Source of the DNA: an uncultured Pseudomonadota bacterium
Lineage (GTDB): Bacteria > Oederibacteriota > Muellerivitia > Muellerivitales > Muellerivitaceae
DNA length: 64,000 nt
Reading direction: 5' to 3'
NCBI GenBank assembly: GCA_963836235.1
Contig: CAWIIP010000001.1
Span: forward strand, 288,001-352,000
Shown: one piece after another, positions 1-64,000 of the stretch
How the letters are laid out: every line of letters starts with the position of its first letter
Numbering within the stretch: the stretch's first letter is position 1
Program-made: the position numbers and the translations under genes
Notes under the pieces: generated by a model
What the model saw: the letters and a program-made list of their open reading frames with translations, nothing else
The model's database searches: none
What the model was told of the DNA's origin: nothing

Positions 1-2
1 AA

Positions 3-1103
3 TCCCACCTTCGGGAGGCGGATTGTCTTTTTAATCTCCAAAAATTTAAGGATTCCAAGGATGCTTATCAAAGTTTCCTGGATACTTATCCGGACAATTC
101 CCTGCTTCCCGACGCTCTGTACGGGCTTCAATGGTCCGCCGAAAAGCTCGGGGAGAAGGAAACTTCTTCCAATGTCGCCAAACAGTTTCTCGAAAAGTTT
201 CCCAATAGTCCCTTTGCCTCTAGCGTCCAATACCGCATGGCTGAGGGCCTCTTTCACGATGAAAAATTCGACGAGGCTATCTTGGCCTACAAGGACCTTT
301 TGGCCAAATATCCTGACAGTTCGGAGGCTCCGCGGGCCCTTTTTTGGCTGGGAACAGCATTGGTTAAGGAAGAAAAAAACGAAGAAGCAATCCCGATTTT
401 CCAGGAACTATTGAAGAAATATCCCAGCGATCCCTTGGCCTTGGAAGGTCAATTCAGTTTGGGTTCGGTTTATTTCGAGACCGGCAAGTTTCAGGACGCC
501 TTAAACGCTTACACCGATATCTTTACCCATTATCCCGACCATCGCCTGGCGACCCACGCCCTTTTCAACAGCGCGGTCTGTGAAAAACAACTGAAGCACA
601 ACGACAAGGCGCTGGCTTATTTCCAAAAGTTGTTGCAAGACTATGGAAAGGACCCGCTGGCTCAGGAAGCGGGTCTTCAAGCGGGCCTTCTTTTAGAAAA
701 AACAGGCAAACAAGAGGAAGCGCTGAAGGCTTATGAAACCACGATGTCATCGCCGGATTCTTCCTTGGCGGTGGAGGCGTCTTTTTACCACGCGGATCTG
801 TTGAAGCAGATGAAGAAGTACGATGACGCCCGAGGCGAATTCAACCATCTCATCATCAAATATCCCTCAGAAGACCAATGGGTCGTGACCGCTTTCGCCA
901 AAATCGCGGAGACTTACGAGGAACAAAAGGAATATCCCAAGGCGGAGGAGTCTTATAAGCGAATCCTGAAATACACCCAAATCAAAGCTTATCGGACTGC
1001 CACCTACAAAAGGCTAAAAGCGCTGCAGCCTTTTCTCAAGAAGACAAAGGAAAAAACTTCCACTGCTGATGTTGGGCACGAAAGCGGGGGGGATTCACAA
1101 TGA
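3..1103 (+). CDS. Tetratricopeptide-repeat protein (BamD/CpoB-like repeats), 5' partial
   Basis: The frame of ORF 237..1103 stays open back to base 3 (SHLREADCLFNLQKFKDSKDAYQSFLDTYPDN...). Repeated A..Y..LL.KYP.S TPR units. Confidence 0.85.
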   Translation, partial: SHLREADCLFNLQKFKDSKDAYQSFLDTYPDNSLLPDALYGLQWSAEKLGEKETSSNVAKQFLEKFPNSPFASSVQYRMAEGLFHDEKFDEAILAYKDLLAKYPDSSEAPRALFWLGTALVKEEKNEEAIPIFQELLKKYPSDPLALEGQFSLGSVYFETGKFQDALNAYTDIFTHYPDHRLATHALFNSAVCEKQLKHNDKALAYFQKLLQDYGKDPLAQEAGLQAGLLLEKTGKQEEALKAYETTMSSPDSSLAVEASFYHADLLKQMKKYDDARGEFNHLIIKYPSEDQWVVTAFAKIAETYEEQKEYPKAEESYKRILKYTQIKAYRTATYKRLKALQPFLKKTKEKTSTADVGHESGGDSQ

Positions 1104-2947
1104 GGTTTTGGATTGGATTCTTATTATTTAGTTCGATGAGTCTTTTTTCTTTTTATCCGCTTTATGCGCAAGATCAGCCGACACCAGTCGCGTCCCCGGT
1201 ATTTAAGGAAATAAACATCTCCGCCGAAACACCTTCCGCTGACCAATCCGCTGTCGAAAATCCGGTGACACTTTCCAAACCTGAAGCGGTACCGACGGAA
1301 AGTGGTTCGGCCCAGGCGCCTTCATCGAATCCAAAACCATCCCAAGGAGAAGGGGAAAAGGCGCCGGTGCAAAGCCGTCCGACCGCCGTTCCGGAATTCT
1401 CACTGCCGGAAGTTGTGATCACGGGAGAGAACGAGTTGACCATCGACGCGAAACGCCTGGATATTAAAGAAAATGATGTCACCTTGGGTAGCCATGACCT
1501 AACGGGAGTGGATCGTGCTTTTAACGATCTGCCGGGTTTAAGCAAAACTTTCACCGCGCTCGCAACCGAGGAGGCGGGTCCCGCAAAAGACACGGCCTTG
1601 GTTTTGCATCTGGGCGGCGGTATCCCTGATACCTATGGTGGTTGGGGACTTTTCGGCCAGCAATTCAAAGATGTCCAATACCTTTTATCGGGGTTTTATT
1701 CCAATTGGGGTGGTGAGTCCACCTTAAGCGGATTTGACAGAGACCGCCGCTATGGTTATGGGGGCCAGGTCGATCTTTTTCCATCGTCCCCGATGAACCT
1801 GCTTCTCGGTGGGAATTTCCAACGTCTCAATGCTGAACTTCCTTACCAGGGCTCGCAAAGGGAACTACATGATGGGGTGGATTTAGATGGAACTTTTCAT
1901 TGGAAACTATCGGATTTAACCCAAGCCCAATTGAAAATATCCAACCAGACCACCTTTCTTAATTATTGGGACCAGACTCTCTTGAGCCACCAAACCCAGG
2001 AATTTCAGACGCAGTTGAAATTAAATGCCGATGCCTTAGGAACTTTTCTTAACCAGGCCTCGGTTGAAATCGGTGGGCGTCATGCTACCTCTGATTTCTT
2101 GGCGCCTGAGGCCGCTGCCGACTACGATTGGGGCTGGGTTAACTTCCAGGGTGAACTCAAAGAGGGTGAAAACCTGAGCCTAACGGCCCGATTCCAGGCC
2201 CAGGGGGGAAGTGGCCTGGATTTGCCGTTGCGGGCTTATCCGGCGATCAATCTTATGTGGAGGGTTTTTGGGAACAGCCAGGTGAACCTCTATTGGCAAA
2301 GCGACCGCAACGTCGACAGTTTCAACAAAACCTATATGTCGCAGGAACATATCAGCCCGGTTAACGGATTCCCATCCCCGACGGAGGTGACGAGCGAATG
2401 GGGAGGGCGATTCACGCAAAAGTTGACAGAAGCGGTCCTTTTGTCCTTAACCGGATCTTTAGCCCAAATTCACGGCTATCATCAGTGGACGGACATCAAT
2501 GCGGCTGACCCGGTCTTCATTCAGGACTATTCAACACTCAACCAGGTCCAATTGAACAAAGGCGCGGCTAATCTTCAATGGAATTTCTCAAAAGACTGGC
2601 AGGCTGCAGCCACTTACCAATGGACTCAGGCTTCAAACCAATCGGGAGATGGAAAAAATCTGACGGACCTTCCCACGAGTCGGGGTGTTTTTTCCATCTA
2701 CCGTGGCGACGACAAGTGGGAAGCCCGTTTGGAAATGCAATTGGCTTCCGAAAGCCAGGCTTTCGAGGTTCTGCCGGGAACACTCCCTGCTTACGCGACA
2801 GTTGGGCTTGACGCCACTTACCATATCACTAAGACTTTTTCCCTTTGGCTGATGGGGGATAATCTTCTCGGGCGTGCCTACCAGTTGGAACCGGGTTATT
2901 TAGAGCCTCAATATCACGTGCGTGGAGGCGTGGAGATCATCTTCTAG
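1100..2947 (+). CDS. Outer-membrane beta-barrel, TonB-dependent-receptor-like
   Basis: Signal peptide, Pro-rich linker, TonB-box-like EVVITG, amphipathic strands, TBDR-like C-terminus (DNLLGRAY...RGGVEIIF, terminal Phe). Overlaps the TPR gene (ATGA). Confidence 0.7.
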   Translation: MRFWIGFLLFSSMSLFSFYPLYAQDQPTPVASPVFKEINISAETPSADQSAVENPVTLSKPEAVPTESGSAQAPSSNPKPSQGEGEKAPVQSRPTAVPEFSLPEVVITGENELTIDAKRLDIKENDVTLGSHDLTGVDRAFNDLPGLSKTFTALATEEAGPAKDTALVLHLGGGIPDTYGGWGLFGQQFKDVQYLLSGFYSNWGGESTLSGFDRDRRYGYGGQVDLFPSSPMNLLLGGNFQRLNAELPYQGSQRELHDGVDLDGTFHWKLSDLTQAQLKISNQTTFLNYWDQTLLSHQTQEFQTQLKLNADALGTFLNQASVEIGGRHATSDFLAPEAAADYDWGWVNFQGELKEGENLSLTARFQAQGGSGLDLPLRAYPAINLMWRVFGNSQVNLYWQSDRNVDSFNKTYMSQEHISPVNGFPSPTEVTSEWGGRFTQKLTEAVLLSLTGSLAQIHGYHQWTDINAADPVFIQDYSTLNQVQLNKGAANLQWNFSKDWQAAATYQWTQASNQSGDGKNLTDLPTSRGVFSIYRGDDKWEARLEMQLASESQAFEVLPGTLPAYATVGLDATYHITKTFSLWLMGDNLLGRAYQLEPGYLEPQYHVRGGVEIIF

Positions 2948-2983
2948 GATGGGGGTTTGAAGTCTAAGTTTTGACTTAATGGT

Positions 2984-3022
2984 TTATGATTGATTTTAAT
3001 CGAAGATTAAAATCAATCATAA
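2984..3022. repeat. Perfect 18-bp inverted repeat with GAA loop
   Basis: TTATGATTGATTTTAATC-GAA-GATTAAAATCAATCATAA, flanked by imperfectly complementary heptamer-like tracts. Confidence 0.9.
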
Positions 3023-3069
3023 CGTAAACTTAAAACTCAAAATTTTAAACTTAATTTCGGAGGTTTTGG

Positions 3070-3684
3070 ATGACACATGATTTTTCGCTGATCCAAGTGA
3101 TGCTCAAGGGGGGATGGACCATCGGCCTATTGGTCGTCCTCTCGATTTTGGTTTTCGCCGTTCTTTACGAAAGATGGAGTTATTTTAAGGCCCATTATCA
3201 AAGCCGGGAGGAGGTTTTAGCGGGGTTGGAACCTTTCCTGAACCGCAAGAGTTCCCAAGAATGTATCGAGGCTTGCGATCGAAACGGAACGCTCTTGGCG
3301 CAAGTCATCCGGGCGGGGTTAAAGGCGAAATCGGATAAGACCGATATTCAGCAATCCATGGAGAGGGAAGCCAAAATCCAACTGCTGAAGCTGGAAAGGC
3401 GTCTGCCGTTGATGGCGACCATAGGTTCCATTGCCCCCTTCGTGGGCCTTTTTGGCACCGTACTGGGTATTATCCGGGCCTTTCGGGATCTTGCCCTGGC
3501 CAACGCCGGGGGAGCGGCTGTGGTTTCGCAAGGAATCGCCGAAGCCTTGATCGCGACCGCGACCGGCCTCTTCGTGGCCATCGCCGCGGTTTTTATTTAT
3601 AACACCTTTCAAGCGAGGTTGAACGCGATTGCCCAGGAAGCTGAGATTGTCATTTCCGAGATGACTGAACGATTAGGAAACTAG
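3070..3684 (+). CDS. exbB: MotA/TolQ/ExbB proton channel
   Basis: SIAPFVGLFGTVLGIIRAF and GIAEALIATATGLFVAI motifs. GGAGG RBS. Confidence 0.9.
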   Translation: MTHDFSLIQVMLKGGWTIGLLVVLSILVFAVLYERWSYFKAHYQSREEVLAGLEPFLNRKSSQECIEACDRNGTLLAQVIRAGLKAKSDKTDIQQSMEREAKIQLLKLERRLPLMATIGSIAPFVGLFGTVLGIIRAFRDLALANAGGAAVVSQGIAEALIATATGLFVAIAAVFIYNTFQARLNAIAQEAEIVISEMTERLGN

Positions 3685-3693
3685 GAGGCCGCG

Positions 3694-4140
3694 ATGCAAA
3701 GCCGACTAAGGCCGCAATCAAAATTAATCGCTGAAATCAATATGGTTCCTTTCACCGATGTGGTGCTGGTGCTTTTGGTAATTTTTATGGTCACAACACC
3801 CTTTTTGTTTCAAGGTGATTTCCAGGTGAAGTTGCCCAAGGTTGCCGCACCCTCGCCCCAATTGCCCGAAACAATCACCCTCACCGTGACGCAAGGCGAT
3901 AAAATTTATTTAAACGACAAGGAAACAACCTTGGACGCACTCACGGCGCTGCTGGAGGAGGTGATGAAACTGAAGCCACAGGCCCTGGTCATGATCAATG
4001 CGGATAAAAATGTGTCCCATGGTTCCGTCGCCGAGGTGATGTCCAAAGCCTATTTGGCCGGCGTCACCAAGGTGGGAATCGCGGTGGAGTTGGATAATGG
4101 AAACGCTTCGGTTGTCGCGGCCCCGGGAGCGTTTAACTAA
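3694..4140 (+). CDS. exbD: ExbD/TolR biopolymer transporter
   Basis: EINMVPFTDVVLVLLVIFMVTTP and ADKNV motifs. Confidence 0.92.
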   Translation: MQSRLRPQSKLIAEINMVPFTDVVLVLLVIFMVTTPFLFQGDFQVKLPKVAAPSPQLPETITLTVTQGDKIYLNDKETTLDALTALLEEVMKLKPQALVMINADKNVSHGSVAEVMSKAYLAGVTKVGIAVELDNGNASVVAAPGAFN

Positions 4141-4186
4141 AATTAGTAAGCCAGACGCTAAAAGGTTGTAAAAAGGCAGGGTTTAG

Positions 4187-4951
4187 ATGGATAAGCAATT
4201 TCAAAAATCAATTCTTTACTCGACCGGTTTTCACGCCTTGTTGCTGCTTATTTTATTCCTTGTCTATCAGTCTTTTCTGGTAGTCCATACCCCGCTCATG
4301 ATGGATTTGACCTTGATCGGTCAGATGTCACAAGGCGCCGGTTTGGGCTCGCCCGCGGCCCAAACCGGGCAGGTTCCCAACCAATTACCAATGGCTTCCA
4401 CCAACGGCGATTTTGGAAGTACCCATACCACCCCGGCCAACCCCCCGATTGACCAAGCTCCGAGGCCCGAAGTCGCCGTCAAAAAGCCTCTGAAGCCGCA
4501 AAAGCACGCGGGAAATGCGCCGAACGAGGCTTATTTGGAAAACTTAACCCAAGAGGCCCCTATTGGCCTGGAAAATAAAAAAGACATTGCGGCGGACATT
4601 AAAACGACGACCGGCCTGGGCAGGTCTGGAGTGGCCGGTACTTCTGATGGAAGCCCTACGATTGAAGGCGAGTTGGCGGCCCGGGCCATCAAACACCAAG
4701 TGAATCCGATCTATCCGGATTGGGCCAAAAAGCAAGGTGTGGAAGCCACGGTGAAATTCAAACTAACAGTTCTTCCCAACGGCTTATTAAAGGAAGAGGA
4801 CCTGCAACTAGACCAGACTTCTGGCTACCGAGAATTGGACCGGGTAGTTTATGATGCCTTAATTCAATGGGAATTTGAACCCTTAGCCGCCAACATCACC
4901 CAGGTTGACCAATCGGGTGTCATCAGTTTTTCTTTTAGTTTGAAAAATTAA
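4187..4951 (+). CDS. tonB: Energy transducer TonB
   Basis: N-terminal TM with S..FH, Pro-rich linker, TonB_C motif PIYPDWAKKQGVEATVKF...SGYRELD. Confidence 0.85.
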   Translation: MDKQFQKSILYSTGFHALLLLILFLVYQSFLVVHTPLMMDLTLIGQMSQGAGLGSPAAQTGQVPNQLPMASTNGDFGSTHTTPANPPIDQAPRPEVAVKKPLKPQKHAGNAPNEAYLENLTQEAPIGLENKKDIAADIKTTTGLGRSGVAGTSDGSPTIEGELAARAIKHQVNPIYPDWAKKQGVEATVKFKLTVLPNGLLKEEDLQLDQTSGYRELDRVVYDALIQWEFEPLAANITQVDQSGVISFSFSLKN

Positions 4952-5041
4952 TCTTATTTAGTTTGTAAGAATTTTGTTGTCGGTCATAAGGTTTCCAATC
5001 GGCTCCTCTCATGTTATATTTTGCTCCGGAGATTAAAAACA

Positions 5042-5749
5042 ATGAGCACCCCTCTTTGGAATAAAAAACTGAAATGTCCCTTCTGTTCTTTCGAATTTGA
5101 AACCACCCGGATGCGGGCGACGGTTATTAAAATCAAGGATAAGATGACCGATTTTGGCAATATCTATGAGGGGGAATGTCCTTATTTTTACGCCGTTACG
5201 GTTTGTCCCCAGTGTACTTTCGCGGCCTTGAACAAAGATTTCGACACCATTCGCGCCGACTATGAATCAAAGGTTTTTGATGCCACCCGCCTTATCCGAC
5301 AATCCGGAAAACCGAAATCTGATATTTTCAGGTTGGGAACTATGACTCCGGAAGTCGCGATCAAACGCCATGAGTTGGCCATCGCCTTCACGAAAATGCG
5401 GACCTATTCCGAGCTTGGAACATTGGCGGGTCTTTACATGCATTTGGTTTGGATTAACCGGCTTCGACAAGATTATGAAAACGAAAAAACGGCTATGGCC
5501 CAAGCCGTTAAGGCCTATGAAGAGTTCCATGAAAAGGGAGGCGAGCTTCCTGAAAAATTGGGTGAGCCTGGAATACTTTACCTGATCGGTGAACTATACC
5601 GCCGTCAGGGTTTATATAAAGAGGCCCGGAATTATTATGGACGAGCCGTAATGAGTAAAGAAATCAAAAGCTTTCCCCAAATCGCCAACATGACCCGTGA
5701 CATGATGCAGATCGCCAAGGATCAAATGGAAAAAGCGGAAACAGCATAG
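5042..5749 (+). CDS. DUF2225-like Zn-ribbon/TPR protein
   Basis: CPFC...CPQC pair, YLIGELYRRQG TPR. ATG at 5042 preferred over TTG at 5021. Confidence 0.8.
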   Translation: MSTPLWNKKLKCPFCSFEFETTRMRATVIKIKDKMTDFGNIYEGECPYFYAVTVCPQCTFAALNKDFDTIRADYESKVFDATRLIRQSGKPKSDIFRLGTMTPEVAIKRHELAIAFTKMRTYSELGTLAGLYMHLVWINRLRQDYENEKTAMAQAVKAYEEFHEKGGELPEKLGEPGILYLIGELYRRQGLYKEARNYYGRAVMSKEIKSFPQIANMTRDMMQIAKDQMEKAETA

Positions 5750-5751
5750 CT

Positions 5752-6123
5752 ATGGTGTTTTTGATTAGTGAACCCCGTCCCTATTCCATACTTCGTCTGG
5801 TGAAACAGGGGAGGGAAATCAAAAAAGAGATTATTCGATTGTCGGAAACTGTTCCCTTTGAAACAACCAACGTCGAAGAAAAGACTAAATTAGGGAATCC
5901 TTGGATGACCTTGTTGTTTAACGACGAGATCCATAGTTTCGATGAGGTCATTTTGCAGATACAGAAAGCTACGGGCTATTCCCTTGAGAGGGCTGTTGAA
6001 CTTATTTTTCAAGTCCATCAAAGAGGCAAGGCTGTGATTTATATCGGGGTGAAAGAGAAGTGCGAGAACGTTGCCGATATCCTGGGACAGATTCGTTTGA
6101 TTACGCAGGTGGAAGAAAGCTAG
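5752..6123 (+). CDS. clpS: ATP-dependent Clp protease adaptor ClpS
   Basis: LLFNDEIHSFDEVI...VHQRGKAVI. The true start may be TTG at 5839. Confidence 0.85.
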   Translation: MVFLISEPRPYSILRLVKQGREIKKEIIRLSETVPFETTNVEEKTKLGNPWMTLLFNDEIHSFDEVILQIQKATGYSLERAVELIFQVHQRGKAVIYIGVKEKCENVADILGQIRLITQVEES

Positions 6124-6441
6124 TACCTGTTTTGAGGCTTTTTATCCCATTTTCGGGTTTTAAGTTTTCCTCCCGATCCTTTTAATATTTATCGTTTTAA
6201 TGTGCAACCTAATGTCTTCAAAAGCCAAAAAAAGCGTTTTTCTTTAAACTTTGTGATATTATTAATATAAGTTAACCACCAAAGATCAAAAATCTGAGTT
6301 CCAGTCGATTCTCTCAAAACGTTTGCTGGCGGGACAAAGACACGTTTTATTGCGGATCATGGAGAGATGAAAATCATGAAAACGTTATTACTCAGAATTA
6401 CTGTAACCGGTTTTACTGTTTTTTTTCAGAGTAGAAATATT

Positions 6442-9400
6442 ATGAAAAAAATTCCATTGGTTCTATTTATAACCTTAAGTCTTTTTGCTTCGTCAAAATT
6501 ATTCGCCCTACCTGCGGTAACAAATTCTACTTATTGTCCAACGGGTGGTGGTCCGACGACATATACGTCCGTGGCAACTTATTACACGGGTGTCTACAAT
6601 AGCCCTGGAACGGGCAATTGCGGTTTTCCTTCCGGGTCCTATGACCCAAATATGTTTGCCGCCATCGATGGCAATACTTCCAACGATTACGCAAATGGCG
6701 AAGCCTGCGGTGCTTGCGTCGCCGCGCGGGATACCGCCAATGGAACCGCAGTGACGCTGATGATCATCGATAATTGCGCCACCTGTTCCAACGCCCACCA
6801 GCTCGACCTCTCGCCAACGGCCTTTACGGATTTAGCAGGTACCACGGTGACGGGCCAGGTCAACATCACTTGGAACTTCGTTCCTTGCCCCCTGAGCCTG
6901 ATGACGGGAGATCCAACGGGAAATATCACTTACCAGTGGAAATCGGGCTGTAGCGCTTTTTACGACCCGATCCAGTTCATGGATATGTTATTTCCGATTG
7001 TCAGTGTCAGTTACGCCACCAGCAGCGGAGGCCCTTTTACATCGCTGGTCCTTGGGTCAAGCGGCGTAGGTGGAGACGAATATTGGGGACCCTCCAGTGG
7101 AAACTTAAATAGCACATCAGGGCCTTTTTATTTTGACGTGACCGATGCCGAGGGCGGCTCCGTAACGCTTGGGCCCATCAGCGTGGGCAGTTGTGGAGTA
7201 ACCAACGCGACTACTTCCCAGTTGCCGGGTTGCGGGCCCACGAGCACGCCGACGATCACCTTGACGCCTACCGTTACAATGACACCAACTAAAACTAATA
7301 CACCTGGTTCGCCCACCGCGACACCGGTAGGCACCAATACCCCTACCCCGAATCCCACCAGTTCCTTACCTGGAGGAATCACCGCCACCAACTGTTCGCC
7401 CTCGGGACAAGCGGCGGGAGCCCAACAACAACAAGTGGTTTTGACGGGCCCGGGATTGAATTACGTGATGGCATCGGAAAGCTGCGGCGGAGCGGGCCTG
7501 ACAGTTACCTTGCCTCCAGGAGCCGTTCCGGTCACGGCTTTTCTGTGGCTTTATTACAACGGGCCCACGGGAGATGTGTCGACGGATACGGAAACCTTTA
7601 ATGGCCACGGGCTGGGCACGGGGACTTTGGCGGGTGCGGCAACCTATACGGGCTGGCCCCAAACCTGGGTGAACGACCGGTATAACTTGAATCCGGGTAC
7701 GGTGGGAATCACGGGAAGCGGAGTTTATCACGTCAGTGCGACGCTAGGGGGATCAGACTCCTGTCAATCCCAATCCATCATGGTGGTCTATCAAGACCCG
7801 GCCCAAATGGCGACCAATAGCGCAGTAGTGGTGGCGGATGGAAGCAGCGCCTGGCACATTGAGGATAACGGGATGATCGCCTATGGCGCCCCGCCCCCGA
7901 ACGCGGGATTGAATTGGGCCTGCGCAAACCTGAATTGTTCCACGAATGAGACCTTGAGCATGTCAGCCATCGGTGGCAACCACGATTGCGGGGTGGCGAA
8001 TGACTATGACCAAATCCTTTCAGGGGGAGCCACTATTTGGAAAGGACCGAGCGATATTTTGGATTGTGGAAACGGACCGGATCAAATCGCCAAATTGCGA
8101 AATTATGAAGGTGTGCTAACTCTTCCATCGACTTCCACGGGAATCACTTGGGGCTTTGGTGTGAGCGGTAGTACTGCCAAGACGACCTATTGGCAGGAAG
8201 CTTTAGCGGCTCAGGTGTCTTGCCAGCCCTTAACCCACTGCTCGGATGCCATCACCTTCAATTCAAGTCCCGTGGGTGGGATACCCCAAGGATGGATCAC
8301 GGGAGACGCCCCGGTGAGCCAAAAAACAGGGTGGGTGGAGTCTAGTAGCGGTATTTCTCAAACAGCCGGTTGTTCGGGCATTCCAAGCGAGTTATTGGAT
8401 AACAATATCCGTACTGGTCCTGGAACCATGCTGGTCCAGATGCAAGCTACCCAGTACCAAGCTTCGGGGGACGGGCTTTTGCTGGATTACAATAATCTTA
8501 CTGGAACAGGTTATGAGGTCAGCTTTACCAATACTTCGCCCGCCTCGATTTTATTCATTCAAAATCCAAATGATTCTCCGACAACTCTGGGAACGGCCTC
8601 TGTCGCATCCGCTAGCGCCACGCTTTTCAGCGAATTTTGGGCCCAAGTGGTTCAAACCAGCAGTTGCCAATTTATTGTTTCCTATGGGCCAACCGCCACT
8701 TCCTTGACCGCCGCCGCGACTTTTACCGTTTCCGGTTGTACCACCACTGGAATGGCCGGATTTGAGGCGGGTTCTTGCTCCAATAATAATTATCAATCTT
8801 TCAGTTGGACTAGCGGTTGTCCGGCGACTCCAACGCCTACGAAGACACCCACGAATACGCCGACCCCCACACCAACCAACACCCCTACGCCGACTCCGAC
8901 TAAAACGACAACCGCTACGACGACTTCTTCGGCGACGAGCACAACGACCGCATCGGCGACGGCGTCAGCTACGAGTAGTACGACGAGTACGACTACGAAA
9001 ACCAGTACCGCGACCGCCGTCGCCACGGCTACTTCTTCAGCCACGGCGAGCGCGACGAGTTCGGCGACTTCGAGCACGACGGCCTCCGCGACCACCACGA
9101 CCACCAAAACAGCGACGGCGAGCGCGACCTCCAGTACCACTTCATCGGCCACGGCAAGCGCGACGAGTTCGGCGACTTCCAGCGCCACGGCTTCGGCGAC
9201 CACTACGACGACCAAAACGGCGACGGCGAGTGCGACCACCACGGCCACTTCATCCGCTACGGCGAGTACGACGAGTTCGGCGACTTCCAGCGCGACGGCT
9301 TCCACCACCGCTACGACCACTAAAACGGCAACCGCAAGCGCCACGGCGAGTACCACCAATTCGGCGACCGCTTCCGCCACGGCCAGCGCGACCGCCACCA

Positions 9401-11976
9401 TCACCAATACTCCGACGATCACATTCACCAATACGAACACGGACGTCATTACCCCTACAATGACCTCGACAGCCACCAAAACGGCTACCTCCACCATCAC
9501 CAATACCCCAACCTCAACTGCCACGGCGACGACCACTTCGACTAATACCAACACTCATACCGTGACCCAGACCGATACCAGTACGCCGAGTAACACGCCT
9601 TCAAACACCAACACACCGACGAATAGCCCCACTGTGGTTCCGACGGCAACGCCCACATCGGTAGCGACCGCGACGACGGTGGCGACGACAAGCGCCCCGC
9701 CGACGGCGACCGTGACGAACACGGTTACGATGATTCCCACGGGCACGGCGACTTCCACGGCGGTGTCCACGGCTACCTCGACGGTTACCTCAACCACGAC
9801 CAACACGAGCACCCAAACCAACAGCGCCACCAGTACAGCCACGAAGACTGTTACCAATACGGCGACCGCCACTGTCACGAGCACGAATAGCGCCACCAAC
9901 ACGGCGACCATTACGCCTACCAATACCCACACGGATGTAATAACTCCCACGATGACGTCTACTCCGACGAACACCGCTACTTCTACCTGGACCAACACGC
10001 CACTTCCCACCAATACAGCGACGAACACGGCGACAGCGACCGCCAGTTCAACGCCGACGAATAGCTATACAGTGACGAATACGACGACGAATACGCCTAC
10101 TCCCACCTTGAGCAATACGGCGACGGCGACCTTCACGGCGACGAATACGTTTACGGTGACCAATACGCCCACGGATACGGCCACCCCGACGCCAAGCCGA
10201 ACGCCTACGGATACCTTCACGGCGACGAATACGGCGACCTTGACTTCGACGGCAACCCCGACAAATACGTTTACGGTGACCAATACGCCGACGGATACCG
10301 CCACTGCCACGCCGAGCCGAACGCCCACGAATACCTTTACCGCGACGAATACGCCGACAATGACCGACACTTTGACGGCAACGAATACGCCCACGAATAC
10401 GGATACGCCGACGAATAGCTATACGGCCACGAACACGAAGACGAATACGCCCACAGCGACCGCTACGAATACCTTCACTGCGACCAATACGCCTACGAAC
10501 ACCGCGACATTCACGAATACCTATACTTTCACGCCATCGTGGACGGTAACGAATACGGCAACGCCAACAAACACAAAGACGCCGACGAATACGGCGACGA
10601 ACACAGCGACGGCGACGGCAAGCTCGACCCCGACGTCGACCTATACCTTTACGTCTACCTATACCTATAGCTACACCCCGACGCCGACCTTTACCTTCAC
10701 ACCAACGCCAGGAGTGAGCATCGTGAAGAAAACCTCGGAAACGGTGGCCCAATCGGGGGATTTGGTGACTTATAGCCTGATCTTGAACGTGGTGGAGGCG
10801 GCGGCCAGTTCGGTGACGGTGAGCGACCAACTGCCGGCGAATATGACTTTCGCGAGCTTCGCGTTGGTCCCGCCGGGTGGAGTGACGAGCGCGGTGGGAA
10901 ATAACTTGAGCTGGACTTTCCCGAGCTTGCCGGTGGGAGCGGTGACGCTGACGTACCAGGCAATAGTGGGTAATCTGTTGCCGGGCGGCACGGTATTGAC
11001 GAACAACGCGCAATTGACCTACGCGGGTAACCCGGTGCCGCAGAAGGCGTCGGTGAGTATCACGGTGGCGGCGATTTATAAGGTGGAAGTGGCGGTGTAT
11101 AATGAGGCGGGAGAGCTGGTGAAGGATATCTGGGTGCAGGAGCTGTCGCAGGAAGTGAAGAGCTTCACGCTGACGGGAGCGACGATCACGAGCCTGGAAG
11201 GGAAGACGTATGTGATGGTGGGCGGGGTGGTGATCGCGTCGTGGGATGGGACGAACCAGTCGGGGACGCCGGTGAGTAACGGTACTTATTACGTGAATGT
11301 GACGAGCACGGACCCGAGCGGAGTGGTGACGAACGTATCGCAGACGGTGACGGTGAGCCGGTCGATCGCGCAGGTGGTGGTGGATGTGTACAACGAGGCG
11401 GGAGAAGTGGTGAAGCATTTGTATAGCTACGCGGATGACCCTGGGAACGTGTCCTTGGGGGAGGTGGCGTTATCGACGGGGATGATCGCGCCGAGGGTTG
11501 GGACGCCGACGCCGGGCGGGGACAATTCAGTGACGATTACGTTCAATGGGACGTCGGTGGTGTGGGATGGAACGAGTGATAACGGGTCGATCGTGACGAA
11601 CGGGGTATATGAGATATCGGTGAACTGGACGAATGGGAGCGGTGGGGAGGAAGTGGTATCAAAGAGCGTGATTGTGCAGAGAGGGAACAGCCCGGTGACG
11701 AACGGGAACGTGTACGCGGCGCCGAACATCCTGAAGGGGACGGACACGACGAAGGTGAAGGTGGAATCGACGACGGACATGACGTTGACGGCGAGTGTGT
11801 ATGACGTGGCGGGAGAATTGGTGAAGAAGCCGGTCACGGGAACCCCAGGGACGAACGAAGTGGACCTGAACCTGTCGGGATTATCCAGCGGCCTTTACAT
11901 CGTGGTGGTGAACTTGAACGATCTCAACGGCACCTTCGTGCAGAAACAAACCACCAAAATTATCATTCAGCGGTAA
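6442..11976 (+). CDS. Giant secreted protein: expansin (EXLX1-like) + two uncharacterised domains + Thr/Pro/Ser linker + DUF11-like + 2 FlgD-Ig-like + C-terminal sorting-like domain
   Basis: Signal peptide MKKIPLVLF... at 6442. Expansin motifs TYY...[42 protein letters not shown] (DUF11-like). [17 protein letters not shown] and [16 protein letters not shown] (FlgD-like). AAPN...LSSGLYIV...KIIIQR C-terminus. Confidence 0.85.
8821..10710 (+). repeat. Low-complexity Thr/Ala/Ser/Pro/Asn coding repeat with 108-bp and 120-bp internal duplications
   Basis: ACGAGTTCGGCGACTTC recurs at 9055, 9163 and 9271 (period 108). AATACGTTTACGGTGACCAATACGCC recurs at ~10144 and ~10264 (period 120). Confidence 0.85.
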
Positions 11977-12006
11977 AGCTCACCTACCTTAATCAAAACA
12001 AGAGAT

Positions 12007-12031
12007 TTTCGCCTGAAAGGGCGAAACATTT
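12007..12031 (+). terminator. Possible terminator hairpin after the giant gene
   Basis: TTTCGCCT-GAAA-GGGCGAAA stem-loop with only a weak U tract. Confidence 0.4.
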
Positions 12032-12235
12032 ATCCGATCAAAACCAAGCCTAAATCCGGCTTGAATTATTTGATCCCGCCAGAACCCGTGCGGATTCCCC
12101 GTCGATAATTTCAAATTAAAGCAGGCTTTTCATTTTAAAAGGGACCTTTAAAGTAACGGGACCGTCCCCTAAAATCGTTTATCGACTGAGGTTATATTTT
12201 ATTTCGGTACCATGATTCAACTAACGGGGTGACGG

Positions 12236-13381
12236 ATGGAATCGGTTAAAAAGGATCTGGTGGCGTGGATGCGGGATGAAGCTTTGCCTCTATGGGCTTC
12301 CAGGGGCGTGGACCGGGAATATGGCGGTTTTATTGAGGAACTCAATCAGGACGGTAGCCCCTCCGGCGTGGCCTTCAAGCGGGTTCGGGTCCAGGGACGG
12401 CAGCTTTTTTCCTTCGCTACCGCCGCGATTTTGGGTTGGCATAAGGACGCGGGAGCCATCGCCGAACAGGGCTATGACTATCTCAAATCCAAATGCCGTG
12501 CCCAAGATGGGTATTGGGTCAAGCGACTTTCACGAGATGGCTCCATTCTAGACGCCGAGCTCGATCTCTATGACACTGCCTTTATCGTGCTGGGATTGGC
12601 GACCTATTACCGCCTGACCCGGGACCGGGAAGCGCTCGGATTGATCGAGTCTACCCTCCCCATGGTCCAAACAAGGCTCGCCACCTCCTCCGTCAATGGT
12701 TATCGGCAATTGGCCGGCGACAGGGATGTACTGCGGCAAAACCCGAACATGCACTGGTTCGAGGCGATGCTTTTTTGCTTTGATACAACGCATGATCAGC
12801 GTTTTCTTGACGAAGCGAAGCATATCTATAGCCGAATGGAAGAGTCGGTCATCGACCCCAAAACCGGGGCCCTGCGCGAGCTATTTGACAACCAATGGAA
12901 GCCTGTCTTGGAGGGCGGCAAGCTTTTGCTTGAGCCCGGGCATCATTATGAATGGTCCTGGCTTCTCTCCCGGGCCGCCAACAAGATTTCGGTCAATCCC
13001 GCCCTCATCCAGAAAATCCTCGGTTTCGCCGACCGGTTCGGGGTTAATCCCGCCACCGGGCTGGTTTATGACCAAGTCAGCGGGGACGGCCAGGTGACCC
13101 AAGCCACCCACCGGCTCTGGGTGCAAACGGAAGCCCTTAAGGCCTGGTTGGTGCGCAAAGACGTGAAGGAGTTCGACCGGGAGCGCCGGATAAGTGAAAT
13201 GGAGAACAATCTTTTGCGACACTATTTCGCCCGTGAGCCCATGGGCTCCTGGTGCGACCGATTGGACGCGGATGGAAGGGTCCATGACGGCCCGATCCCC
13301 GCCAGCTCCATGTACCACGTCCTGATGTGCGTCGTTGAGCTTTGGGCCTGGCGTTCGGCCCGGGAAAACACGGGGAAATAA
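12236..13381 (+). CDS. AGE-family epimerase/isomerase (mannose-6-phosphate isomerase type III-like)
   Basis: RVQGRQLFSF, DLYDTAF, QNPNMHWFEA, EPGHHYEWSWLL, LWVQTE, YH motifs. Confidence 0.85.
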   Translation: MESVKKDLVAWMRDEALPLWASRGVDREYGGFIEELNQDGSPSGVAFKRVRVQGRQLFSFATAAILGWHKDAGAIAEQGYDYLKSKCRAQDGYWVKRLSRDGSILDAELDLYDTAFIVLGLATYYRLTRDREALGLIESTLPMVQTRLATSSVNGYRQLAGDRDVLRQNPNMHWFEAMLFCFDTTHDQRFLDEAKHIYSRMEESVIDPKTGALRELFDNQWKPVLEGGKLLLEPGHHYEWSWLLSRAANKISVNPALIQKILGFADRFGVNPATGLVYDQVSGDGQVTQATHRLWVQTEALKAWLVRKDVKEFDRERRISEMENNLLRHYFAREPMGSWCDRLDADGRVHDGPIPASSMYHVLMCVVELWAWRSARENTGK

Positions 13382-13422
13382 AAGGGGTAAAGGCCGGTCT
13401 TTTTCCTGAACCCGATTTTATA

Positions 13423-14367
13423 TTAAGTTTCCCAGTGCTCCATAACCGCGGCGCAAAGACTCGCCTTATCGCCGATGGTTTCGCCCAACTCCGAAGGAAC
13501 AATCCTGCAAATAGACTGGGATCGGGCCAGGGCCTCCTGGCGGATGACCTGAAGGGCCGCCGGGCGGAAGAAACCTTCATTTCTTGAATAGATGCCGCCG
13601 AGGACGATCCTCTCGGGATTCAAAAGATCGATCAGGATGGACAAGCCCATTCCCAGGTATCGTCCGCTGGTTTGAAGAATCGCTCGGGAGGCTTTATCTC
13701 CACGCTTCGCCGCCTCGCAGAGTTCCTTGGCGCTCACTGCCCGGCCGCCGGTTTTTTCCGCCATTCGGGCGAGGCCGCCCCCGCTACAGAAACCCTCGAA
13801 CGAGCCTTTCTTTCCATAACCCAGCGGCCCATTGGCTGCCAGGCGGATGTGGCCGGCCTCGCCCGCCATGTCGTTGGAGCCGCGGTAAAGGCGGCCGTCC
13901 AGGATAAGTCCCGCGCCCAAGCCGGTGCCAAAGGTGAGAAAGATCATGTTCCGGCATCCCCGGCCCGCACCGAATTTCCATTCGGCCACGGCGCAGGCGT
14001 TGGCATCGTTTTCAAGCCGGACCGGGCATTGGAGTTTACTCCGGAGTAGGCGGACGATGGGAACCCTCTTCCAACCGGGTAGGTTTGGGGGGGAGAGAAT
14101 AAGTCCTTCGCGGCTATCCAAGGGACCGCCACAACTGACTCCTGCCTTATGAATGGACTCGGGTTTAATACCGTTGTAGGCGGTGATTCTATCGATGCCG
14201 TCAAAAAGTTCTTTCAGGACCATTTTCCATCTTCTGCGCGGTTGGGTGGGGAAGGAAAGCCGGTCGACAATCCGCAACTTCGCGTCACCCAATACAACGG
14301 CGCACTTGGTCCCGCCGATGTCCAGGCCCACGATCCATTTTTTTCTATTAGGATGTTTTGTCACCAT
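13423..14367 (-). CDS. ROK-family sugar kinase
   Basis: GLDIGGTK, ENDANACAVAE, FGTGLGAG, AGEAGH motifs. Confidence 0.92.
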   Translation of the reverse strand: MVTKHPNRKKWIVGLDIGGTKCAVVLGDAKLRIVDRLSFPTQPRRRWKMVLKELFDGIDRITAYNGIKPESIHKAGVSCGGPLDSREGLILSPPNLPGWKRVPIVRLLRSKLQCPVRLENDANACAVAEWKFGAGRGCRNMIFLTFGTGLGAGLILDGRLYRGSNDMAGEAGHIRLAANGPLGYGKKGSFEGFCSGGGLARMAEKTGGRAVSAKELCEAAKRGDKASRAILQTSGRYLGMGLSILIDLLNPERIVLGGIYSRNEGFFRPAALQVIRQEALARSQSICRIVPSELGETIGDKASLCAAVMEHWET

Positions 14368-14491
14368 GATGTCATCCTACCATGGCAGAACTGGTAGGGG
14401 GAAAACGGCACAAAGGCGGCGGGGGAATGACTTTTCAAACCACAGGCCTTTATGATGCAGCTCATTAAGTCGTCCTCCCAAAAATGGTATA

Positions 14492-15649
14492 TTGCCTTCC
14501 ATTTTTGAAAGTCTAGAAACTCGCCCGGCCGCGAGGGATACCATCCCTATTCAGGAAAGTTACGTGAATTCGACCAACAAAAAAACGCTTGTGGCCGCTT
14601 CCTTGATACTTTTTGGAATGATGGTGCTGGCATTGGCCGCGGCGCTTTTGACCGACTTTTCCAAGCTCGGGGAGGTCTTCCGTCATTTGGAATGGGGTCC
14701 ATTCCTTTTGGCTCTTTTTTCCACAGGCTCAGCTTATCTGGCCTCCGCCCTGTCTTTTCGGGTGCTTTTCGGCCTGACACCCTACCGGGTACCTTTTTCC
14801 CGTTTTTTTCCTATCATGTTCATATCGGATACGGTCAACTTCATTATTTCGTCCGGTGGAATGTCGAGTATCGCCAATCGCGCTTTTCTGCTCAAACAAG
14901 AAAAAGTTCCTTATTCGGTTTCGATCCCGCTGTCGCTGGTGCAAAACCTGGTATTTAATTTAGTCCTTTCCGGCGTTTGTCTGGGCGGTCTGGCCTATCT
15001 TCACGGCCACCCCGAAATGGTGGGCGCGCCGAAACAAATGGCGCTGTTGTCGTTCATGGCGGGGCTTTTGGCTGTCATGGCGGGAATGGTTTTGATCTTC
15101 TTTCACCGGGGTTTCCGCCGCTGGGTTTTGGGCCAAATCCTCCGCGCGGGCCATGGGATAAGCCGGATAATTTCGAGCGCGAAAATCGACGATCGGCAAT
15201 GGGAAGAAGCCCTTGACCAAGTGGAATCCACCCTGGATATTTTGCGCCAAGGCCGGGTCCAGCTACTGCTGGTTTTTTTCTGGGTTAGCTTGAACTGGTG
15301 CCTGATGGCCCTGACTTTTTATTTTTGCTTTCACGCGGTAGGGTTGGACCTGCATCTGGGCCTGCTTTTGGTTGGCTTCACGGTGATGTTCTTGTCGTCC
15401 AATGTCAATCCGGTACCCGCCGGGCTCGGGGTGAGCGAATCCCTCTTGGCCTTTATCTTTAAGTTACTGGGGGTGGGTTTTGAGGAAACCCTTGTGGCGG
15501 CCATTCTCTTCCGGCTGGTTTACTACCTGATTCCCCTAGCGATTTCTGCGGTTCTCTATTTGGATGCTTTGCGGTTGCTCCTAAAGCCGCGGCCGGAGGA
15601 AGGCTTTTATGATCCGGCCCATGAAGTTCCCGAAAAGAAAATGATATAG
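14492..15649 (+). CDS. Lysylphosphatidylglycerol synthase TM-domain / flippase-like membrane protein
   Basis: Multiple TMs, PAGLGVSE and LFRLVYYLIP motifs. Start uncertain. Confidence 0.8.
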   Translation: MPSIFESLETRPAARDTIPIQESYVNSTNKKTLVAASLILFGMMVLALAAALLTDFSKLGEVFRHLEWGPFLLALFSTGSAYLASALSFRVLFGLTPYRVPFSRFFPIMFISDTVNFIISSGGMSSIANRAFLLKQEKVPYSVSIPLSLVQNLVFNLVLSGVCLGGLAYLHGHPEMVGAPKQMALLSFMAGLLAVMAGMVLIFFHRGFRRWVLGQILRAGHGISRIISSAKIDDRQWEEALDQVESTLDILRQGRVQLLLVFFWVSLNWCLMALTFYFCFHAVGLDLHLGLLLVGFTVMFLSSNVNPVPAGLGVSESLLAFIFKLLGVGFEETLVAAILFRLVYYLIPLAISAVLYLDALRLLLKPRPEEGFYDPAHEVPEKKMI

Positions 15650-15705
15650 TGAGCCTGGGTAAAGGGATAAAAAGAAAAATTCAGTGTTTCACGGAAAGGG
15701 ATGCT

Positions 15706-16620
15706 ATGAGTTTTTTGAGCGAGTGTGAAATGGGCCTCGGCACCTGGGCTTGGGGAAAGGGCAAGGTTTGGGGTTATGGGCAGGGTTATGACGGCAAAGA
15801 CCTGAAGGAAACCTTCCAGGCGGCTCTGAATTCCGGCATCCAACTGTTCGATACGGCGGAAGTTTATGGAGAGGGTGAATCGGAAAGCTTTTTGGGCCAG
15901 TTCCTTGGGGAAATAAAACCCGGAAATATCCACATTGCCACCAAGTTTGCCCCCATGCCTTGGCGGGTCAGCACTTCGCGATTATTGAAAGCCCTGCGGG
16001 CCAGCCTGTCTCGGCTGGGGTTGAAATCCGTGGACCTTTACCAGATGCACTGGCCCAGCCCGCCCCGTTCCATTAAGGCTTGGATGGAGCCCATGGCTCA
16101 AGCGGTCAAGGAAGGGTTAACAAAAGAAGTCGGCGTTTCCAATTTTTCCCGGAACCAGATGCTTCGGGCCCAGGAGGCCTTGTCCGCCTTCGGCGTTCCC
16201 CTGGCCTCCAACCAGATGCAGTACAGCCTGGTTCGTCGCAAAAACGACCTCAATGGCTTGATGGAGGAATGTCAAAAATCGAAAATTCGCTTCATCGCCT
16301 ATAGCCCTTTGGGAATGGGCATGCTTTCGGGCAAGTACTCTCCCCAAAACCCGCCTTCGGGCCCCCGTCGGCTTTTTTTCTTCGGTCAATTGGGCCGCAT
16401 TCAAACCCTTGTTGGGAAACTGAAGGAAATAGGAGCGGCCCAGGGTGGAAAAACCGTCAACCAAGTGGCCTTGAACTGGATATTGTGTAAAGGGGCCCTC
16501 CCCATTCCTGGCGCCAAAACCGCCGCCCAGGCGAGGGAAAACGCAGGCGCTATGGGGTGGCGTCTGAATCCGACCCAGGTGGAAGCCTTGGATGAGGCGA
16601 GCCGGTTTTTCAAGGGTTGA
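15706..16620 (+). CDS. Aldo/keto reductase
   Basis: GLGTWAWG, FDTAEVYG, DLYQMHWP, GVSNF, AYSPLG, PIPGAK motifs. Confidence 0.93.
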   Translation: MSFLSECEMGLGTWAWGKGKVWGYGQGYDGKDLKETFQAALNSGIQLFDTAEVYGEGESESFLGQFLGEIKPGNIHIATKFAPMPWRVSTSRLLKALRASLSRLGLKSVDLYQMHWPSPPRSIKAWMEPMAQAVKEGLTKEVGVSNFSRNQMLRAQEALSAFGVPLASNQMQYSLVRRKNDLNGLMEECQKSKIRFIAYSPLGMGMLSGKYSPQNPPSGPRRLFFFGQLGRIQTLVGKLKEIGAAQGGKTVNQVALNWILCKGALPIPGAKTAAQARENAGAMGWRLNPTQVEALDEASRFFKG

Positions 16621-16640
16621 ACCGAGGGGACTTCCAAAAT

Positions 16641-17720
16641 CTATTTTCCGTTGTTCCGGCAGGCTTCTTTCCATAATTGGACCAAAGCGCTCCACAAACT
16701 TTTTCGGCGCGCCAAACCCAGGGGGGTGTTGGGGGGAAGTTCCCGCGTCAACCTCCGGTGGGCCTCACCCAGCGAGTGATAGGGCAAGGCGGGGAAGAGA
16801 TGGTGGGTGGCATGGTACCGAAGGCCGACCGGCGCCCAGAGGGCCGTCAGGAAAAGATGGCCGGGGATGTCGGTGGAGTCCAGGATTTGTTCCTCAAAAC
16901 TCATCACATGGTCAGCGGGATTGCGGTCGCAATGGGCGGCCAGGCTCCTCACGCTGTTGGCCACCAAAATAAAAACCGCCAAGAGATACCAAAAAAGAAG
17001 GACTTTCCAGGGAAGAAGTCCCTTAACCATCAAAATAAAACTGGCCGCAAGGATTGCGAAAGTCAAGAATTCCTGTATTCCCGCCGTTCTTTTCTCTTTT
17101 TCCGAGGGAAGGGGACGCCGGTAACTGCCCCCAGCCGCCAGGGAAGAGCCCAGCACCCAAAGAGGTTCGCGCAGGGGTGGGAGGATATAGGAGAGGGGCG
17201 CTAAAACCAGGAAGCGGAAGAGAAAGAAAGCCGGCGCCACCAACATGGTCAGGGGAAACAGGAATATCCGGTAGGGTTTTGCCAGAGCAAAAGCGAAGTA
17301 CTCAGGATCGTCCTTGGTTCCGTAGACCTGAGTTTTGTGGTGTTCGGTATGGACCCCCAGGTAAAGAAAAGAAGGCAGCGTTAGGGGAAAACCGCAGATC
17401 AGGTTCCAAACCCAGAGGAAAATCCGGAAAGTTCCCTTTTTGAGATGGGACAACTCGTGGACAAAGAGAACAGCCCGGTACAAAGAAAAACCGGCCACCA
17501 AAAAAGCGGAAAACTGAAAAAGAGAGAAATCCCTGGCCCTCACGGCCAGGACGAAAGCGGTCCAACCCGAAAAATCGTAAAACAAAAAATCCGCCCAATA
17601 GATAAGTGGATTCGGTTCAAAGAGGTCTTGGACAATCCTTTTGGCCTCGGCCATGGGGAAAGGGATGGTTGGGTTTTCTTCCACAGGGCCTCCGGGGTCC
17701 CTTAACTTAAACAAGTTCAC
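16641..17720 (-). CDS. Membrane fatty-acid desaturase family protein
   Basis: His boxes HELSH, HTEHH and YHATHH plus TM segments. Confidence 0.88.
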   Translation of the reverse strand: MNLFKLRDPGGPVEENPTIPFPMAEAKRIVQDLFEPNPLIYWADFLFYDFSGWTAFVLAVRARDFSLFQFSAFLVAGFSLYRAVLFVHELSHLKKGTFRIFLWVWNLICGFPLTLPSFLYLGVHTEHHKTQVYGTKDDPEYFAFALAKPYRIFLFPLTMLVAPAFFLFRFLVLAPLSYILPPLREPLWVLGSSLAAGGSYRRPLPSEKEKRTAGIQEFLTFAILAASFILMVKGLLPWKVLLFWYLLAVFILVANSVRSLAAHCDRNPADHVMSFEEQILDSTDIPGHLFLTALWAPVGLRYHATHHLFPALPYHSLGEAHRRLTRELPPNTPLGLARRKSLWSALVQLWKEACRNNGK

Positions 17721-17811
17721 TTTCTGCGACTATGAGATAGCTCATAGAGCCCCTTCAAATAACGAACCTAATTTGAGTTTTAGGCTTTGAATTATGATGA
17801 GAAATTTTCCT

Positions 17812-17859
17812 TTGACAATTCGGGCCCATTCGTTTAAATTGATAATGATTATCAATATC
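17812..17859 (+). promoter_or_regulatory. Sigma70 promoter with Fur box
   Basis: TTGACA (17812-17817), 17 bp, TAAATT (17835-17840), followed immediately by GATAATGATTATCAATATC (17841-17859), 17/19 to the classical GATAATGATAATCATTATC. Confidence 0.8.
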
Positions 17860-17959
17860 ATAAATAAACAAAGTTATTTAACGTCGGTTCTTAATTTGGG
17901 CTTGGAAGATCGTGATTATCCCCCGACTCATGTCGGGGAAAAAAAATAGGGAGGATTTT

Positions 17960-18736
17960 ATGTTGAAATTGAGATTGAGGAAAGCCGTATGTTTTATTTT
18001 ATTGGCGCTTTTATGGGTTCCTGTTTTCGGGGCGGATCGGCATTTTATTTATAACTATGAATCCAATAACCTCGGACCGGGGGAAAGGGACCTGGAAACC
18101 TACACCTGGTACCTCTGGGGGCGCAATTCCTTTTATTCGGCCATGAATCAAAGTATTGAATTTGAAACCGGCTTGGACGTGGGCCTCCAAACCTCCTTAT
18201 ATCTCAATTTCACCCAGCAATATGTCGATCAGGGAAACGGGCCCCAATTGTCGGGGCCGGTCTTGGACGGCATTTCCAACGAATGGAAGTTCAAATTGAT
18301 GGATAGCGCCGCGGATGCGTTTGGCTTGGGTCTTTACTTCGAGCCCGAATTTGAGCCGGACGATTTCGAACTGGAAACGAAAGTCATTGTGGACAAAAAC
18401 ATGGGTTCATGGCTCTGGACTTTTAACCTGCTTGCCGAACCTACTTTTGATTACACGGATACCAACGAATCTTTCTTGTTGAGGCCCTCCCTGGGCGTGG
18501 GATGTTCCCTGTCTGATAGCGTTTTTGTCGGTTTTGAAGCTATGGACCAAAATTTTTATGATGACCAGCCAATGCGGTCGGTTCTCTCCATGGGACCTTG
18601 CTTTCAGTATTCGGGGAAGAACTGGTGGGTCGAACTTTGTTTCTTGCCTCAGTTGGCCAATATCGGAAGCCCCACGTTGGATTTTACCGACAGCCAGCGG
18701 GATCAAATCGCGGTAGCGAGCTCCTTTGATTTATAA
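17960..18736 (+). CDS. Outer-membrane beta-barrel protein (DUF6662-like)
   Basis: GGAGG RBS, signal peptide, EFETGL, EWKFKL, GLGLYFEPEF...ELETKVIVDK strands. Confidence 0.65.
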   Translation: MLKLRLRKAVCFILLALLWVPVFGADRHFIYNYESNNLGPGERDLETYTWYLWGRNSFYSAMNQSIEFETGLDVGLQTSLYLNFTQQYVDQGNGPQLSGPVLDGISNEWKFKLMDSAADAFGLGLYFEPEFEPDDFELETKVIVDKNMGSWLWTFNLLAEPTFDYTDTNESFLLRPSLGVGCSLSDSVFVGFEAMDQNFYDDQPMRSVLSMGPCFQYSGKNWWVELCFLPQLANIGSPTLDFTDSQRDQIAVASSFDL

Positions 18737-18796
18737 AATTCGCGAACGGGCTGCAAGGTTCATTTTTTACGAAAATTTCAGCAAAAGGAAAATCTC

Positions 18797-19129
18797 ATGA
18801 AGAAAAGTTATTGGCTTACGGTGGTGGCCCTCTTAAGCCTCACGCTCATTTGGGCCTGCGCGCCCCTGCTACCTTATCCGACGGGGGAGGGGTTATCGCG
18901 GATCCAGGCCGAAAGGCCGAACCTTACCCTTCAAGACCTGGAAATAGGCCGCCGGTTTTATGCCGACCATTGCGCCAATTGCCATCGGCTGCATATCCCT
19001 TCGGAAAAGACCGCCAAGGACTGGAAGAAGACGGTCGCGAGAATGCAGGAAAGGGCCAAAATCGATGATGCCACCAGCGATTCGATTCTGGCCTATCTGG
19101 TGGCCATGAATGGGAAGGCGAAAAATTAA
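18797..19129 (+). CDS. Small monoheme c-type cytochrome lipoprotein
   Basis: Lipobox-like IWAC, heme motif CANCH, W...V..M distal Met candidate. Confidence 0.85.
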   Translation: MKKSYWLTVVALLSLTLIWACAPLLPYPTGEGLSRIQAERPNLTLQDLEIGRRFYADHCANCHRLHIPSEKTAKDWKKTVARMQERAKIDDATSDSILAYLVAMNGKAKN

Positions 19130-19843
19130 CTCTGGGAACTTTAGCCTTGCTTAAGAAGAGGGAAGGAAAGAACCTCGAAACGTCCCCTGGAGCCAACTTG
19201 ACCTCTAGGGTTTAGGCTATGGCAAGGTTGGCGTCAATTTAAAGGCTCCTAGAGTTAAAGGCCTTTTATTCAGTCGTAATCTTCCCGAAAGTGACATCAA
19301 GTGTTACTTTAACTCTCTGAAAAAGACTTTATTTATCGAGCTTTTTTGTTGGGAAGAGAGTGATTTTGTTTAGTGGTGAATCCCCAAAGATGGGAAGTAA
19401 AAGTTTATCTTGGACGAACTCAGCTTAAACAAGATGGATCCCACTTATTTAGGGCTAAACAGGCTCATTTGAGCATTTTTCCTTATTTTGCGCCCTAATT
19501 TTATGAATGAAAAAGAAATCGTTCGGACCGAAAAAATCGATTTTTAGCAAAATCAGGGAACGTCTCAATGGTTATCCTCTTGAATTATCTTTCAAATAAA
19601 ACGGATTTAAATGCAAAAACAGGGAGTTTTAGCTGAATTTTTTTGCCAACCGAAAATTTCCTGACTTGAGAATGGAATGGAGTCTTTCTAAATGATTTTC
19701 ACGAAGGAAATACTCTGAAGAATGAAGACTTAAGCTGTTGGCGTTCGAAAAAAAGTATTTTAATCGATATGGAAAGCCAATTAATTGGTCCGAAAGAAGG
19801 GCAACCCGGTTGACCTTCCCCCAATATTCGATCCAAATTTAAG

Positions 19844-20690
19844 TTAGTTAAGGCCCAACTTTTCCATCTTTGCTTCCATCGGCGTCTTGCCGCCTAGGCT
19901 GCTGTGCGGCCTCTGCCAGTTATAAACCTGCCTCCACCAATCCACGACCACCTGAGCCTCCGCTTTCGACAGGAAAACTCTCCTGGTTCAGGCATTCATC
20001 CCTGAACTTTCCGTTGAAGCTTTCGATGAATCCGTTCTGCCAAGGACTCCCCGGCTCGATATATAACACCTGCACACCCTTTTCCTCAAGCCAGTTCCTC
20101 AGCTCCCAGGCCACGAACTCCGGTCCGTTATCCACCCGCATGTATTTCGGCGTCCCATGCTCCGTCATCAGCTCATCCAGCGTCTCCAGCACGTCTCGGC
20201 TTCTCAAGCGTTTCTCCGCCCGGATCTCCAGGCATTCCCGGCATCCCTCGTCCAAGACAGTCAGAAACTTCACCTTCCCGCCGAACCAGGTCAGGTCATG
20301 CACAAAGTCCATGGTCCACACTTCGTTTGAGCCCAAAGCCGGGTGAGGCCTTTTCCACTCTCTTGGAACCCGTTTCTTCCTGGGCCTCCTGCGAGGTAAT
20401 TGAAGCCCTGCTTCGTTGTACAGCCTCTCCACCTTCTTGTGGTTCACACCGAATCCCTGGCGTTCCAACATCCACAACATCCGCGGGCTTCCGAATCGTC
20501 GATTCCTTTGCGCTAACTTAACCATTTCCTCCCGGATCACCTGGTTCAGTGGGTCTTCCGGTCTAACCTCGTATCGAAAGCTCGACCGACTCACACCCAA
20601 AACCTTACAGGCTCGTCTTTCCGGCACTTCCTGAGCCTTCAAGGCTTCCACCATGCCTTTTTGTTCCTCGGTCAGTACCCCTTTTTTTTT
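19844..20690 (-). pseudogene. IS3 OrfB DDE transposase with a 1-bp frameshift near the 3' end
   Basis: WTMDF, VDNGPEF and FIESFNG intact. After CLNQE the canonical tail (VFLSKAEAQVVVDWWRQVYNWQRPHSSLGGKTP) continues in another frame to a stop at 19844. Confidence 0.8.
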
Positions 20691-20941
20691 ATGTGTTCTT
20701 GGAGGACTTGGATCGCCAGGGCTTGATCCCCGGCCAATTGCTTGAGTTTCCGGTTTTCCTCTTCCAGCTGCTTGATCCGGTGGACTTCGGAAACCCCGAG
20801 GCTTCCGTACATGCGTTTCCAGCGGTAGTAGGTTTGCTCGGAAATACCGTGTTTTCGGAGAACTTCTTCAACGGAGGGTGCTTTCTCCGCCTCGCGGAGA
20901 ATAGCCACTATCTGCTCGGACAAAAACCGTTTCTTCGCCAT
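20672..20941 (-). CDS. IS3 OrfA (HTH)
   Basis: KRF..EQIVAILREAE...KHGISEQTYYRWK, leucine zipper LEEENRKLK. Confidence 0.92.
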   Translation of the reverse strand: MAKKRFLSEQIVAILREAEKAPSVEEVLRKHGISEQTYYRWKRMYGSLGVSEVHRIKQLEEENRKLKQLAGDQALAIQVLQEHIKKKGY

Positions 20942-21009
20942 TTTTTCCTCCCGAATCTGATTTCTAAAGCTAACATATTTTTGGATCAGTTTTCGGGGGA
21001 AAGGTCACG

Positions 21010-21873
21010 GCTTCCGAAAATTTTCTAACTCTTGATGAAAAGGTTCGATTGGTGGAATTGCTTCAGGGGTTGGGGATTGAGCGGGTGAAGATTACCGGTG
21101 GCGAACCCTTGCTTTACCCGAATCTCGTCGAATTGGTCGAACGTTTGGCCCGATTGCCGCTGAAAGACTTGGGGCTGATTACCAATGGAACCCATTTGGA
21201 GGCCTTAGCCCAACCCTTAAGAAAAGCCGGCTTGAAGCGAATCACTGTCAGTTTGGATTCACTTGATGAGGGCCGGTTTAAATCCATGACCCGTGGCGGG
21301 AATCTGGAAAAAGTCTGGCGGGGACTTTTGGCGGCGGACCAGGCAGGGATGGCGCCCATCAAGATCAATTGCGTAGTCCTTCAAGAAAATAAAGAAGATG
21401 TAGTGGAGTTGACCCGCTTGACCATGGACCACGCTTGGGAAGTGCGCTTTATCGAATATATGCCCGTGACGGCTTCGGTCCATTTGGAGCGTTCTCAGGG
21501 CGTCCCACCCTTGGAAGTCCGAAGAATGATCGAAGAAAGGTTCGGCCCACTCGAGCCCGTTTCTGGTTATGCCCACGCGCCCTCGGCCGATTATCGCCTG
21601 CCGGGAGCGGCGGGCAAAATCGGATTCATCAGTTCGGTGAGGGATTCCTTTTGCTCCCGCTGTGACAGGCTGCGCCTTTCGGCGGACGGATTTTTGAAAC
21701 TTTGCATGGCCCACCCCGACGGGTTGTCCTTGAGGCCCCTTTTACGGGAAGGCGTTTCGGACGAAATCCTGAGGGAGCGGATATTGGAGGCGGTTTATCA
21801 CAAGCCAGAAGGCCATAGCTTTTGGTTCAAGGTTCCCGAATCCGAACAAGCCATGTCGAGGATAGGGGGATAG
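21010..21873 (+). pseudogene. moaA: GTP 3',8-cyclase MoaA, N-terminally truncated next to the IS
   Basis: ITGGEP, VSLDSL, RFIEYMP, C-terminal cluster CSRCDRLRLSADGFLKLC and MSRIGG end present. Radical-SAM CxxxCxxC motif absent. Confidence 0.85.
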
Positions 21874-22000
21874 GTTCGAAGCGCAATCTTCCAGTTGGCT
21901 TGGAGAGAAGACTAGCTGGGGTATAAAGTAACGTATTCGGTCTAGTGACTTAGATTGGCAAAGTGACTGTGAAATCATAGGTTGCTTGCTGGAGGACTCC

Positions 22001-22798
22001 ATGAAATCGGCCGTTTTTCTCCCCGGATTGCTGGCCTTTGTTTTTTTGATTTTGCCCAAACCGGTTTTACCCTACGACTCCTATCAAATGCCCCCTTCCA
22101 CGGGCCAGGATCTTCCCAGTTCCGTTCAAAACAGGATTCTCCTCAAACATTTATTCGATAATCCGAATATCCCCGGTAGCGAAGTCATTGCCACCGAAAG
22201 GGAAAGAGGAGTGGACCAAATCGACACGGGGGAATTGGGCGGGGTCCGAATCGGGGATGTGTTAGCTCTTTTTACCCCGAAGGGTGAACCGGTGGGTTTT
22301 ATCCGAATCGTGAATTTGCAAAGATACACCGCTTCCTTCGAATACCTGGAATTAACCGTGGATCCGGCCACGGATTTAGTGGTGAAAAAGATCAATTCGG
22401 CCATTCAAAGGCGGCTTCCGAAAAGATTTTTCACCTTCCAAAATCGGAAACCTTTGCGTCAAACCGGGCCTATCGCCTCGAAAAAAAAGGCCAAAGCCCT
22501 CTTTTCAAATTCAAAGCCGCCTAAAGCTGGGGTAATCCCCTTGCCACCCTTGCCCAGCGATGAAACCACGGTTTCCAGCGGTTCCCATCTTCCTCCGGTG
22601 CCGGGAGACGGGCCCATGGGTTCCGCCAAGAATCTTCCGCCCCTGCCACTAGGTAACTCCGGTTCGAACAGCTATCCCTTGGAACTGGCCCCGCCGAAAG
22701 GGGACATGCCTCCTTTGCCGAACGGACAAAACCCTTCTTCTGCCGCCGTGCCCTCCGCTGGATCCCTGAATTTACAGCCATTACCGCCTTCAAAGTGA
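22001..22798 (+). CDS. Secreted hypothetical protein, FlgT-C-like beta domain plus Pro-rich tail
   Basis: GGAGG RBS, signal peptide, IDTGELGGVRIGDVL...VGFIRIV, repeated LPPLP. Confidence 0.6.
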   Translation: MKSAVFLPGLLAFVFLILPKPVLPYDSYQMPPSTGQDLPSSVQNRILLKHLFDNPNIPGSEVIATERERGVDQIDTGELGGVRIGDVLALFTPKGEPVGFIRIVNLQRYTASFEYLELTVDPATDLVVKKINSAIQRRLPKRFFTFQNRKPLRQTGPIASKKKAKALFSNSKPPKAGVIPLPPLPSDETTVSSGSHLPPVPGDGPMGSAKNLPPLPLGNSGSNSYPLELAPPKGDMPPLPNGQNPSSAAVPSAGSLNLQPLPPSK

Positions 22799-22873
22799 AA
22801 GGGCGGGTAGTGGGTCAATTTGAATTTGGTTGTCATTGCGAGGATCAGCCCCAATTGGGGCAAAGGTCCTGGT

Positions 22874-24553
22874 TCACATTTCGTTAAAGAGATGCCGCAT
22901 TTCTTTGCGTTCCTCGTAGTTGACGGTCTGTTTGGCATTCTTGAGGACCATATTCGCCGCGGTCCCCAACACAGAACCCGATTCAACGCTTTCCGTCACC
23001 TTTTCCACTGCCCCTTTGACGAGGTCGAACAAGCCTGGGGTATGCGCCTGCGAATGACCCACCAGGTCATTCGCGCGGTTTGGCTGTGCTAATCCCGAAG
23101 AGGGATTAGCCGCCGGATTTGGCTTTGCCGATTCCAATGGGGGGTTAGGACCCACCGGATCATTAGTGGGGTTTGGCTTTGCTGGTTTCGGGGTTTTTAC
23201 GGCGATGGGCTTTTCAGGATTCAGCTTCGATAAGCGCTGTAAGCGTAACTTGAAGTCTTTTAAATAAACTTTTTGTTCTTCTGGGCTTTTTCCCATGAAG
23301 GATAAGTTGCTTTTGACTGCCTTGATCGCATGGGCTTTTTGGCCCGACAGGGCTTTTTGGCTGATGCCTTCCACGAGAGGGCCCGTTCCAAAGGTCGTCT
23401 CGAGATGGTTTTGGGTAGCCCGCTTGAAGGTTTCAAACTCCTCCCGCTTTTGGGCTTCTTTTTGAGCTTTGTTTTCAGCGGTCTCTGCCCGCAGGGTCTT
23501 GGCTTGCTCTTTAGCCGCCGCTTTTTGGGCCTTGAGCTGATCCTTGGCTTCCGTTGCTTTCCGCTTTTCCTCGGCCTGGGCAATTTGCTGGCCTTGTTCG
23601 ATGGCCTTCATCCGGCGGCCTTCGGTGGCCAAATCCGGCAGGGCTTGGGCAAAGCGGGGATTGGCTGGGGGTGAGTCAGGCATAAGGGCGGTTTCCTTGA
23701 GATGCTCAATGGCGGCCAAGGCGCTATAGACCGTTGTAGGGGCCTCGCTGGGGGCCATCTTGAGGCGCAATTCATAGCCGGTTTTACCCATGATAACCCG
23801 TACGTTAGCAGGCAGGTCCTTCCAAAGGGAAGCGAATGGATCGGTGGGGTCCTGAACCGGGCCATTGGACACCTTCTCCCCAAAGCTTTCGGGACTATTG
23901 CCTTTTTGGATCCAGGAGACCAGTTTTTGTACCTCGGATTCGGTCATTTCGAGGGCGATAACTACCGGGATGGCTTCTTCGATCTTTCGAGGGTCTTTCA
24001 AGAAGCTCAACTGATAGGCCATTTTTTGGGTCACCGAATCGGCTCCTGATTTTACACATTGGGAGTAAATCAGCTCCCGGGAAGCCTGGTTCAAAAAGGC
24101 CAGTGTTGCCACTGCCCGGCTAACTTCCTGCTGGGACACTCCTAATTCATCTGCCACCTGCTGTTGGGTTGGCTTTTGGGGGTGGTTGAGCCGCTTTTCA
24201 ATGGCTTGGTACCAGTCCAGCCAATGCATCTCCTCGCCCTTGTTGTCCATAATCGAGATCAGTTCGGCCTCTTCGGGGGTGGCGCCGCCTATCACCAAGG
24301 CATCCAAAGTTTTCCAGCCAAGCTCCAGGGCGGCTTGGTAGCGCAATTCGCCCCCCAGGATGAAATAGAGGGGATCGGTATCGGCCGTCCGCTCCTCAGC
24401 GGTCAAAGGGCGAAGTTTGACGGGGGTCAAGAGGCCATCAGCTTTCAGGGAGGCCTTTTTCCGCTCCACCATTTCCCGGGTGATCACCCGGCGAGGCTGT
24501 TGGGGATTCGGCTTGATCTCCGCGATGGGAATTTGCAGGTAATAAGATTTCAT
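22874..24553 (-). CDS. ParB/Srx N-terminal domain + HTH protein with long C-terminal extension
   Basis: IKPNPQQPR, GLLTPV, GGELRYQA, HTH TQQQVADELGVSQQEVSR. AAGGAG RBS. Confidence 0.8.
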   Translation of the reverse strand: MKSYYLQIPIAEIKPNPQQPRRVITREMVERKKASLKADGLLTPVKLRPLTAEERTADTDPLYFILGGELRYQAALELGWKTLDALVIGGATPEEAELISIMDNKGEEMHWLDWYQAIEKRLNHPQKPTQQQVADELGVSQQEVSRAVATLAFLNQASRELIYSQCVKSGADSVTQKMAYQLSFLKDPRKIEEAIPVVIALEMTESEVQKLVSWIQKGNSPESFGEKVSNGPVQDPTDPFASLWKDLPANVRVIMGKTGYELRLKMAPSEAPTTVYSALAAIEHLKETALMPDSPPANPRFAQALPDLATEGRRMKAIEQGQQIAQAEEKRKATEAKDQLKAQKAAAKEQAKTLRAETAENKAQKEAQKREEFETFKRATQNHLETTFGTGPLVEGISQKALSGQKAHAIKAVKSNLSFMGKSPEEQKVYLKDFKLRLQRLSKLNPEKPIAVKTPKPAKPNPTNDPVGPNPPLESAKPNPAANPSSGLAQPNRANDLVGHSQAHTPGLFDLVKGAVEKVTESVESGSVLGTAANMVLKNAKQTVNYEERKEMRHLFNEM

Positions 24554-24925
24554 AACTTTCTCCTTAATTCATTGATTTTGGGCCGGTAACCGCCCTGAGG
24601 CTCTCGAAGGGTTAAATCTTTCATGCACCCTTGATGGACAAAAGATATTTGGGGAGAATGCGTCCGTCAAATAAAAAGCATAGTGAAAAAGGTTTTCGCT
24701 TTAACCTTATCAAAACGTAGCACAAAATATGGCCGATTAAGGGATGCAAGGAGTTTTAAACATTCAAATCGCTTGCCTGGACCAACTTGTCTTTAGCTTT
24801 TATTGTTTAATTAATCGCTCTTTACAGTCTAGGGTTTCGATATATAGGACGATTAATTTTGTCCTTTTGATTTCTAATTTTTAACTCTTACTTGCAGGAG
24901 AAATCATGCATTCAAGGAGACGGGG

Positions 24926-26575
24926 TTGAGAAATTGGATAAATCAAATTTTCATATGTGGAATTCTGCTTTGTTTAGCGGGGTTGAATCCCACTTTTTCC
25001 GCAGGTTTAGAGGAAAAGGCTGGCGATTCGGCGTGGGGAAGTAAAGATTTAAGCTTGAATGACACCCCTCTCGTCAAAGTCCTCTACGCCACCGACCGGG
25101 CTCCCTCGACGAGTCCTGATCTTTTCTTCAATCAGCCCTCGAAGGGCCAAACAATGAGTTACGGCGAAACGGAAGTCGCTTTGGATCTGGCTTACCGGCG
25201 CAATAAGAATAAAGACGCCCGATGGCTTCGTTTCTTGCTACAAGGAAAGACAATTAATACTTTTTTGGGGTCGGAGGAATTCAAGGGCCGGTTGGGGCGG
25301 GCCCGGAACCTTTCGAAGGACCGGACCTTTATTTTCGTTCATGGGTTCAATACCACCTTCCGGGACGGGGCTCTTTTCGCGGCTCAGATCGCCTATGACC
25401 TACAATTGGAAGAGACGCCCATTCTTTACAGCTGGCCTTCAGCCGCCTCGGTTTTTGCCTATAACCAGGACCATGAAATGGTTCAAGAGAACCCCCAAAC
25501 CCGGGCGAACCTGGTGGAGTTCTTGAAAAACATCGCCGCCCATCCGCCCGCCAAGGAAATCAACCTGGTCGCCCACAGCATGGGTTGTTACCTTTTATCG
25601 TTGGCCCTGGAAGATATCGTGAGGGACCCCCAATATGGGGCTGAATTTGTCAAAAAAATCCATTCGATCACGCTGATTTCCGCCGATATCTGCACGGTGG
25701 AATTCACCCGGGACGACGGGCAAAGTTCGGCAGGGAAGAAGGCCGCCGTGGAGGGCATCTATGACCGGTTAAAACCCTTTTTCAGGGACAAGATCACCAT
25801 TTACGCCTCGGCCAAGGATTGGGTGTTGGATTTTTCCGCCGCCGATGAGTCAATCAACCATAAATGCCCACGGTTGGGGCAGGCGGGCAAAAACCTGGTG
25901 GTATTGGACGGCATGACCACCATCGACGCGACTCAAGTAGCGTCCAACATGGATGAATTGGATTTGGGGCATAACCTGCCCAGCCACGACGGGGTCATCG
26001 ACGACCTTTACCTGACCCTGAACCAAGATTTAAAACCCGCCCAAAGGCTTCTGACCTGGCGGCAAAAGGACGGCCTGCCTTATTACGAAATTTTTGACGG
26101 GGTCCATAATCTGGAAAAAGTGGACGACTATAATTGGATTACTTTCGGAATGTCGGCCCAACTAGGGGTGGTGACCTACGATTTCACCAATCAATTCAAA
26201 TTGGACGCGACCTTTCTGGGTCGCTTTCAACTGGAAATTGGTACGGCCAAGGGCATACTGCCCTCCTTGGCCGACTTCCGACTGAACCTGGGGACCGAAA
26301 GATGGCGACCCTTTTTGAATTTTGGGGTCGAATATTTCGGGGCGGGAAGCGGCGCCGACGCGGTGACCTCCGGAGATCTGCGTGCGGGTTTGGGGTTGGA
26401 GATCATGACCGATACGGGCTGGGGCTTTGCCCTGGGTGAAAGCTGGACCTGCTGGAACTTGGGCTGGAGGGGGAATATCCAAAGCCAACCCACCATTGAT
26501 ACCTTAATTCACCAGACTTTCCCGAACGGGGAGCTTTATTTCCAACTCAGCAAGTATTTCGCCGTTCATATTTAA
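24926..26575 (+). CDS. Secreted alpha/beta hydrolase (DUF900-like) with C-terminal beta-barrel-like domain
   Basis: VLYATDR, FVHGFN, YSWPS, AHSMG nucleophile elbow, RLGQ. C-terminal amphipathic strands. Confidence 0.8.
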   Translation: MRNWINQIFICGILLCLAGLNPTFSAGLEEKAGDSAWGSKDLSLNDTPLVKVLYATDRAPSTSPDLFFNQPSKGQTMSYGETEVALDLAYRRNKNKDARWLRFLLQGKTINTFLGSEEFKGRLGRARNLSKDRTFIFVHGFNTTFRDGALFAAQIAYDLQLEETPILYSWPSAASVFAYNQDHEMVQENPQTRANLVEFLKNIAAHPPAKEINLVAHSMGCYLLSLALEDIVRDPQYGAEFVKKIHSITLISADICTVEFTRDDGQSSAGKKAAVEGIYDRLKPFFRDKITIYASAKDWVLDFSAADESINHKCPRLGQAGKNLVVLDGMTTIDATQVASNMDELDLGHNLPSHDGVIDDLYLTLNQDLKPAQRLLTWRQKDGLPYYEIFDGVHNLEKVDDYNWITFGMSAQLGVVTYDFTNQFKLDATFLGRFQLEIGTAKGILPSLADFRLNLGTERWRPFLNFGVEYFGAGSGADAVTSGDLRAGLGLEIMTDTGWGFALGESWTCWNLGWRGNIQSQPTIDTLIHQTFPNGELYFQLSKYFAVHI

Positions 26576-26593
26576 TAAAACTAATCAGGTTTA

Positions 26594-27253
26594 ATGGATC
26601 GAGTCCTAGGGTATAGTTTAAAAATGATCCACCGCCGCATCCTCATGCTTCATAAACCCAAAGGGTATGAAGTCACTCGTCCGAAAACCCTTGCGATTGA
26701 AGCCTATCCCGGGCAGAAAACCGTCTACGCGCTTCTTTCGCCGGAATTCCACGAAGAACGCTGGATGCCGGTGGGACGGTTGGACAAGGACTCGACAGGT
26801 CTTTTGCTATTCGTAAAGGAAGGTTTTCTCGTTTCGGGCCTGCAAAAACCCCACAATGTTGATAAGGTCTACGAGGTTTTGACTTGGGGCCTGGTACGGC
26901 CCGAACACCTGGAAAAGATGCTATCCGGCGTAGAAAATGCCATTGGACTACTCAAGGCGAAGACGGTTGAGATTTTGGACGAATCGGGACATCAAACAAA
27001 AGTGAGGGTCGTGTTGGGGGAAGGGAAGAACCGGCACATCCGCCGGATGTTCGCCGGATTGAGGGATTTCACGACCAATCGGCCAATAAAAGTGTTGGAG
27101 TTGAAACGCATTCAAATGGGTCCTTTAAACCTGGACGTTGAACCCGGAACATGGCGGTTCTTGACCGAGGCGGAAACAGAAGTTCTTTTGAAATGCATCC
27201 CACCCAAAAAACGATCGGCATCTATTCTTTTGGGTGATAAGGTTCTACCGTAA
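26594..27253 (+). CDS. Pseudouridine synthase (RsuA/RluB/RluE family)
   Basis: HKPKG, PVGRLDKDSTGLLL, EGKNRHIRRM motifs. Confidence 0.92.
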   Translation: MDRVLGYSLKMIHRRILMLHKPKGYEVTRPKTLAIEAYPGQKTVYALLSPEFHEERWMPVGRLDKDSTGLLLFVKEGFLVSGLQKPHNVDKVYEVLTWGLVRPEHLEKMLSGVENAIGLLKAKTVEILDESGHQTKVRVVLGEGKNRHIRRMFAGLRDFTTNRPIKVLELKRIQMGPLNLDVEPGTWRFLTEAETEVLLKCIPPKKRSASILLGDKVLP

Positions 27254-27327
27254 ATCATCCGCTGGAGGGTTGGGCGGAATTTAAACGAATGATTTTGAAG
27301 AAAGGAAAGAGGCTCGTGGTAAAACCT

Positions 27328-29277
27328 ATGAAGAGATTAGGCAGGACAGCGGTACTCTTCATCAGTTTTCCCATTGCGGGAGCTTGGTGCCAGACGGCCA
27401 CGCCAACGGTTCTTCTTTCTGATTCGGTTTCGCAAATCACCCCCTCTCCCAGCCCGACCGTAGAAACTTACGAAATGCAGGAAGTGGTGGTTACCAGCGA
27501 TAAGGATACCGGGGATGTCATCGCGGGAAAGGCTTTGGATTCATTAAAAGCCAACAGCCGACTTTCGGATTTGCTGGATCAAAACGCGGGAGTGGAAACC
27601 GAAGGGTTGGGCATCGCCAAGAGTTTCTCCAACGTTAGCGTCCGGGGATCGGCCACCAACCAAACTTTGATCCTCTTGAACGGTCAAAGGACCAACCAGG
27701 GGTTCGATTTGGGCATGATCCCCACCGAGGACATCGAGCGCATCGAGGTCATCAAGGGCCCCGCTGCCCTAGCCTACGGCCCCGACGCCACGGGAGGCGT
27801 GATTAACGTCATTACTCGTGTCAAAAACCAAGAAGGAAGTTTCGCCACATCGGTGGGGGACTTTGGCACTTACCAGATTCACTGCTCCACGGGGGATTGG
27901 AACCTGGGGCCCTGGCAAGGTTCATTCGGCGGGAATGGTTTTAACACCAACGGCTATACCGCCAATACCGATGAAGTTAATTGGGAGCTGGACCATTCCT
28001 CACGTTTTCGCTTGGGGGCCGACCAACTGGCCTTGACGGCCAATTACGTTTATAAAAACGGCGGGTCTCCCAATGGGGACAGCCTGTCCGCCTTCGATAC
28101 CGGCCAATTCGACACCGATGACCGGGAGAAAAAAGAAGCCTTTTCCACGATCCTAAGCGATGAACGGCCGATTGGGGATTGGAATTTCAATCCGTCCTTT
28201 TCCTATAACTACGCGAACGTCTTTCGCCTCAATCCCTTGGGCGGTGATTCCATCGCCGGAGTCCCGCAGACCGACCGGAATATTTACGATACCTATGACT
28301 TCCTCGCGGCTCTTTCCAACAAATGGACCGGCTGGTTTCGTTCCCTCTCTTTTGGCTTTGAGTTCCGCAGCGAACAAGTCACTGGTTCCGAAGGTTTGGC
28401 CGATGGAGTCCGGTCCGATGACGTGACTTCCTTTTCGGCCAAAGGCCTTCTGGCCCCCACCCAAAAGCTTTCGCTGGAATGGAGTGGAAGGCTGGACTGG
28501 TACAACAGCTACCACCAGGCGTCTTTTAATCCCGAGGGAACATTGAAATACGAATGGACCCAGGATCAGGACATCTTTTTCTCCGCCGGCACTGGGTTCC
28601 GTTATCCTGATTTCGACGAACTGTACCATCCCACCATCGCCTATATCACTGGGCCCGAAACACCTGTGGAGTTTGGCGCGGGTGAGACGGGCAATTCTGA
28701 TTTACAACCCGAAGAATCCGTGAATTTGGAAAGCGGCACGGATTTGAAATGGGGTGCCATGACCTGGAAAATCAGCGGCTTTTTGAATCTCTATGACAAT
28801 CTCATTGTTCCGGCCCAGGATGCCAACGCATATTGGTCTTTTGAAAATATTGAAAAGGCCCGGTTAATCGGCCTGGAAACCAACCTGAATTGGGACTTTT
28901 TAAAATGGGGGTCATTTTATGGGGGATATACCTTCGTGGATTCCAGGAATACTGAAGACAATACGCTTATTCAGGGTCGTATGCGCGATAAGGTAAGCGG
29001 TGGGTTCCTATTCCGTTTATGGAAAGACACGGAACTGAATATTTACGATCAATATGTGGACCGCAATCCGGCCATCTACACTGGACTCCAGGATTCTCCA
29101 CCCGTGATTATCGCTTCAGCTTATTCCATATTGAACATCGATTTCAAAACTCAATTCGGAACCGATACCAAGGCTTTTCTTTCCTTCAAGAATCTTTTAA
29201 ACCAGCAATATGCCACGGTGCAGGGCCTGCTGATGCCCGGAAGATATTTTGAGGCCGGAACCACGGTGAATTTTTGA
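27328..29277 (+). CDS. TonB-dependent receptor (BtuB-like architecture)
   Basis: EVVVTS TonB box, plug SVRG...IERIEVIKGPAALAYGPDATGGVINVIT, GNSDLQPEES, NLLNQQY...PGRYF...F end. Confidence 0.92.
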   Translation: MKRLGRTAVLFISFPIAGAWCQTATPTVLLSDSVSQITPSPSPTVETYEMQEVVVTSDKDTGDVIAGKALDSLKANSRLSDLLDQNAGVETEGLGIAKSFSNVSVRGSATNQTLILLNGQRTNQGFDLGMIPTEDIERIEVIKGPAALAYGPDATGGVINVITRVKNQEGSFATSVGDFGTYQIHCSTGDWNLGPWQGSFGGNGFNTNGYTANTDEVNWELDHSSRFRLGADQLALTANYVYKNGGSPNGDSLSAFDTGQFDTDDREKKEAFSTILSDERPIGDWNFNPSFSYNYANVFRLNPLGGDSIAGVPQTDRNIYDTYDFLAALSNKWTGWFRSLSFGFEFRSEQVTGSEGLADGVRSDDVTSFSAKGLLAPTQKLSLEWSGRLDWYNSYHQASFNPEGTLKYEWTQDQDIFFSAGTGFRYPDFDELYHPTIAYITGPETPVEFGAGETGNSDLQPEESVNLESGTDLKWGAMTWKISGFLNLYDNLIVPAQDANAYWSFENIEKARLIGLETNLNWDFLKWGSFYGGYTFVDSRNTEDNTLIQGRMRDKVSGGFLFRLWKDTELNIYDQYVDRNPAIYTGLQDSPPVIIASAYSILNIDFKTQFGTDTKAFLSFKNLLNQQYATVQGLLMPGRYFEAGTTVNF

Positions 29278-29287
29278 TGGGGGAATC

Positions 29288-30244
29288 ATGAAACGCAAAT
29301 TAATTTATTTCCTTCTTTTAGTCCTCTGGACGCCCGCCGTGGTAAAAGCAGATGAAGAAACACAACAAAACCCAGTTGTTTCTCCCACAGTTGTTCCGGT
29401 TTTTCCAACCGCCGCCCCCACTCAGGTGACGGCGGCTCCCTCAATGGTTTATGCCGACCATTTGAGTCCGATTGACCATGCCGGGATTTGGACAAAGTTC
29501 GACTTGAGTTACAATTATGCTGGTCAAGCCGATCTTTTAAATAGCGCGGTTCCCATTAACAACCAAACCTATGTCAATCCCGGGGAATTGGGGACTTACA
29601 CGGGTTCAGCTTCATCAAGCCACAATGGCCTGGGTTTGGGTTTTGAGCTGGGTTTTCTCTTGAATACTTCCAGCGGCATCGCCCTTGGGGCCCATTATCT
29701 CCAAACCGACGAATATAACGCGAACGTGAATTATCCTAACGCGGGTCCGGATTCGGAGTCGGTGACCCTGCTTCCGACGGTTATTCCGATCACCCTGGAT
29801 TATTATTTTTTTCTTCCTGATTCCGGAGGGCGGTTTTTCTTGAGTGTAGGGGCGGGTTTTTACGCGGCCAATGTGCGGGTTAGCCAAAAGACCACTAGCG
29901 ACAACTTTTTGGGGTCGAACAATAATGGTCCAGATGTCTGGTCCGGTAATTTGTCTTCCAGCGCGCTAGGATTTCAGGCTGGAGTGGGGCGGGAATTTGC
30001 CATTAGTTCTCAATTTGGAATCACGCTCTTCGCCAGGGGCCGTTACGCCAGGATTTCCAATTTCCAGGGAAAATTACTGGATTCCAACGCGTCCTCTGAA
30101 AATTTTGGTTTGGCCACGGGAACGAATGGCGTGGTTGATATCGATTCAACGGCGAATATCACCAGCGCCAACAACGAGCATTACACGATGATCGATTTCA
30201 CGGGGTTTGAGGCGGGAGTGGCGCTGAACTTTTATCATTTTTAG
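29288..30244 (+). CDS. Outer-membrane beta-barrel protein
   Basis: Signal peptide, IPITLDYYF, VGAGFY, GFQAGVG, DFTGFEAGVALNFYHF terminal strand. Confidence 0.75.
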   Translation: MKRKLIYFLLLVLWTPAVVKADEETQQNPVVSPTVVPVFPTAAPTQVTAAPSMVYADHLSPIDHAGIWTKFDLSYNYAGQADLLNSAVPINNQTYVNPGELGTYTGSASSSHNGLGLGFELGFLLNTSSGIALGAHYLQTDEYNANVNYPNAGPDSESVTLLPTVIPITLDYYFFLPDSGGRFFLSVGAGFYAANVRVSQKTTSDNFLGSNNNGPDVWSGNLSSSALGFQAGVGREFAISSQFGITLFARGRYARISNFQGKLLDSNASSENFGLATGTNGVVDIDSTANITSANNEHYTMIDFTGFEAGVALNFYHF

Positions 30245-30319
30245 CGGGACAATAGAATCCAGCAATTCTGGTTGCCTGTGCTAAAATACGCCTTCATTTT
30301 TAAGCCTAAGGATTAAAGT

Positions 30320-31258
30320 ATGGCCCGGATCGCCGCGATTTTTCCAAATGAAGGTTCCCATTATGTTGGCATGGGCAAGGACTTTTACTCTAAATCCATT
30401 ACAGCCCGGGAGTTTTTTGATAAGGCCGAAAAACTTTTGGAACGAAAGATCGCCAAGATTTGTTTCCTAGGACCCAAGGAAGACCAGGACAAACTATTAA
30501 ACGCCCACATGATCACTTTTATTTGCGACGTGGCTTTTCTGGACCCCCTAGTCAAAAACCGCCGAAAGCCGGAACTGTTGACGGGCATCGGCGTCGGGGA
30601 AGTAGCCGCGCTGGTGGGGGCCGAATGCCTGCCCTATGTGAACGCCCTCCAGTACGTGGTGAAAAGGGCTGCGCTTTTGGAAGCCTTCGCCCAAAAACAC
30701 GGCGGATCGGCTTTGTCCATATCAGGAGTCACCTTGGAACAGTTGCAACCCATCCTGACCCGCGAGGAAGGGGAGTTGATCATTACCCATTACATGGCGC
30801 CCGATACTTTTGTGGTTTGGGGACCGACCGAGGCGGTCAATTCCTTACAAACCGAAGCCCAGGGGAACCGGCAAATCAAAACGAACCCGCAGCTTCCGCG
30901 TGGGCCTTTATTTTCCCCTTTGGCGGCCGAGTTGGAAGGGCCATTCGACAAGCTTTTGACCGAATGCCTGGGGGATGCCAAATTGAAAAACCCTAAAATA
31001 TCCATCCACCGCTGTTCGGACGGCGAATATGTGGGAACCATTGAAATGGTGCGAGACATCCTCACCAAACAATATTCCAAGCCCGTGGACTGGATCGCCA
31101 CCGTCAAAGCCGTCAATTTAAGAGGGTTTCGCACCTGGGTGGAAGTGGGGCCGGGCAAGGTTTACGGGCCGCTCGTGCGCAAAGTGGATACGGATAATCG
31201 GGTTTCTAACGTGGAAGATCTCAAAAGCCTTTCCGCGACTGTGAAAGTGACGGGATAA
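30320..31258 (+). CDS. FabD (malonyl-CoA:ACP transacylase)-like protein lacking the catalytic Ser/His
   Basis: FPNEGSHYVGMG, GIGVGE in place of GHSxGE, PLFSP in place of FHS, PVDW, EVGPGKV. Confidence 0.8.
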   Translation: MARIAAIFPNEGSHYVGMGKDFYSKSITAREFFDKAEKLLERKIAKICFLGPKEDQDKLLNAHMITFICDVAFLDPLVKNRRKPELLTGIGVGEVAALVGAECLPYVNALQYVVKRAALLEAFAQKHGGSALSISGVTLEQLQPILTREEGELIITHYMAPDTFVVWGPTEAVNSLQTEAQGNRQIKTNPQLPRGPLFSPLAAELEGPFDKLLTECLGDAKLKNPKISIHRCSDGEYVGTIEMVRDILTKQYSKPVDWIATVKAVNLRGFRTWVEVGPGKVYGPLVRKVDTDNRVSNVEDLKSLSATVKVTG

Positions 31259-31302
31259 TCCATTTTCACCGCGAAAACGAGAAATCCATAGAGAACTTAA
31301 AA

Positions 31303-31980
31303 ATGTTTTTTTATTTTAAAAAAAATCTGGGTTTAATTTCCCGCCTCGGGCTATTGACGGTTCAAATCGTTTCTGTTTTTCCGGTTTTGGCCGACGAGGA
31401 CGCCCTTTCGCCTCCCACGCCCAATACCGCACTTCATATCGCCATACCCAAGTCATCCGTGGCGAAAACGATTCCGCCCAAGGCCGGGAAAAAATTAAAG
31501 AAGAAACCCAAGGCAAAACCCACCCCGATACCAACCGCTACAGTGACGTCGACGCCATCCTTTACGGATATTCCAACAACTACCTTTACTCCGACCGTGA
31601 CGGCAACTCCCGATAAAAACGCAAAAAAAACTCCCACGCCCACAGCCACTCCCAAACCCATTGATCATGGGAAGGTTAAGGACTCCTTACCGAAGGTCAC
31701 GACTATTCCTAATCCCGTTTGGGGTGATAAGGTTATTTTTCGGGTCATGACTTTGGGTGCCGCCAAAGCCAACATCATTATTTATGACCGGTTCTTCACC
31801 AAAGTGGACCAGTTAGCGGGTGAGGGGGATCAATTATTTGATATTCTTTGGAGCTTAAAGAAGATTCCGGAAGGGATTTACTATTACCAGGCTCAAATTA
31901 TCGATACCCAAGCGAACAGCGCTCAAACCATGCCCATGCAAAATTTTGCCGTGATGAAAGATGAACAGCCCCAACCTTAG
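31303..31980 (+). CDS. Secreted protein with Lys/Pro/Thr linker and C-terminal sorting-like Ig domain
   Basis: Signal peptide, TPT repeats, IPNPV...IIIYD...W...PEGIYYY C-terminal domain. Confidence 0.65.
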   Translation: MFFYFKKNLGLISRLGLLTVQIVSVFPVLADEDALSPPTPNTALHIAIPKSSVAKTIPPKAGKKLKKKPKAKPTPIPTATVTSTPSFTDIPTTTFTPTVTATPDKNAKKTPTPTATPKPIDHGKVKDSLPKVTTIPNPVWGDKVIFRVMTLGAAKANIIIYDRFFTKVDQLAGEGDQLFDILWSLKKIPEGIYYYQAQIIDTQANSAQTMPMQNFAVMKDEQPQP

Positions 31981-32072
31981 CCTTCTCCTGTCCAATAACC
32001 CTGGGAAATAGATGTTTCTTGCCTTGGTTTTAAAGTAAAATCCCACTGAAACACAATCCGATCGGAGTTTTC

Positions 32073-33491
32073 ATGAAGTCCCAGTTGCCCGAAGTGCTTA
32101 TTGTTGGCCGTCCTAATGTTGGAAAATCCACCCTTTTTAACCGTTTAGCGGGCAAATCCCTGGCCCTGGTCGACAATCAACCCGGTTCCACCCGGGATTT
32201 GAAAAGTTTCGATATTGAATGGAACGGGGTTCACTTTATCGTTACCGATTCCGGGGGATGGGTTCCAGGTGAGAAGGAATCCATTGCCATGAAGGTCGGT
32301 GCCATGCTGGAAGGCAAAATGAATGCCGTTTCGGCTTTGGTGCTGGTGGTGGATGGATTGGACGGCATTACTCCGGACGATATTGTTATCTCCCGAAATA
32401 TTCGGAAATACGGGATTCCTACCTGGTTGGTGGTTAATAAGGCGGATCAGTATGAAAAACAGTCGGAAGCGGCGGCTGATTTCGTTAAGCTTGGTTTTGA
32501 CCAATGTTTTCCGTTATCGGCAATGCATGGCATCGGATTGGACGACTTCCTGGATTCCTTGACGGCCGCCCTTGAAAAAATACCAGCCAAAAAAACCGGC
32601 CCGGAAGCTGAAAAACCCCGGGCTCTTAGAATCGCTATTTTGGGTAAACCCAATGTGGGAAAGTCTTCTTTGGTGAATGCTATATCGGGTAAAAAGGGCC
32701 TTTTGGTCGACGATTTGCCGGGAACCACCCACGATGCCATCCCGGTCATCATTGAAACCGAGGAAGAGCCCTTGGTGATGGTGGATACGGCAGGCATCCG
32801 GCAACCCAAACAACAGGACAGCCGTATTGAACATCTCAGTGTTGAACAAGCCCTTTACGAGCTTCAAACCTGCCAAGTGGCCTTCATGCTCTTGGATGGA
32901 GAAAAAGGCATCACCCACCAGGATGTGGCTATCAGCCGGATTATCGGCGAGGCTTTCAGGCCGGTGGTGATTCTTATCAACAAGTGGGATATCCATCCCC
33001 CGGCGGCCGAGCAAGCCCGGGCTGAGCGGATTACCAAGAGGGAACTACGACAGATTCAATTCGCTCCCGTCCTCTTTATTTCGGCCAAAACCGGCCAAAA
33101 CCTAGAGAAAGTCCTTTCGATGGCTTATTCGGTCTACGAGGAAAGTCTTAAAAAGATTCCGACGCGAAAGGTGAACCTGGCTCTTCAAGAAGCGATTTCA
33201 CGGCAAGCTCCTCCTTTTCGTAAGGGAAGCCAAATTAAAGTACTCTATGGTTACCAAAGAGTGGGTCACCCACCGGCTTTTGAGGTTATGGTCAACCAAG
33301 CGGCCAGCGCTTCGCCAGCCTATATGCGTTATCTGGAAGCGGAACTTCGCAAGGCATTCGAGATGGAGTCCACTCCGATGCAAGTTGTTCTAAAAGAAAA
33401 GGCTGATACACATGAGCATAAGAAGAAAACTTTTAAGCGAAACTTTAATCCGACCAAACATCGTTACAAAGCCCCCAGTAAAGACGCGTAA
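32073..33491 (+). CDS. der: Ribosome biogenesis GTPase Der (EngA)
   Basis: Tandem G domains GRPNVGKST and GKPNVGKSS, DTAGIR, NKWD, KH-like C-terminus. Confidence 0.95.
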   Translation: MKSQLPEVLIVGRPNVGKSTLFNRLAGKSLALVDNQPGSTRDLKSFDIEWNGVHFIVTDSGGWVPGEKESIAMKVGAMLEGKMNAVSALVLVVDGLDGITPDDIVISRNIRKYGIPTWLVVNKADQYEKQSEAAADFVKLGFDQCFPLSAMHGIGLDDFLDSLTAALEKIPAKKTGPEAEKPRALRIAILGKPNVGKSSLVNAISGKKGLLVDDLPGTTHDAIPVIIETEEEPLVMVDTAGIRQPKQQDSRIEHLSVEQALYELQTCQVAFMLLDGEKGITHQDVAISRIIGEAFRPVVILINKWDIHPPAAEQARAERITKRELRQIQFAPVLFISAKTGQNLEKVLSMAYSVYEESLKKIPTRKVNLALQEAISRQAPPFRKGSQIKVLYGYQRVGHPPAFEVMVNQAASASPAYMRYLEAELRKAFEMESTPMQVVLKEKADTHEHKKKTFKRNFNPTKHRYKAPSKDA

Positions 33492-33502
33492 CCGGGAGAA
33501 AC

Positions 33503-34117
33503 ATGCTTAACCCGTTTATTTCGATTGCGATAGCTTATTTTTTGGGATCCATCCCTTTCGGGTTTTTACTGGTGAAATGGGTAAAGGGTGTCGATGTTCG
33601 TGCTCAAGGGAGCGGTAATATCGGCATGACCAACGTATGGCGGGTCGCCGGAGCCGGGTGGGGAATAGCCACTTTGGTCTTAGATATAGGAAAGGCCACT
33701 TTGGCTGTCTGGCTTTCTCGGGTGTTAAACCCCGGTAACGACCCGGTGGTAGTTTTAGGTGGTTTGGGAGTTCTCTTGGGCAATGTCTTTTCGATTTTCC
33801 TCAACTTCAAAGGGGGCAAAGGCATTGGAGTGAGTGTGGGGGTCTTTTTTAGCCTTTTACCTTTGGAAAGCGCGGTCGGAACTGGATTGTTTTTAATCGC
33901 GCTTCTTTTGACTCGGATGATTTCGGTTGGAAGTCTCTTGGGGGTTACGGTGATGGCGGCACTGAGCCTTTATCATGAAAAGGGGATCACTTGGTATTCG
34001 GGACTGGCCTTAGCCGCAACTGGGATGATCTGGTGGACGCACCGGGAAAACATCAAAAGAATCTTGAAGGGCACAGAACGTAAAATTGAAAAAAATAAAC
34101 CGGTGGAAAAAACATGA
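33503..34117 (+). CDS. plsY: Glycerol-3-phosphate acyltransferase PlsY
   Basis: GSIPFG, GSGNIGMTN, FKGGKG, HRENIKR motifs. Confidence 0.95.
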   Translation: MLNPFISIAIAYFLGSIPFGFLLVKWVKGVDVRAQGSGNIGMTNVWRVAGAGWGIATLVLDIGKATLAVWLSRVLNPGNDPVVVLGGLGVLLGNVFSIFLNFKGGKGIGVSVGVFFSLLPLESAVGTGLFLIALLLTRMISVGSLLGVTVMAALSLYHEKGITWYSGLALAATGMIWWTHRENIKRILKGTERKIEKNKPVEKT

Positions 34118-35118
34118 AATTATGTGTTTTAGGGGCTGGAAGCTGGGGAATCGCTTTAAGCCTACATTTGAAACGTGCGGGCCATGAAGTGGTTCTGTGG
34201 GATCATGACTCGACTAAGGCTGAGCGATTGGCCCAGGAAAGAGAGAATAAAAAGCTCCTGCCGGGTGTTCTGCTTCCGCAGGAGGTTGTGATCACTGCTG
34301 TGATGGGTAAGGCCTTGGCTGGAAGGGAAGGGGTGGTTATCGCGGTTCCTTCCCATGCGGTCCGGGATGCGGCGGTTAAGGCATTGGAGTTTTGGCCGGT
34401 AGGCGCATGGGTGGTTTGTGCCAGCAAAGGGTTGGAGGAAGATTCACATTTACGTCTCAGCGAAGTATTGAAGCGAAACTTAAATAATGATGTGCCAATC
34501 GCTGTTTTATCAGGACCAAGTCACGCTGAAGAAGTCTCGCGTAAAATGCCGACAACTGTCGTTGCGGCCTCGGCGCATACCGACTTTTCGGAAAAAATTC
34601 AGGAGTGTTTTCATTCCGATTATTTTCGGGTTTATACTTCCAACGACGTGATCGGGGTGGAATTGGGTGGGGCGCTCAAAAATATCATCGCAATTGCCGC
34701 GGGCATTACGGACGGTTTGGGGCTGGGCGACAATTCCAAAGCGGCCATCATGACCCGCGGTCTTCATGAAATCACCCGCCTTGGTGTAGCTTTAGGGGCT
34801 CAGGCGCAAACTTTCGCCGGTTTAGCCGGAATGGGGGACTTGATCGTCACCTGTACTAGCCGCCATAGCCGCAACCGGCTCTTGGGCGAAAAAATGGGAA
34901 AGGGAGTCGCCTTGGACCAGGCCTTAAAAGAGATGGTCATGGTGGCCGAGGGGATGAAAACTTCCCACGCAGCCCTGGAATTGGCGCGTCAATTTAAAGT
35001 GGAAGTGCCCATTATCCAGGAAGTATACGAAGTTCTTTTTAAAGGGAAATCCGCGAAGGAAGCGGCCAAATCCCTCTTATCCCGTTCGGCTAAACCCGAG
35101 CAGGAATCATTAATTTGA
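34114..35118 (+). CDS. gpsA: NAD(P)H-dependent glycerol-3-phosphate dehydrogenase
   Basis: GAGSWG, SKGLE, LSGPSHAEE, GALKN, GDLIVTCTSRHSRN motifs. Confidence 0.96.
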   Translation: MKLCVLGAGSWGIALSLHLKRAGHEVVLWDHDSTKAERLAQERENKKLLPGVLLPQEVVITAVMGKALAGREGVVIAVPSHAVRDAAVKALEFWPVGAWVVCASKGLEEDSHLRLSEVLKRNLNNDVPIAVLSGPSHAEEVSRKMPTTVVAASAHTDFSEKIQECFHSDYFRVYTSNDVIGVELGGALKNIIAIAAGITDGLGLGDNSKAAIMTRGLHEITRLGVALGAQAQTFAGLAGMGDLIVTCTSRHSRNRLLGEKMGKGVALDQALKEMVMVAEGMKTSHAALELARQFKVEVPIIQEVYEVLFKGKSAKEAAKSLLSRSAKPEQESLI

Positions 35119-35134
35119 CCTTTGGGGCTTATCT

Positions 35135-35407
35135 TTGACCCGTAAAGATTTAATAAAAAGTCTTACCCGCTTAGGACTCACGGAACGCCAATCTAACTTG
35201 GCGGTTGATAGTTTTTTTAACGCGATTGTGACCGCCTTGCTGGAGGAGAAAAAAGTTTCTATAGTAGGTTTGGGGACCTGGGAATGGAGACAAAGGCGGG
35301 CCCGATTAGCCCGTAATCCAAAAACGGGGAAAAGGGTCCCCTTGCCAGCACGAAAGGTGCTGTTTTTTAAGCCGGGGCCACTGTTTAAAAAAAGGTTGAA
35401 AGACTAA
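35135..35407 (+). CDS. HU/IHF-family DNA-binding protein (IHF-alpha-like position)
   Basis: GLGTW...ARNPKTG...FKPG. Lies before merR and tRNA-Pro, the usual ihfA context. Confidence 0.88.
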   Translation: MTRKDLIKSLTRLGLTERQSNLAVDSFFNAIVTALLEEKKVSIVGLGTWEWRQRRARLARNPKTGKRVPLPARKVLFFKPGPLFKKRLKD

Positions 35408-35443
35408 TTGTCGTTAAATTCTTCGATTGTTTTGGGGGACTGG

Positions 35444-35914
35444 ATGACCGAGGAAGAAAAGTTATTTTACACGATTGGTGAAGTCGCTCAAATTGTTGAC
35501 GTAAAGCCTTATGTTTTAAGGTATTGGGAAACGGAGTTTCGGAAACTGAATCCTCAAAAATCCGTAACGGGCCAAAGAGCTTATCGTCAAAGGGACTTAC
35601 GGGTGGCCCTAACCATTAAGCGGCTCTTATATGAAGAACAATACACCATAGCCGGAGCCATTAAAAAGCTTGAGGAATTGGATGAAAAACAAGGTTTAGA
35701 CCCTTTGAAAAACTTAGGTACTTTCGACCCGATCCAACCCGAAACGGCGCACCCGCCTTTGGGGGAAGAACTTTTGCCCGAAGAAAACCCTGTGTCATCT
35801 CAGAAAATCGTATCGTCAATGGAGCCTTCTTCTCCTTCTCCAGAGAAAGTTTTGGAGCTGAAAAAGTTGATTTCCGCTACGAATGAAATTTTTAAAAGAC
35901 ATGATTTGGCCTAA
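35444..35914 (+). CDS. MerR-family transcriptional regulator
   Basis: FYTIGEVA...[13 protein letters not shown]...[12 protein letters not shown]. Confidence 0.9.
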
Positions 35915-36003
35915 AAAGCGCTGGTTTAAATCCCTTCTTTTCTTGAACAGGGCCTTCATTTAACTTATATTATCCATCCCTTTGGGGACTGTGGTTTTCT
36001 GGA

Positions 36004-36079
<76 letters not shown>

Positions 36080-36152
36080 GAAAACTATTCTGGCTTGGTC
36101 TTATGATCAACCCAGTTTTTCCCAGGGGAAAACTTTCAAATTGAACGGTCAT

Positions 36153-36229
36153 CGGGGCGTGGCGCAGCTCGGTAGCGCAGTTGCATGGGGTGCAAAAGGT
36201 CGCAGGTTCAAATCCTGCCGCCCCGACCA
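36153..36229 (+). tRNA. tRNA-Pro(GGG)
   Basis: CGGGGCG acceptor stem, anticodon GGG, GGTTCAAATCC, CCA end. Confidence 0.96.
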
Positions 36230-36438
36230 TCTTTTTTGAAAGCGTAAACAGGTTCTTGGGATGTAAGTTTATTTGCGAAAGCCCATCTTTTTTCCACGCC
36301 ATTTTTCTTTCAATCATTTATAAAACTGCGGTTCTTATGTGTGCCCGTCTTTACCACAATTTTTCGAAAAGTCAAAAAAAAGCCCAAAATATTCAAAAAT
36401 CTGACAATTCTTCTTTGATTTTGAGGATTTGATGAAAC

Positions 36439-36714
36439 ATGTTTAACGCTTTTACTGGAACTATCAAAGGTCGCGTGCAGGGAGTGGGATTCCGCTATTT
36501 CGCTAAAAACGCAGCTGATGAGCTGGATTTAACAGGTTGGGTGCGTAATTTAGGTGACGGAAACGTTGAAATTCTTGCAAAAGGACCAATCCAAGTATTG
36601 GAACAGTTTATGCAGAAGTTAATGATAGGTCCGCTTGGTAGTCGAGTTGAAAGTACCCATTTCTACTGGCTTCAAGAACCTGAAGAATTCATGAGGTTTG
36701 AAATTCGAGGATAA
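36439..36714 (+). CDS. acyP: Acylphosphatase
   Basis: GRVQGVGFR and GWVRNLGDGNVE motifs. Confidence 0.95.
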   Translation: MFNAFTGTIKGRVQGVGFRYFAKNAADELDLTGWVRNLGDGNVEILAKGPIQVLEQFMQKLMIGPLGSRVESTHFYWLQEPEEFMRFEIRG

Positions 36715-36723
36715 ACGGGTCCC

Positions 36724-37695
36724 TTGATGAAAACCAAAAATCGATTAAAACTTAAAACCAAATCCACCCGCCATATCATCGCGCCCTTAATCCCGATTGC
36801 CGAGAAAAAAAAGAAACTTTTTGTTAGTGAACTTCAACCCCACCAAAGAGTCACTACGGATAGCCTGAAGCTTTATTTTCGGGAAATCTCAAGAGTCAAA
36901 TTGTTAACGGGTCCTGAAGAAGTGGTCTTAGCTAAACGGATTGAAAAAGGGGATATGAAAGCCAAACAAATGCTGATTTCCGCTAATCTTCGCTTGGTCA
37001 TCCAAGTCGCGAAAAAATACATGAACCAAGGACTCGCTTTCCAAGACCTCATTGAAGAAGGGAATCTGGGGCTAATTAAAGCCAGCGAAAAATTTTCCTG
37101 GCGAAGGGGATTTAAGTTCAGCACTTACGCGACTTGGTGGATCCGCCAGTCGGTTACGAGGGCGCTATCCAACCAATCGAGGACTGTCCGGGTTCCAGTA
37201 CATGTTTCCGAAGACATCAATCGGGTTCAAAGGATTTCCCGGGATTTGACCCGCAAACTGGGCCGTGACCCTAATATGATGGAAATTTCGAAAGCCACCA
37301 AATTAAAATTCGATAAGATTCACAAACTTCAACGTTTGGCCCAACGTGACATCTCCCTTGAAGTGCCGGTCGGGGATGAATCCAATTCCAAGTCCATTGG
37401 GGACTTCATCGAAGACAAGTCTGTCGCTAGCCCGGCCCAAAATGTCTTCGACCAATTACGGACAGAGAAATTGAAACGCCTTATCTTCAACCTGAACGAC
37501 AAGGAACAAAAAGTCATTTTGATGCGCTTTGGATTTGACCAGGATCAGCCTAAAACCCTGGAACAGGCCGGTCATGTTTTGGGTGTAACCCGTGAAAGAA
37601 TCCGCCAAATTGAGGAAAAAGCCCTTCAAAAAATCAGATCCCTGATGAAATCCAACGGCACAGAATATCGTGAACTTTTAAACGAATTTGTGTAA
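36724..37695 (+). CDS. Group 2-like sigma-70 factor (RpoS-like, no region 1.1)
   Basis: ANLRLV, DLIEEGNLGL, FSTYATWWIRQ, VTRERIRQIE. Context acyP/apt/tRNA-Arg. Confidence 0.9.
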   Translation: MMKTKNRLKLKTKSTRHIIAPLIPIAEKKKKLFVSELQPHQRVTTDSLKLYFREISRVKLLTGPEEVVLAKRIEKGDMKAKQMLISANLRLVIQVAKKYMNQGLAFQDLIEEGNLGLIKASEKFSWRRGFKFSTYATWWIRQSVTRALSNQSRTVRVPVHVSEDINRVQRISRDLTRKLGRDPNMMEISKATKLKFDKIHKLQRLAQRDISLEVPVGDESNSKSIGDFIEDKSVASPAQNVFDQLRTEKLKRLIFNLNDKEQKVILMRFGFDQDQPKTLEQAGHVLGVTRERIRQIEEKALQKIRSLMKSNGTEYRELLNEFV

Positions 37696-37771
37696 ACTTC
37701 CTTTCGGCTTTCCCTTTTTCCTTAACTACAAGCATTTCGTATAAAATAAATTCCTTCTCAAAGGATTTCTT

Positions 37772-38284
37772 ATGGATTTTAAATCATTGATCCGTGATGT
37801 TCCGGATTTTCCAAAAAAAGGCATTACTTTCAAGGATATTACCCCCTTGCTGAAGCATCCAAAAGCCTTTCAAGAAGTGATTCAACAGTTGGCTTCCCGA
37901 TATCAAAATCAAAATATTAACGGAATCGTGGCGATGGAATCCCGTGGATTCATTCTGGGCGGGGCCTTAGCGACTCAGATGGGAGTCTCCTTTATCCCAG
38001 TGCGAAAGCCCGGGAAACTTCCTTGGAAGACCTTGCAGGAGACTTATGAACTGGAATATGGGAAGGATACCCTTGAAATTCACGAAGATTCCATTTCCAA
38101 GGGCGACAGAATTTTAATTTTAGACGATGTCTTGGCGACAGGAGGGACGGCCGCCGCGACAATCCGGCTTGTGGAGAGGGCGGGTGGACAGGTGATGGAA
38201 GCTTGTTTTCTTATCCATTTGTCCTTCTTGAACGGACATGAAAAATTGAAAAGCACCCCTATCTACTCTATAATCCACTACTGA
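37772..38284 (+). CDS. apt: Adenine phosphoribosyltransferase
   Basis: [33 protein letters not shown]. Confidence 0.97.
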
Positions 38285-38325
38285 TTTTGCCGGGTTTCCC
38301 GACCCTAGAGGGTTCAAAGGAACAG

Positions 38326-38402
38326 GCCCTCGTAGCTCAGTTGGATAGAGCGACTCTTTCCTAAAGAGTAGGTCACGCGTTCGATTCGCGTCGAGGGTAC
38401 CA
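38326..38402 (+). tRNA. tRNA-Arg(CCT)
   Basis: GCCCTCG stem, AGCTCAGTTGGATAGAGC D arm, anticodon loop TTCCTAA, GTTCGATTC, CCA end. Confidence 0.96.
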
Positions 38403-38410
38403 ACGATGGG

Positions 38411-38441
38411 GCCTTCCCGCGAGGGAAGGCTTCACTTTTTT
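38411..38441 (+). terminator. Rho-independent terminator after tRNA-Arg
   Basis: GCCTTCCC-GCGA-GGGAAGGC followed by TTCACTTTTTT. Confidence 0.75.
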
Positions 38442-38513
38442 GGGAAAGATTAATGGGAAAGACAGCACGAATCGGAATAAACGGGTTTAATTAACCTTCA
38501 AAGGACGACATTT

Positions 38514-39212
38514 ATGGCGACTTTTTCAGGAAATTTTCATCCCCACGCGGGAGAAAAGTCGGTTGCTGAAAAGGGCTTGGCTTGGGCCAAAGCCCATCAA
38601 GAAATTGTCGCGGTTTCAGTAATTGTCCTTTTATTGTTGGGAATCGGGATTCCGTACTTCCTTCATAGCCAGGATCAAAACGAAAAAGATGCCCAGGGCG
38701 TTTTAAGTCTTGGACAATATTATCTTCATGCCCAAGTTGACCCCCAAAAAGGGCCTTTTAAAAGTGTTGTTGAAAGAAATCAAAACGCCCTACAAACTTT
38801 TCAAAGAATTTTAACCGATTATTCGGGGACAAAGACCACCAGAATAGCCCGCTATTATGTAGCGAAATGCCAATATGACTTGGGGCAACTTCAACAAGCT
38901 TACGGTAGTTTTGACGCCGCAAGCCAGCAGTTGAAGGACAACCCATTGGGGGATGAGGCTTATTTTGGAAAGATTCTTTGTTTGGAAGCGCAAAACCAAT
39001 TGCCCCAGGCGGCCATTCTGGCCGAGAGTTTTTTAAAAGACCATCCGGATAGTTTTATTGTGGCGCAGCTCAGGTTGAATCTTTCGGATATTTACCTCAA
39101 AAGCAACGACAAAAACAAAGCCCTGGATCAATTGAAACTGGTGTCGAAGGGATTTTCGGATTCTGATTGGGGTAAAGAAGCCGATCGACGACTGAAAGAT
39201 ATCCAGTCCTAA
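38514..39212 (+). CDS. Membrane-anchored TPR protein (YfgM-like)
   Basis: One N-terminal TM followed by TPR helices. Confidence 0.75.
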   Translation: MATFSGNFHPHAGEKSVAEKGLAWAKAHQEIVAVSVIVLLLLGIGIPYFLHSQDQNEKDAQGVLSLGQYYLHAQVDPQKGPFKSVVERNQNALQTFQRILTDYSGTKTTRIARYYVAKCQYDLGQLQQAYGSFDAASQQLKDNPLGDEAYFGKILCLEAQNQLPQAAILAESFLKDHPDSFIVAQLRLNLSDIYLKSNDKNKALDQLKLVSKGFSDSDWGKEADRRLKDIQS

Positions 39213-40375
39213 AAGCCCTTTTCAGCTAGAAAACGGGCCATGCGACGGGCTCCCTCATGGAAAATTTCTGGTTGGGGTAAAAGGCTGAGCACCAGAAAAC
39301 ATCCACACTCAAAATCATAAAAGCCTCCCGGTTGGATGAAAACCCGCTCTTTTTCCAGCAATGAAATCACCAGATCCGCGTCTTCCACTCCTCCTGTCAT
39401 CACTTCGAGCAAGGCGTACCAACCGCCTTGGGCGGGCCAAACCCTAATGGCCGGTAAATCCTGAAGCAATTGTTCGAGATGGGCCCGGTTGGAAAGGACA
39501 CGCTCGGTCAGTTGTTTTTGGAATTCCGGGGCGAATGCAAAGAGTTCCTGAAGGGCAAGCTGGACCGGTGTTCCGACAGAGAGGTAGGTATCGGCGATGA
39601 GTTCCAGGCGTTCCCGGCATTCCGCCAATCGATCCCCGGGGCCGTCCAGTACCATCCAGGACAACTTCAGCTGGGGCAGGCCCAGGCTCTTGGAAAGCCC
39701 CCCCAGCCGGAAAGAAAGCACTCCTGCCGGCATGCTTTGGGAAACCTGCCGCCCAGGGTAGGCGAATTCCGCGAAGACCTCATCCGAAATGTAAGCTAAT
39801 TCCCGCTTCCGGCAAAATTCGTCGACCATCGCCTGGTCGGTGACGCTTAAAAAACAGCCCGTGGGGTTATTCGGATTAACCACAACCAATCCTTTCACGC
39901 GGCTTTCGAAGGCCCCCTCGAGGCTTTCCAAATCCACTGGCCAAAAGGGAGTTTTTTTGAGGGAATAGGGAAGGGCCTTCACGCCTTCCAGTTGAACCAG
40001 GTGGTCCAGAAGGGGATAACCCGGAGCGGGAACTAGGAAGGAATCCGCAGGATCGGCTAGGAGTTTGAAAAGGTAGGAATAGGCTTCGCTTGTACTGGCA
40101 GTAAGGATGATGTTCTCTTCTCTTACCAGCTGTCCATGAGATTTTAAGTACTTCGCCACCGCCTTGCGGCCTTCCGGATGACCGAAGGGATGGGATTCAT
40201 ATCTCAGGGCCGATGAGGATGCGAGTCCTTTTAGCAGGTCGGGGGGATAGTCGAACCCGCATTGGGTTGGATTAGACTGGGTCAGGTCCAAAAGGGTGCC
40301 GACGGGAATAGTTTCGAGGGTCTTTGAGATAGAATTCGGAGATAAGTCCTGTGGTGTCCGTCGTGAAAATCGCAT
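39209..40375 (-). CDS. PLP-dependent aminotransferase class I/II
   Basis: VNPNNPTG, SDEVF, GLSKSLG (PLP Lys). Confidence 0.92.
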   Translation of the reverse strand: MRFSRRTPQDLSPNSISKTLETIPVGTLLDLTQSNPTQCGFDYPPDLLKGLASSSALRYESHPFGHPEGRKAVAKYLKSHGQLVREENIILTASTSEAYSYLFKLLADPADSFLVPAPGYPLLDHLVQLEGVKALPYSLKKTPFWPVDLESLEGAFESRVKGLVVVNPNNPTGCFLSVTDQAMVDEFCRKRELAYISDEVFAEFAYPGRQVSQSMPAGVLSFRLGGLSKSLGLPQLKLSWMVLDGPGDRLAECRERLELIADTYLSVGTPVQLALQELFAFAPEFQKQLTERVLSNRAHLEQLLQDLPAIRVWPAQGGWYALLEVMTGGVEDADLVISLLEKERVFIQPGGFYDFECGCFLVLSLLPQPEIFHEGARRMARFLAEKGF

Positions 40376-40718
40376 AAAACCACCCTAAAGTAAAACTTTA
40401 ACCCGTCGTTATTTTACTGATTCTAAAGCTAATTCAACCTTTTACGAGCTAAGGACTCCGGCCATTTTGGAATTTTGGAGGCTTTCCTAATTGGCATTAA
40501 ACCCAAAGGTGGGGTTTGCCAGTAAAAGGCCAGAAAAGATTCCCTTTTGCCCATTGCTGTCTTTGAAATCCCAAAATGTATCGGGTTGAAACATTTCGTT
40601 CCAATCCCATTTTGACCGATTTTGAGTCTCAAGGCAAAAGGTATGAAGATTGGTGACCATTCATAATCGTTCAAAAAAACACTGTTTAAATGTAAAATTG
40701 GCATGTTTTGGTCTCTGT

Positions 40719-40739
40719 CAAAACGAAAGTTTCGTTTTG
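40719..40739. repeat. Perfect 10-1-10 palindrome downstream of the recombinase gene
   Basis: CAAAACGAAA-G-TTTCGTTTTG. Confidence 0.8.
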
Positions 40740-40833
40740 GTTTTTTTGAGACCGCGGGAAGCTTCCAATTAAATTTGATAAATAAAGACTTAATCTGGAT
40801 ATTGACGGTTCTTTTTGGCTTTTTTTGGTCCTT

Positions 40834-41895
40834 TCAGTCCTTTTCAGATTTTCCAGGCAGGCCCCTTCGGCCCATGGCTCGGAAGCGCTTGAGGACTGAC
40901 TCAATTCCAAAGAAGCCCCCCAAGTTCAAGGCTTGGACCTTGTCGCCATCTTCGAAGGCCTTGCGGTGAGCCTGGCGGCCCTTGGTGGATGCCAGCTTCA
41001 CGTAATTTTCGCTCACCATGATGCTGGAATGGCCCATCAGATCGCGGATCTCGTAAACGCTAGCGCCTGATTCGGCCAATTGGGTGCCAAAGGAGTGGCG
41101 CAGGACGTGAACCGTTAATTCCTCTGGATGTTCCAGTTTGGCCCATTGGGCGGCTTTCTTGACCCAGGTCTCCAAATAATCAGGGTGAATGGGTTTTTGT
41201 TCGCTACTGGGGCTTGGAAACAGGTATGGGCCAATTTTTTCGGCTCCGTTCAGGTATAGCTTCAAGAGCTCCTTGAGGGCTTCAGTCATGGGGACAATAC
41301 GTTCCTTGTCGCCTTTGCCGATGACCGTGACGAGGCCTTGGGTTAAGTCCAAATCACGGAGCCTCAAATGAGCGATTTCCGAAACTCTCAGCCCGCAGTG
41401 GTAGCCCAGCAGAATCGTCAAACTTATTCTTTGGGACTCTAAATCGCCTGTTTGAAGGTTTTTGACCAAGGTGGCTCGATCCGAAGGGGCTAAAGGACGG
41501 GGATTTCGCTGGGGACTGCGGATGGTCAAGTTGTGGAAGACGGCCGTAGGGTCGTTGGTGATGTGCTGAATGGAGGCCAAGTAACGGTAGAAAGACCGCG
41601 TGGTAGAGAGAATACGCTTCATGGAACGCGTCGAATAGCCCGATCTGGCTTTACCGCTGGGGGTTAATCCGGCCTTGGCCAAGGAACCGGCGAAACGAAC
41701 CATATGCTCGGGTTGGGCGGCAGCCGGACTTGATAGGTTCAAGCTGTCCAAGAATTGCTTGAGAACCCGGAGATCCTGCTGGTAATTTTCTTTGGTGTGG
41801 GGAGATTTGCAAAACCCCAAAAAGCCGTCATAGGGCTTTATTTCAAGCAGATTGGGCAGGATTTGTTTTCGATTTGGTTCGGGTCGTGGGGTCAT
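40834..41895 (-). CDS. Xer-type tyrosine recombinase
   Basis: N-terminal SAM-like domain (T.ENY..DL...F), catalytic R (GLRVSE), K (GKGDKER), HxxR (HVLRH), H (MGHS), Y (ENYV). Confidence 0.93.
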   Translation of the reverse strand: MTPRPEPNRKQILPNLLEIKPYDGFLGFCKSPHTKENYQQDLRVLKQFLDSLNLSSPAAAQPEHMVRFAGSLAKAGLTPSGKARSGYSTRSMKRILSTTRSFYRYLASIQHITNDPTAVFHNLTIRSPQRNPRPLAPSDRATLVKNLQTGDLESQRISLTILLGYHCGLRVSEIAHLRLRDLDLTQGLVTVIGKGDKERIVPMTEALKELLKLYLNGAEKIGPYLFPSPSSEQKPIHPDYLETWVKKAAQWAKLEHPEELTVHVLRHSFGTQLAESGASVYEIRDLMGHSSIMVSENYVKLASTKGRQAHRKAFEDGDKVQALNLGGFFGIESVLKRFRAMGRRGLPGKSEKD

Positions 41896-41897
41896 AA

Positions 41898-41925
41898 GTT
41901 CGGTATATCTGTAATTATACCGAAC
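41898..41925. other. dif-like 28-bp recombination site (11-6-11)
   Basis: GTTCGGTATAT-CTGTAA-TTATACCGAAC, arms 10/11 inverted-identical, 2 bp from the recombinase ATG. Confidence 0.7.
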
Positions 41926-41942
41926 CGATAAATCGGTGGCAA
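41914..41942 (-). promoter_or_regulatory. Sigma70 promoter of the recombinase gene overlapping the dif-like site
   Basis: On the minus strand TTGCCA (41942-41937), 17 bp, TATAAT (41919-41914). Confidence 0.7.
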
Positions 41943-42033
41943 TTATTTTTTAGAGTTTAATTTCATCCAACTGGACTAGGTGCCGTTAACGTGGCGCTTC
42001 AACCGCTTGCCAACTTTTGTCCTGCCGCTCGGG

Positions 42034-42888
42034 TCAAAATGTCATTTGAAAAGACTCCCTGTGGTCCTGCGCCCATTCCCGGAACCTGTGCGGCGGTAAT
42101 CCGGTGACCTCCTCGACGGTGGGCGTGATCAGGACCGGCGTCCCAACCAAGGCGGGCCAAGCCGCCAAAAGCATGTCGACAACAGGGGCCGGCCACTTTT
42201 GGAACAATTCCACCCTGGCGACCGAGGGCGTCACCTCTTCAAAGCGCAAAGGGCGGCCGAGTACCTCTCCAATCACGCGGACTTGGTCCAGATGGCTCAG
42301 GGATTCAGGGCCCGTTAGGACATATTTGGCATGGTTGTGGCCCTCGTCCAGGAGCGCATGGACTGCCACGGCCGCGATATCCCTCTCGTGAATCGGCGCC
42401 GTCCGGGCGGCACCATAAGGCCAGCGCACAAGGTTCCCGGATCGGATCTGCGGCGCCCACCAAAGTCTGGCATTATTCATGAAGACGCCCGCCCGCAAGA
42501 AGGTCCAGCCGGATGGCCCCAAGGTGATCAGGCGTTCAATCTCAAAATGGATGGTCGACTCCCGATTGTTGTATACATCCACGCCGTCTCGGATGGTCAT
42601 ATTCGATAGAAATACGATTCTTTCAACCCGCCCGGCCAACTTTTCCAGGATCCGGGAAGCCGCGGTCAGCGGCGCGCACCAAATTAAAAAAACCGCGTCG
42701 ATCTCCCCCACGTCATCCAGACATTCCGGGTCCGTTAAATCCCCGTGCAAGAGTTCGACCTGCTTTGGAAGGCCAGGGGCTTCAGTTCTTCGCGTGAGAG
42801 CCTTCACGCGAACCCCCTTTTCCAACAGCTGGCGCACGACCTGGCCTTCGACATTACCCGTGGCTCCGATGACCAGAACAGGTTTCAC
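42034..42888 (-). CDS. NmrA-like NAD(P)H-binding protein
   Basis: VLVIGATGNV, WTFLR, PIHERDIAAVA, LTGPE. AGGAGG RBS. Confidence 0.88.
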   Translation of the reverse strand: MKPVLVIGATGNVEGQVVRQLLEKGVRVKALTRRTEAPGLPKQVELLHGDLTDPECLDDVGEIDAVFLIWCAPLTAASRILEKLAGRVERIVFLSNMTIRDGVDVYNNRESTIHFEIERLITLGPSGWTFLRAGVFMNNARLWWAPQIRSGNLVRWPYGAARTAPIHERDIAAVAVHALLDEGHNHAKYVLTGPESLSHLDQVRVIGEVLGRPLRFEEVTPSVARVELFQKWPAPVVDMLLAAWPALVGTPVLITPTVEEVTGLPPHRFREWAQDHRESFQMTF

Positions 42889-43027
42889 GATGATTCCTCC
42901 TAGGCTCTAAAAAGGCAAACGGGATGTAATTGAAACATCCTTTTGGCCGATTTTGAATTTAATGACGGTTTATTTTGACGATTGTCCGGTAGAAGGGCAG
43001 AGGGAGATACCCAACCGGTCCGTCTTT

Positions 43028-43810
43028 TTAGGCCGGCTCGGAGAGGAACCCATCTAGGATTTTCTGGAATCCGGCCGGGTCTTCCAACGGAACCAAGTGG
43101 CCAACGCCTTCCAGGAGCCGAAGGTTGCTTCCGGGTATGGTCTTGGCCATGGTTTCGGCTTCCGTTGAAGGGATCAAGGCGTCCTCAAGGCCGGCCACCA
43201 CCCAGGTTTTGACCTTTAAGCCCGCCATCAGCCCCGTTTGGTCCCGGCGGTCGGCCATGGTGCGCTGGGCCAAGGCCACGGCGGCCGGGTCGGTCTTTTG
43301 AATCCAGTCCGTCAACCGCTTCGCGGCCAGGGGTTTCTTGGTCAAAGTGGACTTGCCCAAGAGGCCAGGAATCATGGCCTCAGCGAGGAATCCAACACCT
43401 TCTTTTTCAACGCGGTCGGCCATTTTAAGGCGGTTCTGCCGGGCTTCCGGCTTGTCCAATCCGGGCCTGGTGGAAACGAATAACACCTTATCCACCTGAT
43501 GCGGAAATTGGCGGATGAATTCCATGGCCCAGTAACCGCCCATCGAGATGCCGCCGAGAATAACGGGTTCATGAATTCCCTTTTGAATTAAATGATTTTC
43601 GAGGCCCTGAGCGGCTTCGACCAGTGATAATCCTGCCGGTGCCAAAGGTGAATTACCAAAACCGGGGAAATCAGGCAGGATTAATTGAAATCCCGGCGGA
43701 GGCGTCAGATACATCCAAAGTTGGTTCGAAAGCGGAAAGGCGTGCAAAAGAACAACGGGTTTACCAAAGCCCAACTGATAAGACTCAAGTTGCGGGACGC
43801 TCATAAGCAC
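43028..43810 (-). CDS. Alpha/beta hydrolase
   Basis: LLHAFP, PDFPGFG, GISMGG, ED, GH catalytic motifs. Confidence 0.92.
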   Translation of the reverse strand: MLMSVPQLESYQLGFGKPVVLLHAFPLSNQLWMYLTPPPGFQLILPDFPGFGNSPLAPAGLSLVEAAQGLENHLIQKGIHEPVILGGISMGGYWAMEFIRQFPHQVDKVLFVSTRPGLDKPEARQNRLKMADRVEKEGVGFLAEAMIPGLLGKSTLTKKPLAAKRLTDWIQKTDPAAVALAQRTMADRRDQTGLMAGLKVKTWVVAGLEDALIPSTEAETMAKTIPGSNLRLLEGVGHLVPLEDPAGFQKILDGFLSEPA

Positions 43811-43857
43811 CTCGTTAAATTGAACTTAATGGGTAGATGCCAAAGCTTTGCTTTAGG

Positions 43858-44832
43858 TTACGGAGCTAATTCTTTTAAATGAAAAACGGGTGTTTTGGGC
43901 TTCCGTCCACTTAGCGCCAAATGAATGTTTTCTGCGGCCAAAAGGGCCATTTGATCCCGGGTTTCCGTCGTGCCGCTCCCCAAATGGGGCAGGAGGGTGC
44001 AGTTGACGAGGCCTAGGAGCGAAGGATCAATCTTGGGTTCGAATTCATAAACGTCCAAACCGGCGGAATGGATAGTTCCCTTTTCAAGGGCCTGAGCCAA
44101 GGCCTTTTCATCGTGAATGGGCCCCCGGGCCGTATTGATGAAGATAGCCGTTTTTTTCATTTTGCGAAATTCTTTTGAGGTGAAACGGTGGCGGGTCTTG
44201 GGCGTTAAGGGGGCATTGACACTCAAAAAATCAGAACACTCTAGAAGGATTTCGAAAGGCACATACTTGGCGTTCAACCGCCGTTCCAAAGACGCGGGAA
44301 CCCGGTGCCGTTGGTGGTAAAGGATTTTCATGTCCCATCCCCTTCCCCGGCGGGCGACGGCCTGGCCGATGCGCCCAAAGCCATAGAGGCCAAGCGTTTT
44401 GCCAGACAAATCCAGCCCCAACAGCATCAAGGAATGCCAACCCTTAAATTTTCTAGCCCGGACCAGCCTTTCGCCTTCGGGGATTCGTCTAGCGCAAGCC
44501 AAAAGAAGCGCCCACACGATGTCAGCAGTGGCTTCCGTCAGGACTTCTGGAGTGTTGGTGACCCAGATACCACGGTCCTTGGCGGTTTCAATATCAATGT
44601 TGTTATAACCAACGGCGTAATTGGCCACGCATTTCAATTGGGGGGCGCCTTGAAAAACCTTCCGAGAAATGGGGTCGGCTAGGGTGGTTAATAAGGCTTG
44701 GAAGGGTTTTACTTGGATGATCAGTTGAGATTCGGTCAGTTGTTTTCGATTCCAAGTGACTTGGTAATACCTAGACAGGTATTCAAAAGCCACCACTGGA
44801 ATTTGATTGGTAATCAGAACCCGTTTTTTCAA
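43858..44832 (-). CDS. D-2-hydroxyacid dehydrogenase (glyoxylate/hydroxypyruvate reductase-like)
   Basis: AVGYNNID, GFGRIG, INTARG, GLDVYEFEP, PHLGS. Confidence 0.93.
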   Translation of the reverse strand: MKKRVLITNQIPVVAFEYLSRYYQVTWNRKQLTESQLIIQVKPFQALLTTLADPISRKVFQGAPQLKCVANYAVGYNNIDIETAKDRGIWVTNTPEVLTEATADIVWALLLACARRIPEGERLVRARKFKGWHSLMLLGLDLSGKTLGLYGFGRIGQAVARRGRGWDMKILYHQRHRVPASLERRLNAKYVPFEILLECSDFLSVNAPLTPKTRHRFTSKEFRKMKKTAIFINTARGPIHDEKALAQALEKGTIHSAGLDVYEFEPKIDPSLLGLVNCTLLPHLGSGTTETRDQMALLAAENIHLALSGRKPKTPVFHLKELAP

Positions 44833-44856
44833 GGAAACCCCTGAATTTTGATGAAA

Positions 44857-45519
44857 TCAGGTTCCGGGAGTTACGGTTCCGGTTGGAGTGATTGTCTCTT
44901 TGGGATTCACTACGTTAGTGATTTTTTGCCATAAACTAGGTGGAGGCGTGGGCGTTACAGTGGGGGTGGTTGTTGCCGTAGGGGAAACCCTTGCATCCAG
45001 AAGGATTTGTCGGTCATGTCCCCCGTTCTCGAATGATGGGGTTCCCTGAATATTAACTCGATACATCACATTGACCATCTCAATCAGATCGGTTTCGATG
45101 GCGTATTCGGATTTTTTAAGGTTATAGAATTTGCCATATATTGTTATTTTTGTTCCTTTTTGCAATTGTTCCAGTTCGTGAAGATCTCCAACACTCGTGT
45201 GGATCAAAAGAATAGGGAATGAATAATGGAAATCATCCTTTTCTTCGATCGTAAACTGCAAAAGATTATAATCCGCGACATTGTCCCCGATAGCATTTAA
45301 GCGTTCCTTGTAAGTGTAAGGCGACAACCATTTATAAGATGAAAAATGGCCGGTGACTTGAATGAGCCTTCCATCGTTGATCTCTAAGTAATGGGACCGT
45401 AAAAAGTCCAAATTAATTGATTCATAATTTGAAATGTAATAATCGGGAGCGGGCTTAGCGATCATCGATCCGGTTAATAAAAGGATCAAAAAAAGTGACG
45501 AAAGAATAATTTTTTTCAA
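44857..45519 (-). CDS. Secreted hypothetical protein (possible OB-fold) with Thr/Pro tail
   Basis: Signal peptide, GRLIQVTG...LQKGTKITIYGKF, TPTVTPTP tail. Confidence 0.6.
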   Translation of the reverse strand: MKKIILSSLFLILLLTGSMIAKPAPDYYISNYESINLDFLRSHYLEINDGRLIQVTGHFSSYKWLSPYTYKERLNAIGDNVADYNLLQFTIEEKDDFHYSFPILLIHTSVGDLHELEQLQKGTKITIYGKFYNLKKSEYAIETDLIEMVNVMYRVNIQGTPSFENGGHDRQILLDARVSPTATTTPTVTPTPPPSLWQKITNVVNPKETITPTGTVTPGT

Positions 45520-45644
45520 AAACCGACTCCTTGAAGGACTGGCATCGTTTTGAAGCGCCTTATTATAACGGCTCCCATGGGTGTCACCAACTGCTTTTTA
45601 CCGTCTTCGGCTAATGGGTGAAGTCAAAATACGATGATTTTAAC

Positions 45645-48600
45645 TTAAAACATTGGGGCTAGGTTGAAGTGAAAGGTTGGCGGAAGGGATTGGTCCAACC
45701 TCCAGGCAACATCAAATCGGAACATGACCAATGCTCTTTGGTAGAGAAAGGTGTAGAAACGAATTCCGGTTCCAACGCTGCTCAAAACCTGTGAATTCGA
45801 AAAATCTTGCAATTGATCGGACACGACGCCAGCATCCAGAAAAGCCGCCAACTCAATGTCTTTGATCAAGAATAAAGACAAAGGTTGCGGTATGAAATTC
45901 ATATTGGTCGCAATGGGATAGCGTAGTTCGGTGTTCAAGAGGCCCAAATTACTTCCAAAAAAAGTATCGCCGCCATAACCCCGAATAGTCGTGAAATAAG
46001 CTTGAAAGGGGGCGTCATCCCCAATGAAAAAAGTTTGGGGATTGGGTCCTTGGGATGTCATTGCGATGAAACGATTTGCCCAAACCAAATGGTTTAAAAA
46101 ACCGATATCGGCAAAAGCCTGTGTTTCAAATAGCAGATTGGCAAAGGAAATGTTGGAATCTAAAACCGGTAGCGCATGCAGGAGAGTGAAATTTAAGGCG
46201 TAGCCGCTGCTCGGCCAAAACTGTGTTCCCTTTCGCTTGTCTTGGATAAACGAAAGGCGATAGTAATTTGCCACGTTCCATTGATCCGTATTAAGGGAAT
46301 AATTAGAGATTCCTTCCGAGAATTGCAGGTAAATGGGACTGCCCAGAAAACGCTGGGTACCAACACCGTATTCAAAACGAGTAGTTGTATTAATGGGATA
46401 ACTAAAATTTAAGGAAAATCCATTTTCATTGTTTCTGTACTGATTAACGATGTCCCCAGTCTGGAGATCATAAATATTGAAGTAATTTTGATAATAGAAC
46501 AAATCCAGATCTATGGTCGTTCGCCATTGCGAAAACTCATAATTTGCCTCAACCCCTGTTCGAACTCCTGGAATGGTATCGCCGAGTATTCCCAAACGAT
46601 GGTCTCCTAAATTATCGCTTAATTGGGCTATTCCACCGCCCACGAACCCAAAAGAACTGTCGTAGCCCGCTAGGAAAAGAAGAATGTCGGGTGATAAGGT
46701 TAATTTGTAATCACTTGTGGTTGTTTTAAAGGAAGGATGAACTTCCGCAATGGGAGAAGGATCGCTTTCCCCCACGTTGTTCACCGCAGTGACGTAATAA
46801 AAATAAGTACCGTCGTTTTGAACGTCGTAATCGACATATCGGCCCTTTTTTGAATCAGTACTGGAGGTAGTGGCCAGGTATGCGAATCTAGCGCCGGCGG
46901 ATCTGGAACGATATATTTTGTAATTATCGACAGAATCAACAACGGCGTTTTCTGTGGGCCATTGAAGCTGGATAATGTTTGTCGCTTCTGATACTTCGAG
47001 GTGTGTAATCACGGACGGAGGCCTGCCGGACGACTTTTTTTCCAGAACCACCTCCGGCTCGTCACGATCATGGTCAATATTGACCGGTATTTCAAAATCT
47101 TTAACGGGCTCATTTGCGGCGATTGCAGGAATTATTTTCCCTGCATTCCCAAAAGAGTTGGCGATATATTTTAAATCATAAGGAGGGTTTTCTCCTTTTT
47201 CCAATTTCTCCGATGGGTAGGCATAGAGGCTCTCTTTGGTGTGCTGGTATAGTACGGGGTAAAGTACCGATTCGTCGGGGGAAAGGGAAAAATTCAAAAC
47301 ATCGGCGAATGTGCCGGTTAATTGAATTATAGAATCACCGGCAGGGCTCATTTTAAATAAATTAAAAATGCCTTTGTTCCGGTTTGAAGTGAAATAAATC
47401 GCAGTTTTGGTTAACTGAAAACTAGAAATGGTTCCAAGGTTTTTGCCGACAACCACTGGCTGGCCTTGGGGTAATCCATTCTCCCCTAGTGTTACCTTTT
47501 CAATTTGGGTGTTTCCGTCCTCTTCGGATAGATAATAAAGAAATTTTTGATCGGCGGAATAAGAAGCCCAGGATTCGCCTGCAAAATTATCCGTCAAACG
47601 ATCCACGTGCTTTGTGGCAATTTCATAACGGTATAAATCAACTGTTTTATAGTCAAACCCGGAAAAAACAATGTAGCGCTGATCGGGTGACCAGGCCGGA
47701 GAATAAACCGTTGGAAGACCATTTAAGGGACATTCTGAAAGTTTGAGGCTCTTCATTTCCAGCGTGTAGAGACCATATTCGCCTTCGCGACTGGCGGCAA
47801 AAGCCAGGAAATTTCCATCTGGGGACCAGGCCAGTCCGGATCCTTGAGGTTCGAAATGACGGTTCAAAATTTTTATTTTTTTCTTTGTAGCCGGGTCGTA
47901 GAGATCCAATTCCCCATTTTTGAGTAAGGCGATTTTCTTTCCATCGGGCGAGACAGCGCTTTTGGCCACGTCCTTTTCAATAGAGTCACCATAGCGTTCG
48001 GGCGAAGGCATTCCCTCGATTCTGGCCCACGTTTGAGATTTCATATAAAAATGCCAATTGTCGTAAAACTCATCGAGAGAAATCCCCAGAACATTTTTGA
48101 TGGCCGTATCAGGAGGTTGATTGGCCGCCATGCGCTTAAACAGTTGGACCACTTTTCCGTCGCCATAAACCTGGGTGACGTAGTCCAGTAGACTCTGGGA
48201 TTCCTTGTAGGCTACATAGACTTGTTCAAAATGATCGAACGATTCCATCAGGCTGAGTGGCATCACTTGGTCGTTTAATATTGCGTCCCTTAAAACCATC
48301 TCACCTTGAGCATCCAAATGTTGAGCGTTCCATTCCGCCATGCCTTCCATCATCCAATTTGGAACAAAAACAGCTTTGAACAAATTGACCGACCGCCACC
48401 CTTCCCCATAAATTAAATCGTATTGAAAAGCATGAGTCAACTCGTGGTGGATGACTTTCTCGAACTCGTGGTACGACCCATCCATGGGAACGGCGATTCG
48501 GTTTTTGAAAACTTCAGTAAAACCGCCCACGCCTTCCTGCAAAATTTCGGGGGTAATGTTGGTTTCCTCGAATTCCATCGGTGTGGCATAAATAAACAAT

Positions 48601-48875
48601 GGAATCTTGGTTCGAGGAACAAAATCAAAAGTCTCGCAGGTCTTTACAAAAGCTTTTTCCGCGTCATCCGCCGCAGTTTGGGCTAAAGTTTCGCATTTTT
48701 CGTAGAAATAAATTTGAAAGTGCTCGGTCTCCAGGATTTTCCAATGATGGTCGGTATGGTATCGAACCTTATTCGACCCAAATCCCAAATCTTGGGCCTG
48801 GGAAGAGGCGGCCATTAACGACAAAATAAAAAGTAGGAGTAACCGGGCAAGCTGGAATTGAAAAAAAAACTTCAT
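45645..48875 (-). CDS. Metallopeptidase + PD40 beta-propeller + FN3 + Omp85 beta-barrel protein
   Basis: HELTH...WMMEGMAE gluzincin, WSPDG repeats, YKIYRS...YYVTAVNNVGES FN3, IRGY and terminal Phe of the Omp85 barrel. Confidence 0.85.
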   Translation of the reverse strand: MKFFFQFQLARLLLLFILSLMAASSQAQDLGFGSNKVRYHTDHHWKILETEHFQIYFYEKCETLAQTAADDAEKAFVKTCETFDFVPRTKIPLFIYATPMEFEETNITPEILQEGVGGFTEVFKNRIAVPMDGSYHEFEKVIHHELTHAFQYDLIYGEGWRSVNLFKAVFVPNWMMEGMAEWNAQHLDAQGEMVLRDAILNDQVMPLSLMESFDHFEQVYVAYKESQSLLDYVTQVYGDGKVVQLFKRMAANQPPDTAIKNVLGISLDEFYDNWHFYMKSQTWARIEGMPSPERYGDSIEKDVAKSAVSPDGKKIALLKNGELDLYDPATKKKIKILNRHFEPQGSGLAWSPDGNFLAFAASREGEYGLYTLEMKSLKLSECPLNGLPTVYSPAWSPDQRYIVFSGFDYKTVDLYRYEIATKHVDRLTDNFAGESWASYSADQKFLYYLSEEDGNTQIEKVTLGENGLPQGQPVVVGKNLGTISSFQLTKTAIYFTSNRNKGIFNLFKMSPAGDSIIQLTGTFADVLNFSLSPDESVLYPVLYQHTKESLYAYPSEKLEKGENPPYDLKYIANSFGNAGKIIPAIAANEPVKDFEIPVNIDHDRDEPEVVLEKKSSGRPPSVITHLEVSEATNIIQLQWPTENAVVDSVDNYKIYRSRSAGARFAYLATTSSTDSKKGRYVDYDVQNDGTYFYYVTAVNNVGESDPSPIAEVHPSFKTTTSDYKLTLSPDILLFLAGYDSSFGFVGGGIAQLSDNLGDHRLGILGDTIPGVRTGVEANYEFSQWRTTIDLDLFYYQNYFNIYDLQTGDIVNQYRNNENGFSLNFSYPINTTTRFEYGVGTQRFLGSPIYLQFSEGISNYSLNTDQWNVANYYRLSFIQDKRKGTQFWPSSGYALNFTLLHALPVLDSNISFANLLFETQAFADIGFLNHLVWANRFIAMTSQGPNPQTFFIGDDAPFQAYFTTIRGYGGDTFFGSNLGLLNTELRYPIATNMNFIPQPLSLFLIKDIELAAFLDAGVVSDQLQDFSNSQVLSSVGTGIRFYTFLYQRALVMFRFDVAWRLDQSLPPTFHFNLAPMF

Positions 48876-48904
48876 TCAAAACCCTTCATAGGGTGAACAA
48901 TAGA

Positions 48905-50800
48905 TTACCGAAGAAGAGCCACCCAAAGGCTCTGACCAAGGGAGGGATACCATAATCCTTCGCTTGAGACAAAGGCCAGTTTGGCTCCATCGGGTGAGAT
49001 GGCGGGAGCATGATCAGATATTTGGGCCGGGATGAGATTTAAGACCGTTCCAAGGTTTGCGTCCAAAATTTTGATATTGATAAATGGCCCCCAAAACCCA
49101 AGGTCCATGCTTTGCCATAAACCTTCATGTTTTTCTTCGAAAATGATTTGTTGGGAATCCGGATTCCAAGCTAGGGTGCCTATCGATGCATTGGTCTCAT
49201 ATAGTTTATCTCGCTTCGTTCCATCGGTCCTCACGATATTGATTATGTTTTTATTCCCGTTTTTTGTTAAATAAAGATATCGAAAGCTATCCGGTGATGG
49301 AATGACCTTGAGTACAGTTCCTTCCGGTAAAAATTTTTCCCCCTGAACTTTTTCTAAATCCGATTTTAAGAGTTCTCTTTGATGAGTTTGCAAATTAAGA
49401 ACATAAAACAACCCATGGACACCATCGGCATAGGCAACTTCCTCATCGGTTTTGGACCAGGATGGGTTTTTTTTCGGGTTTTCAATGTTGACCCAAGAAG
49501 GCGTGTGGATGGGGTTTTCGGATGTTAAAAGAGTTTTAAATTTTCCGGTCGCAAGAGTCCAAACTTTTAACTGATACTTTCCGCCATTTTGTGTGACAAA
49601 GAGAAGTTGACCGTTTTTATCAGACCAAGGCAGACCATCTTCAAAAGGTTGCATACCTTGGATTTTCAACGGCGTGGAAGTTCCATCGGTGGCGTTCACT
49701 TTCCAAACTCCCCGCTGACTATTTTGGACTTTATCAATTAAAAGAAAATTGCCTTTCTGGACAAAAAGGGATCGAAAATCTTGTTCTCCGGCTGCAACCC
49801 TAAACGATGGAAGCGTTGGGATGTCAGGGTTCTGGTTTATGTCCTCGACTTGGAGTGTCCAGCCGACGGAATCTTTTTGTGTAAGAGCGATTTTAATATC
49901 ATCGGGTTTTGCTTTGTTCTGAAAATAATTCATAGAGGTAATACTGCCTTGAAGGCCTTTAGTAGTGGGGATCAACCCGACTAAGTTGGCTTGGGGATTA
50001 GAAAAGGGTAAAGCGTGCCAACCTACATGCCCCAATAGAAATATGGACACAACTAGGCAAGTGATTTTAGGCCACGCGCCCAGTTCCTCCACACCCTTAA
50101 TTTTTATAATCGCGCCAATTAAAACCGTGATCAGGGCAAGTAGTCCCACTAATAAACTTAGGAATACCATTTGGGCAAAAATCCAAAGGGAACAAGAAAT
50201 ACCAGCCAAAACAAGGGCCACTACAGCCATCCGAAGACCTGCAATGGATGGGAACCGGTTCATGGAATGGGATACTAAGTACCACAAAATATAAACAAAA
50301 AATAAAAAAACCAAAAATACAAGACCCATTGGGTTTGTAATCGGCTTTACCCATCCTAAACCGACTGGAAGAGCGTAAAAGAAACAACCAATTTGGAAGA
50401 AAAAAGCCTGGGCTGAAATTAGAGGGATTTTCCAGGCATGCGGGCTTTTCTTATTTTTCTTCTGGTCGGAGGTATATTCTGCTGCCGCCATGCTTCGAGC
50501 CAAACCTAAAAAAAAGAATCCGATTCCAATAATAAAATAGGGTAGATGTGGGAATAGTTGGTCCAAAATTGGTTTTAAAAATGAGGGAACCCAAGTGGAA
50601 TGGAGCTTGACCACAAGGCTTAAAATAACAAACCCCATGCCAAAAACGAGACAGGTTGTTGTGGTCATGAGTTGAACTGCTTTTTTAGACCATTCCGAAT
50701 TTTTTTTAGGTTTTGCGGGGGAAACGGATACCGTGGGAGCGGGTTCTGGAGTTGTTGGAACAGCCGGTGTATTGGTTGGCGGATTAATTGTTTCGGCCAC
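48905..50800 (-). CDS. Multi-pass membrane protein with C-terminal TolB-like beta-propeller
   Basis: About 7 TMs, then WSD/PSW/SPD/WNPD/ISPDG blade motifs. Confidence 0.7.
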   Translation of the reverse strand: MAETINPPTNTPAVPTTPEPAPTVSVSPAKPKKNSEWSKKAVQLMTTTTCLVFGMGFVILSLVVKLHSTWVPSFLKPILDQLFPHLPYFIIGIGFFFLGLARSMAAAEYTSDQKKNKKSPHAWKIPLISAQAFFFQIGCFFYALPVGLGWVKPITNPMGLVFLVFLFFVYILWYLVSHSMNRFPSIAGLRMAVVALVLAGISCSLWIFAQMVFLSLLVGLLALITVLIGAIIKIKGVEELGAWPKITCLVVSIFLLGHVGWHALPFSNPQANLVGLIPTTKGLQGSITSMNYFQNKAKPDDIKIALTQKDSVGWTLQVEDINQNPDIPTLPSFRVAAGEQDFRSLFVQKGNFLLIDKVQNSQRGVWKVNATDGTSTPLKIQGMQPFEDGLPWSDKNGQLLFVTQNGGKYQLKVWTLATGKFKTLLTSENPIHTPSWVNIENPKKNPSWSKTDEEVAYADGVHGLFYVLNLQTHQRELLKSDLEKVQGEKFLPEGTVLKVIPSPDSFRYLYLTKNGNKNIINIVRTDGTKRDKLYETNASIGTLAWNPDSQQIIFEEKHEGLWQSMDLGFWGPFINIKILDANLGTVLNLIPAQISDHAPAISPDGAKLAFVSSEGLWYPSLGQSLWVALLR

Positions 50801-50839
50801 AGAAGCCTCCGTTAGATGATTTGTCGACTAAAAACTATT

Positions 50840-51820
50840 TTAAAAAGCCCTGTATTCCAATAAATTTTCCCCTTCCCATTTTGAGAAAATAGAAAAGGGT
50901 AATAATCCCTTAAGATATTGCTCAAACCTGGCCGGGTGGTCGAAGCAAACTGTTGGTTCACCTTTCATTCCAGCCAAATCGGCGGTCAGTTGAACCGCAT
51001 CTTCGTAATTACCCAGCTGATCGACAAAACCTAACTGAAATGCTTTTTCACCGGTCAAAACCCGACCATCGGCGTAAGGAAGAATGTAATTTTTAATTTC
51101 CTGGTCAGTCACATCACTCGGTTTTTTACCCAATGACTTGGCCGCGTGATTTTGAAAAGCTTCACGACGGCCCTGGACAACGGCGTCTAAAAATTGGCCA
51201 AAAACATCATTAATCGTTTCTTGGACATATTCCCTTTCTTGGGGAGTCATGGGACGGTCCATTGATCCAGTGTCCTTAAATTTACCGCTTTTAATCGTCT
51301 GGTAGTTTAATCCAACTTTTTTGAATAAACCGGAGGCTTCCGGTACGTGCCAAATGACCCCAATTGACCCTGTTAATGTCCCTGGATTTGCCACGATTTT
51401 ATCGCAGGCGGAGGCAATGTAATAGGCACCCGAAGCGGCTAGACTCGCCATGCTGGCCACTACGATTTTTTTGTCTTGACGGGCGCTCAAAATTTCAGAA
51501 TAAATCTCCTGGGAGGGAGCCACTACCCCACCAGGGCTGTCCAGCCTTAAAATCAACGCTTTTTGAGAACTTTTTCGGAAATGTTTGATCAGCCGTACAA
51601 GGTCATCACTTTGATAAATAGGCCCTTCTATTTCGATAAGGGCGATCTCGTTGCTTGAGGAGAGCAATGATCCGCTTCCCGCTTTTCCAAATAAGTGCTG
51701 GATGGCGACGACTAAAAAAACAAAGCTTGTAACTACAAAAACACCAAAAATAAGAAGAACATAAAGAATAGTCTTATTTTTTTTGGGTGGTTCAGTTACG
51801 GGGCTTGGAGCAAGTTTCAT
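50840..51820 (-). CDS. sppA: Signal peptide peptidase SppA (S49)
   Basis: LDSPGG, AASGAYYIA, TGSIGV, KSGKFKD, GFVDQLG. Confidence 0.93.
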   Translation of the reverse strand: MKLAPSPVTEPPKKNKTILYVLLIFGVFVVTSFVFLVVAIQHLFGKAGSGSLLSSSNEIALIEIEGPIYQSDDLVRLIKHFRKSSQKALILRLDSPGGVVAPSQEIYSEILSARQDKKIVVASMASLAASGAYYIASACDKIVANPGTLTGSIGVIWHVPEASGLFKKVGLNYQTIKSGKFKDTGSMDRPMTPQEREYVQETINDVFGQFLDAVVQGRREAFQNHAAKSLGKKPSDVTDQEIKNYILPYADGRVLTGEKAFQLGFVDQLGNYEDAVQLTADLAGMKGEPTVCFDHPARFEQYLKGLLPFSIFSKWEGENLLEYRAF

Positions 51821-51877
51821 GGAAAAGCTATGGTAACAGACCGCTAAAACCGATGCAATATTAAGACGCCTAGGGTC

Positions 51878-53263
51878 TTAGCGATTAACCCAAGTTAAGA
51901 CAATTTTTCTCAATATCCGGCCATCTTTGGAAAGGACCGCATAATAAGTTCCAAAATCCATTGTTTTTCCTTCCTCATTAGTTCCGTCCCAAGTCGCCCA
52001 GTCGTCCTTTTGGGTCGAAATATTTTTTTGATAAATGGTTTTTAGGGGCCTATTTTGCTCCGACCAAATGTCTAATTGGTAAGTTCCAATACCATCCAAG
52101 AAAAGCATATAAATGTTAACCGGTATTGAATTAAACCGGATGGTGGAGGGTCCGTTGGGATTAGGCGGAACCGTGACCGAAGTCGTGCGGGTGTCGGCGG
52201 TTAACCGGCTTTGGGCTGGCGGAGTGGAACGGGATAACTGGAGCGAGGAGGTGGATTGGGTGGTTAAAACAGGGGGCCGGGTCCCTATTTCAGTACAAGG
52301 GCAATTCTCTCTGTCACCAAGCCAGGTGGCGATGGCGGGAAAAAACTTTCGAGTGACATTTTTGGCCTTCTCAAATTCACGAATATTCCCTTTGGCGGTT
52401 CCGTCAGCGGTATAGGAAAACCAACCCGACTCGTCCCAAATGGGTCCGTCTGGTTGATTTTGCTCCTCCATTCCCGGCTGCCAAAGGGTCCACATAGTGG
52501 CATCCCAAACCATGAACAACTTTTCTTCACCGCAGGAGGTCGGACGGATTTGTTCGCCCAACTGGGTCCCTTTCCATCCCGAAACGATAGACCGGTTAAC
52601 TTGTTCATCCCCTTCCCAATCCTTGCGGGTATCCACAAAGCTCTCGCCAGTCAATTGAGCCAGGGGGATTCCGCCTACAAAGGCCCCAAAAAAGGAGGTG
52701 GGACCTAGGCCCGGATGAACTGGGTAGAAGGCAGCTTCATTCGTAGTGCTATTGCCATCTCGGGAAGGTGGGCAAGTATCATAACTATTTTTGACGGCAC
52801 CGATTTCCTTCAAAAATCGATAGAGACCCTCATTCCGGTCCCCCAATTGATAATGCTCAGCAGCAATAAATAATTTGCCGCAGTGATTCAGGAAGAAAAT
52901 GGCTTTTTGGCGCCAGTGGTCATCAAAATAATCGGCGGAACTGGGTAAACCCTCTCCGCAATTTCGGGTATCGTGATCAACAAACCGCATATCCCAGACT
53001 TGATCGTAGGGGGCGCCCCAATTATCGCCGGTTGGGTCGCGGTTTTCGTTTTTGACGTCAATGGTGGTAACGCAATTGCCGACGATCCGAAGAATATTGA
53101 CGCATTCCAATAGGCCGCCATCGGTCCCATCGGAGCTATTGTAGTAAAAAAGTATTTGATAACCTTGGGAGAAGGTCGGGATCCAAAAGACACATGAAAG
53201 AAAAGCAAAAAGGAAACAGACTTTAAAAGTCATTTCAAGACCTATTTCGTCACGGAGACACAA
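51878..53263 (-). CDS. Secreted protein with C-terminal FlgD-Ig-like domain
   Basis: Signal peptide (start probably ATG ~53233), Thr/Ser/Pro linker, WDGTNEEGKTMDFGTYY. Confidence 0.7.
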   Translation of the reverse strand: MCLRDEIGLEMTFKVCFLFAFLSCVFWIPTFSQGYQILFYYNSSDGTDGGLLECVNILRIVGNCVTTIDVKNENRDPTGDNWGAPYDQVWDMRFVDHDTRNCGEGLPSSADYFDDHWRQKAIFFLNHCGKLFIAAEHYQLGDRNEGLYRFLKEIGAVKNSYDTCPPSRDGNSTTNEAAFYPVHPGLGPTSFFGAFVGGIPLAQLTGESFVDTRKDWEGDEQVNRSIVSGWKGTQLGEQIRPTSCGEEKLFMVWDATMWTLWQPGMEEQNQPDGPIWDESGWFSYTADGTAKGNIREFEKAKNVTRKFFPAIATWLGDRENCPCTEIGTRPPVLTTQSTSSLQLSRSTPPAQSRLTADTRTTSVTVPPNPNGPSTIRFNSIPVNIYMLFLDGIGTYQLDIWSEQNRPLKTIYQKNISTQKDDWATWDGTNEEGKTMDFGTYYAVLSKDGRILRKIVLTWVNR

Positions 53264-53362
53264 GGTGAAATTCGGATTTGCTTTAAGTTGGTAAAGTTTC
53301 TTTATGTCTCTTTTAGTCTGTTTACAAATTTTGATGGGTGATCAAAGAAAAAAATAATCCAC

Positions 53363-54244
53363 TCAATAATAGTAATCGCCCAAATCCTCAAATTTCGCTT
53401 TAGTATCGTTCCATTGGTAAATCGAAACAGTTTGGCGAAAGGCACCGTCAAAATCATTATCAACTAAATTGTATCGTTCCTTAATCCTGGTTTTTAAGTC
53501 CTCGGGATAAATGACATCAGTACTGCTGACAATTTCCAGGTTTCCGTCTTTGGCCAAATCTTTGTAGAGGGTATAGCCTTCCAACCACGTATTAAGTTTT
53601 AACTCCGCCTTAATGTATTTCTGGACATCAATAAGTTCGGGGTGGTCAAACAGCTGATCGTTTTTCCCTTTAAGGGCGTCCGTATCTAGGCGATAAAACG
53701 TCTTATCCACCCGGGTTCCGCCGCCAAAAATACCTATTTCAAAGAAATAGGGTGATGTTTTACCCAGCGTGATTAATCGGGCAGAACCTGGATAGCCTTC
53801 TCCATGCAAAAGATGTTTGTATTGAAGACCGACTTTAATGTAGATATCTGAGCTGGAATGGAGCTTATCCAACTCGTCCGCATAGTCTGCGGTTAAAAAC
53901 ATTTCAGGGCCAGCTTGGGAAAGGTAAAGGGCAACCAATGGAACTTTAGCGCCGTCTCTGCTTTGATTCTCGTGAGGAATCCCCCATTGGGAAGCCATAC
54001 TCAACTTCAGCCTTCTCAAGTGGACGGTGGGTTTATGCCAGGTTGACACGAAAAAATGATGTTTTTTCGCGCGGATTTGCTTGATGAAACTCTGAACATC
54101 CGTGGTAAGGCTAGCGTTGTGCCGGTCCACCCAAACTTGGGATATTTCTTTGCGATCTTGAATTTCACTGTTAGTTAGGGCTAGAGAAACACCCGGGAGT
54201 AACGACAACAGAATGGATAAAAGTAATAACGCACTTTTTTTCAC
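53363..54244 (-). CDS. Secreted hypothetical protein
   Basis: GTG at 54244 behind GGGGAGG RBS, signal peptide, DLAKDGNLEI (EF-hand/FG-GAP-like) segment. Confidence 0.6.
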   Translation of the reverse strand: MKKSALLLLSILLSLLPGVSLALTNSEIQDRKEISQVWVDRHNASLTTDVQSFIKQIRAKKHHFFVSTWHKPTVHLRRLKLSMASQWGIPHENQSRDGAKVPLVALYLSQAGPEMFLTADYADELDKLHSSSDIYIKVGLQYKHLLHGEGYPGSARLITLGKTSPYFFEIGIFGGGTRVDKTFYRLDTDALKGKNDQLFDHPELIDVQKYIKAELKLNTWLEGYTLYKDLAKDGNLEIVSSTDVIYPEDLKTRIKERYNLVDNDFDGAFRQTVSIYQWNDTKAKFEDLGDYYY

Positions 54245-54373
54245 AACTAGCCTCCCCATCCTGGAAAAAGTACCGGCGTACCCCAATGAAGGGATCTCAT
54301 CCCGCCATGAGTTCGCCGGATAGTATATTAAAGAAACCGGGCAACACCCAAGAAAAGTCAGTTTTCTTTAGCA

Positions 54374-54817
54374 TTAATCCTTCCAGCAATTCCCTAAATA
54401 GCGAGAGCCGCCGGACCAACCGCTTTTTAAGCCATCCATGATTTCAAGTTTAACGTCTGGATTGACCTTCATTTTGGGAAATTCAGTAAGCGGATAAAAG
54501 GCGGCGTCCCTTAGGACGGCGTCAGGTGTCACGTGGATTTCAAATTGATCAGAAAAAACCACAAAATAAATATTCAAAACCTGCCGATGGTGGTCTGGTG
54601 GTATGGAATCGTGGACTAAAACCATCGGACCCACTTTAATGTTAAGCCCGACTTCTTCTTTGAATTCCCGAACAAGTGCTGTTTCAATCGTTTCGCCAAA
54701 TTCCACCCCCCCGCCGGGAAGCAACCAGTAACTTTTTTGATTTTTCTCGTGGCGTACAAGCAATATTTGGCCATCGTTGATCAAGATTCCCGCGGCGCGG
54801 ATTCGAATGTTTGGCAT
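54374..54817 (-). CDS. NUDIX hydrolase
   Basis: Nudix box GGGVEFGETIETALVREFKEEVGL. Confidence 0.93.
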   Translation of the reverse strand: MPNIRIRAAGILINDGQILLVRHEKNQKSYWLLPGGGVEFGETIETALVREFKEEVGLNIKVGPMVLVHDSIPPDHHRQVLNIYFVVFSDQFEIHVTPDAVLRDAAFYPLTEFPKMKVNPDVKLEIMDGLKSGWSGGSRYLGNCWKD

Positions 54818-54828
54818 GGTTCCCTGTT

Positions 54829-55767
54829 TTATTCTGTCATTTGCGTTGCAAGCACTTCGACGACGCTTTCGTTCCTTGGAAAATCATCCAGGTTCAACCA
54901 ACGCACTTCGTGCTGGTGCTTGAACCAGGTCCACTGGCGTTTGGCATACTGGCGGGTCCGGCGGAAAATTTTTTCCAGAGAAATCGGTTCACTAAACTCG
55001 CCTTTTAAAAAAGCCCGTGCTTCCGCATAACCAATGGCGCCCCAGACGGGATGGTCTAAGGGCAATCCCACTTCCATAAGTTTTTTGGCTTCTTCTAATA
55101 ATCCCCCACGCCACATGGTTTCGGCCCGGGTTCTCAAAACCAAGTCCAGTTTATCCTTTGACCGCTCAAAACCCCAAAATAAAACTTTCTCGGAACCCAA
55201 AGGATCGTATTCCACATTTTCTTGGGCAGTTTCAAAAGTTTTTTCCAAAGCCCTACCTATTCTTTGAATATCGTTTGGATGCAGCTTTTCGCCCCGAGCA
55301 GGGTCTCTTTCCTTGAGCCAGTTCAGGGCCTTTTCGCTGCCTAATTCCCTTATTTTTTCCAGGACGAGTGCCCGAATTTCCGGTTTGGGAGCGGAACCTA
55401 AGGGAGGGCCATTGACCAAGGCTCGGATGTAAAAGCCCGCGCCGCCCACCAGAATTGCTTTTTTTTTCCTGGCATGAATGGTCTCGATCGTTTTTTTCGC
55501 TTCTCGCGCGAATACCACCGCGTTCCAATTTTCGCGAGGATCACGGACGCCAACCAGATGATGCGGAACTTCCTTTTGCCACTCTTTCGAAGGCTGGGCT
55601 GTTCCCACTTCAAGTCCCCGGTAAATCTGGAAGGCATCCGCGGAGATAATCTCGGCCTTCGTACGTTTCGCTAGGAGAAAGGCAATTTCGGATTTTCCGA
55701 CACCGGTAGGCCCAACAAGAATGGGAAGTTTTAAGTTTTGAGGTTTAAGTTTTGAGTTGTCGGACAT
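54829..55767 (-). CDS. miaA: tRNA dimethylallyltransferase
   Basis: GPTGVGKS, ISADAFQIY, VPHHL, AIGY, TRQYAKRQWTWF. Follows mutL. Confidence 0.95.
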   Translation of the reverse strand: MSDNSKLKPQNLKLPILVGPTGVGKSEIAFLLAKRTKAEIISADAFQIYRGLEVGTAQPSKEWQKEVPHHLVGVRDPRENWNAVVFAREAKKTIETIHARKKKAILVGGAGFYIRALVNGPPLGSAPKPEIRALVLEKIRELGSEKALNWLKERDPARGEKLHPNDIQRIGRALEKTFETAQENVEYDPLGSEKVLFWGFERSKDKLDLVLRTRAETMWRGGLLEEAKKLMEVGLPLDHPVWGAIGYAEARAFLKGEFSEPISLEKIFRRTRQYAKRQWTWFKHQHEVRWLNLDDFPRNESVVEVLATQMTE

Positions 55768-55792
55768 AAAAGTTTTAGCCTTTAAACTCGGC

Positions 55793-57637
55793 TCAATGAC
55801 GGTCAAAGCGACGGTAAAGTTCGGATAAGGGAATTGAAAGAATAGTGGGTCTTCCGTGGGGACAGGTAAAAGGCAGGTTGGCTTCCCGCATTTGATCGAT
55901 CAGCCGTTTCATTTGGTCCTCATTTAAGCGGTCGCCCGCCATAACCGCGCTACGGCAGGACATGAAGGTGGCGGTCCTTTCCCTCGCTTGGTCCAGCCGG
56001 TTGGCGGATTTGATCCCGGATGTGTCCTGGGACGCCAAGTCATCAATCAAGTCCTTTACGATTGTCACCAGGTTTTTGCCCGCCAAGTCGGCGGGGACGC
56101 TGCGGACCAAAAAGGTGTTTCCGCCGAAAGGCGCCACTTCCATCCCTAATTCCATCAAGATTTCCTGGTTACTTTTGAGGACTTGGGCTTCTTTGGCGCT
56201 CAATTCCACCGTGATGGGCACCAAAAGTGGCTGGACTTCCAATTTTTTTTCCCAGACCGCCTTCATCAAACGTTCATAATTCAACCTTTCGTGTACGGTG
56301 TGTTGGTCGGCGATAAACATTTCCTGATCCGATTGGAAAACAATAAAGGTATTAAAAAGCTGGCTGAAGTTGTAAAGCGGGGTTTGGGGATCAATCCGGC
56401 GGGCTTGCAAGCCGGACTTTCCAAAGCCCATTGATTCAAAAGAGGTGTGGGAACCGGGAGATTCTACCGGCCTTTGGGGGAGTTTTTCGGCGATCCGGTT
56501 ATAAAGGACACTCGTCGGTGCCGGAGCCGACAAACCAGAAAAACCTTCGTTTAAAAAGCCGGGTTGGGATGGATCGCGGGAATAAACCGGATTGGTTGGG
56601 GTAAAAGAAGGCCCCGGTGACAAAGGTGAAGCGGGCGTTTGCAATGATCCCGGCGCCGAAAGCAAGGCGCTTCGAATGGAACGAACCACTGCCTCGTATA
56701 TTTCACGGTCTTTAGCGAATTTCACTTCTTTTTTAGTTGGGTGAACATTCACGTCCACCTGATCCTCTGCCACTTCCAAGAAAAGGACCGCAACCGGAAA
56801 CCGCCGGGTGGGCAGAAGGGTATGAAAGGCCGTCATAACCGCGTGGCCCAGCGAGATGTTGGAAATCCATCGGTGGTTGACAAAATAAAGCATATTTTCG
56901 CGGGTAGGTTTGGTGATAGTGGGCGCGCTGACCACACCATGGATTTTGAGCCCAGGTACCTGGAATTCCACCGACAGGAAGGAAGAGACCAATTCCCCGC
57001 CGAAAATCTTGGACAACCGGGCGGGAAAATCAGAGGGAGTAACTTGCAGGGACTCTTTGCCATCGATGGTTAATTTGAAGCCGACCTGGGGAAAAGCCAG
57101 GGCATAGGTCGTTAACACCATGTGAATGTGATTTTCCTCAGTGGTTCGTTTTTTCATGAACTTCAGGCGGGCAGGCGTATTGAAAAAAAGATTGGAAATG
57201 GTCAGGGTTGTTCCGACGGGGCGGCCTGTTTCGATGCTTTTAGGAGGCCCTCCTCCCTTAATTTTAACGGAGACGCCGGAAAGAGAGTCCGTAGTGCGGG
57301 TGGATAATTCAAAATGGGACACGGAGGCGATGCTGGCCAGGGCCTCGCCTCGGAAACCGAAAGTATGAAGATTTGAGAGATCTTCGACCGAAAAAATCTT
57401 ACTGGTGGCGTGTTTTTGGATCGCTAAAAGGGCATCTTCCGTTGCCATCCCTTCCCCATTGTCTGTCACCTTGATGAGCTTGAGGCCGCCTTCCTCGATT
57501 TCAACCTCCACCCAAGTCGCCTTGGCATCCAAGGCGTTTTCGACAAGTTCCTTGACTACGGAGGAAGGTCTTTCCACCACTTCGCCGGCGGCAATCTGGT
57601 TAATGACTTTTTCTGAAAGGGTTTTGATTTTGGACAT
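55793..57637 (-). CDS. mutL: DNA mismatch repair protein MutL
   Basis: NQIAAGEVVERP, GFRGEAL, DVNVHPTK, endonuclease DQHTVHER, CPHGRP. Confidence 0.97.
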   Translation of the reverse strand: MSKIKTLSEKVINQIAAGEVVERPSSVVKELVENALDAKATWVEVEIEEGGLKLIKVTDNGEGMATEDALLAIQKHATSKIFSVEDLSNLHTFGFRGEALASIASVSHFELSTRTTDSLSGVSVKIKGGGPPKSIETGRPVGTTLTISNLFFNTPARLKFMKKRTTEENHIHMVLTTYALAFPQVGFKLTIDGKESLQVTPSDFPARLSKIFGGELVSSFLSVEFQVPGLKIHGVVSAPTITKPTRENMLYFVNHRWISNISLGHAVMTAFHTLLPTRRFPVAVLFLEVAEDQVDVNVHPTKKEVKFAKDREIYEAVVRSIRSALLSAPGSLQTPASPLSPGPSFTPTNPVYSRDPSQPGFLNEGFSGLSAPAPTSVLYNRIAEKLPQRPVESPGSHTSFESMGFGKSGLQARRIDPQTPLYNFSQLFNTFIVFQSDQEMFIADQHTVHERLNYERLMKAVWEKKLEVQPLLVPITVELSAKEAQVLKSNQEILMELGMEVAPFGGNTFLVRSVPADLAGKNLVTIVKDLIDDLASQDTSGIKSANRLDQARERTATFMSCRSAVMAGDRLNEDQMKRLIDQMREANLPFTCPHGRPTILSIPLSELYRRFDRH

Positions 57638-57720
57638 GATTTCCAATGGTTATGGTGTTAAGGCGAACACAATGTAGTCAAAAAAAATAAAGTTTTAAAG
57701 ACCTGGGAAAGAATGAAGAG

Positions 57721-59292
57721 TTAATGGGCTGGATTTAATGCCGTAACTTCGTAGATCTGGACCTTTGAGGTTTTTCCCTTGAGTTTCGCGGCAGCGAGTT
57801 TTTTAACCTGGACTCGGTTACCCAGTTCCTGGAAGGTTTCTTCAGTGACGAAGATCTGATTTCCCTCGGTTTCGCCTTCTACACGGGCCGCGACATTGAC
57901 CATGTCCCCGATGGCGGTATATTCCATTCGGCGTTCGCTTCCAATGTTCCCCACGATCGCTTCACCAGTGTTGATACCGTATCCCACGGAGATTTGCGGT
58001 TTCTTCTCGGCCTTCCATTTTTCGTTCAAAAGGGCCAGCTTGGCCCGCATCTCAATGGCCGTTTTCACGCATTGATAGGGGCCGTCGGCCAATTCCAGGG
58101 GCGCCCCGTAAATGGCCATGATGGCGTCGCCGATAAACTTATCCAGGGTACCGTGATTGGCAAAAATAACATCTGACATCGCGCTGAAATATTCGTTCAA
58201 GAGGCCGACAATCGTTTCCACTGGTTCCTTTTCAGTGAGAGTGGTGAAGCCCCGGATGTCGCAGAATAAGATGGAAACTTTCTTTTTCGCCCCACCCAGG
58301 GAACTGGCGATATCGTTATTTTGAACCATGTCATCCACGATATTGGGTGAAAGGTAACGCTGGAGCGATGTCCGAAGGCGTTCTTCCCTTCTCACGTCGT
58401 CGAAGAGCTTGGCGTTGGCGATAGCCACTGCCGCTTGGTTGGCGAAGGCCGAAAGGAAGTACATATCCTCCTCGTTGAAGGTGGAGGTTCCTTCCGCTTT
58501 GTCCACGTAAATGACTCCGACGATATTTTCCCTTTCCCAAATGGGCACGCAGATGACCGAGGAAAGCGGCAGGGCCTTGAGGCTGTCCCGATTGGCGAAA
58601 CGGACGTCATGTACGGCATCAAGAACCAAAACGGGAACCCTTTCCTTTAAAACTGTATCTACGATCGTTTGGCTGTAAGGCGCTTGGGCCTCGGCAGGAG
58701 TCAAAGCATGGGTGGCTACAGGTTTCAGTTCACCCGTTTTTTCCCTCAAGAGCAGAAAACCACGATTGGCTTGCATGACTTTGATGGCCATGGCCATAAT
58801 GATGTTTAAGAGTGTCTTCAGTTCCAGTACCGAATTAACGATATTCCCCACTTCATAGAGGGTTAAGAGTTTTTTATGGGCCAATTCGTCGATTTTGGGA
58901 GTTTTTGATTCCGTCTCGTCTTTAGTCACCTCAACCGCGAAACGTAACCTTGTTCCTCCGATGGAAATGACATCCTGGTTTCGTAAAGGACTATCGTTGA
59001 TTTTGACGCCGTTGAGGAAAGTGCCATTTGTACTGCCCAAATCTCGAAGGTTGATTCCCCCCATCCCCAGAAGGATTTGACAATGTTGCCGGGAGACCAA
59101 GGGATCGGTAATCATGACCTCGCAGGTATTGGAACGGCCCATTGTCGTGGTGGGACGGGCGATCTTAAAAACTTGGCCTTGTTCCGGTCCCGCCAGGACA
59201 GTGATGACAATTTGGGGTTTTCCCCCGCTTTTTGGCGGTGTCAGGATGATGCGGCCCGGCATAGCGGGTTCGGGAGTGGTGGATGGGGTCAT
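57721..59292 (-). CDS. FHA-GAF-class III adenylate cyclase
   Basis: FHA GR...SRQH...DLGSTNGT, GAF, cyclase FCDIRGFT, DKFIGDAIM, YTAIGDMVNVAARVE. Confidence 0.92.
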   Translation of the reverse strand: MTPSTTPEPAMPGRIILTPPKSGGKPQIVITVLAGPEQGQVFKIARPTTTMGRSNTCEVMITDPLVSRQHCQILLGMGGINLRDLGSTNGTFLNGVKINDSPLRNQDVISIGGTRLRFAVEVTKDETESKTPKIDELAHKKLLTLYEVGNIVNSVLELKTLLNIIMAMAIKVMQANRGFLLLREKTGELKPVATHALTPAEAQAPYSQTIVDTVLKERVPVLVLDAVHDVRFANRDSLKALPLSSVICVPIWERENIVGVIYVDKAEGTSTFNEEDMYFLSAFANQAAVAIANAKLFDDVRREERLRTSLQRYLSPNIVDDMVQNNDIASSLGGAKKKVSILFCDIRGFTTLTEKEPVETIVGLLNEYFSAMSDVIFANHGTLDKFIGDAIMAIYGAPLELADGPYQCVKTAIEMRAKLALLNEKWKAEKKPQISVGYGINTGEAIVGNIGSERRMEYTAIGDMVNVAARVEGETEGNQIFVTEETFQELGNRVQVKKLAAAKLKGKTSKVQIYEVTALNPAH

Positions 59293-59299
59293 CGGGCTC

Positions 59300-61108
59300 T
59301 CATTTCTTCAAAGCATAAACTAAAACGCAACAATTGGCGATATCGGTGACATAGAGATTGTTCTCGGCGTCCAAGGTAAGACCGTAATATTTGGGCGCTA
59401 TTTTATAATTTCCGGAGGGGGTGCCGAATTCAGTTAAATAATACCCTTCCGGATCAAAAACCTGAATTCGCATATCCCGGTCCGTGACGAAAATATTCCG
59501 TTTGGAATCGGTGGCCACACCCAAGGGAGCGGCGAATTCCCCGCGGCTCGAACCCCTTTTTCCGAATTTGTTTTTAAAAACACCTTTTGTCGAGAAAATT
59601 TGAACACGATAGTTTTTTTCATCCACCACCAGCAAGTTTTGAGCGTTGTCCAGCGTCAATCCGGCGGGACAATTGAATTCGCCCAAACGCGCCCCCTGTA
59701 TGCCGAATTTATTCAAAACTTTTCCAGCCGGATTAAAAACCCGGATGCGGTGATTTCCGGTGTCGGAAACATAAATATTATCCTTGTCATCTAAAGCCAG
59801 GGCTTGCGGGTGGAAAAAACCTCCGGCTCCTATTTCGATTTTTCCCGTGGTTGGAGAGGCAGGTTCTCCGAATTTCGCCAAGAGTTGCCCCATTTTCCCG
59901 ATGATTTGGACGTTGCAAGTCTTGGCATCCAAAGCGACCAGGTTTCCCCCCTGGTCCACCGCGATGGATACGGGCATCAGGAAGGAAACCTCTTTGGGGT
60001 CGCTCACTTCCTTTCCAAATTTCCCGACGGAATAAAGGATTTTTCCCTCGAAGTCAAAAACCTGGACGCAGCATTTCATGGAATCGCAAACATAGATCCT
60101 TTTTTGGGCATCAACGGCCACCGACACAGGGGAAATAAAATTCCCCTCTTCCTTACCCCTGGTTCCGATGCTACGAATTAATTTGTAGTGGTAGCCTTGA
60201 TACCGAAGAGTATTGATGTCCCCCACTTCCTTAATCGCTTGTTTTTTATCAGCTTCTTGAATAATGGTATGGGTGAGGACATCCTGGGTTTTGCTCCCGA
60301 TTCCGATCGGAACGGCGAGAACCTCAGGGGATAATTTTTCAAGGTCTTGTTTCATTTCTAAAGCGGATTGATAACGTTTCGAGACTTCCTTTTGCAGTGC
60401 CTTCATAATGACGGCTTCAAGCCCTTTGGGGACACCGGGATTAATTTTGTGGGGCTCTGGCACATCATCCTTTAAGATTTTGTTCAGGACCACCATCGGT
60501 ACTTCGTCATAAAAGGGAAGTTTTCCCGTCACCATCTCATAAAGAATGACTCCCACGGAATAGACATCCGAGGCTTTCGCCGGATGGCCCAGCACTTGCT
60601 CTTTGGCCATGTAATAAAGGGTTCCGCCGATTCCTGCGCCGGTTTTGCCCGCTTGAATAAAAGCGGTCCCGAAATCGGTGATCTTTGCCTTCCGGTCGGA
60701 AGTGAGAAGGATGTTGCCAGGCTTCAGGTCGCGGTGGATGATATTTTTCTCATGGGCATATTGGAGGGCTGTCAGGATTTGAAGGACGATATCGACCGTT
60801 TCTTTATAAGTCAGTGGTGTATCCTGGATCAATTGGGCCAGGTTTTTCCCGTCGACATACTCCATGACCATGAAAAATATGTTTTCGGCCTTATCCACGG
60901 TTAGGATTTGAACGATATTGGGGTGGTCCAGGGAAGCGAGAAGCTTGGGTTCGGCGATGAGGGTGGTGAATTCTTCTTTTTGATTATGGGGGATTTTAAT
61001 CGCTACTTTTTTCCCGATCCAAGTGTCCTCGGCCAGCCAAACGGTCCCAAATGTGCCGCTTCCCTTGATCTCGAGGAGCTTATATTTATCGATGTTCCCC
61101 TGAAGCAT
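59300..61108 (-). CDS. Ser/Thr protein kinase with C-terminal NHL repeats
   Basis: GSGTFG, VAIK, HRDLKPGN, DFG, SDVYSVG. About six NHL repeats (F..P.GVA.D..NIYV.D..N.RIQVF). Confidence 0.92.
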   Translation of the reverse strand: MLQGNIDKYKLLEIKGSGTFGTVWLAEDTWIGKKVAIKIPHNQKEEFTTLIAEPKLLASLDHPNIVQILTVDKAENIFFMVMEYVDGKNLAQLIQDTPLTYKETVDIVLQILTALQYAHEKNIIHRDLKPGNILLTSDRKAKITDFGTAFIQAGKTGAGIGGTLYYMAKEQVLGHPAKASDVYSVGVILYEMVTGKLPFYDEVPMVVLNKILKDDVPEPHKINPGVPKGLEAVIMKALQKEVSKRYQSALEMKQDLEKLSPEVLAVPIGIGSKTQDVLTHTIIQEADKKQAIKEVGDINTLRYQGYHYKLIRSIGTRGKEEGNFISPVSVAVDAQKRIYVCDSMKCCVQVFDFEGKILYSVGKFGKEVSDPKEVSFLMPVSIAVDQGGNLVALDAKTCNVQIIGKMGQLLAKFGEPASPTTGKIEIGAGGFFHPQALALDDKDNIYVSDTGNHRIRVFNPAGKVLNKFGIQGARLGEFNCPAGLTLDNAQNLLVVDEKNYRVQIFSTKGVFKNKFGKRGSSRGEFAAPLGVATDSKRNIFVTDRDMRIQVFDPEGYYLTEFGTPSGNYKIAPKYYGLTLDAENNLYVTDIANCCVLVYALKK

Positions 61109-61166
61109 CCGGCCCCCTCAGAATTGGCGTAGGAAAGTATTTTATCAAAGCTTTTTGGGCCTGTAA

Positions 61167-61721
61167 CTAGCTTACAAGGCCTTCATTTACCCTTACTCCC
61201 TCATTTTTTAACAGTTTTATCTTCCATTCGAGGCCTCCCCCATAGCCGCCCAAGCGGTTTCCGTCCGCGATCACCCGGTGGCAAGGAATCAGGAGAGAAA
61301 CGGGATTGCGGTTAAGGGCTTGTCCGGCGGCCCGAAAGCCCCTCGGCGACCCGGCTTTTAGGGCAACCCAGCCATAGGTCCGAAATTGTCCGCGTGGAAT
61401 TTTGCAGGTCGCGGCTAGAACCCTTTGTTGAAAGGGTGTGAGAAAGGAAATGTCAAAATCCGTAAAAAGAAAGGGTTTGCCACTTAAGGCTTTCAGGGTT
61501 TGCCGTTGAATATTTTTAGGAACCATGGCGGGAGGCGCCTTCCAAATGCTTTCTGGAAGGGTAGGCAAATATTCATGCAGTCCCCGCAAAGCTTGAGCCT
61601 GGTTTTTTTGAGGCAAAACCAGGGCCGAGAGTCCTTTGCCCGTCCAAGCCGCCGCGCACCAGCCTCCAACCGTCCGAAAAACCCCCCAGTGGATTTTTAA
61701 AAGCCGGTCCGGGCTTTTCAA
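61167..61721 (-). CDS. ogt: Methylated-DNA--protein-cysteine methyltransferase
   Basis: RAAGQAL..NP...IPCHRVI...GGYGGG. TTG start overlaps the murJ stop. Confidence 0.9.
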   Translation of the reverse strand: MKSPDRLLKIHWGVFRTVGGWCAAAWTGKGLSALVLPQKNQAQALRGLHEYLPTLPESIWKAPPAMVPKNIQRQTLKALSGKPFLFTDFDISFLTPFQQRVLAATCKIPRGQFRTYGWVALKAGSPRGFRAAGQALNRNPVSLLIPCHRVIADGNRLGGYGGGLEWKIKLLKNEGVRVNEGLVS

Positions 61722-63355
61722 TCTGCTTTGCCTTTGGCCCTGCCCCAAACCCAATCAAGCCCATGAAGGGCCATGGCTTTCGCCAGCCCCAGATAAACCA
61801 GCCCGCCCAGGATCACCGGAAGGATAAAATCTAAGAGTCTGCTGCCGGGTAAGTGAAGCCCCTGGATACCCCGTAGTGCCGCCCATGTGGCCAGTCCCAT
61901 CACTATGGAGGCCATGAGGACCTTCCCCGCTTCCATCCGTAAAAACTTCCAATCCAAGTGGATATCGATCTTTTCAATTCCAATTAAAAGCAGGGATAGG
62001 TTGATAAATGAACCGAGGACGGAACCCAGGACCAATCCCCAGAAGCGGATGCGGGAATCATCCACATATAAAAAAGCCAAAAGGTTTAATCCGACGTTGG
62101 CCGCTATGGCGGCCAAGGACGTCGCCAGGGGCTTACGGGCGTTTCGGCGGGCATAATAGGCGGGCAAGAGAATTTTGACGCCGGTATAGCCGACCAGCCC
62201 AAGCGCGTAGAGGGCGGTTGCCTCGGCGGCGGCCTGGGTTGCTTCCGGCGTGAACCGTCCATATTCAAAAGCCAGGTGGCAGGCCGGTTTGGCCACGATC
62301 CAAATCCCGACCGTGCAAGGGACCATCAGGAACAATCCGGCGGACAAGGCTTTGCCCAGGGTTTGGGAAAACTCTTCCATCTTTCCCGTGTTGGATTGGC
62401 GGGCCAAAAGAGGAAAGGTCACGGTGGCGATGGAAACCCCCAAAATCCCAAAGGGCAGCTGGAAAAGCCGGTTTCCGTAATAAAGATAACTCACATAGCC
62501 CGTGGCAAGAAACGAGGCGAAAAATTGGTTGACCAGCAGGTTGACTTGGACAACCGATGAGCTGACGACGGCGGGTCCCATGAGTTTCATCATTTCCATG
62601 ATGCCCGGGTGACGGGGCGGCCAGGACCAACCCACTTTGATCCCGGCCTTCCAGGCTTCGGGGAGCTGCGAAACCCACTGAAAAAGCATCCCCAAAGTCA
62701 TGGAACAGGCCCAAAGTTGGATATTGCGGATCTCTTCCTGGGGATTGCCGCTTTTCCAAAACTTCAAAAGAACCACTCCCATGGCGATCTGCGTTAAATT
62801 CATGAAGACGGGAGCAAAAGCCGGGGTCGTAAAGCGGTGCATGGAATTCAGCGCCCCCATCCAAAGGGCGGCGAAGGAAACAAACATTAAGACCGGAAAA
62901 AGAAAGCGGGTCAACCGGACGGTCAATTGGAACTTGTCGGCATCTTGCATAAAACCATGGGCGATGACGCCCACCACCTGGGGGGCAAAAAGGATTCCCA
63001 AGGCCGTCAAACCGCCCGTTATGAGTAGTAAAAGGGAAAAAACTTGTGACATAAGATTCCAGGCGTCCCGATGGTCTTCCTTTTCCAATCGTGCTGTCAA
63101 AGCCGGTACAAAGGCGTTTGAAAGGGCTCCCTCGGCGAATAAATCCCTCAGCAAGCTGGGTATCCGCACCGCCATAAAGTAGGCGTCGGAAACCATGCCT
63201 GCGCCAAAAAGATTAGCGTTCAAGGTGTCGCGTAGATATCCTGCGACACGGCTGACCGACGTGGCGGTGGTGACCAGCCGGAAATGCCCGCCCAAGCGGG
63301 TCTTGGCGTCCTTCTGACTAGGCTCAGATTCTGGTGATGGAACCTTTATTGACAC
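61718..63355 (-). CDS. murJ: Lipid II flippase MurJ (MviN)
   Basis: SRVAGYLRD, RDLFAEGALSNAFVP, RLFQLPFG, many TMs. Confidence 0.95.
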   Translation of the reverse strand: MSIKVPSPESEPSQKDAKTRLGGHFRLVTTATSVSRVAGYLRDTLNANLFGAGMVSDAYFMAVRIPSLLRDLFAEGALSNAFVPALTARLEKEDHRDAWNLMSQVFSLLLLITGGLTALGILFAPQVVGVIAHGFMQDADKFQLTVRLTRFLFPVLMFVSFAALWMGALNSMHRFTTPAFAPVFMNLTQIAMGVVLLKFWKSGNPQEEIRNIQLWACSMTLGMLFQWVSQLPEAWKAGIKVGWSWPPRHPGIMEMMKLMGPAVVSSSVVQVNLLVNQFFASFLATGYVSYLYYGNRLFQLPFGILGVSIATVTFPLLARQSNTGKMEEFSQTLGKALSAGLFLMVPCTVGIWIVAKPACHLAFEYGRFTPEATQAAAEATALYALGLVGYTGVKILLPAYYARRNARKPLATSLAAIAANVGLNLLAFLYVDDSRIRFWGLVLGSVLGSFINLSLLLIGIEKIDIHLDWKFLRMEAGKVLMASIVMGLATWAALRGIQGLHLPGSRLLDFILPVILGGLVYLGLAKAMALHGLDWVWGRAKGKAD

Positions 63356-63422
63356 GATCTTCCCCTTCGTTTACGATATGCCTCCGTTTTAGGAAGCTGT
63401 TGATAAATTCTTTGGAGGTTCC

Positions 63423-63683
63423 ATGCCGATCATCAAGTCGTCGATCAAGGATGTCCGCCGCACCAAAACCCGCACGGCGCGTAATTCCGCTGAAAAAAAC
63501 AAAATCCGCACGGCCATGAAGGCCGTCCTCGCGGCTAAAACCGCGGAGGAAGCGGCCTTGAAACTGAAGGAAGTCATGCACGTTTTGGATAAGGGCCAGG
63601 CCCACGGGATACTTAAGAAGAACACTGCTTCCCGTCACATTTCCCGCCTCTCTAGTTACGTCCACAAAAAGTTCAAAAAGTAA
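63423..63683 (+). CDS. rpsT: 30S ribosomal protein S20
   Basis: MPIIKSSIK...N...K..IRT...K...GILKKNTASR..SRL. GGAGG RBS. Confidence 0.95.
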   Translation: MPIIKSSIKDVRRTKTRTARNSAEKNKIRTAMKAVLAAKTAEEAALKLKEVMHVLDKGQAHGILKKNTASRHISRLSSYVHKKFKK

Positions 63684-63685
63684 AA

Positions 63686-64000
63686 TCATCGGGTGGCCGG
63701 TTTCAAGGCCATCCGGTTTTTTCCCCATTTCAAAACCCACCATTCCAGGTAAATCGGCGGCACGGTTTTGCCCAAACGTCCCGTGACAACCCCGGATTGA
63801 AGGTGGATTAAATCAAGCAGTGCCCCTTTGAGGTCCTCCGTGGAAAATTGGGCGGCTTGATCCCAAAGGCTTTTCAGCCGAAAGGGATGCAAACCCAGGT
63901 TTTCGGCGGTTTTGGGTTGGTCCCATCCTTTTGAACGTCCCAGGGCGATTAAAAGCAGTTCCCGAACCCTTCCATAAAGCATCATCACGGTTCCCGCGTC
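63686..64000 (-). CDS. holA: DNA polymerase III delta subunit, C-terminal part (5' partial)
   Basis: LGLHPFRL...QAAQFS..DL...L..L helix pattern. Convergent with rpsT as in many bacteria. Frame open to the window end. Confidence 0.7.
   Translation of the reverse strand, partial: DAGTVMMLYGRVRELLLIALGRSKGWDQPKTAENLGLHPFRLKSLWDQAAQFSTEDLKGALLDLIHLQSGVVTGRLGKTVPPIYLEWWVLKWGKNRMALKPATR

Follow-up and report, generated by a model that had tools for sequence, protein, structure and literature searches.

An order-level clade of candidate division FCPU426 probably resolves its chromosome dimers with one Xer recombinase acting on a 28-bp dif site at the replication terminus, as judged from comparative sequence analysis. 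Gene and site lie side by side in the window (the whole 64,000-nt stretch of DNA analysed here, part of contig C1; positions are those of the window unless a contig is named). In the proposed mechanism, a single Xer-type tyrosine recombinase would assemble as a homotetramer on a pair of sister sites, each with two near-identical 11-bp arms around a 6-bp non-palindromic overlap region. Each arm would bind one monomer, cleavage would fall at the borders of the 6-bp centre, and FtsK, which carries a gamma domain here, would probably pair the sites and might also activate recombination. Two features of single-recombinase Xer/dif systems were found: only one Xer-type recombinase with no XerCD pair, and one conserved inverted-arm site (~28–31 bp) per chromosome at the terminus. 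An earlier note on this DNA had proposed such a module; each of the computational checks that it called for was favourable, and its reading is supported in silico.

A divergent Xer-type recombinase

The xer gene (40834..41895, minus strand) is an intact open reading frame for a divergent, 353-residue Xer-type tyrosine recombinase. Its product matches the Pfam family Phage_integrase (PF00589) at 108.9 bits (cut-off 27.1) and the N-terminal SAM-like family Phage_int_SAM_1 at 47.2 bits. The catalytic residues R170, K194, H263, R266, H289 and Y298 are invariant among the 17 orthologues compared, K194 being assigned as the catalytic lysine from an alignment with XerD. The PF00589 match, the R-K-H-R-H-Y set and the two-domain fold place the protein in the tyrosine recombinase superfamily, and the intact 353-residue enzyme with these six residues described in the earlier note is confirmed. 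The product falls below every curated NCBIfam Xer cut-off tested: XerC (TIGR02224, 168.9 against 335.15), XerD (TIGR02225, 154.6 against 329.6), XerA (NF040815, 141.9 against 220) and XerS (NF003462, 81.6 against 267, over the C-terminal half only). The AlphaFold model (mean pLDDT 79.7) matches the folds of XerA, XerD, XerH, Cre and lambda Int, and XerA is the best solved-structure match by both sequence (4a8e, E = 5.5e-27) and fold (5hxy, E = 1.2e-12). A phmmer comparison with the PDB XerH chain aligns residues 158–300 only (E = 5.7e-8, 35.7 bits), far below the XerA and XerD matches, and does not indicate a close relationship to XerH.

The neighbours of xer, encoding an aminotransferase, an NmrA-like protein, an alpha/beta hydrolase and a 2-hydroxyacid dehydrogenase, are ordinary metabolic genes. 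No mobile genes adjoin it, the nearest transposase lying 21 kb away at 19920–20654, in agreement with the earlier observation that phage, integron and transposon genes are absent from its surroundings.

A unique and conserved 28-bp site abuts the gene

The dif-like core site occupies 41898..41925 and consists of a gene-proximal arm (41898–41908), a central 6 bp (41909–41914) and a distal arm (41915–41925). On the forward strand it reads GTTCGGTATAT-CTGTAA-TTATACCGAAC; in the orientation of the gene it reads GTTCGGTATAA-TTACAG-ATATACCGAAC, followed by TT and then the ATG. The arms are symmetric at 10 of 11 positions, the centre is non-palindromic and the gap to the start codon is 2 nt, so that the length, spacing, arm symmetry, asymmetric spacer and TTAT border first noted for this site are all confirmed. 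The exact site occurs once in the 3.97-Mb genome (99.4%-complete assembly). Although 188 28-mers in the genome carry arms matching at 10 or more of 11 positions around a 6-bp gap, the ATAA/ATAT..TTAT/ATAT inner border is found only in the xer site. A looser match at C4:161858, with two mismatches in each arm, is about what chance would give (expectation ~0.7 by our own arithmetic), and no second half-site or decayed copy was found near xer in 40301–43900 at up to two mismatches.

Wherever upstream DNA is available, the site precedes the orthologue (23/23, 25/25 and 26/26 loci in three locus sets); loci with no visible site are those cut by a contig end. Conservation upstream of orthologues, one of the checks that the earlier note had proposed, is thereby established. 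The consensus among orthologues is NNNNNN-TATAA / YTNNAR / TTATA-NNNNNN. The core pattern TATAAYTDYARTTATA is present at one place in 22 of the 31 family genomes and at two places in none, the remaining nine having variant cores (including the source genome, G000, with ATATA in one arm) or broken assemblies. The search for further copies, likewise proposed beforehand, thus gave one copy in this genome and never more than one place per family genome. The start codon follows type-A sites by 0–2 nt, and sites of the other types by 12–14 nt with a GGAG-like motif.

The central 6 bp vary within a narrow frame. Twelve variants were found, all fitting YTNNAR, with position 2 (T) and position 5 (A) invariant. 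None of the twelve is palindromic, and several are one substitution short of a palindrome; by our own estimate this absence of palindromes is not significant (p ~0.2). The asymmetry of the centre that was described at the outset therefore stands, but its orientation relative to the gene is not fixed, TTACAG and CTGTAA both occurring with identical arms. Such a difference between relatives, together with the inverted repeats that flank xer (described below), could point to a recombinase that inverts a DNA segment, as invertases and phase-variation enzymes do. That explanation is barely credible here: each genome has a single copy of the site, so that inversion would have no partner site, the flanking repeats are unlike the site, and the centre variants are linked to one another by single substitutions under the symmetric YTNNAR constraint.

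Mobile elements that copy the site (IMEX) were not found in two scans of viral contigs with type-A and type-B sites. The sole viral-contig match lies inside a maturation-protein gene on a 4.3-kb contig, where an RNA replicase beta subunit is encoded as well; because this contig is an RNA phage, the match is read as a chance hairpin and not as an attachment site.

The only Xer candidate in a lineage where no canonical XerCD was found

The genome encodes eight tyrosine recombinases, and the seven other than xer are integrase-like: six are close paralogues of ~370 residues with integrase-like N-termini, and the seventh has 430 residues. Against the XerD model the xer product scores 154.6 bits and the other seven 30–75 bits, the cut-off being reached by none. 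The lone Xer gene of the earlier note is accordingly the single Xer-like gene among eight tyrosine recombinases in a 99.4%-complete genome. Canonical XerC/XerD are present in most other families of the phylum, and XerD above the curated cut-off was detected in 54 of 99 phylum genomes, usually with a second, XerC-like hit (295–331 bits). XerD above this cut-off was found in none of 31 family genomes and not in the one sister-family genome, which answers the question of whether xerC and xerD occur elsewhere: neither was detected in the source genome or in these relatives. Adjacent pairs of XerD-like genes (220–265 bits) do occur in some family genomes, and are read as parts of mobile elements because they are sporadic and, in one genome, duplicated.

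Of 30 family genomes, 28 have the divergent Xer itself, and the two without a hit are 63% and 65% complete. Orthologues were located in 23 of 24 same-family genomes (the miss being 63% complete) and in one sister-family genome of the same order. They are 54–82% identical and represent 28 species, mostly of candidate division FCPU426, with the next-best hits at ~31%; further orthologues lie on 32 metagenome contigs. A sporadic distribution among relatives, named in advance as evidence against the proposal, is not what is seen, the gene being near-universal in the family. Three soil DNA runs from one study, stored as contigs, contained 0.08–0.26 of the sampled words; no RNA run was listed.

Gene order is kept as well. 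In the sister family too, c3, the 2-hydroxyacid dehydrogenase, the alpha/beta hydrolase, the site with xer, the aminotransferase and the convergent TPR gene with apt follow one another. Since this order is conserved on both sides of the module and extends to the sister family, the module is a fixed part of the chromosome that has been inherited vertically. A quick 36-row maximum-likelihood tree unites the FCPU426-type proteins in a single clade at the end of a long stem (SH-aLRT 97). They fall outside a XerC/XerD group (SH-aLRT 94) made up of E. coli XerC and XerD, the XerD and XerC-like proteins of the phylum, the sporadic pairs and a third 'single' type from families f3/f14. The phylogenetic check against XerC and XerD thus separates the clade from this group, a placement that is tentative because long branches meet at the root (a program warning). 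The xer protein tree mostly tracks genera. A single FtsK is encoded in the genome, with alpha, motor and gamma domains (gamma 98.3 bits).

The site lies near the replichore junction

Coding strands converge at 39209..39212, between a TPR gene on the plus strand and the aminotransferase gene on the minus strand, and the replichore polarity switch coincides with this point. The convergence lies 2.7 kb from the site and is syntenic in relatives, in line with the earlier remark that the site is close to the strand switch. The octamers most strongly biased to one strand on contigs C2, C4 and C5, when mapped on C1, flip orientation once, at 327,257 (window position 39,257, the cumulative maximum), 2.6 kb from the site at C1:329,898; the flip was reproduced with independently trained words. 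Conversely, words trained only on C1, from the two flanks of the site, have their cumulative minimum at C2:1,466,627, near the dnaA match (C2:1,460,186). The flip on C1 and this minimum on C2 together place the terminus on the former contig and the origin on the latter. A first training split of C2 had put the origin near 0.8 Mb on that contig; this position was discarded, as the cross-check places it at 1.47 Mb, by dnaA.

In two relatives, the flip was located within 400-kb stretches centred on the site, and not genome-wide. It falls at C1:828,776 in G003, 2.3 kb from the site (831,028), and at C3:363,345 in G012, 6.6 kb from the site (369,919). The site is therefore near the replichore junction in all three genomes tested, 2–7 kb from the switch. 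It lies two genes inside one replichore and not exactly at the switch, which counts against dimer resolution as the explanation.

The site overlaps the xer promoter

A sigma-70-type promoter, TTGCCA-17-TATAAT (41914..41942, minus strand), matches the consensus at 11 of 12 positions, and its −10 hexamer (41919–41914) is made up of the inner half of the distal arm and the first central base. In most orthologue loci, TTGACA-like hexamers lie 16–18 nt before TATAAT or TATAAC (seen by eye, uncounted). The dif-like site beside the start codon, as originally described, is retained, with the addition that it also serves as the promoter of xer. As the −10 box and the probable start of transcription both fall inside the site, bound Xer would be expected to occlude them and to repress its own promoter; the overlap suggests autoregulation. 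Le Bourgeois 2007 speculated along the same lines for streptococci and lactococci, placing the dif site within the xerS promoter in a way that would allow autoregulation (PMC1914069). The inner-arm TATAA could owe part of its conservation to the −10 box and not to contacts with the recombinase.

The same overlap raises the alternative that the palindrome is only an operator or promoter, through which Xer or another dimeric regulator controls xer while dimers are resolved otherwise or elsewhere. A site that covers a near-consensus promoter and supplies its −10 box from the inner TATAA would fit such a role, and dyad symmetry with co-varying arms is also expected of a homodimeric repressor and its operator. 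An operator does not, however, account for six catalytic residues that are all invariant, for a geometry of exactly 11-6-11 with the ATAA/TTAT borders of dif sites, or for a terminus position conserved in three of three genomes. Moreover, neither a further Xer candidate nor a further dif-like site is present in the genome, XerCD has apparently been lost from the lineage, and a simple operator has no need of invariant centre positions 2 and 5. We consider this alternative quite improbable, and dimer resolution at the site, with autoregulation as a possible accompaniment, remains the preferred reading.

Arm sequences co-vary with the start of one helix

The outer arms vary between genera yet stay palindromic, and fall into recurring classes at positions 4–6 (CGG/TGG, TTC, TCA and TAG); in one lineage the inner arm is altered on both sides (GGGATAA...TTATCCC). 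These classes co-vary with residues 237–240 (H-P-D-Y; codons at 41176..41187, minus strand), at the start of a predicted helix, 238–251. Arm positions 5–6 are GG with D239 (19/19), TC with H239 (9/10), CA with R239 (4/4) and AG with N237 (9/9), a rule that fits 41 of 42 sites with symmetric positions 5–6. Five further sites have unlike arms, as in locus L012, where one arm carries TTC and the other CGG, with D239. The rule, derived from genome loci, holds in 21 of 21 new, non-duplicate metagenome loci. Among 246 variable alignment columns, residue 239 ranks first for arm class (adjusted mutual information 0.815, next 0.607) and residue 240 ranks third.

On a 47-row tree, arm class changes at least nine times and residue 239 at least eight times, with seven changes coinciding; as many shared changes were seen only for residues 36, 17 and 80 of the N-domain or for hypervariable columns (at least 20 changes). 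The TCA/R239 pairing arises at two places on well-supported branches and at three on the best tree. Two formal tests are underpowered: a sign test on independent pairs gives p 0.5 from only two to three pairs, all in the same direction, and a Fisher test on the sister-leaf pairs of the tree gives p 0.29.

The AlphaFold model places a helix at 238–251, and HMMER aligns T243 with XerD H225, residues 237–240 standing just before it. In XerH, K290 of helix alphaK contacts T4 in the outer arm of difH, and its counterparts are XerC K222 and XerD H225 (PMC5241119). As residues 237–240 precede the H225-aligned T243, they stand one turn upstream on the helix that is expected to read the outer arm, and in the proposed mechanism the start of helix 238–251 would read arm positions 4–6. 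In Cre, R259 and E262 are carried by this same helix.

A polar element brackets the module

An AT-rich polar element of ~50 nt, AATCGTTnAAAAAAAC-N4-TTTAAATGCAAAATCG, is present in one to three copies per genome in all 31 family genomes and is essentially absent from the rest of the phylum. In the window, one copy (IR-R, 40664..40713, plus strand; nhmmer E = 3e-9) lies downstream of xer and points to it, a weaker copy (IR-L, 42943..42983, minus strand; E = 8e-4) lies upstream of the site and points to the site, and a third is found at 19585–19633 on the plus strand. Most family genomes have two such inverted, inward-pointing copies, which bracket the site and xer at a distance of ~0.1–1.3 kb; the bracket is missing in genus g3 and in the sister family. 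In 13 of 14 cases, a distal copy points the same way as the local word bias of the leading strand, and no conserved gene neighbourhood surrounds these copies. The NmrA-like gene (42034..42888, minus strand; GC 0.589) lies between the site and IR-L. Its slot holds other cargo in relatives, an HNH-like gene being found at loci L032 and L035.

Several identities for sequence in this region were discarded. A 91-residue open reading frame at 40429–40704 has no family match, and what is conserved there is nucleotide sequence, as part of the polar element. The element has the wrong spacing for a sigma-54 promoter when its sequences are read, and does not co-vary with the arms as an Xer half-site would. 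No known RNA family was detected in 39000–43000 at E ≤ 1.

Inverted repeats of ~50 nt around gene and site, with variable cargo (an NmrA-like or HNH-like gene) inside the bracket, could also mark the ends of a decayed integrated element, of which xer would be the integrase and the palindrome the attachment site. Le Bourgeois 2007 did liken site-plus-gene modules to integration modules (PMC1914069). Yet position and flanks of the module are shared by ~28 species, and the repeats are missing from an outgroup family among them; each genome has a single copy, no other mobile genes are present, the repeats also stand singly elsewhere, oriented with replication, and the protein tree mostly follows genera. 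A decayed element is thus highly improbable.

The polar element may serve as a Ter-like site, as a site for FtsK or SMC handling, or as an inward promoter. The orientation of distal copies with replication (13/14) means that it could be Ter-like or an FtsK/SMC site, and the flanking element may point to a new terminus function. A more ambitious proposal would treat the whole as a compact terminus unit: dif fused to the xer promoter, polar elements forming a fork trap of a minimal, Ter-like kind or an FtsK/SMC stop or loading site, and thereby confining termination to dif, and a recognition code of at least four pairs that switches at one or two residues (D/H/R239 and N237). Taken in full, this combination is rather unlikely.

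Comparison with known single-recombinase systems

The module shows how an uncultured soil and peat lineage very probably resolves its chromosome dimers, and is an independent instance of one recombinase, linked to its site, standing in for XerCD. The co-varying pairs of arm and residue amount to a natural experiment in tyrosine recombinase specificity: orthologues that are 65–80% identical are predicted to recognise arms that differ at two to three positions, a difference that follows one or two residues of a single helix. Such a specificity series would be useful in designing orthogonal recombinase/site pairs and, if true, would provide a code for re-targeting a simple recombinase. Literature searches on single-recombinase Xer/dif systems and on FCPU426 returned no account of an Xer in FCPU426 among the material they covered. 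The system had been put forward as new; the lineage is new, whereas the kind is known, with precedents in XerS, XerH, XerA and XerL. It is best filed as a phylogenetically separate form of the single-recombinase Xer/dif kind.

Published single-recombinase systems include XerS/difSL, XerH/difH, archaeal XerA/dif (PMC5357621) and XerL/dif (PMC9765430). As described for Streptococcus and Lactococcus, XerS/difSL shares with the present module one recombinase, a site directly upstream and a location at the terminus, and there too XerCD has been replaced across a whole clade (PMC1914069, PMC2965235). The reported difSL is 31 bp long with an 11-bp centre and imperfect arms, whereas the site here is 28 bp, 11-6-11, with near-perfect arms. 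Archaeal XerA/dif likewise combines one recombinase with a 28-bp, 11-6-11 inverted-arm site, and forms a xerA/dif module in some species; XerA is archaeal and reported to be FtsK-independent (PMC5357621), whereas an FtsK with a gamma domain is encoded here.

XerH/difH of Helicobacter and Campylobacter is described as having one recombinase, palindromic inner arms and a 6-bp centre, as here, and as FtsK-dependent (PMC3325230, PMC5241119). The XerH catalytic-domain helix that carries K290 reads the outer arm (PMC5241119), and it is the counterpart helix that co-varies in FCPU426. The arms here are symmetric, unlike those of difH, and sequence similarity to XerH is weak. Strand exchange in XerH and XerCD is ordered by arm asymmetry, a cue that near-perfect symmetry takes away. 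The reaction would therefore have to be controlled differently, and what sets its order in place of unlike arms is a question that this site raises.

XerL/dif of Legionellales, compared with xer by description only, is also a divergent single Xer that homology searches had missed, found order-wide and acting with a palindromic site at the GC-skew maximum (PMC9765430). In that account, the Legionella site is not described as abutting its gene, and the site came to light through a mobile element that duplicates it (PMC9765430), of a sort not found in our viral-contig scans. With XerC/XerD of E. coli and most bacteria, the module shares the fold, the catalytic residues, the 11-6-11 geometry, the ATAA/TTAT borders and the location at the terminus. 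XerCD, however, is a paralogous pair that acts on an asymmetric site and is encoded by genes unlinked to dif, whereas in FCPU426 one gene is linked to a site with symmetric arms.

Results and discussion

The two arms of the dif-like site, which comprises 28 bp in an 11-6-11 arrangement, are unlike in five cases: L012 (genome G009), L021 (genome G007), L022/L199, and L042. Classified by arm positions 4–6, one such site pairs a TTC arm with a CGG arm alongside D239 in the xer product, and another combines TTC and TAG arms with N237, both residues that co-vary with the arms. These sites may represent transitional stages in a change of specificity. A viral contig of 4343 nt also carries a nearly perfect version of the type-A site, AATCGGTATAA-TTGTAA-TTATACCGAAT (L173:3001-3022). 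The contig belongs to an RNA phage, encoding an RNA replicase beta subunit (152.9 bits), and the match falls inside its maturation-protein gene; it is presumably an RNA hairpin that resembles the site by chance.

Other tyrosine recombinases occur in the source genome and across the phylum. Outside the window, six closely related integrases of ~370 aa are dispersed across the source genome, G000 (C2:508534-509658, C2:1185603-1186715, C2:1373833-1374942, C4:195984-197144, C4:244730-245848, and C5:272292-273410). They share the N terminus MS[RK]PNVHGLP... and suggest that a single type of integrative element is present six times. Families f3, f9, and f14 of the phylum mostly carry one XerD-like gene and no XerC/XerD pair. 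These single genes are longer (330–363 aa), score 270–286 bits on the NCBI XerD model (cut-off 329.6), and form a separate clade in the tree; they may constitute a second single-recombinase lineage of the phylum. Single XerD-like genes of the L164–L168 set lie at G026:C9:3094-3966, G039:C114:3734-4600, G068:C162:13381-14256, and G069:C49:9896-10801. Within the xer-bearing family, neighboring pairs of XerD-like genes (220–265 bits) appear sporadically, at G005:C26:7831-9751, G018:C97:110465-112271, and twice in one genome (G015:C1:15399-17281 and 25408-27290), and are probably parts of mobile elements.

A polar, AT-rich, family-specific element of ~50 nt is present in 1–3 copies per genome (window and L031–L056). 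Two copies, inverted relative to each other, flank the dif-like site and xer (window 40664-40713, plus strand; 42943-42983, minus strand). Between the upstream copy and the site, some relatives encode a Cys-rich, HNH-endonuclease-like protein of ~125 aa (L032:2482-2919 and L035:2478-2941). Only the first part of this gene persists in L056 (upstream of 2938), continuing straight into the site, and in G000 the slot holds an NmrA-like gene (42034-42888, GC 0.589). The contents of this site-adjacent slot differ, and it therefore gains and loses cargo.

Directly 3′ of the promoter-like part of the downstream element, the plus strand (40717-40751) contains a strong, terminator-like hairpin that has a T run and faces the 3′ end of xer. 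The third copy in the window (19585-19633, plus strand) adjoins an IS3-type transposase gene (rve, HTH_21; 19920-20654, minus strand). Of the 14 distal copies, 13 share their orientation with replication, and one idea is that the polar element acts as a Ter-like fork trap.
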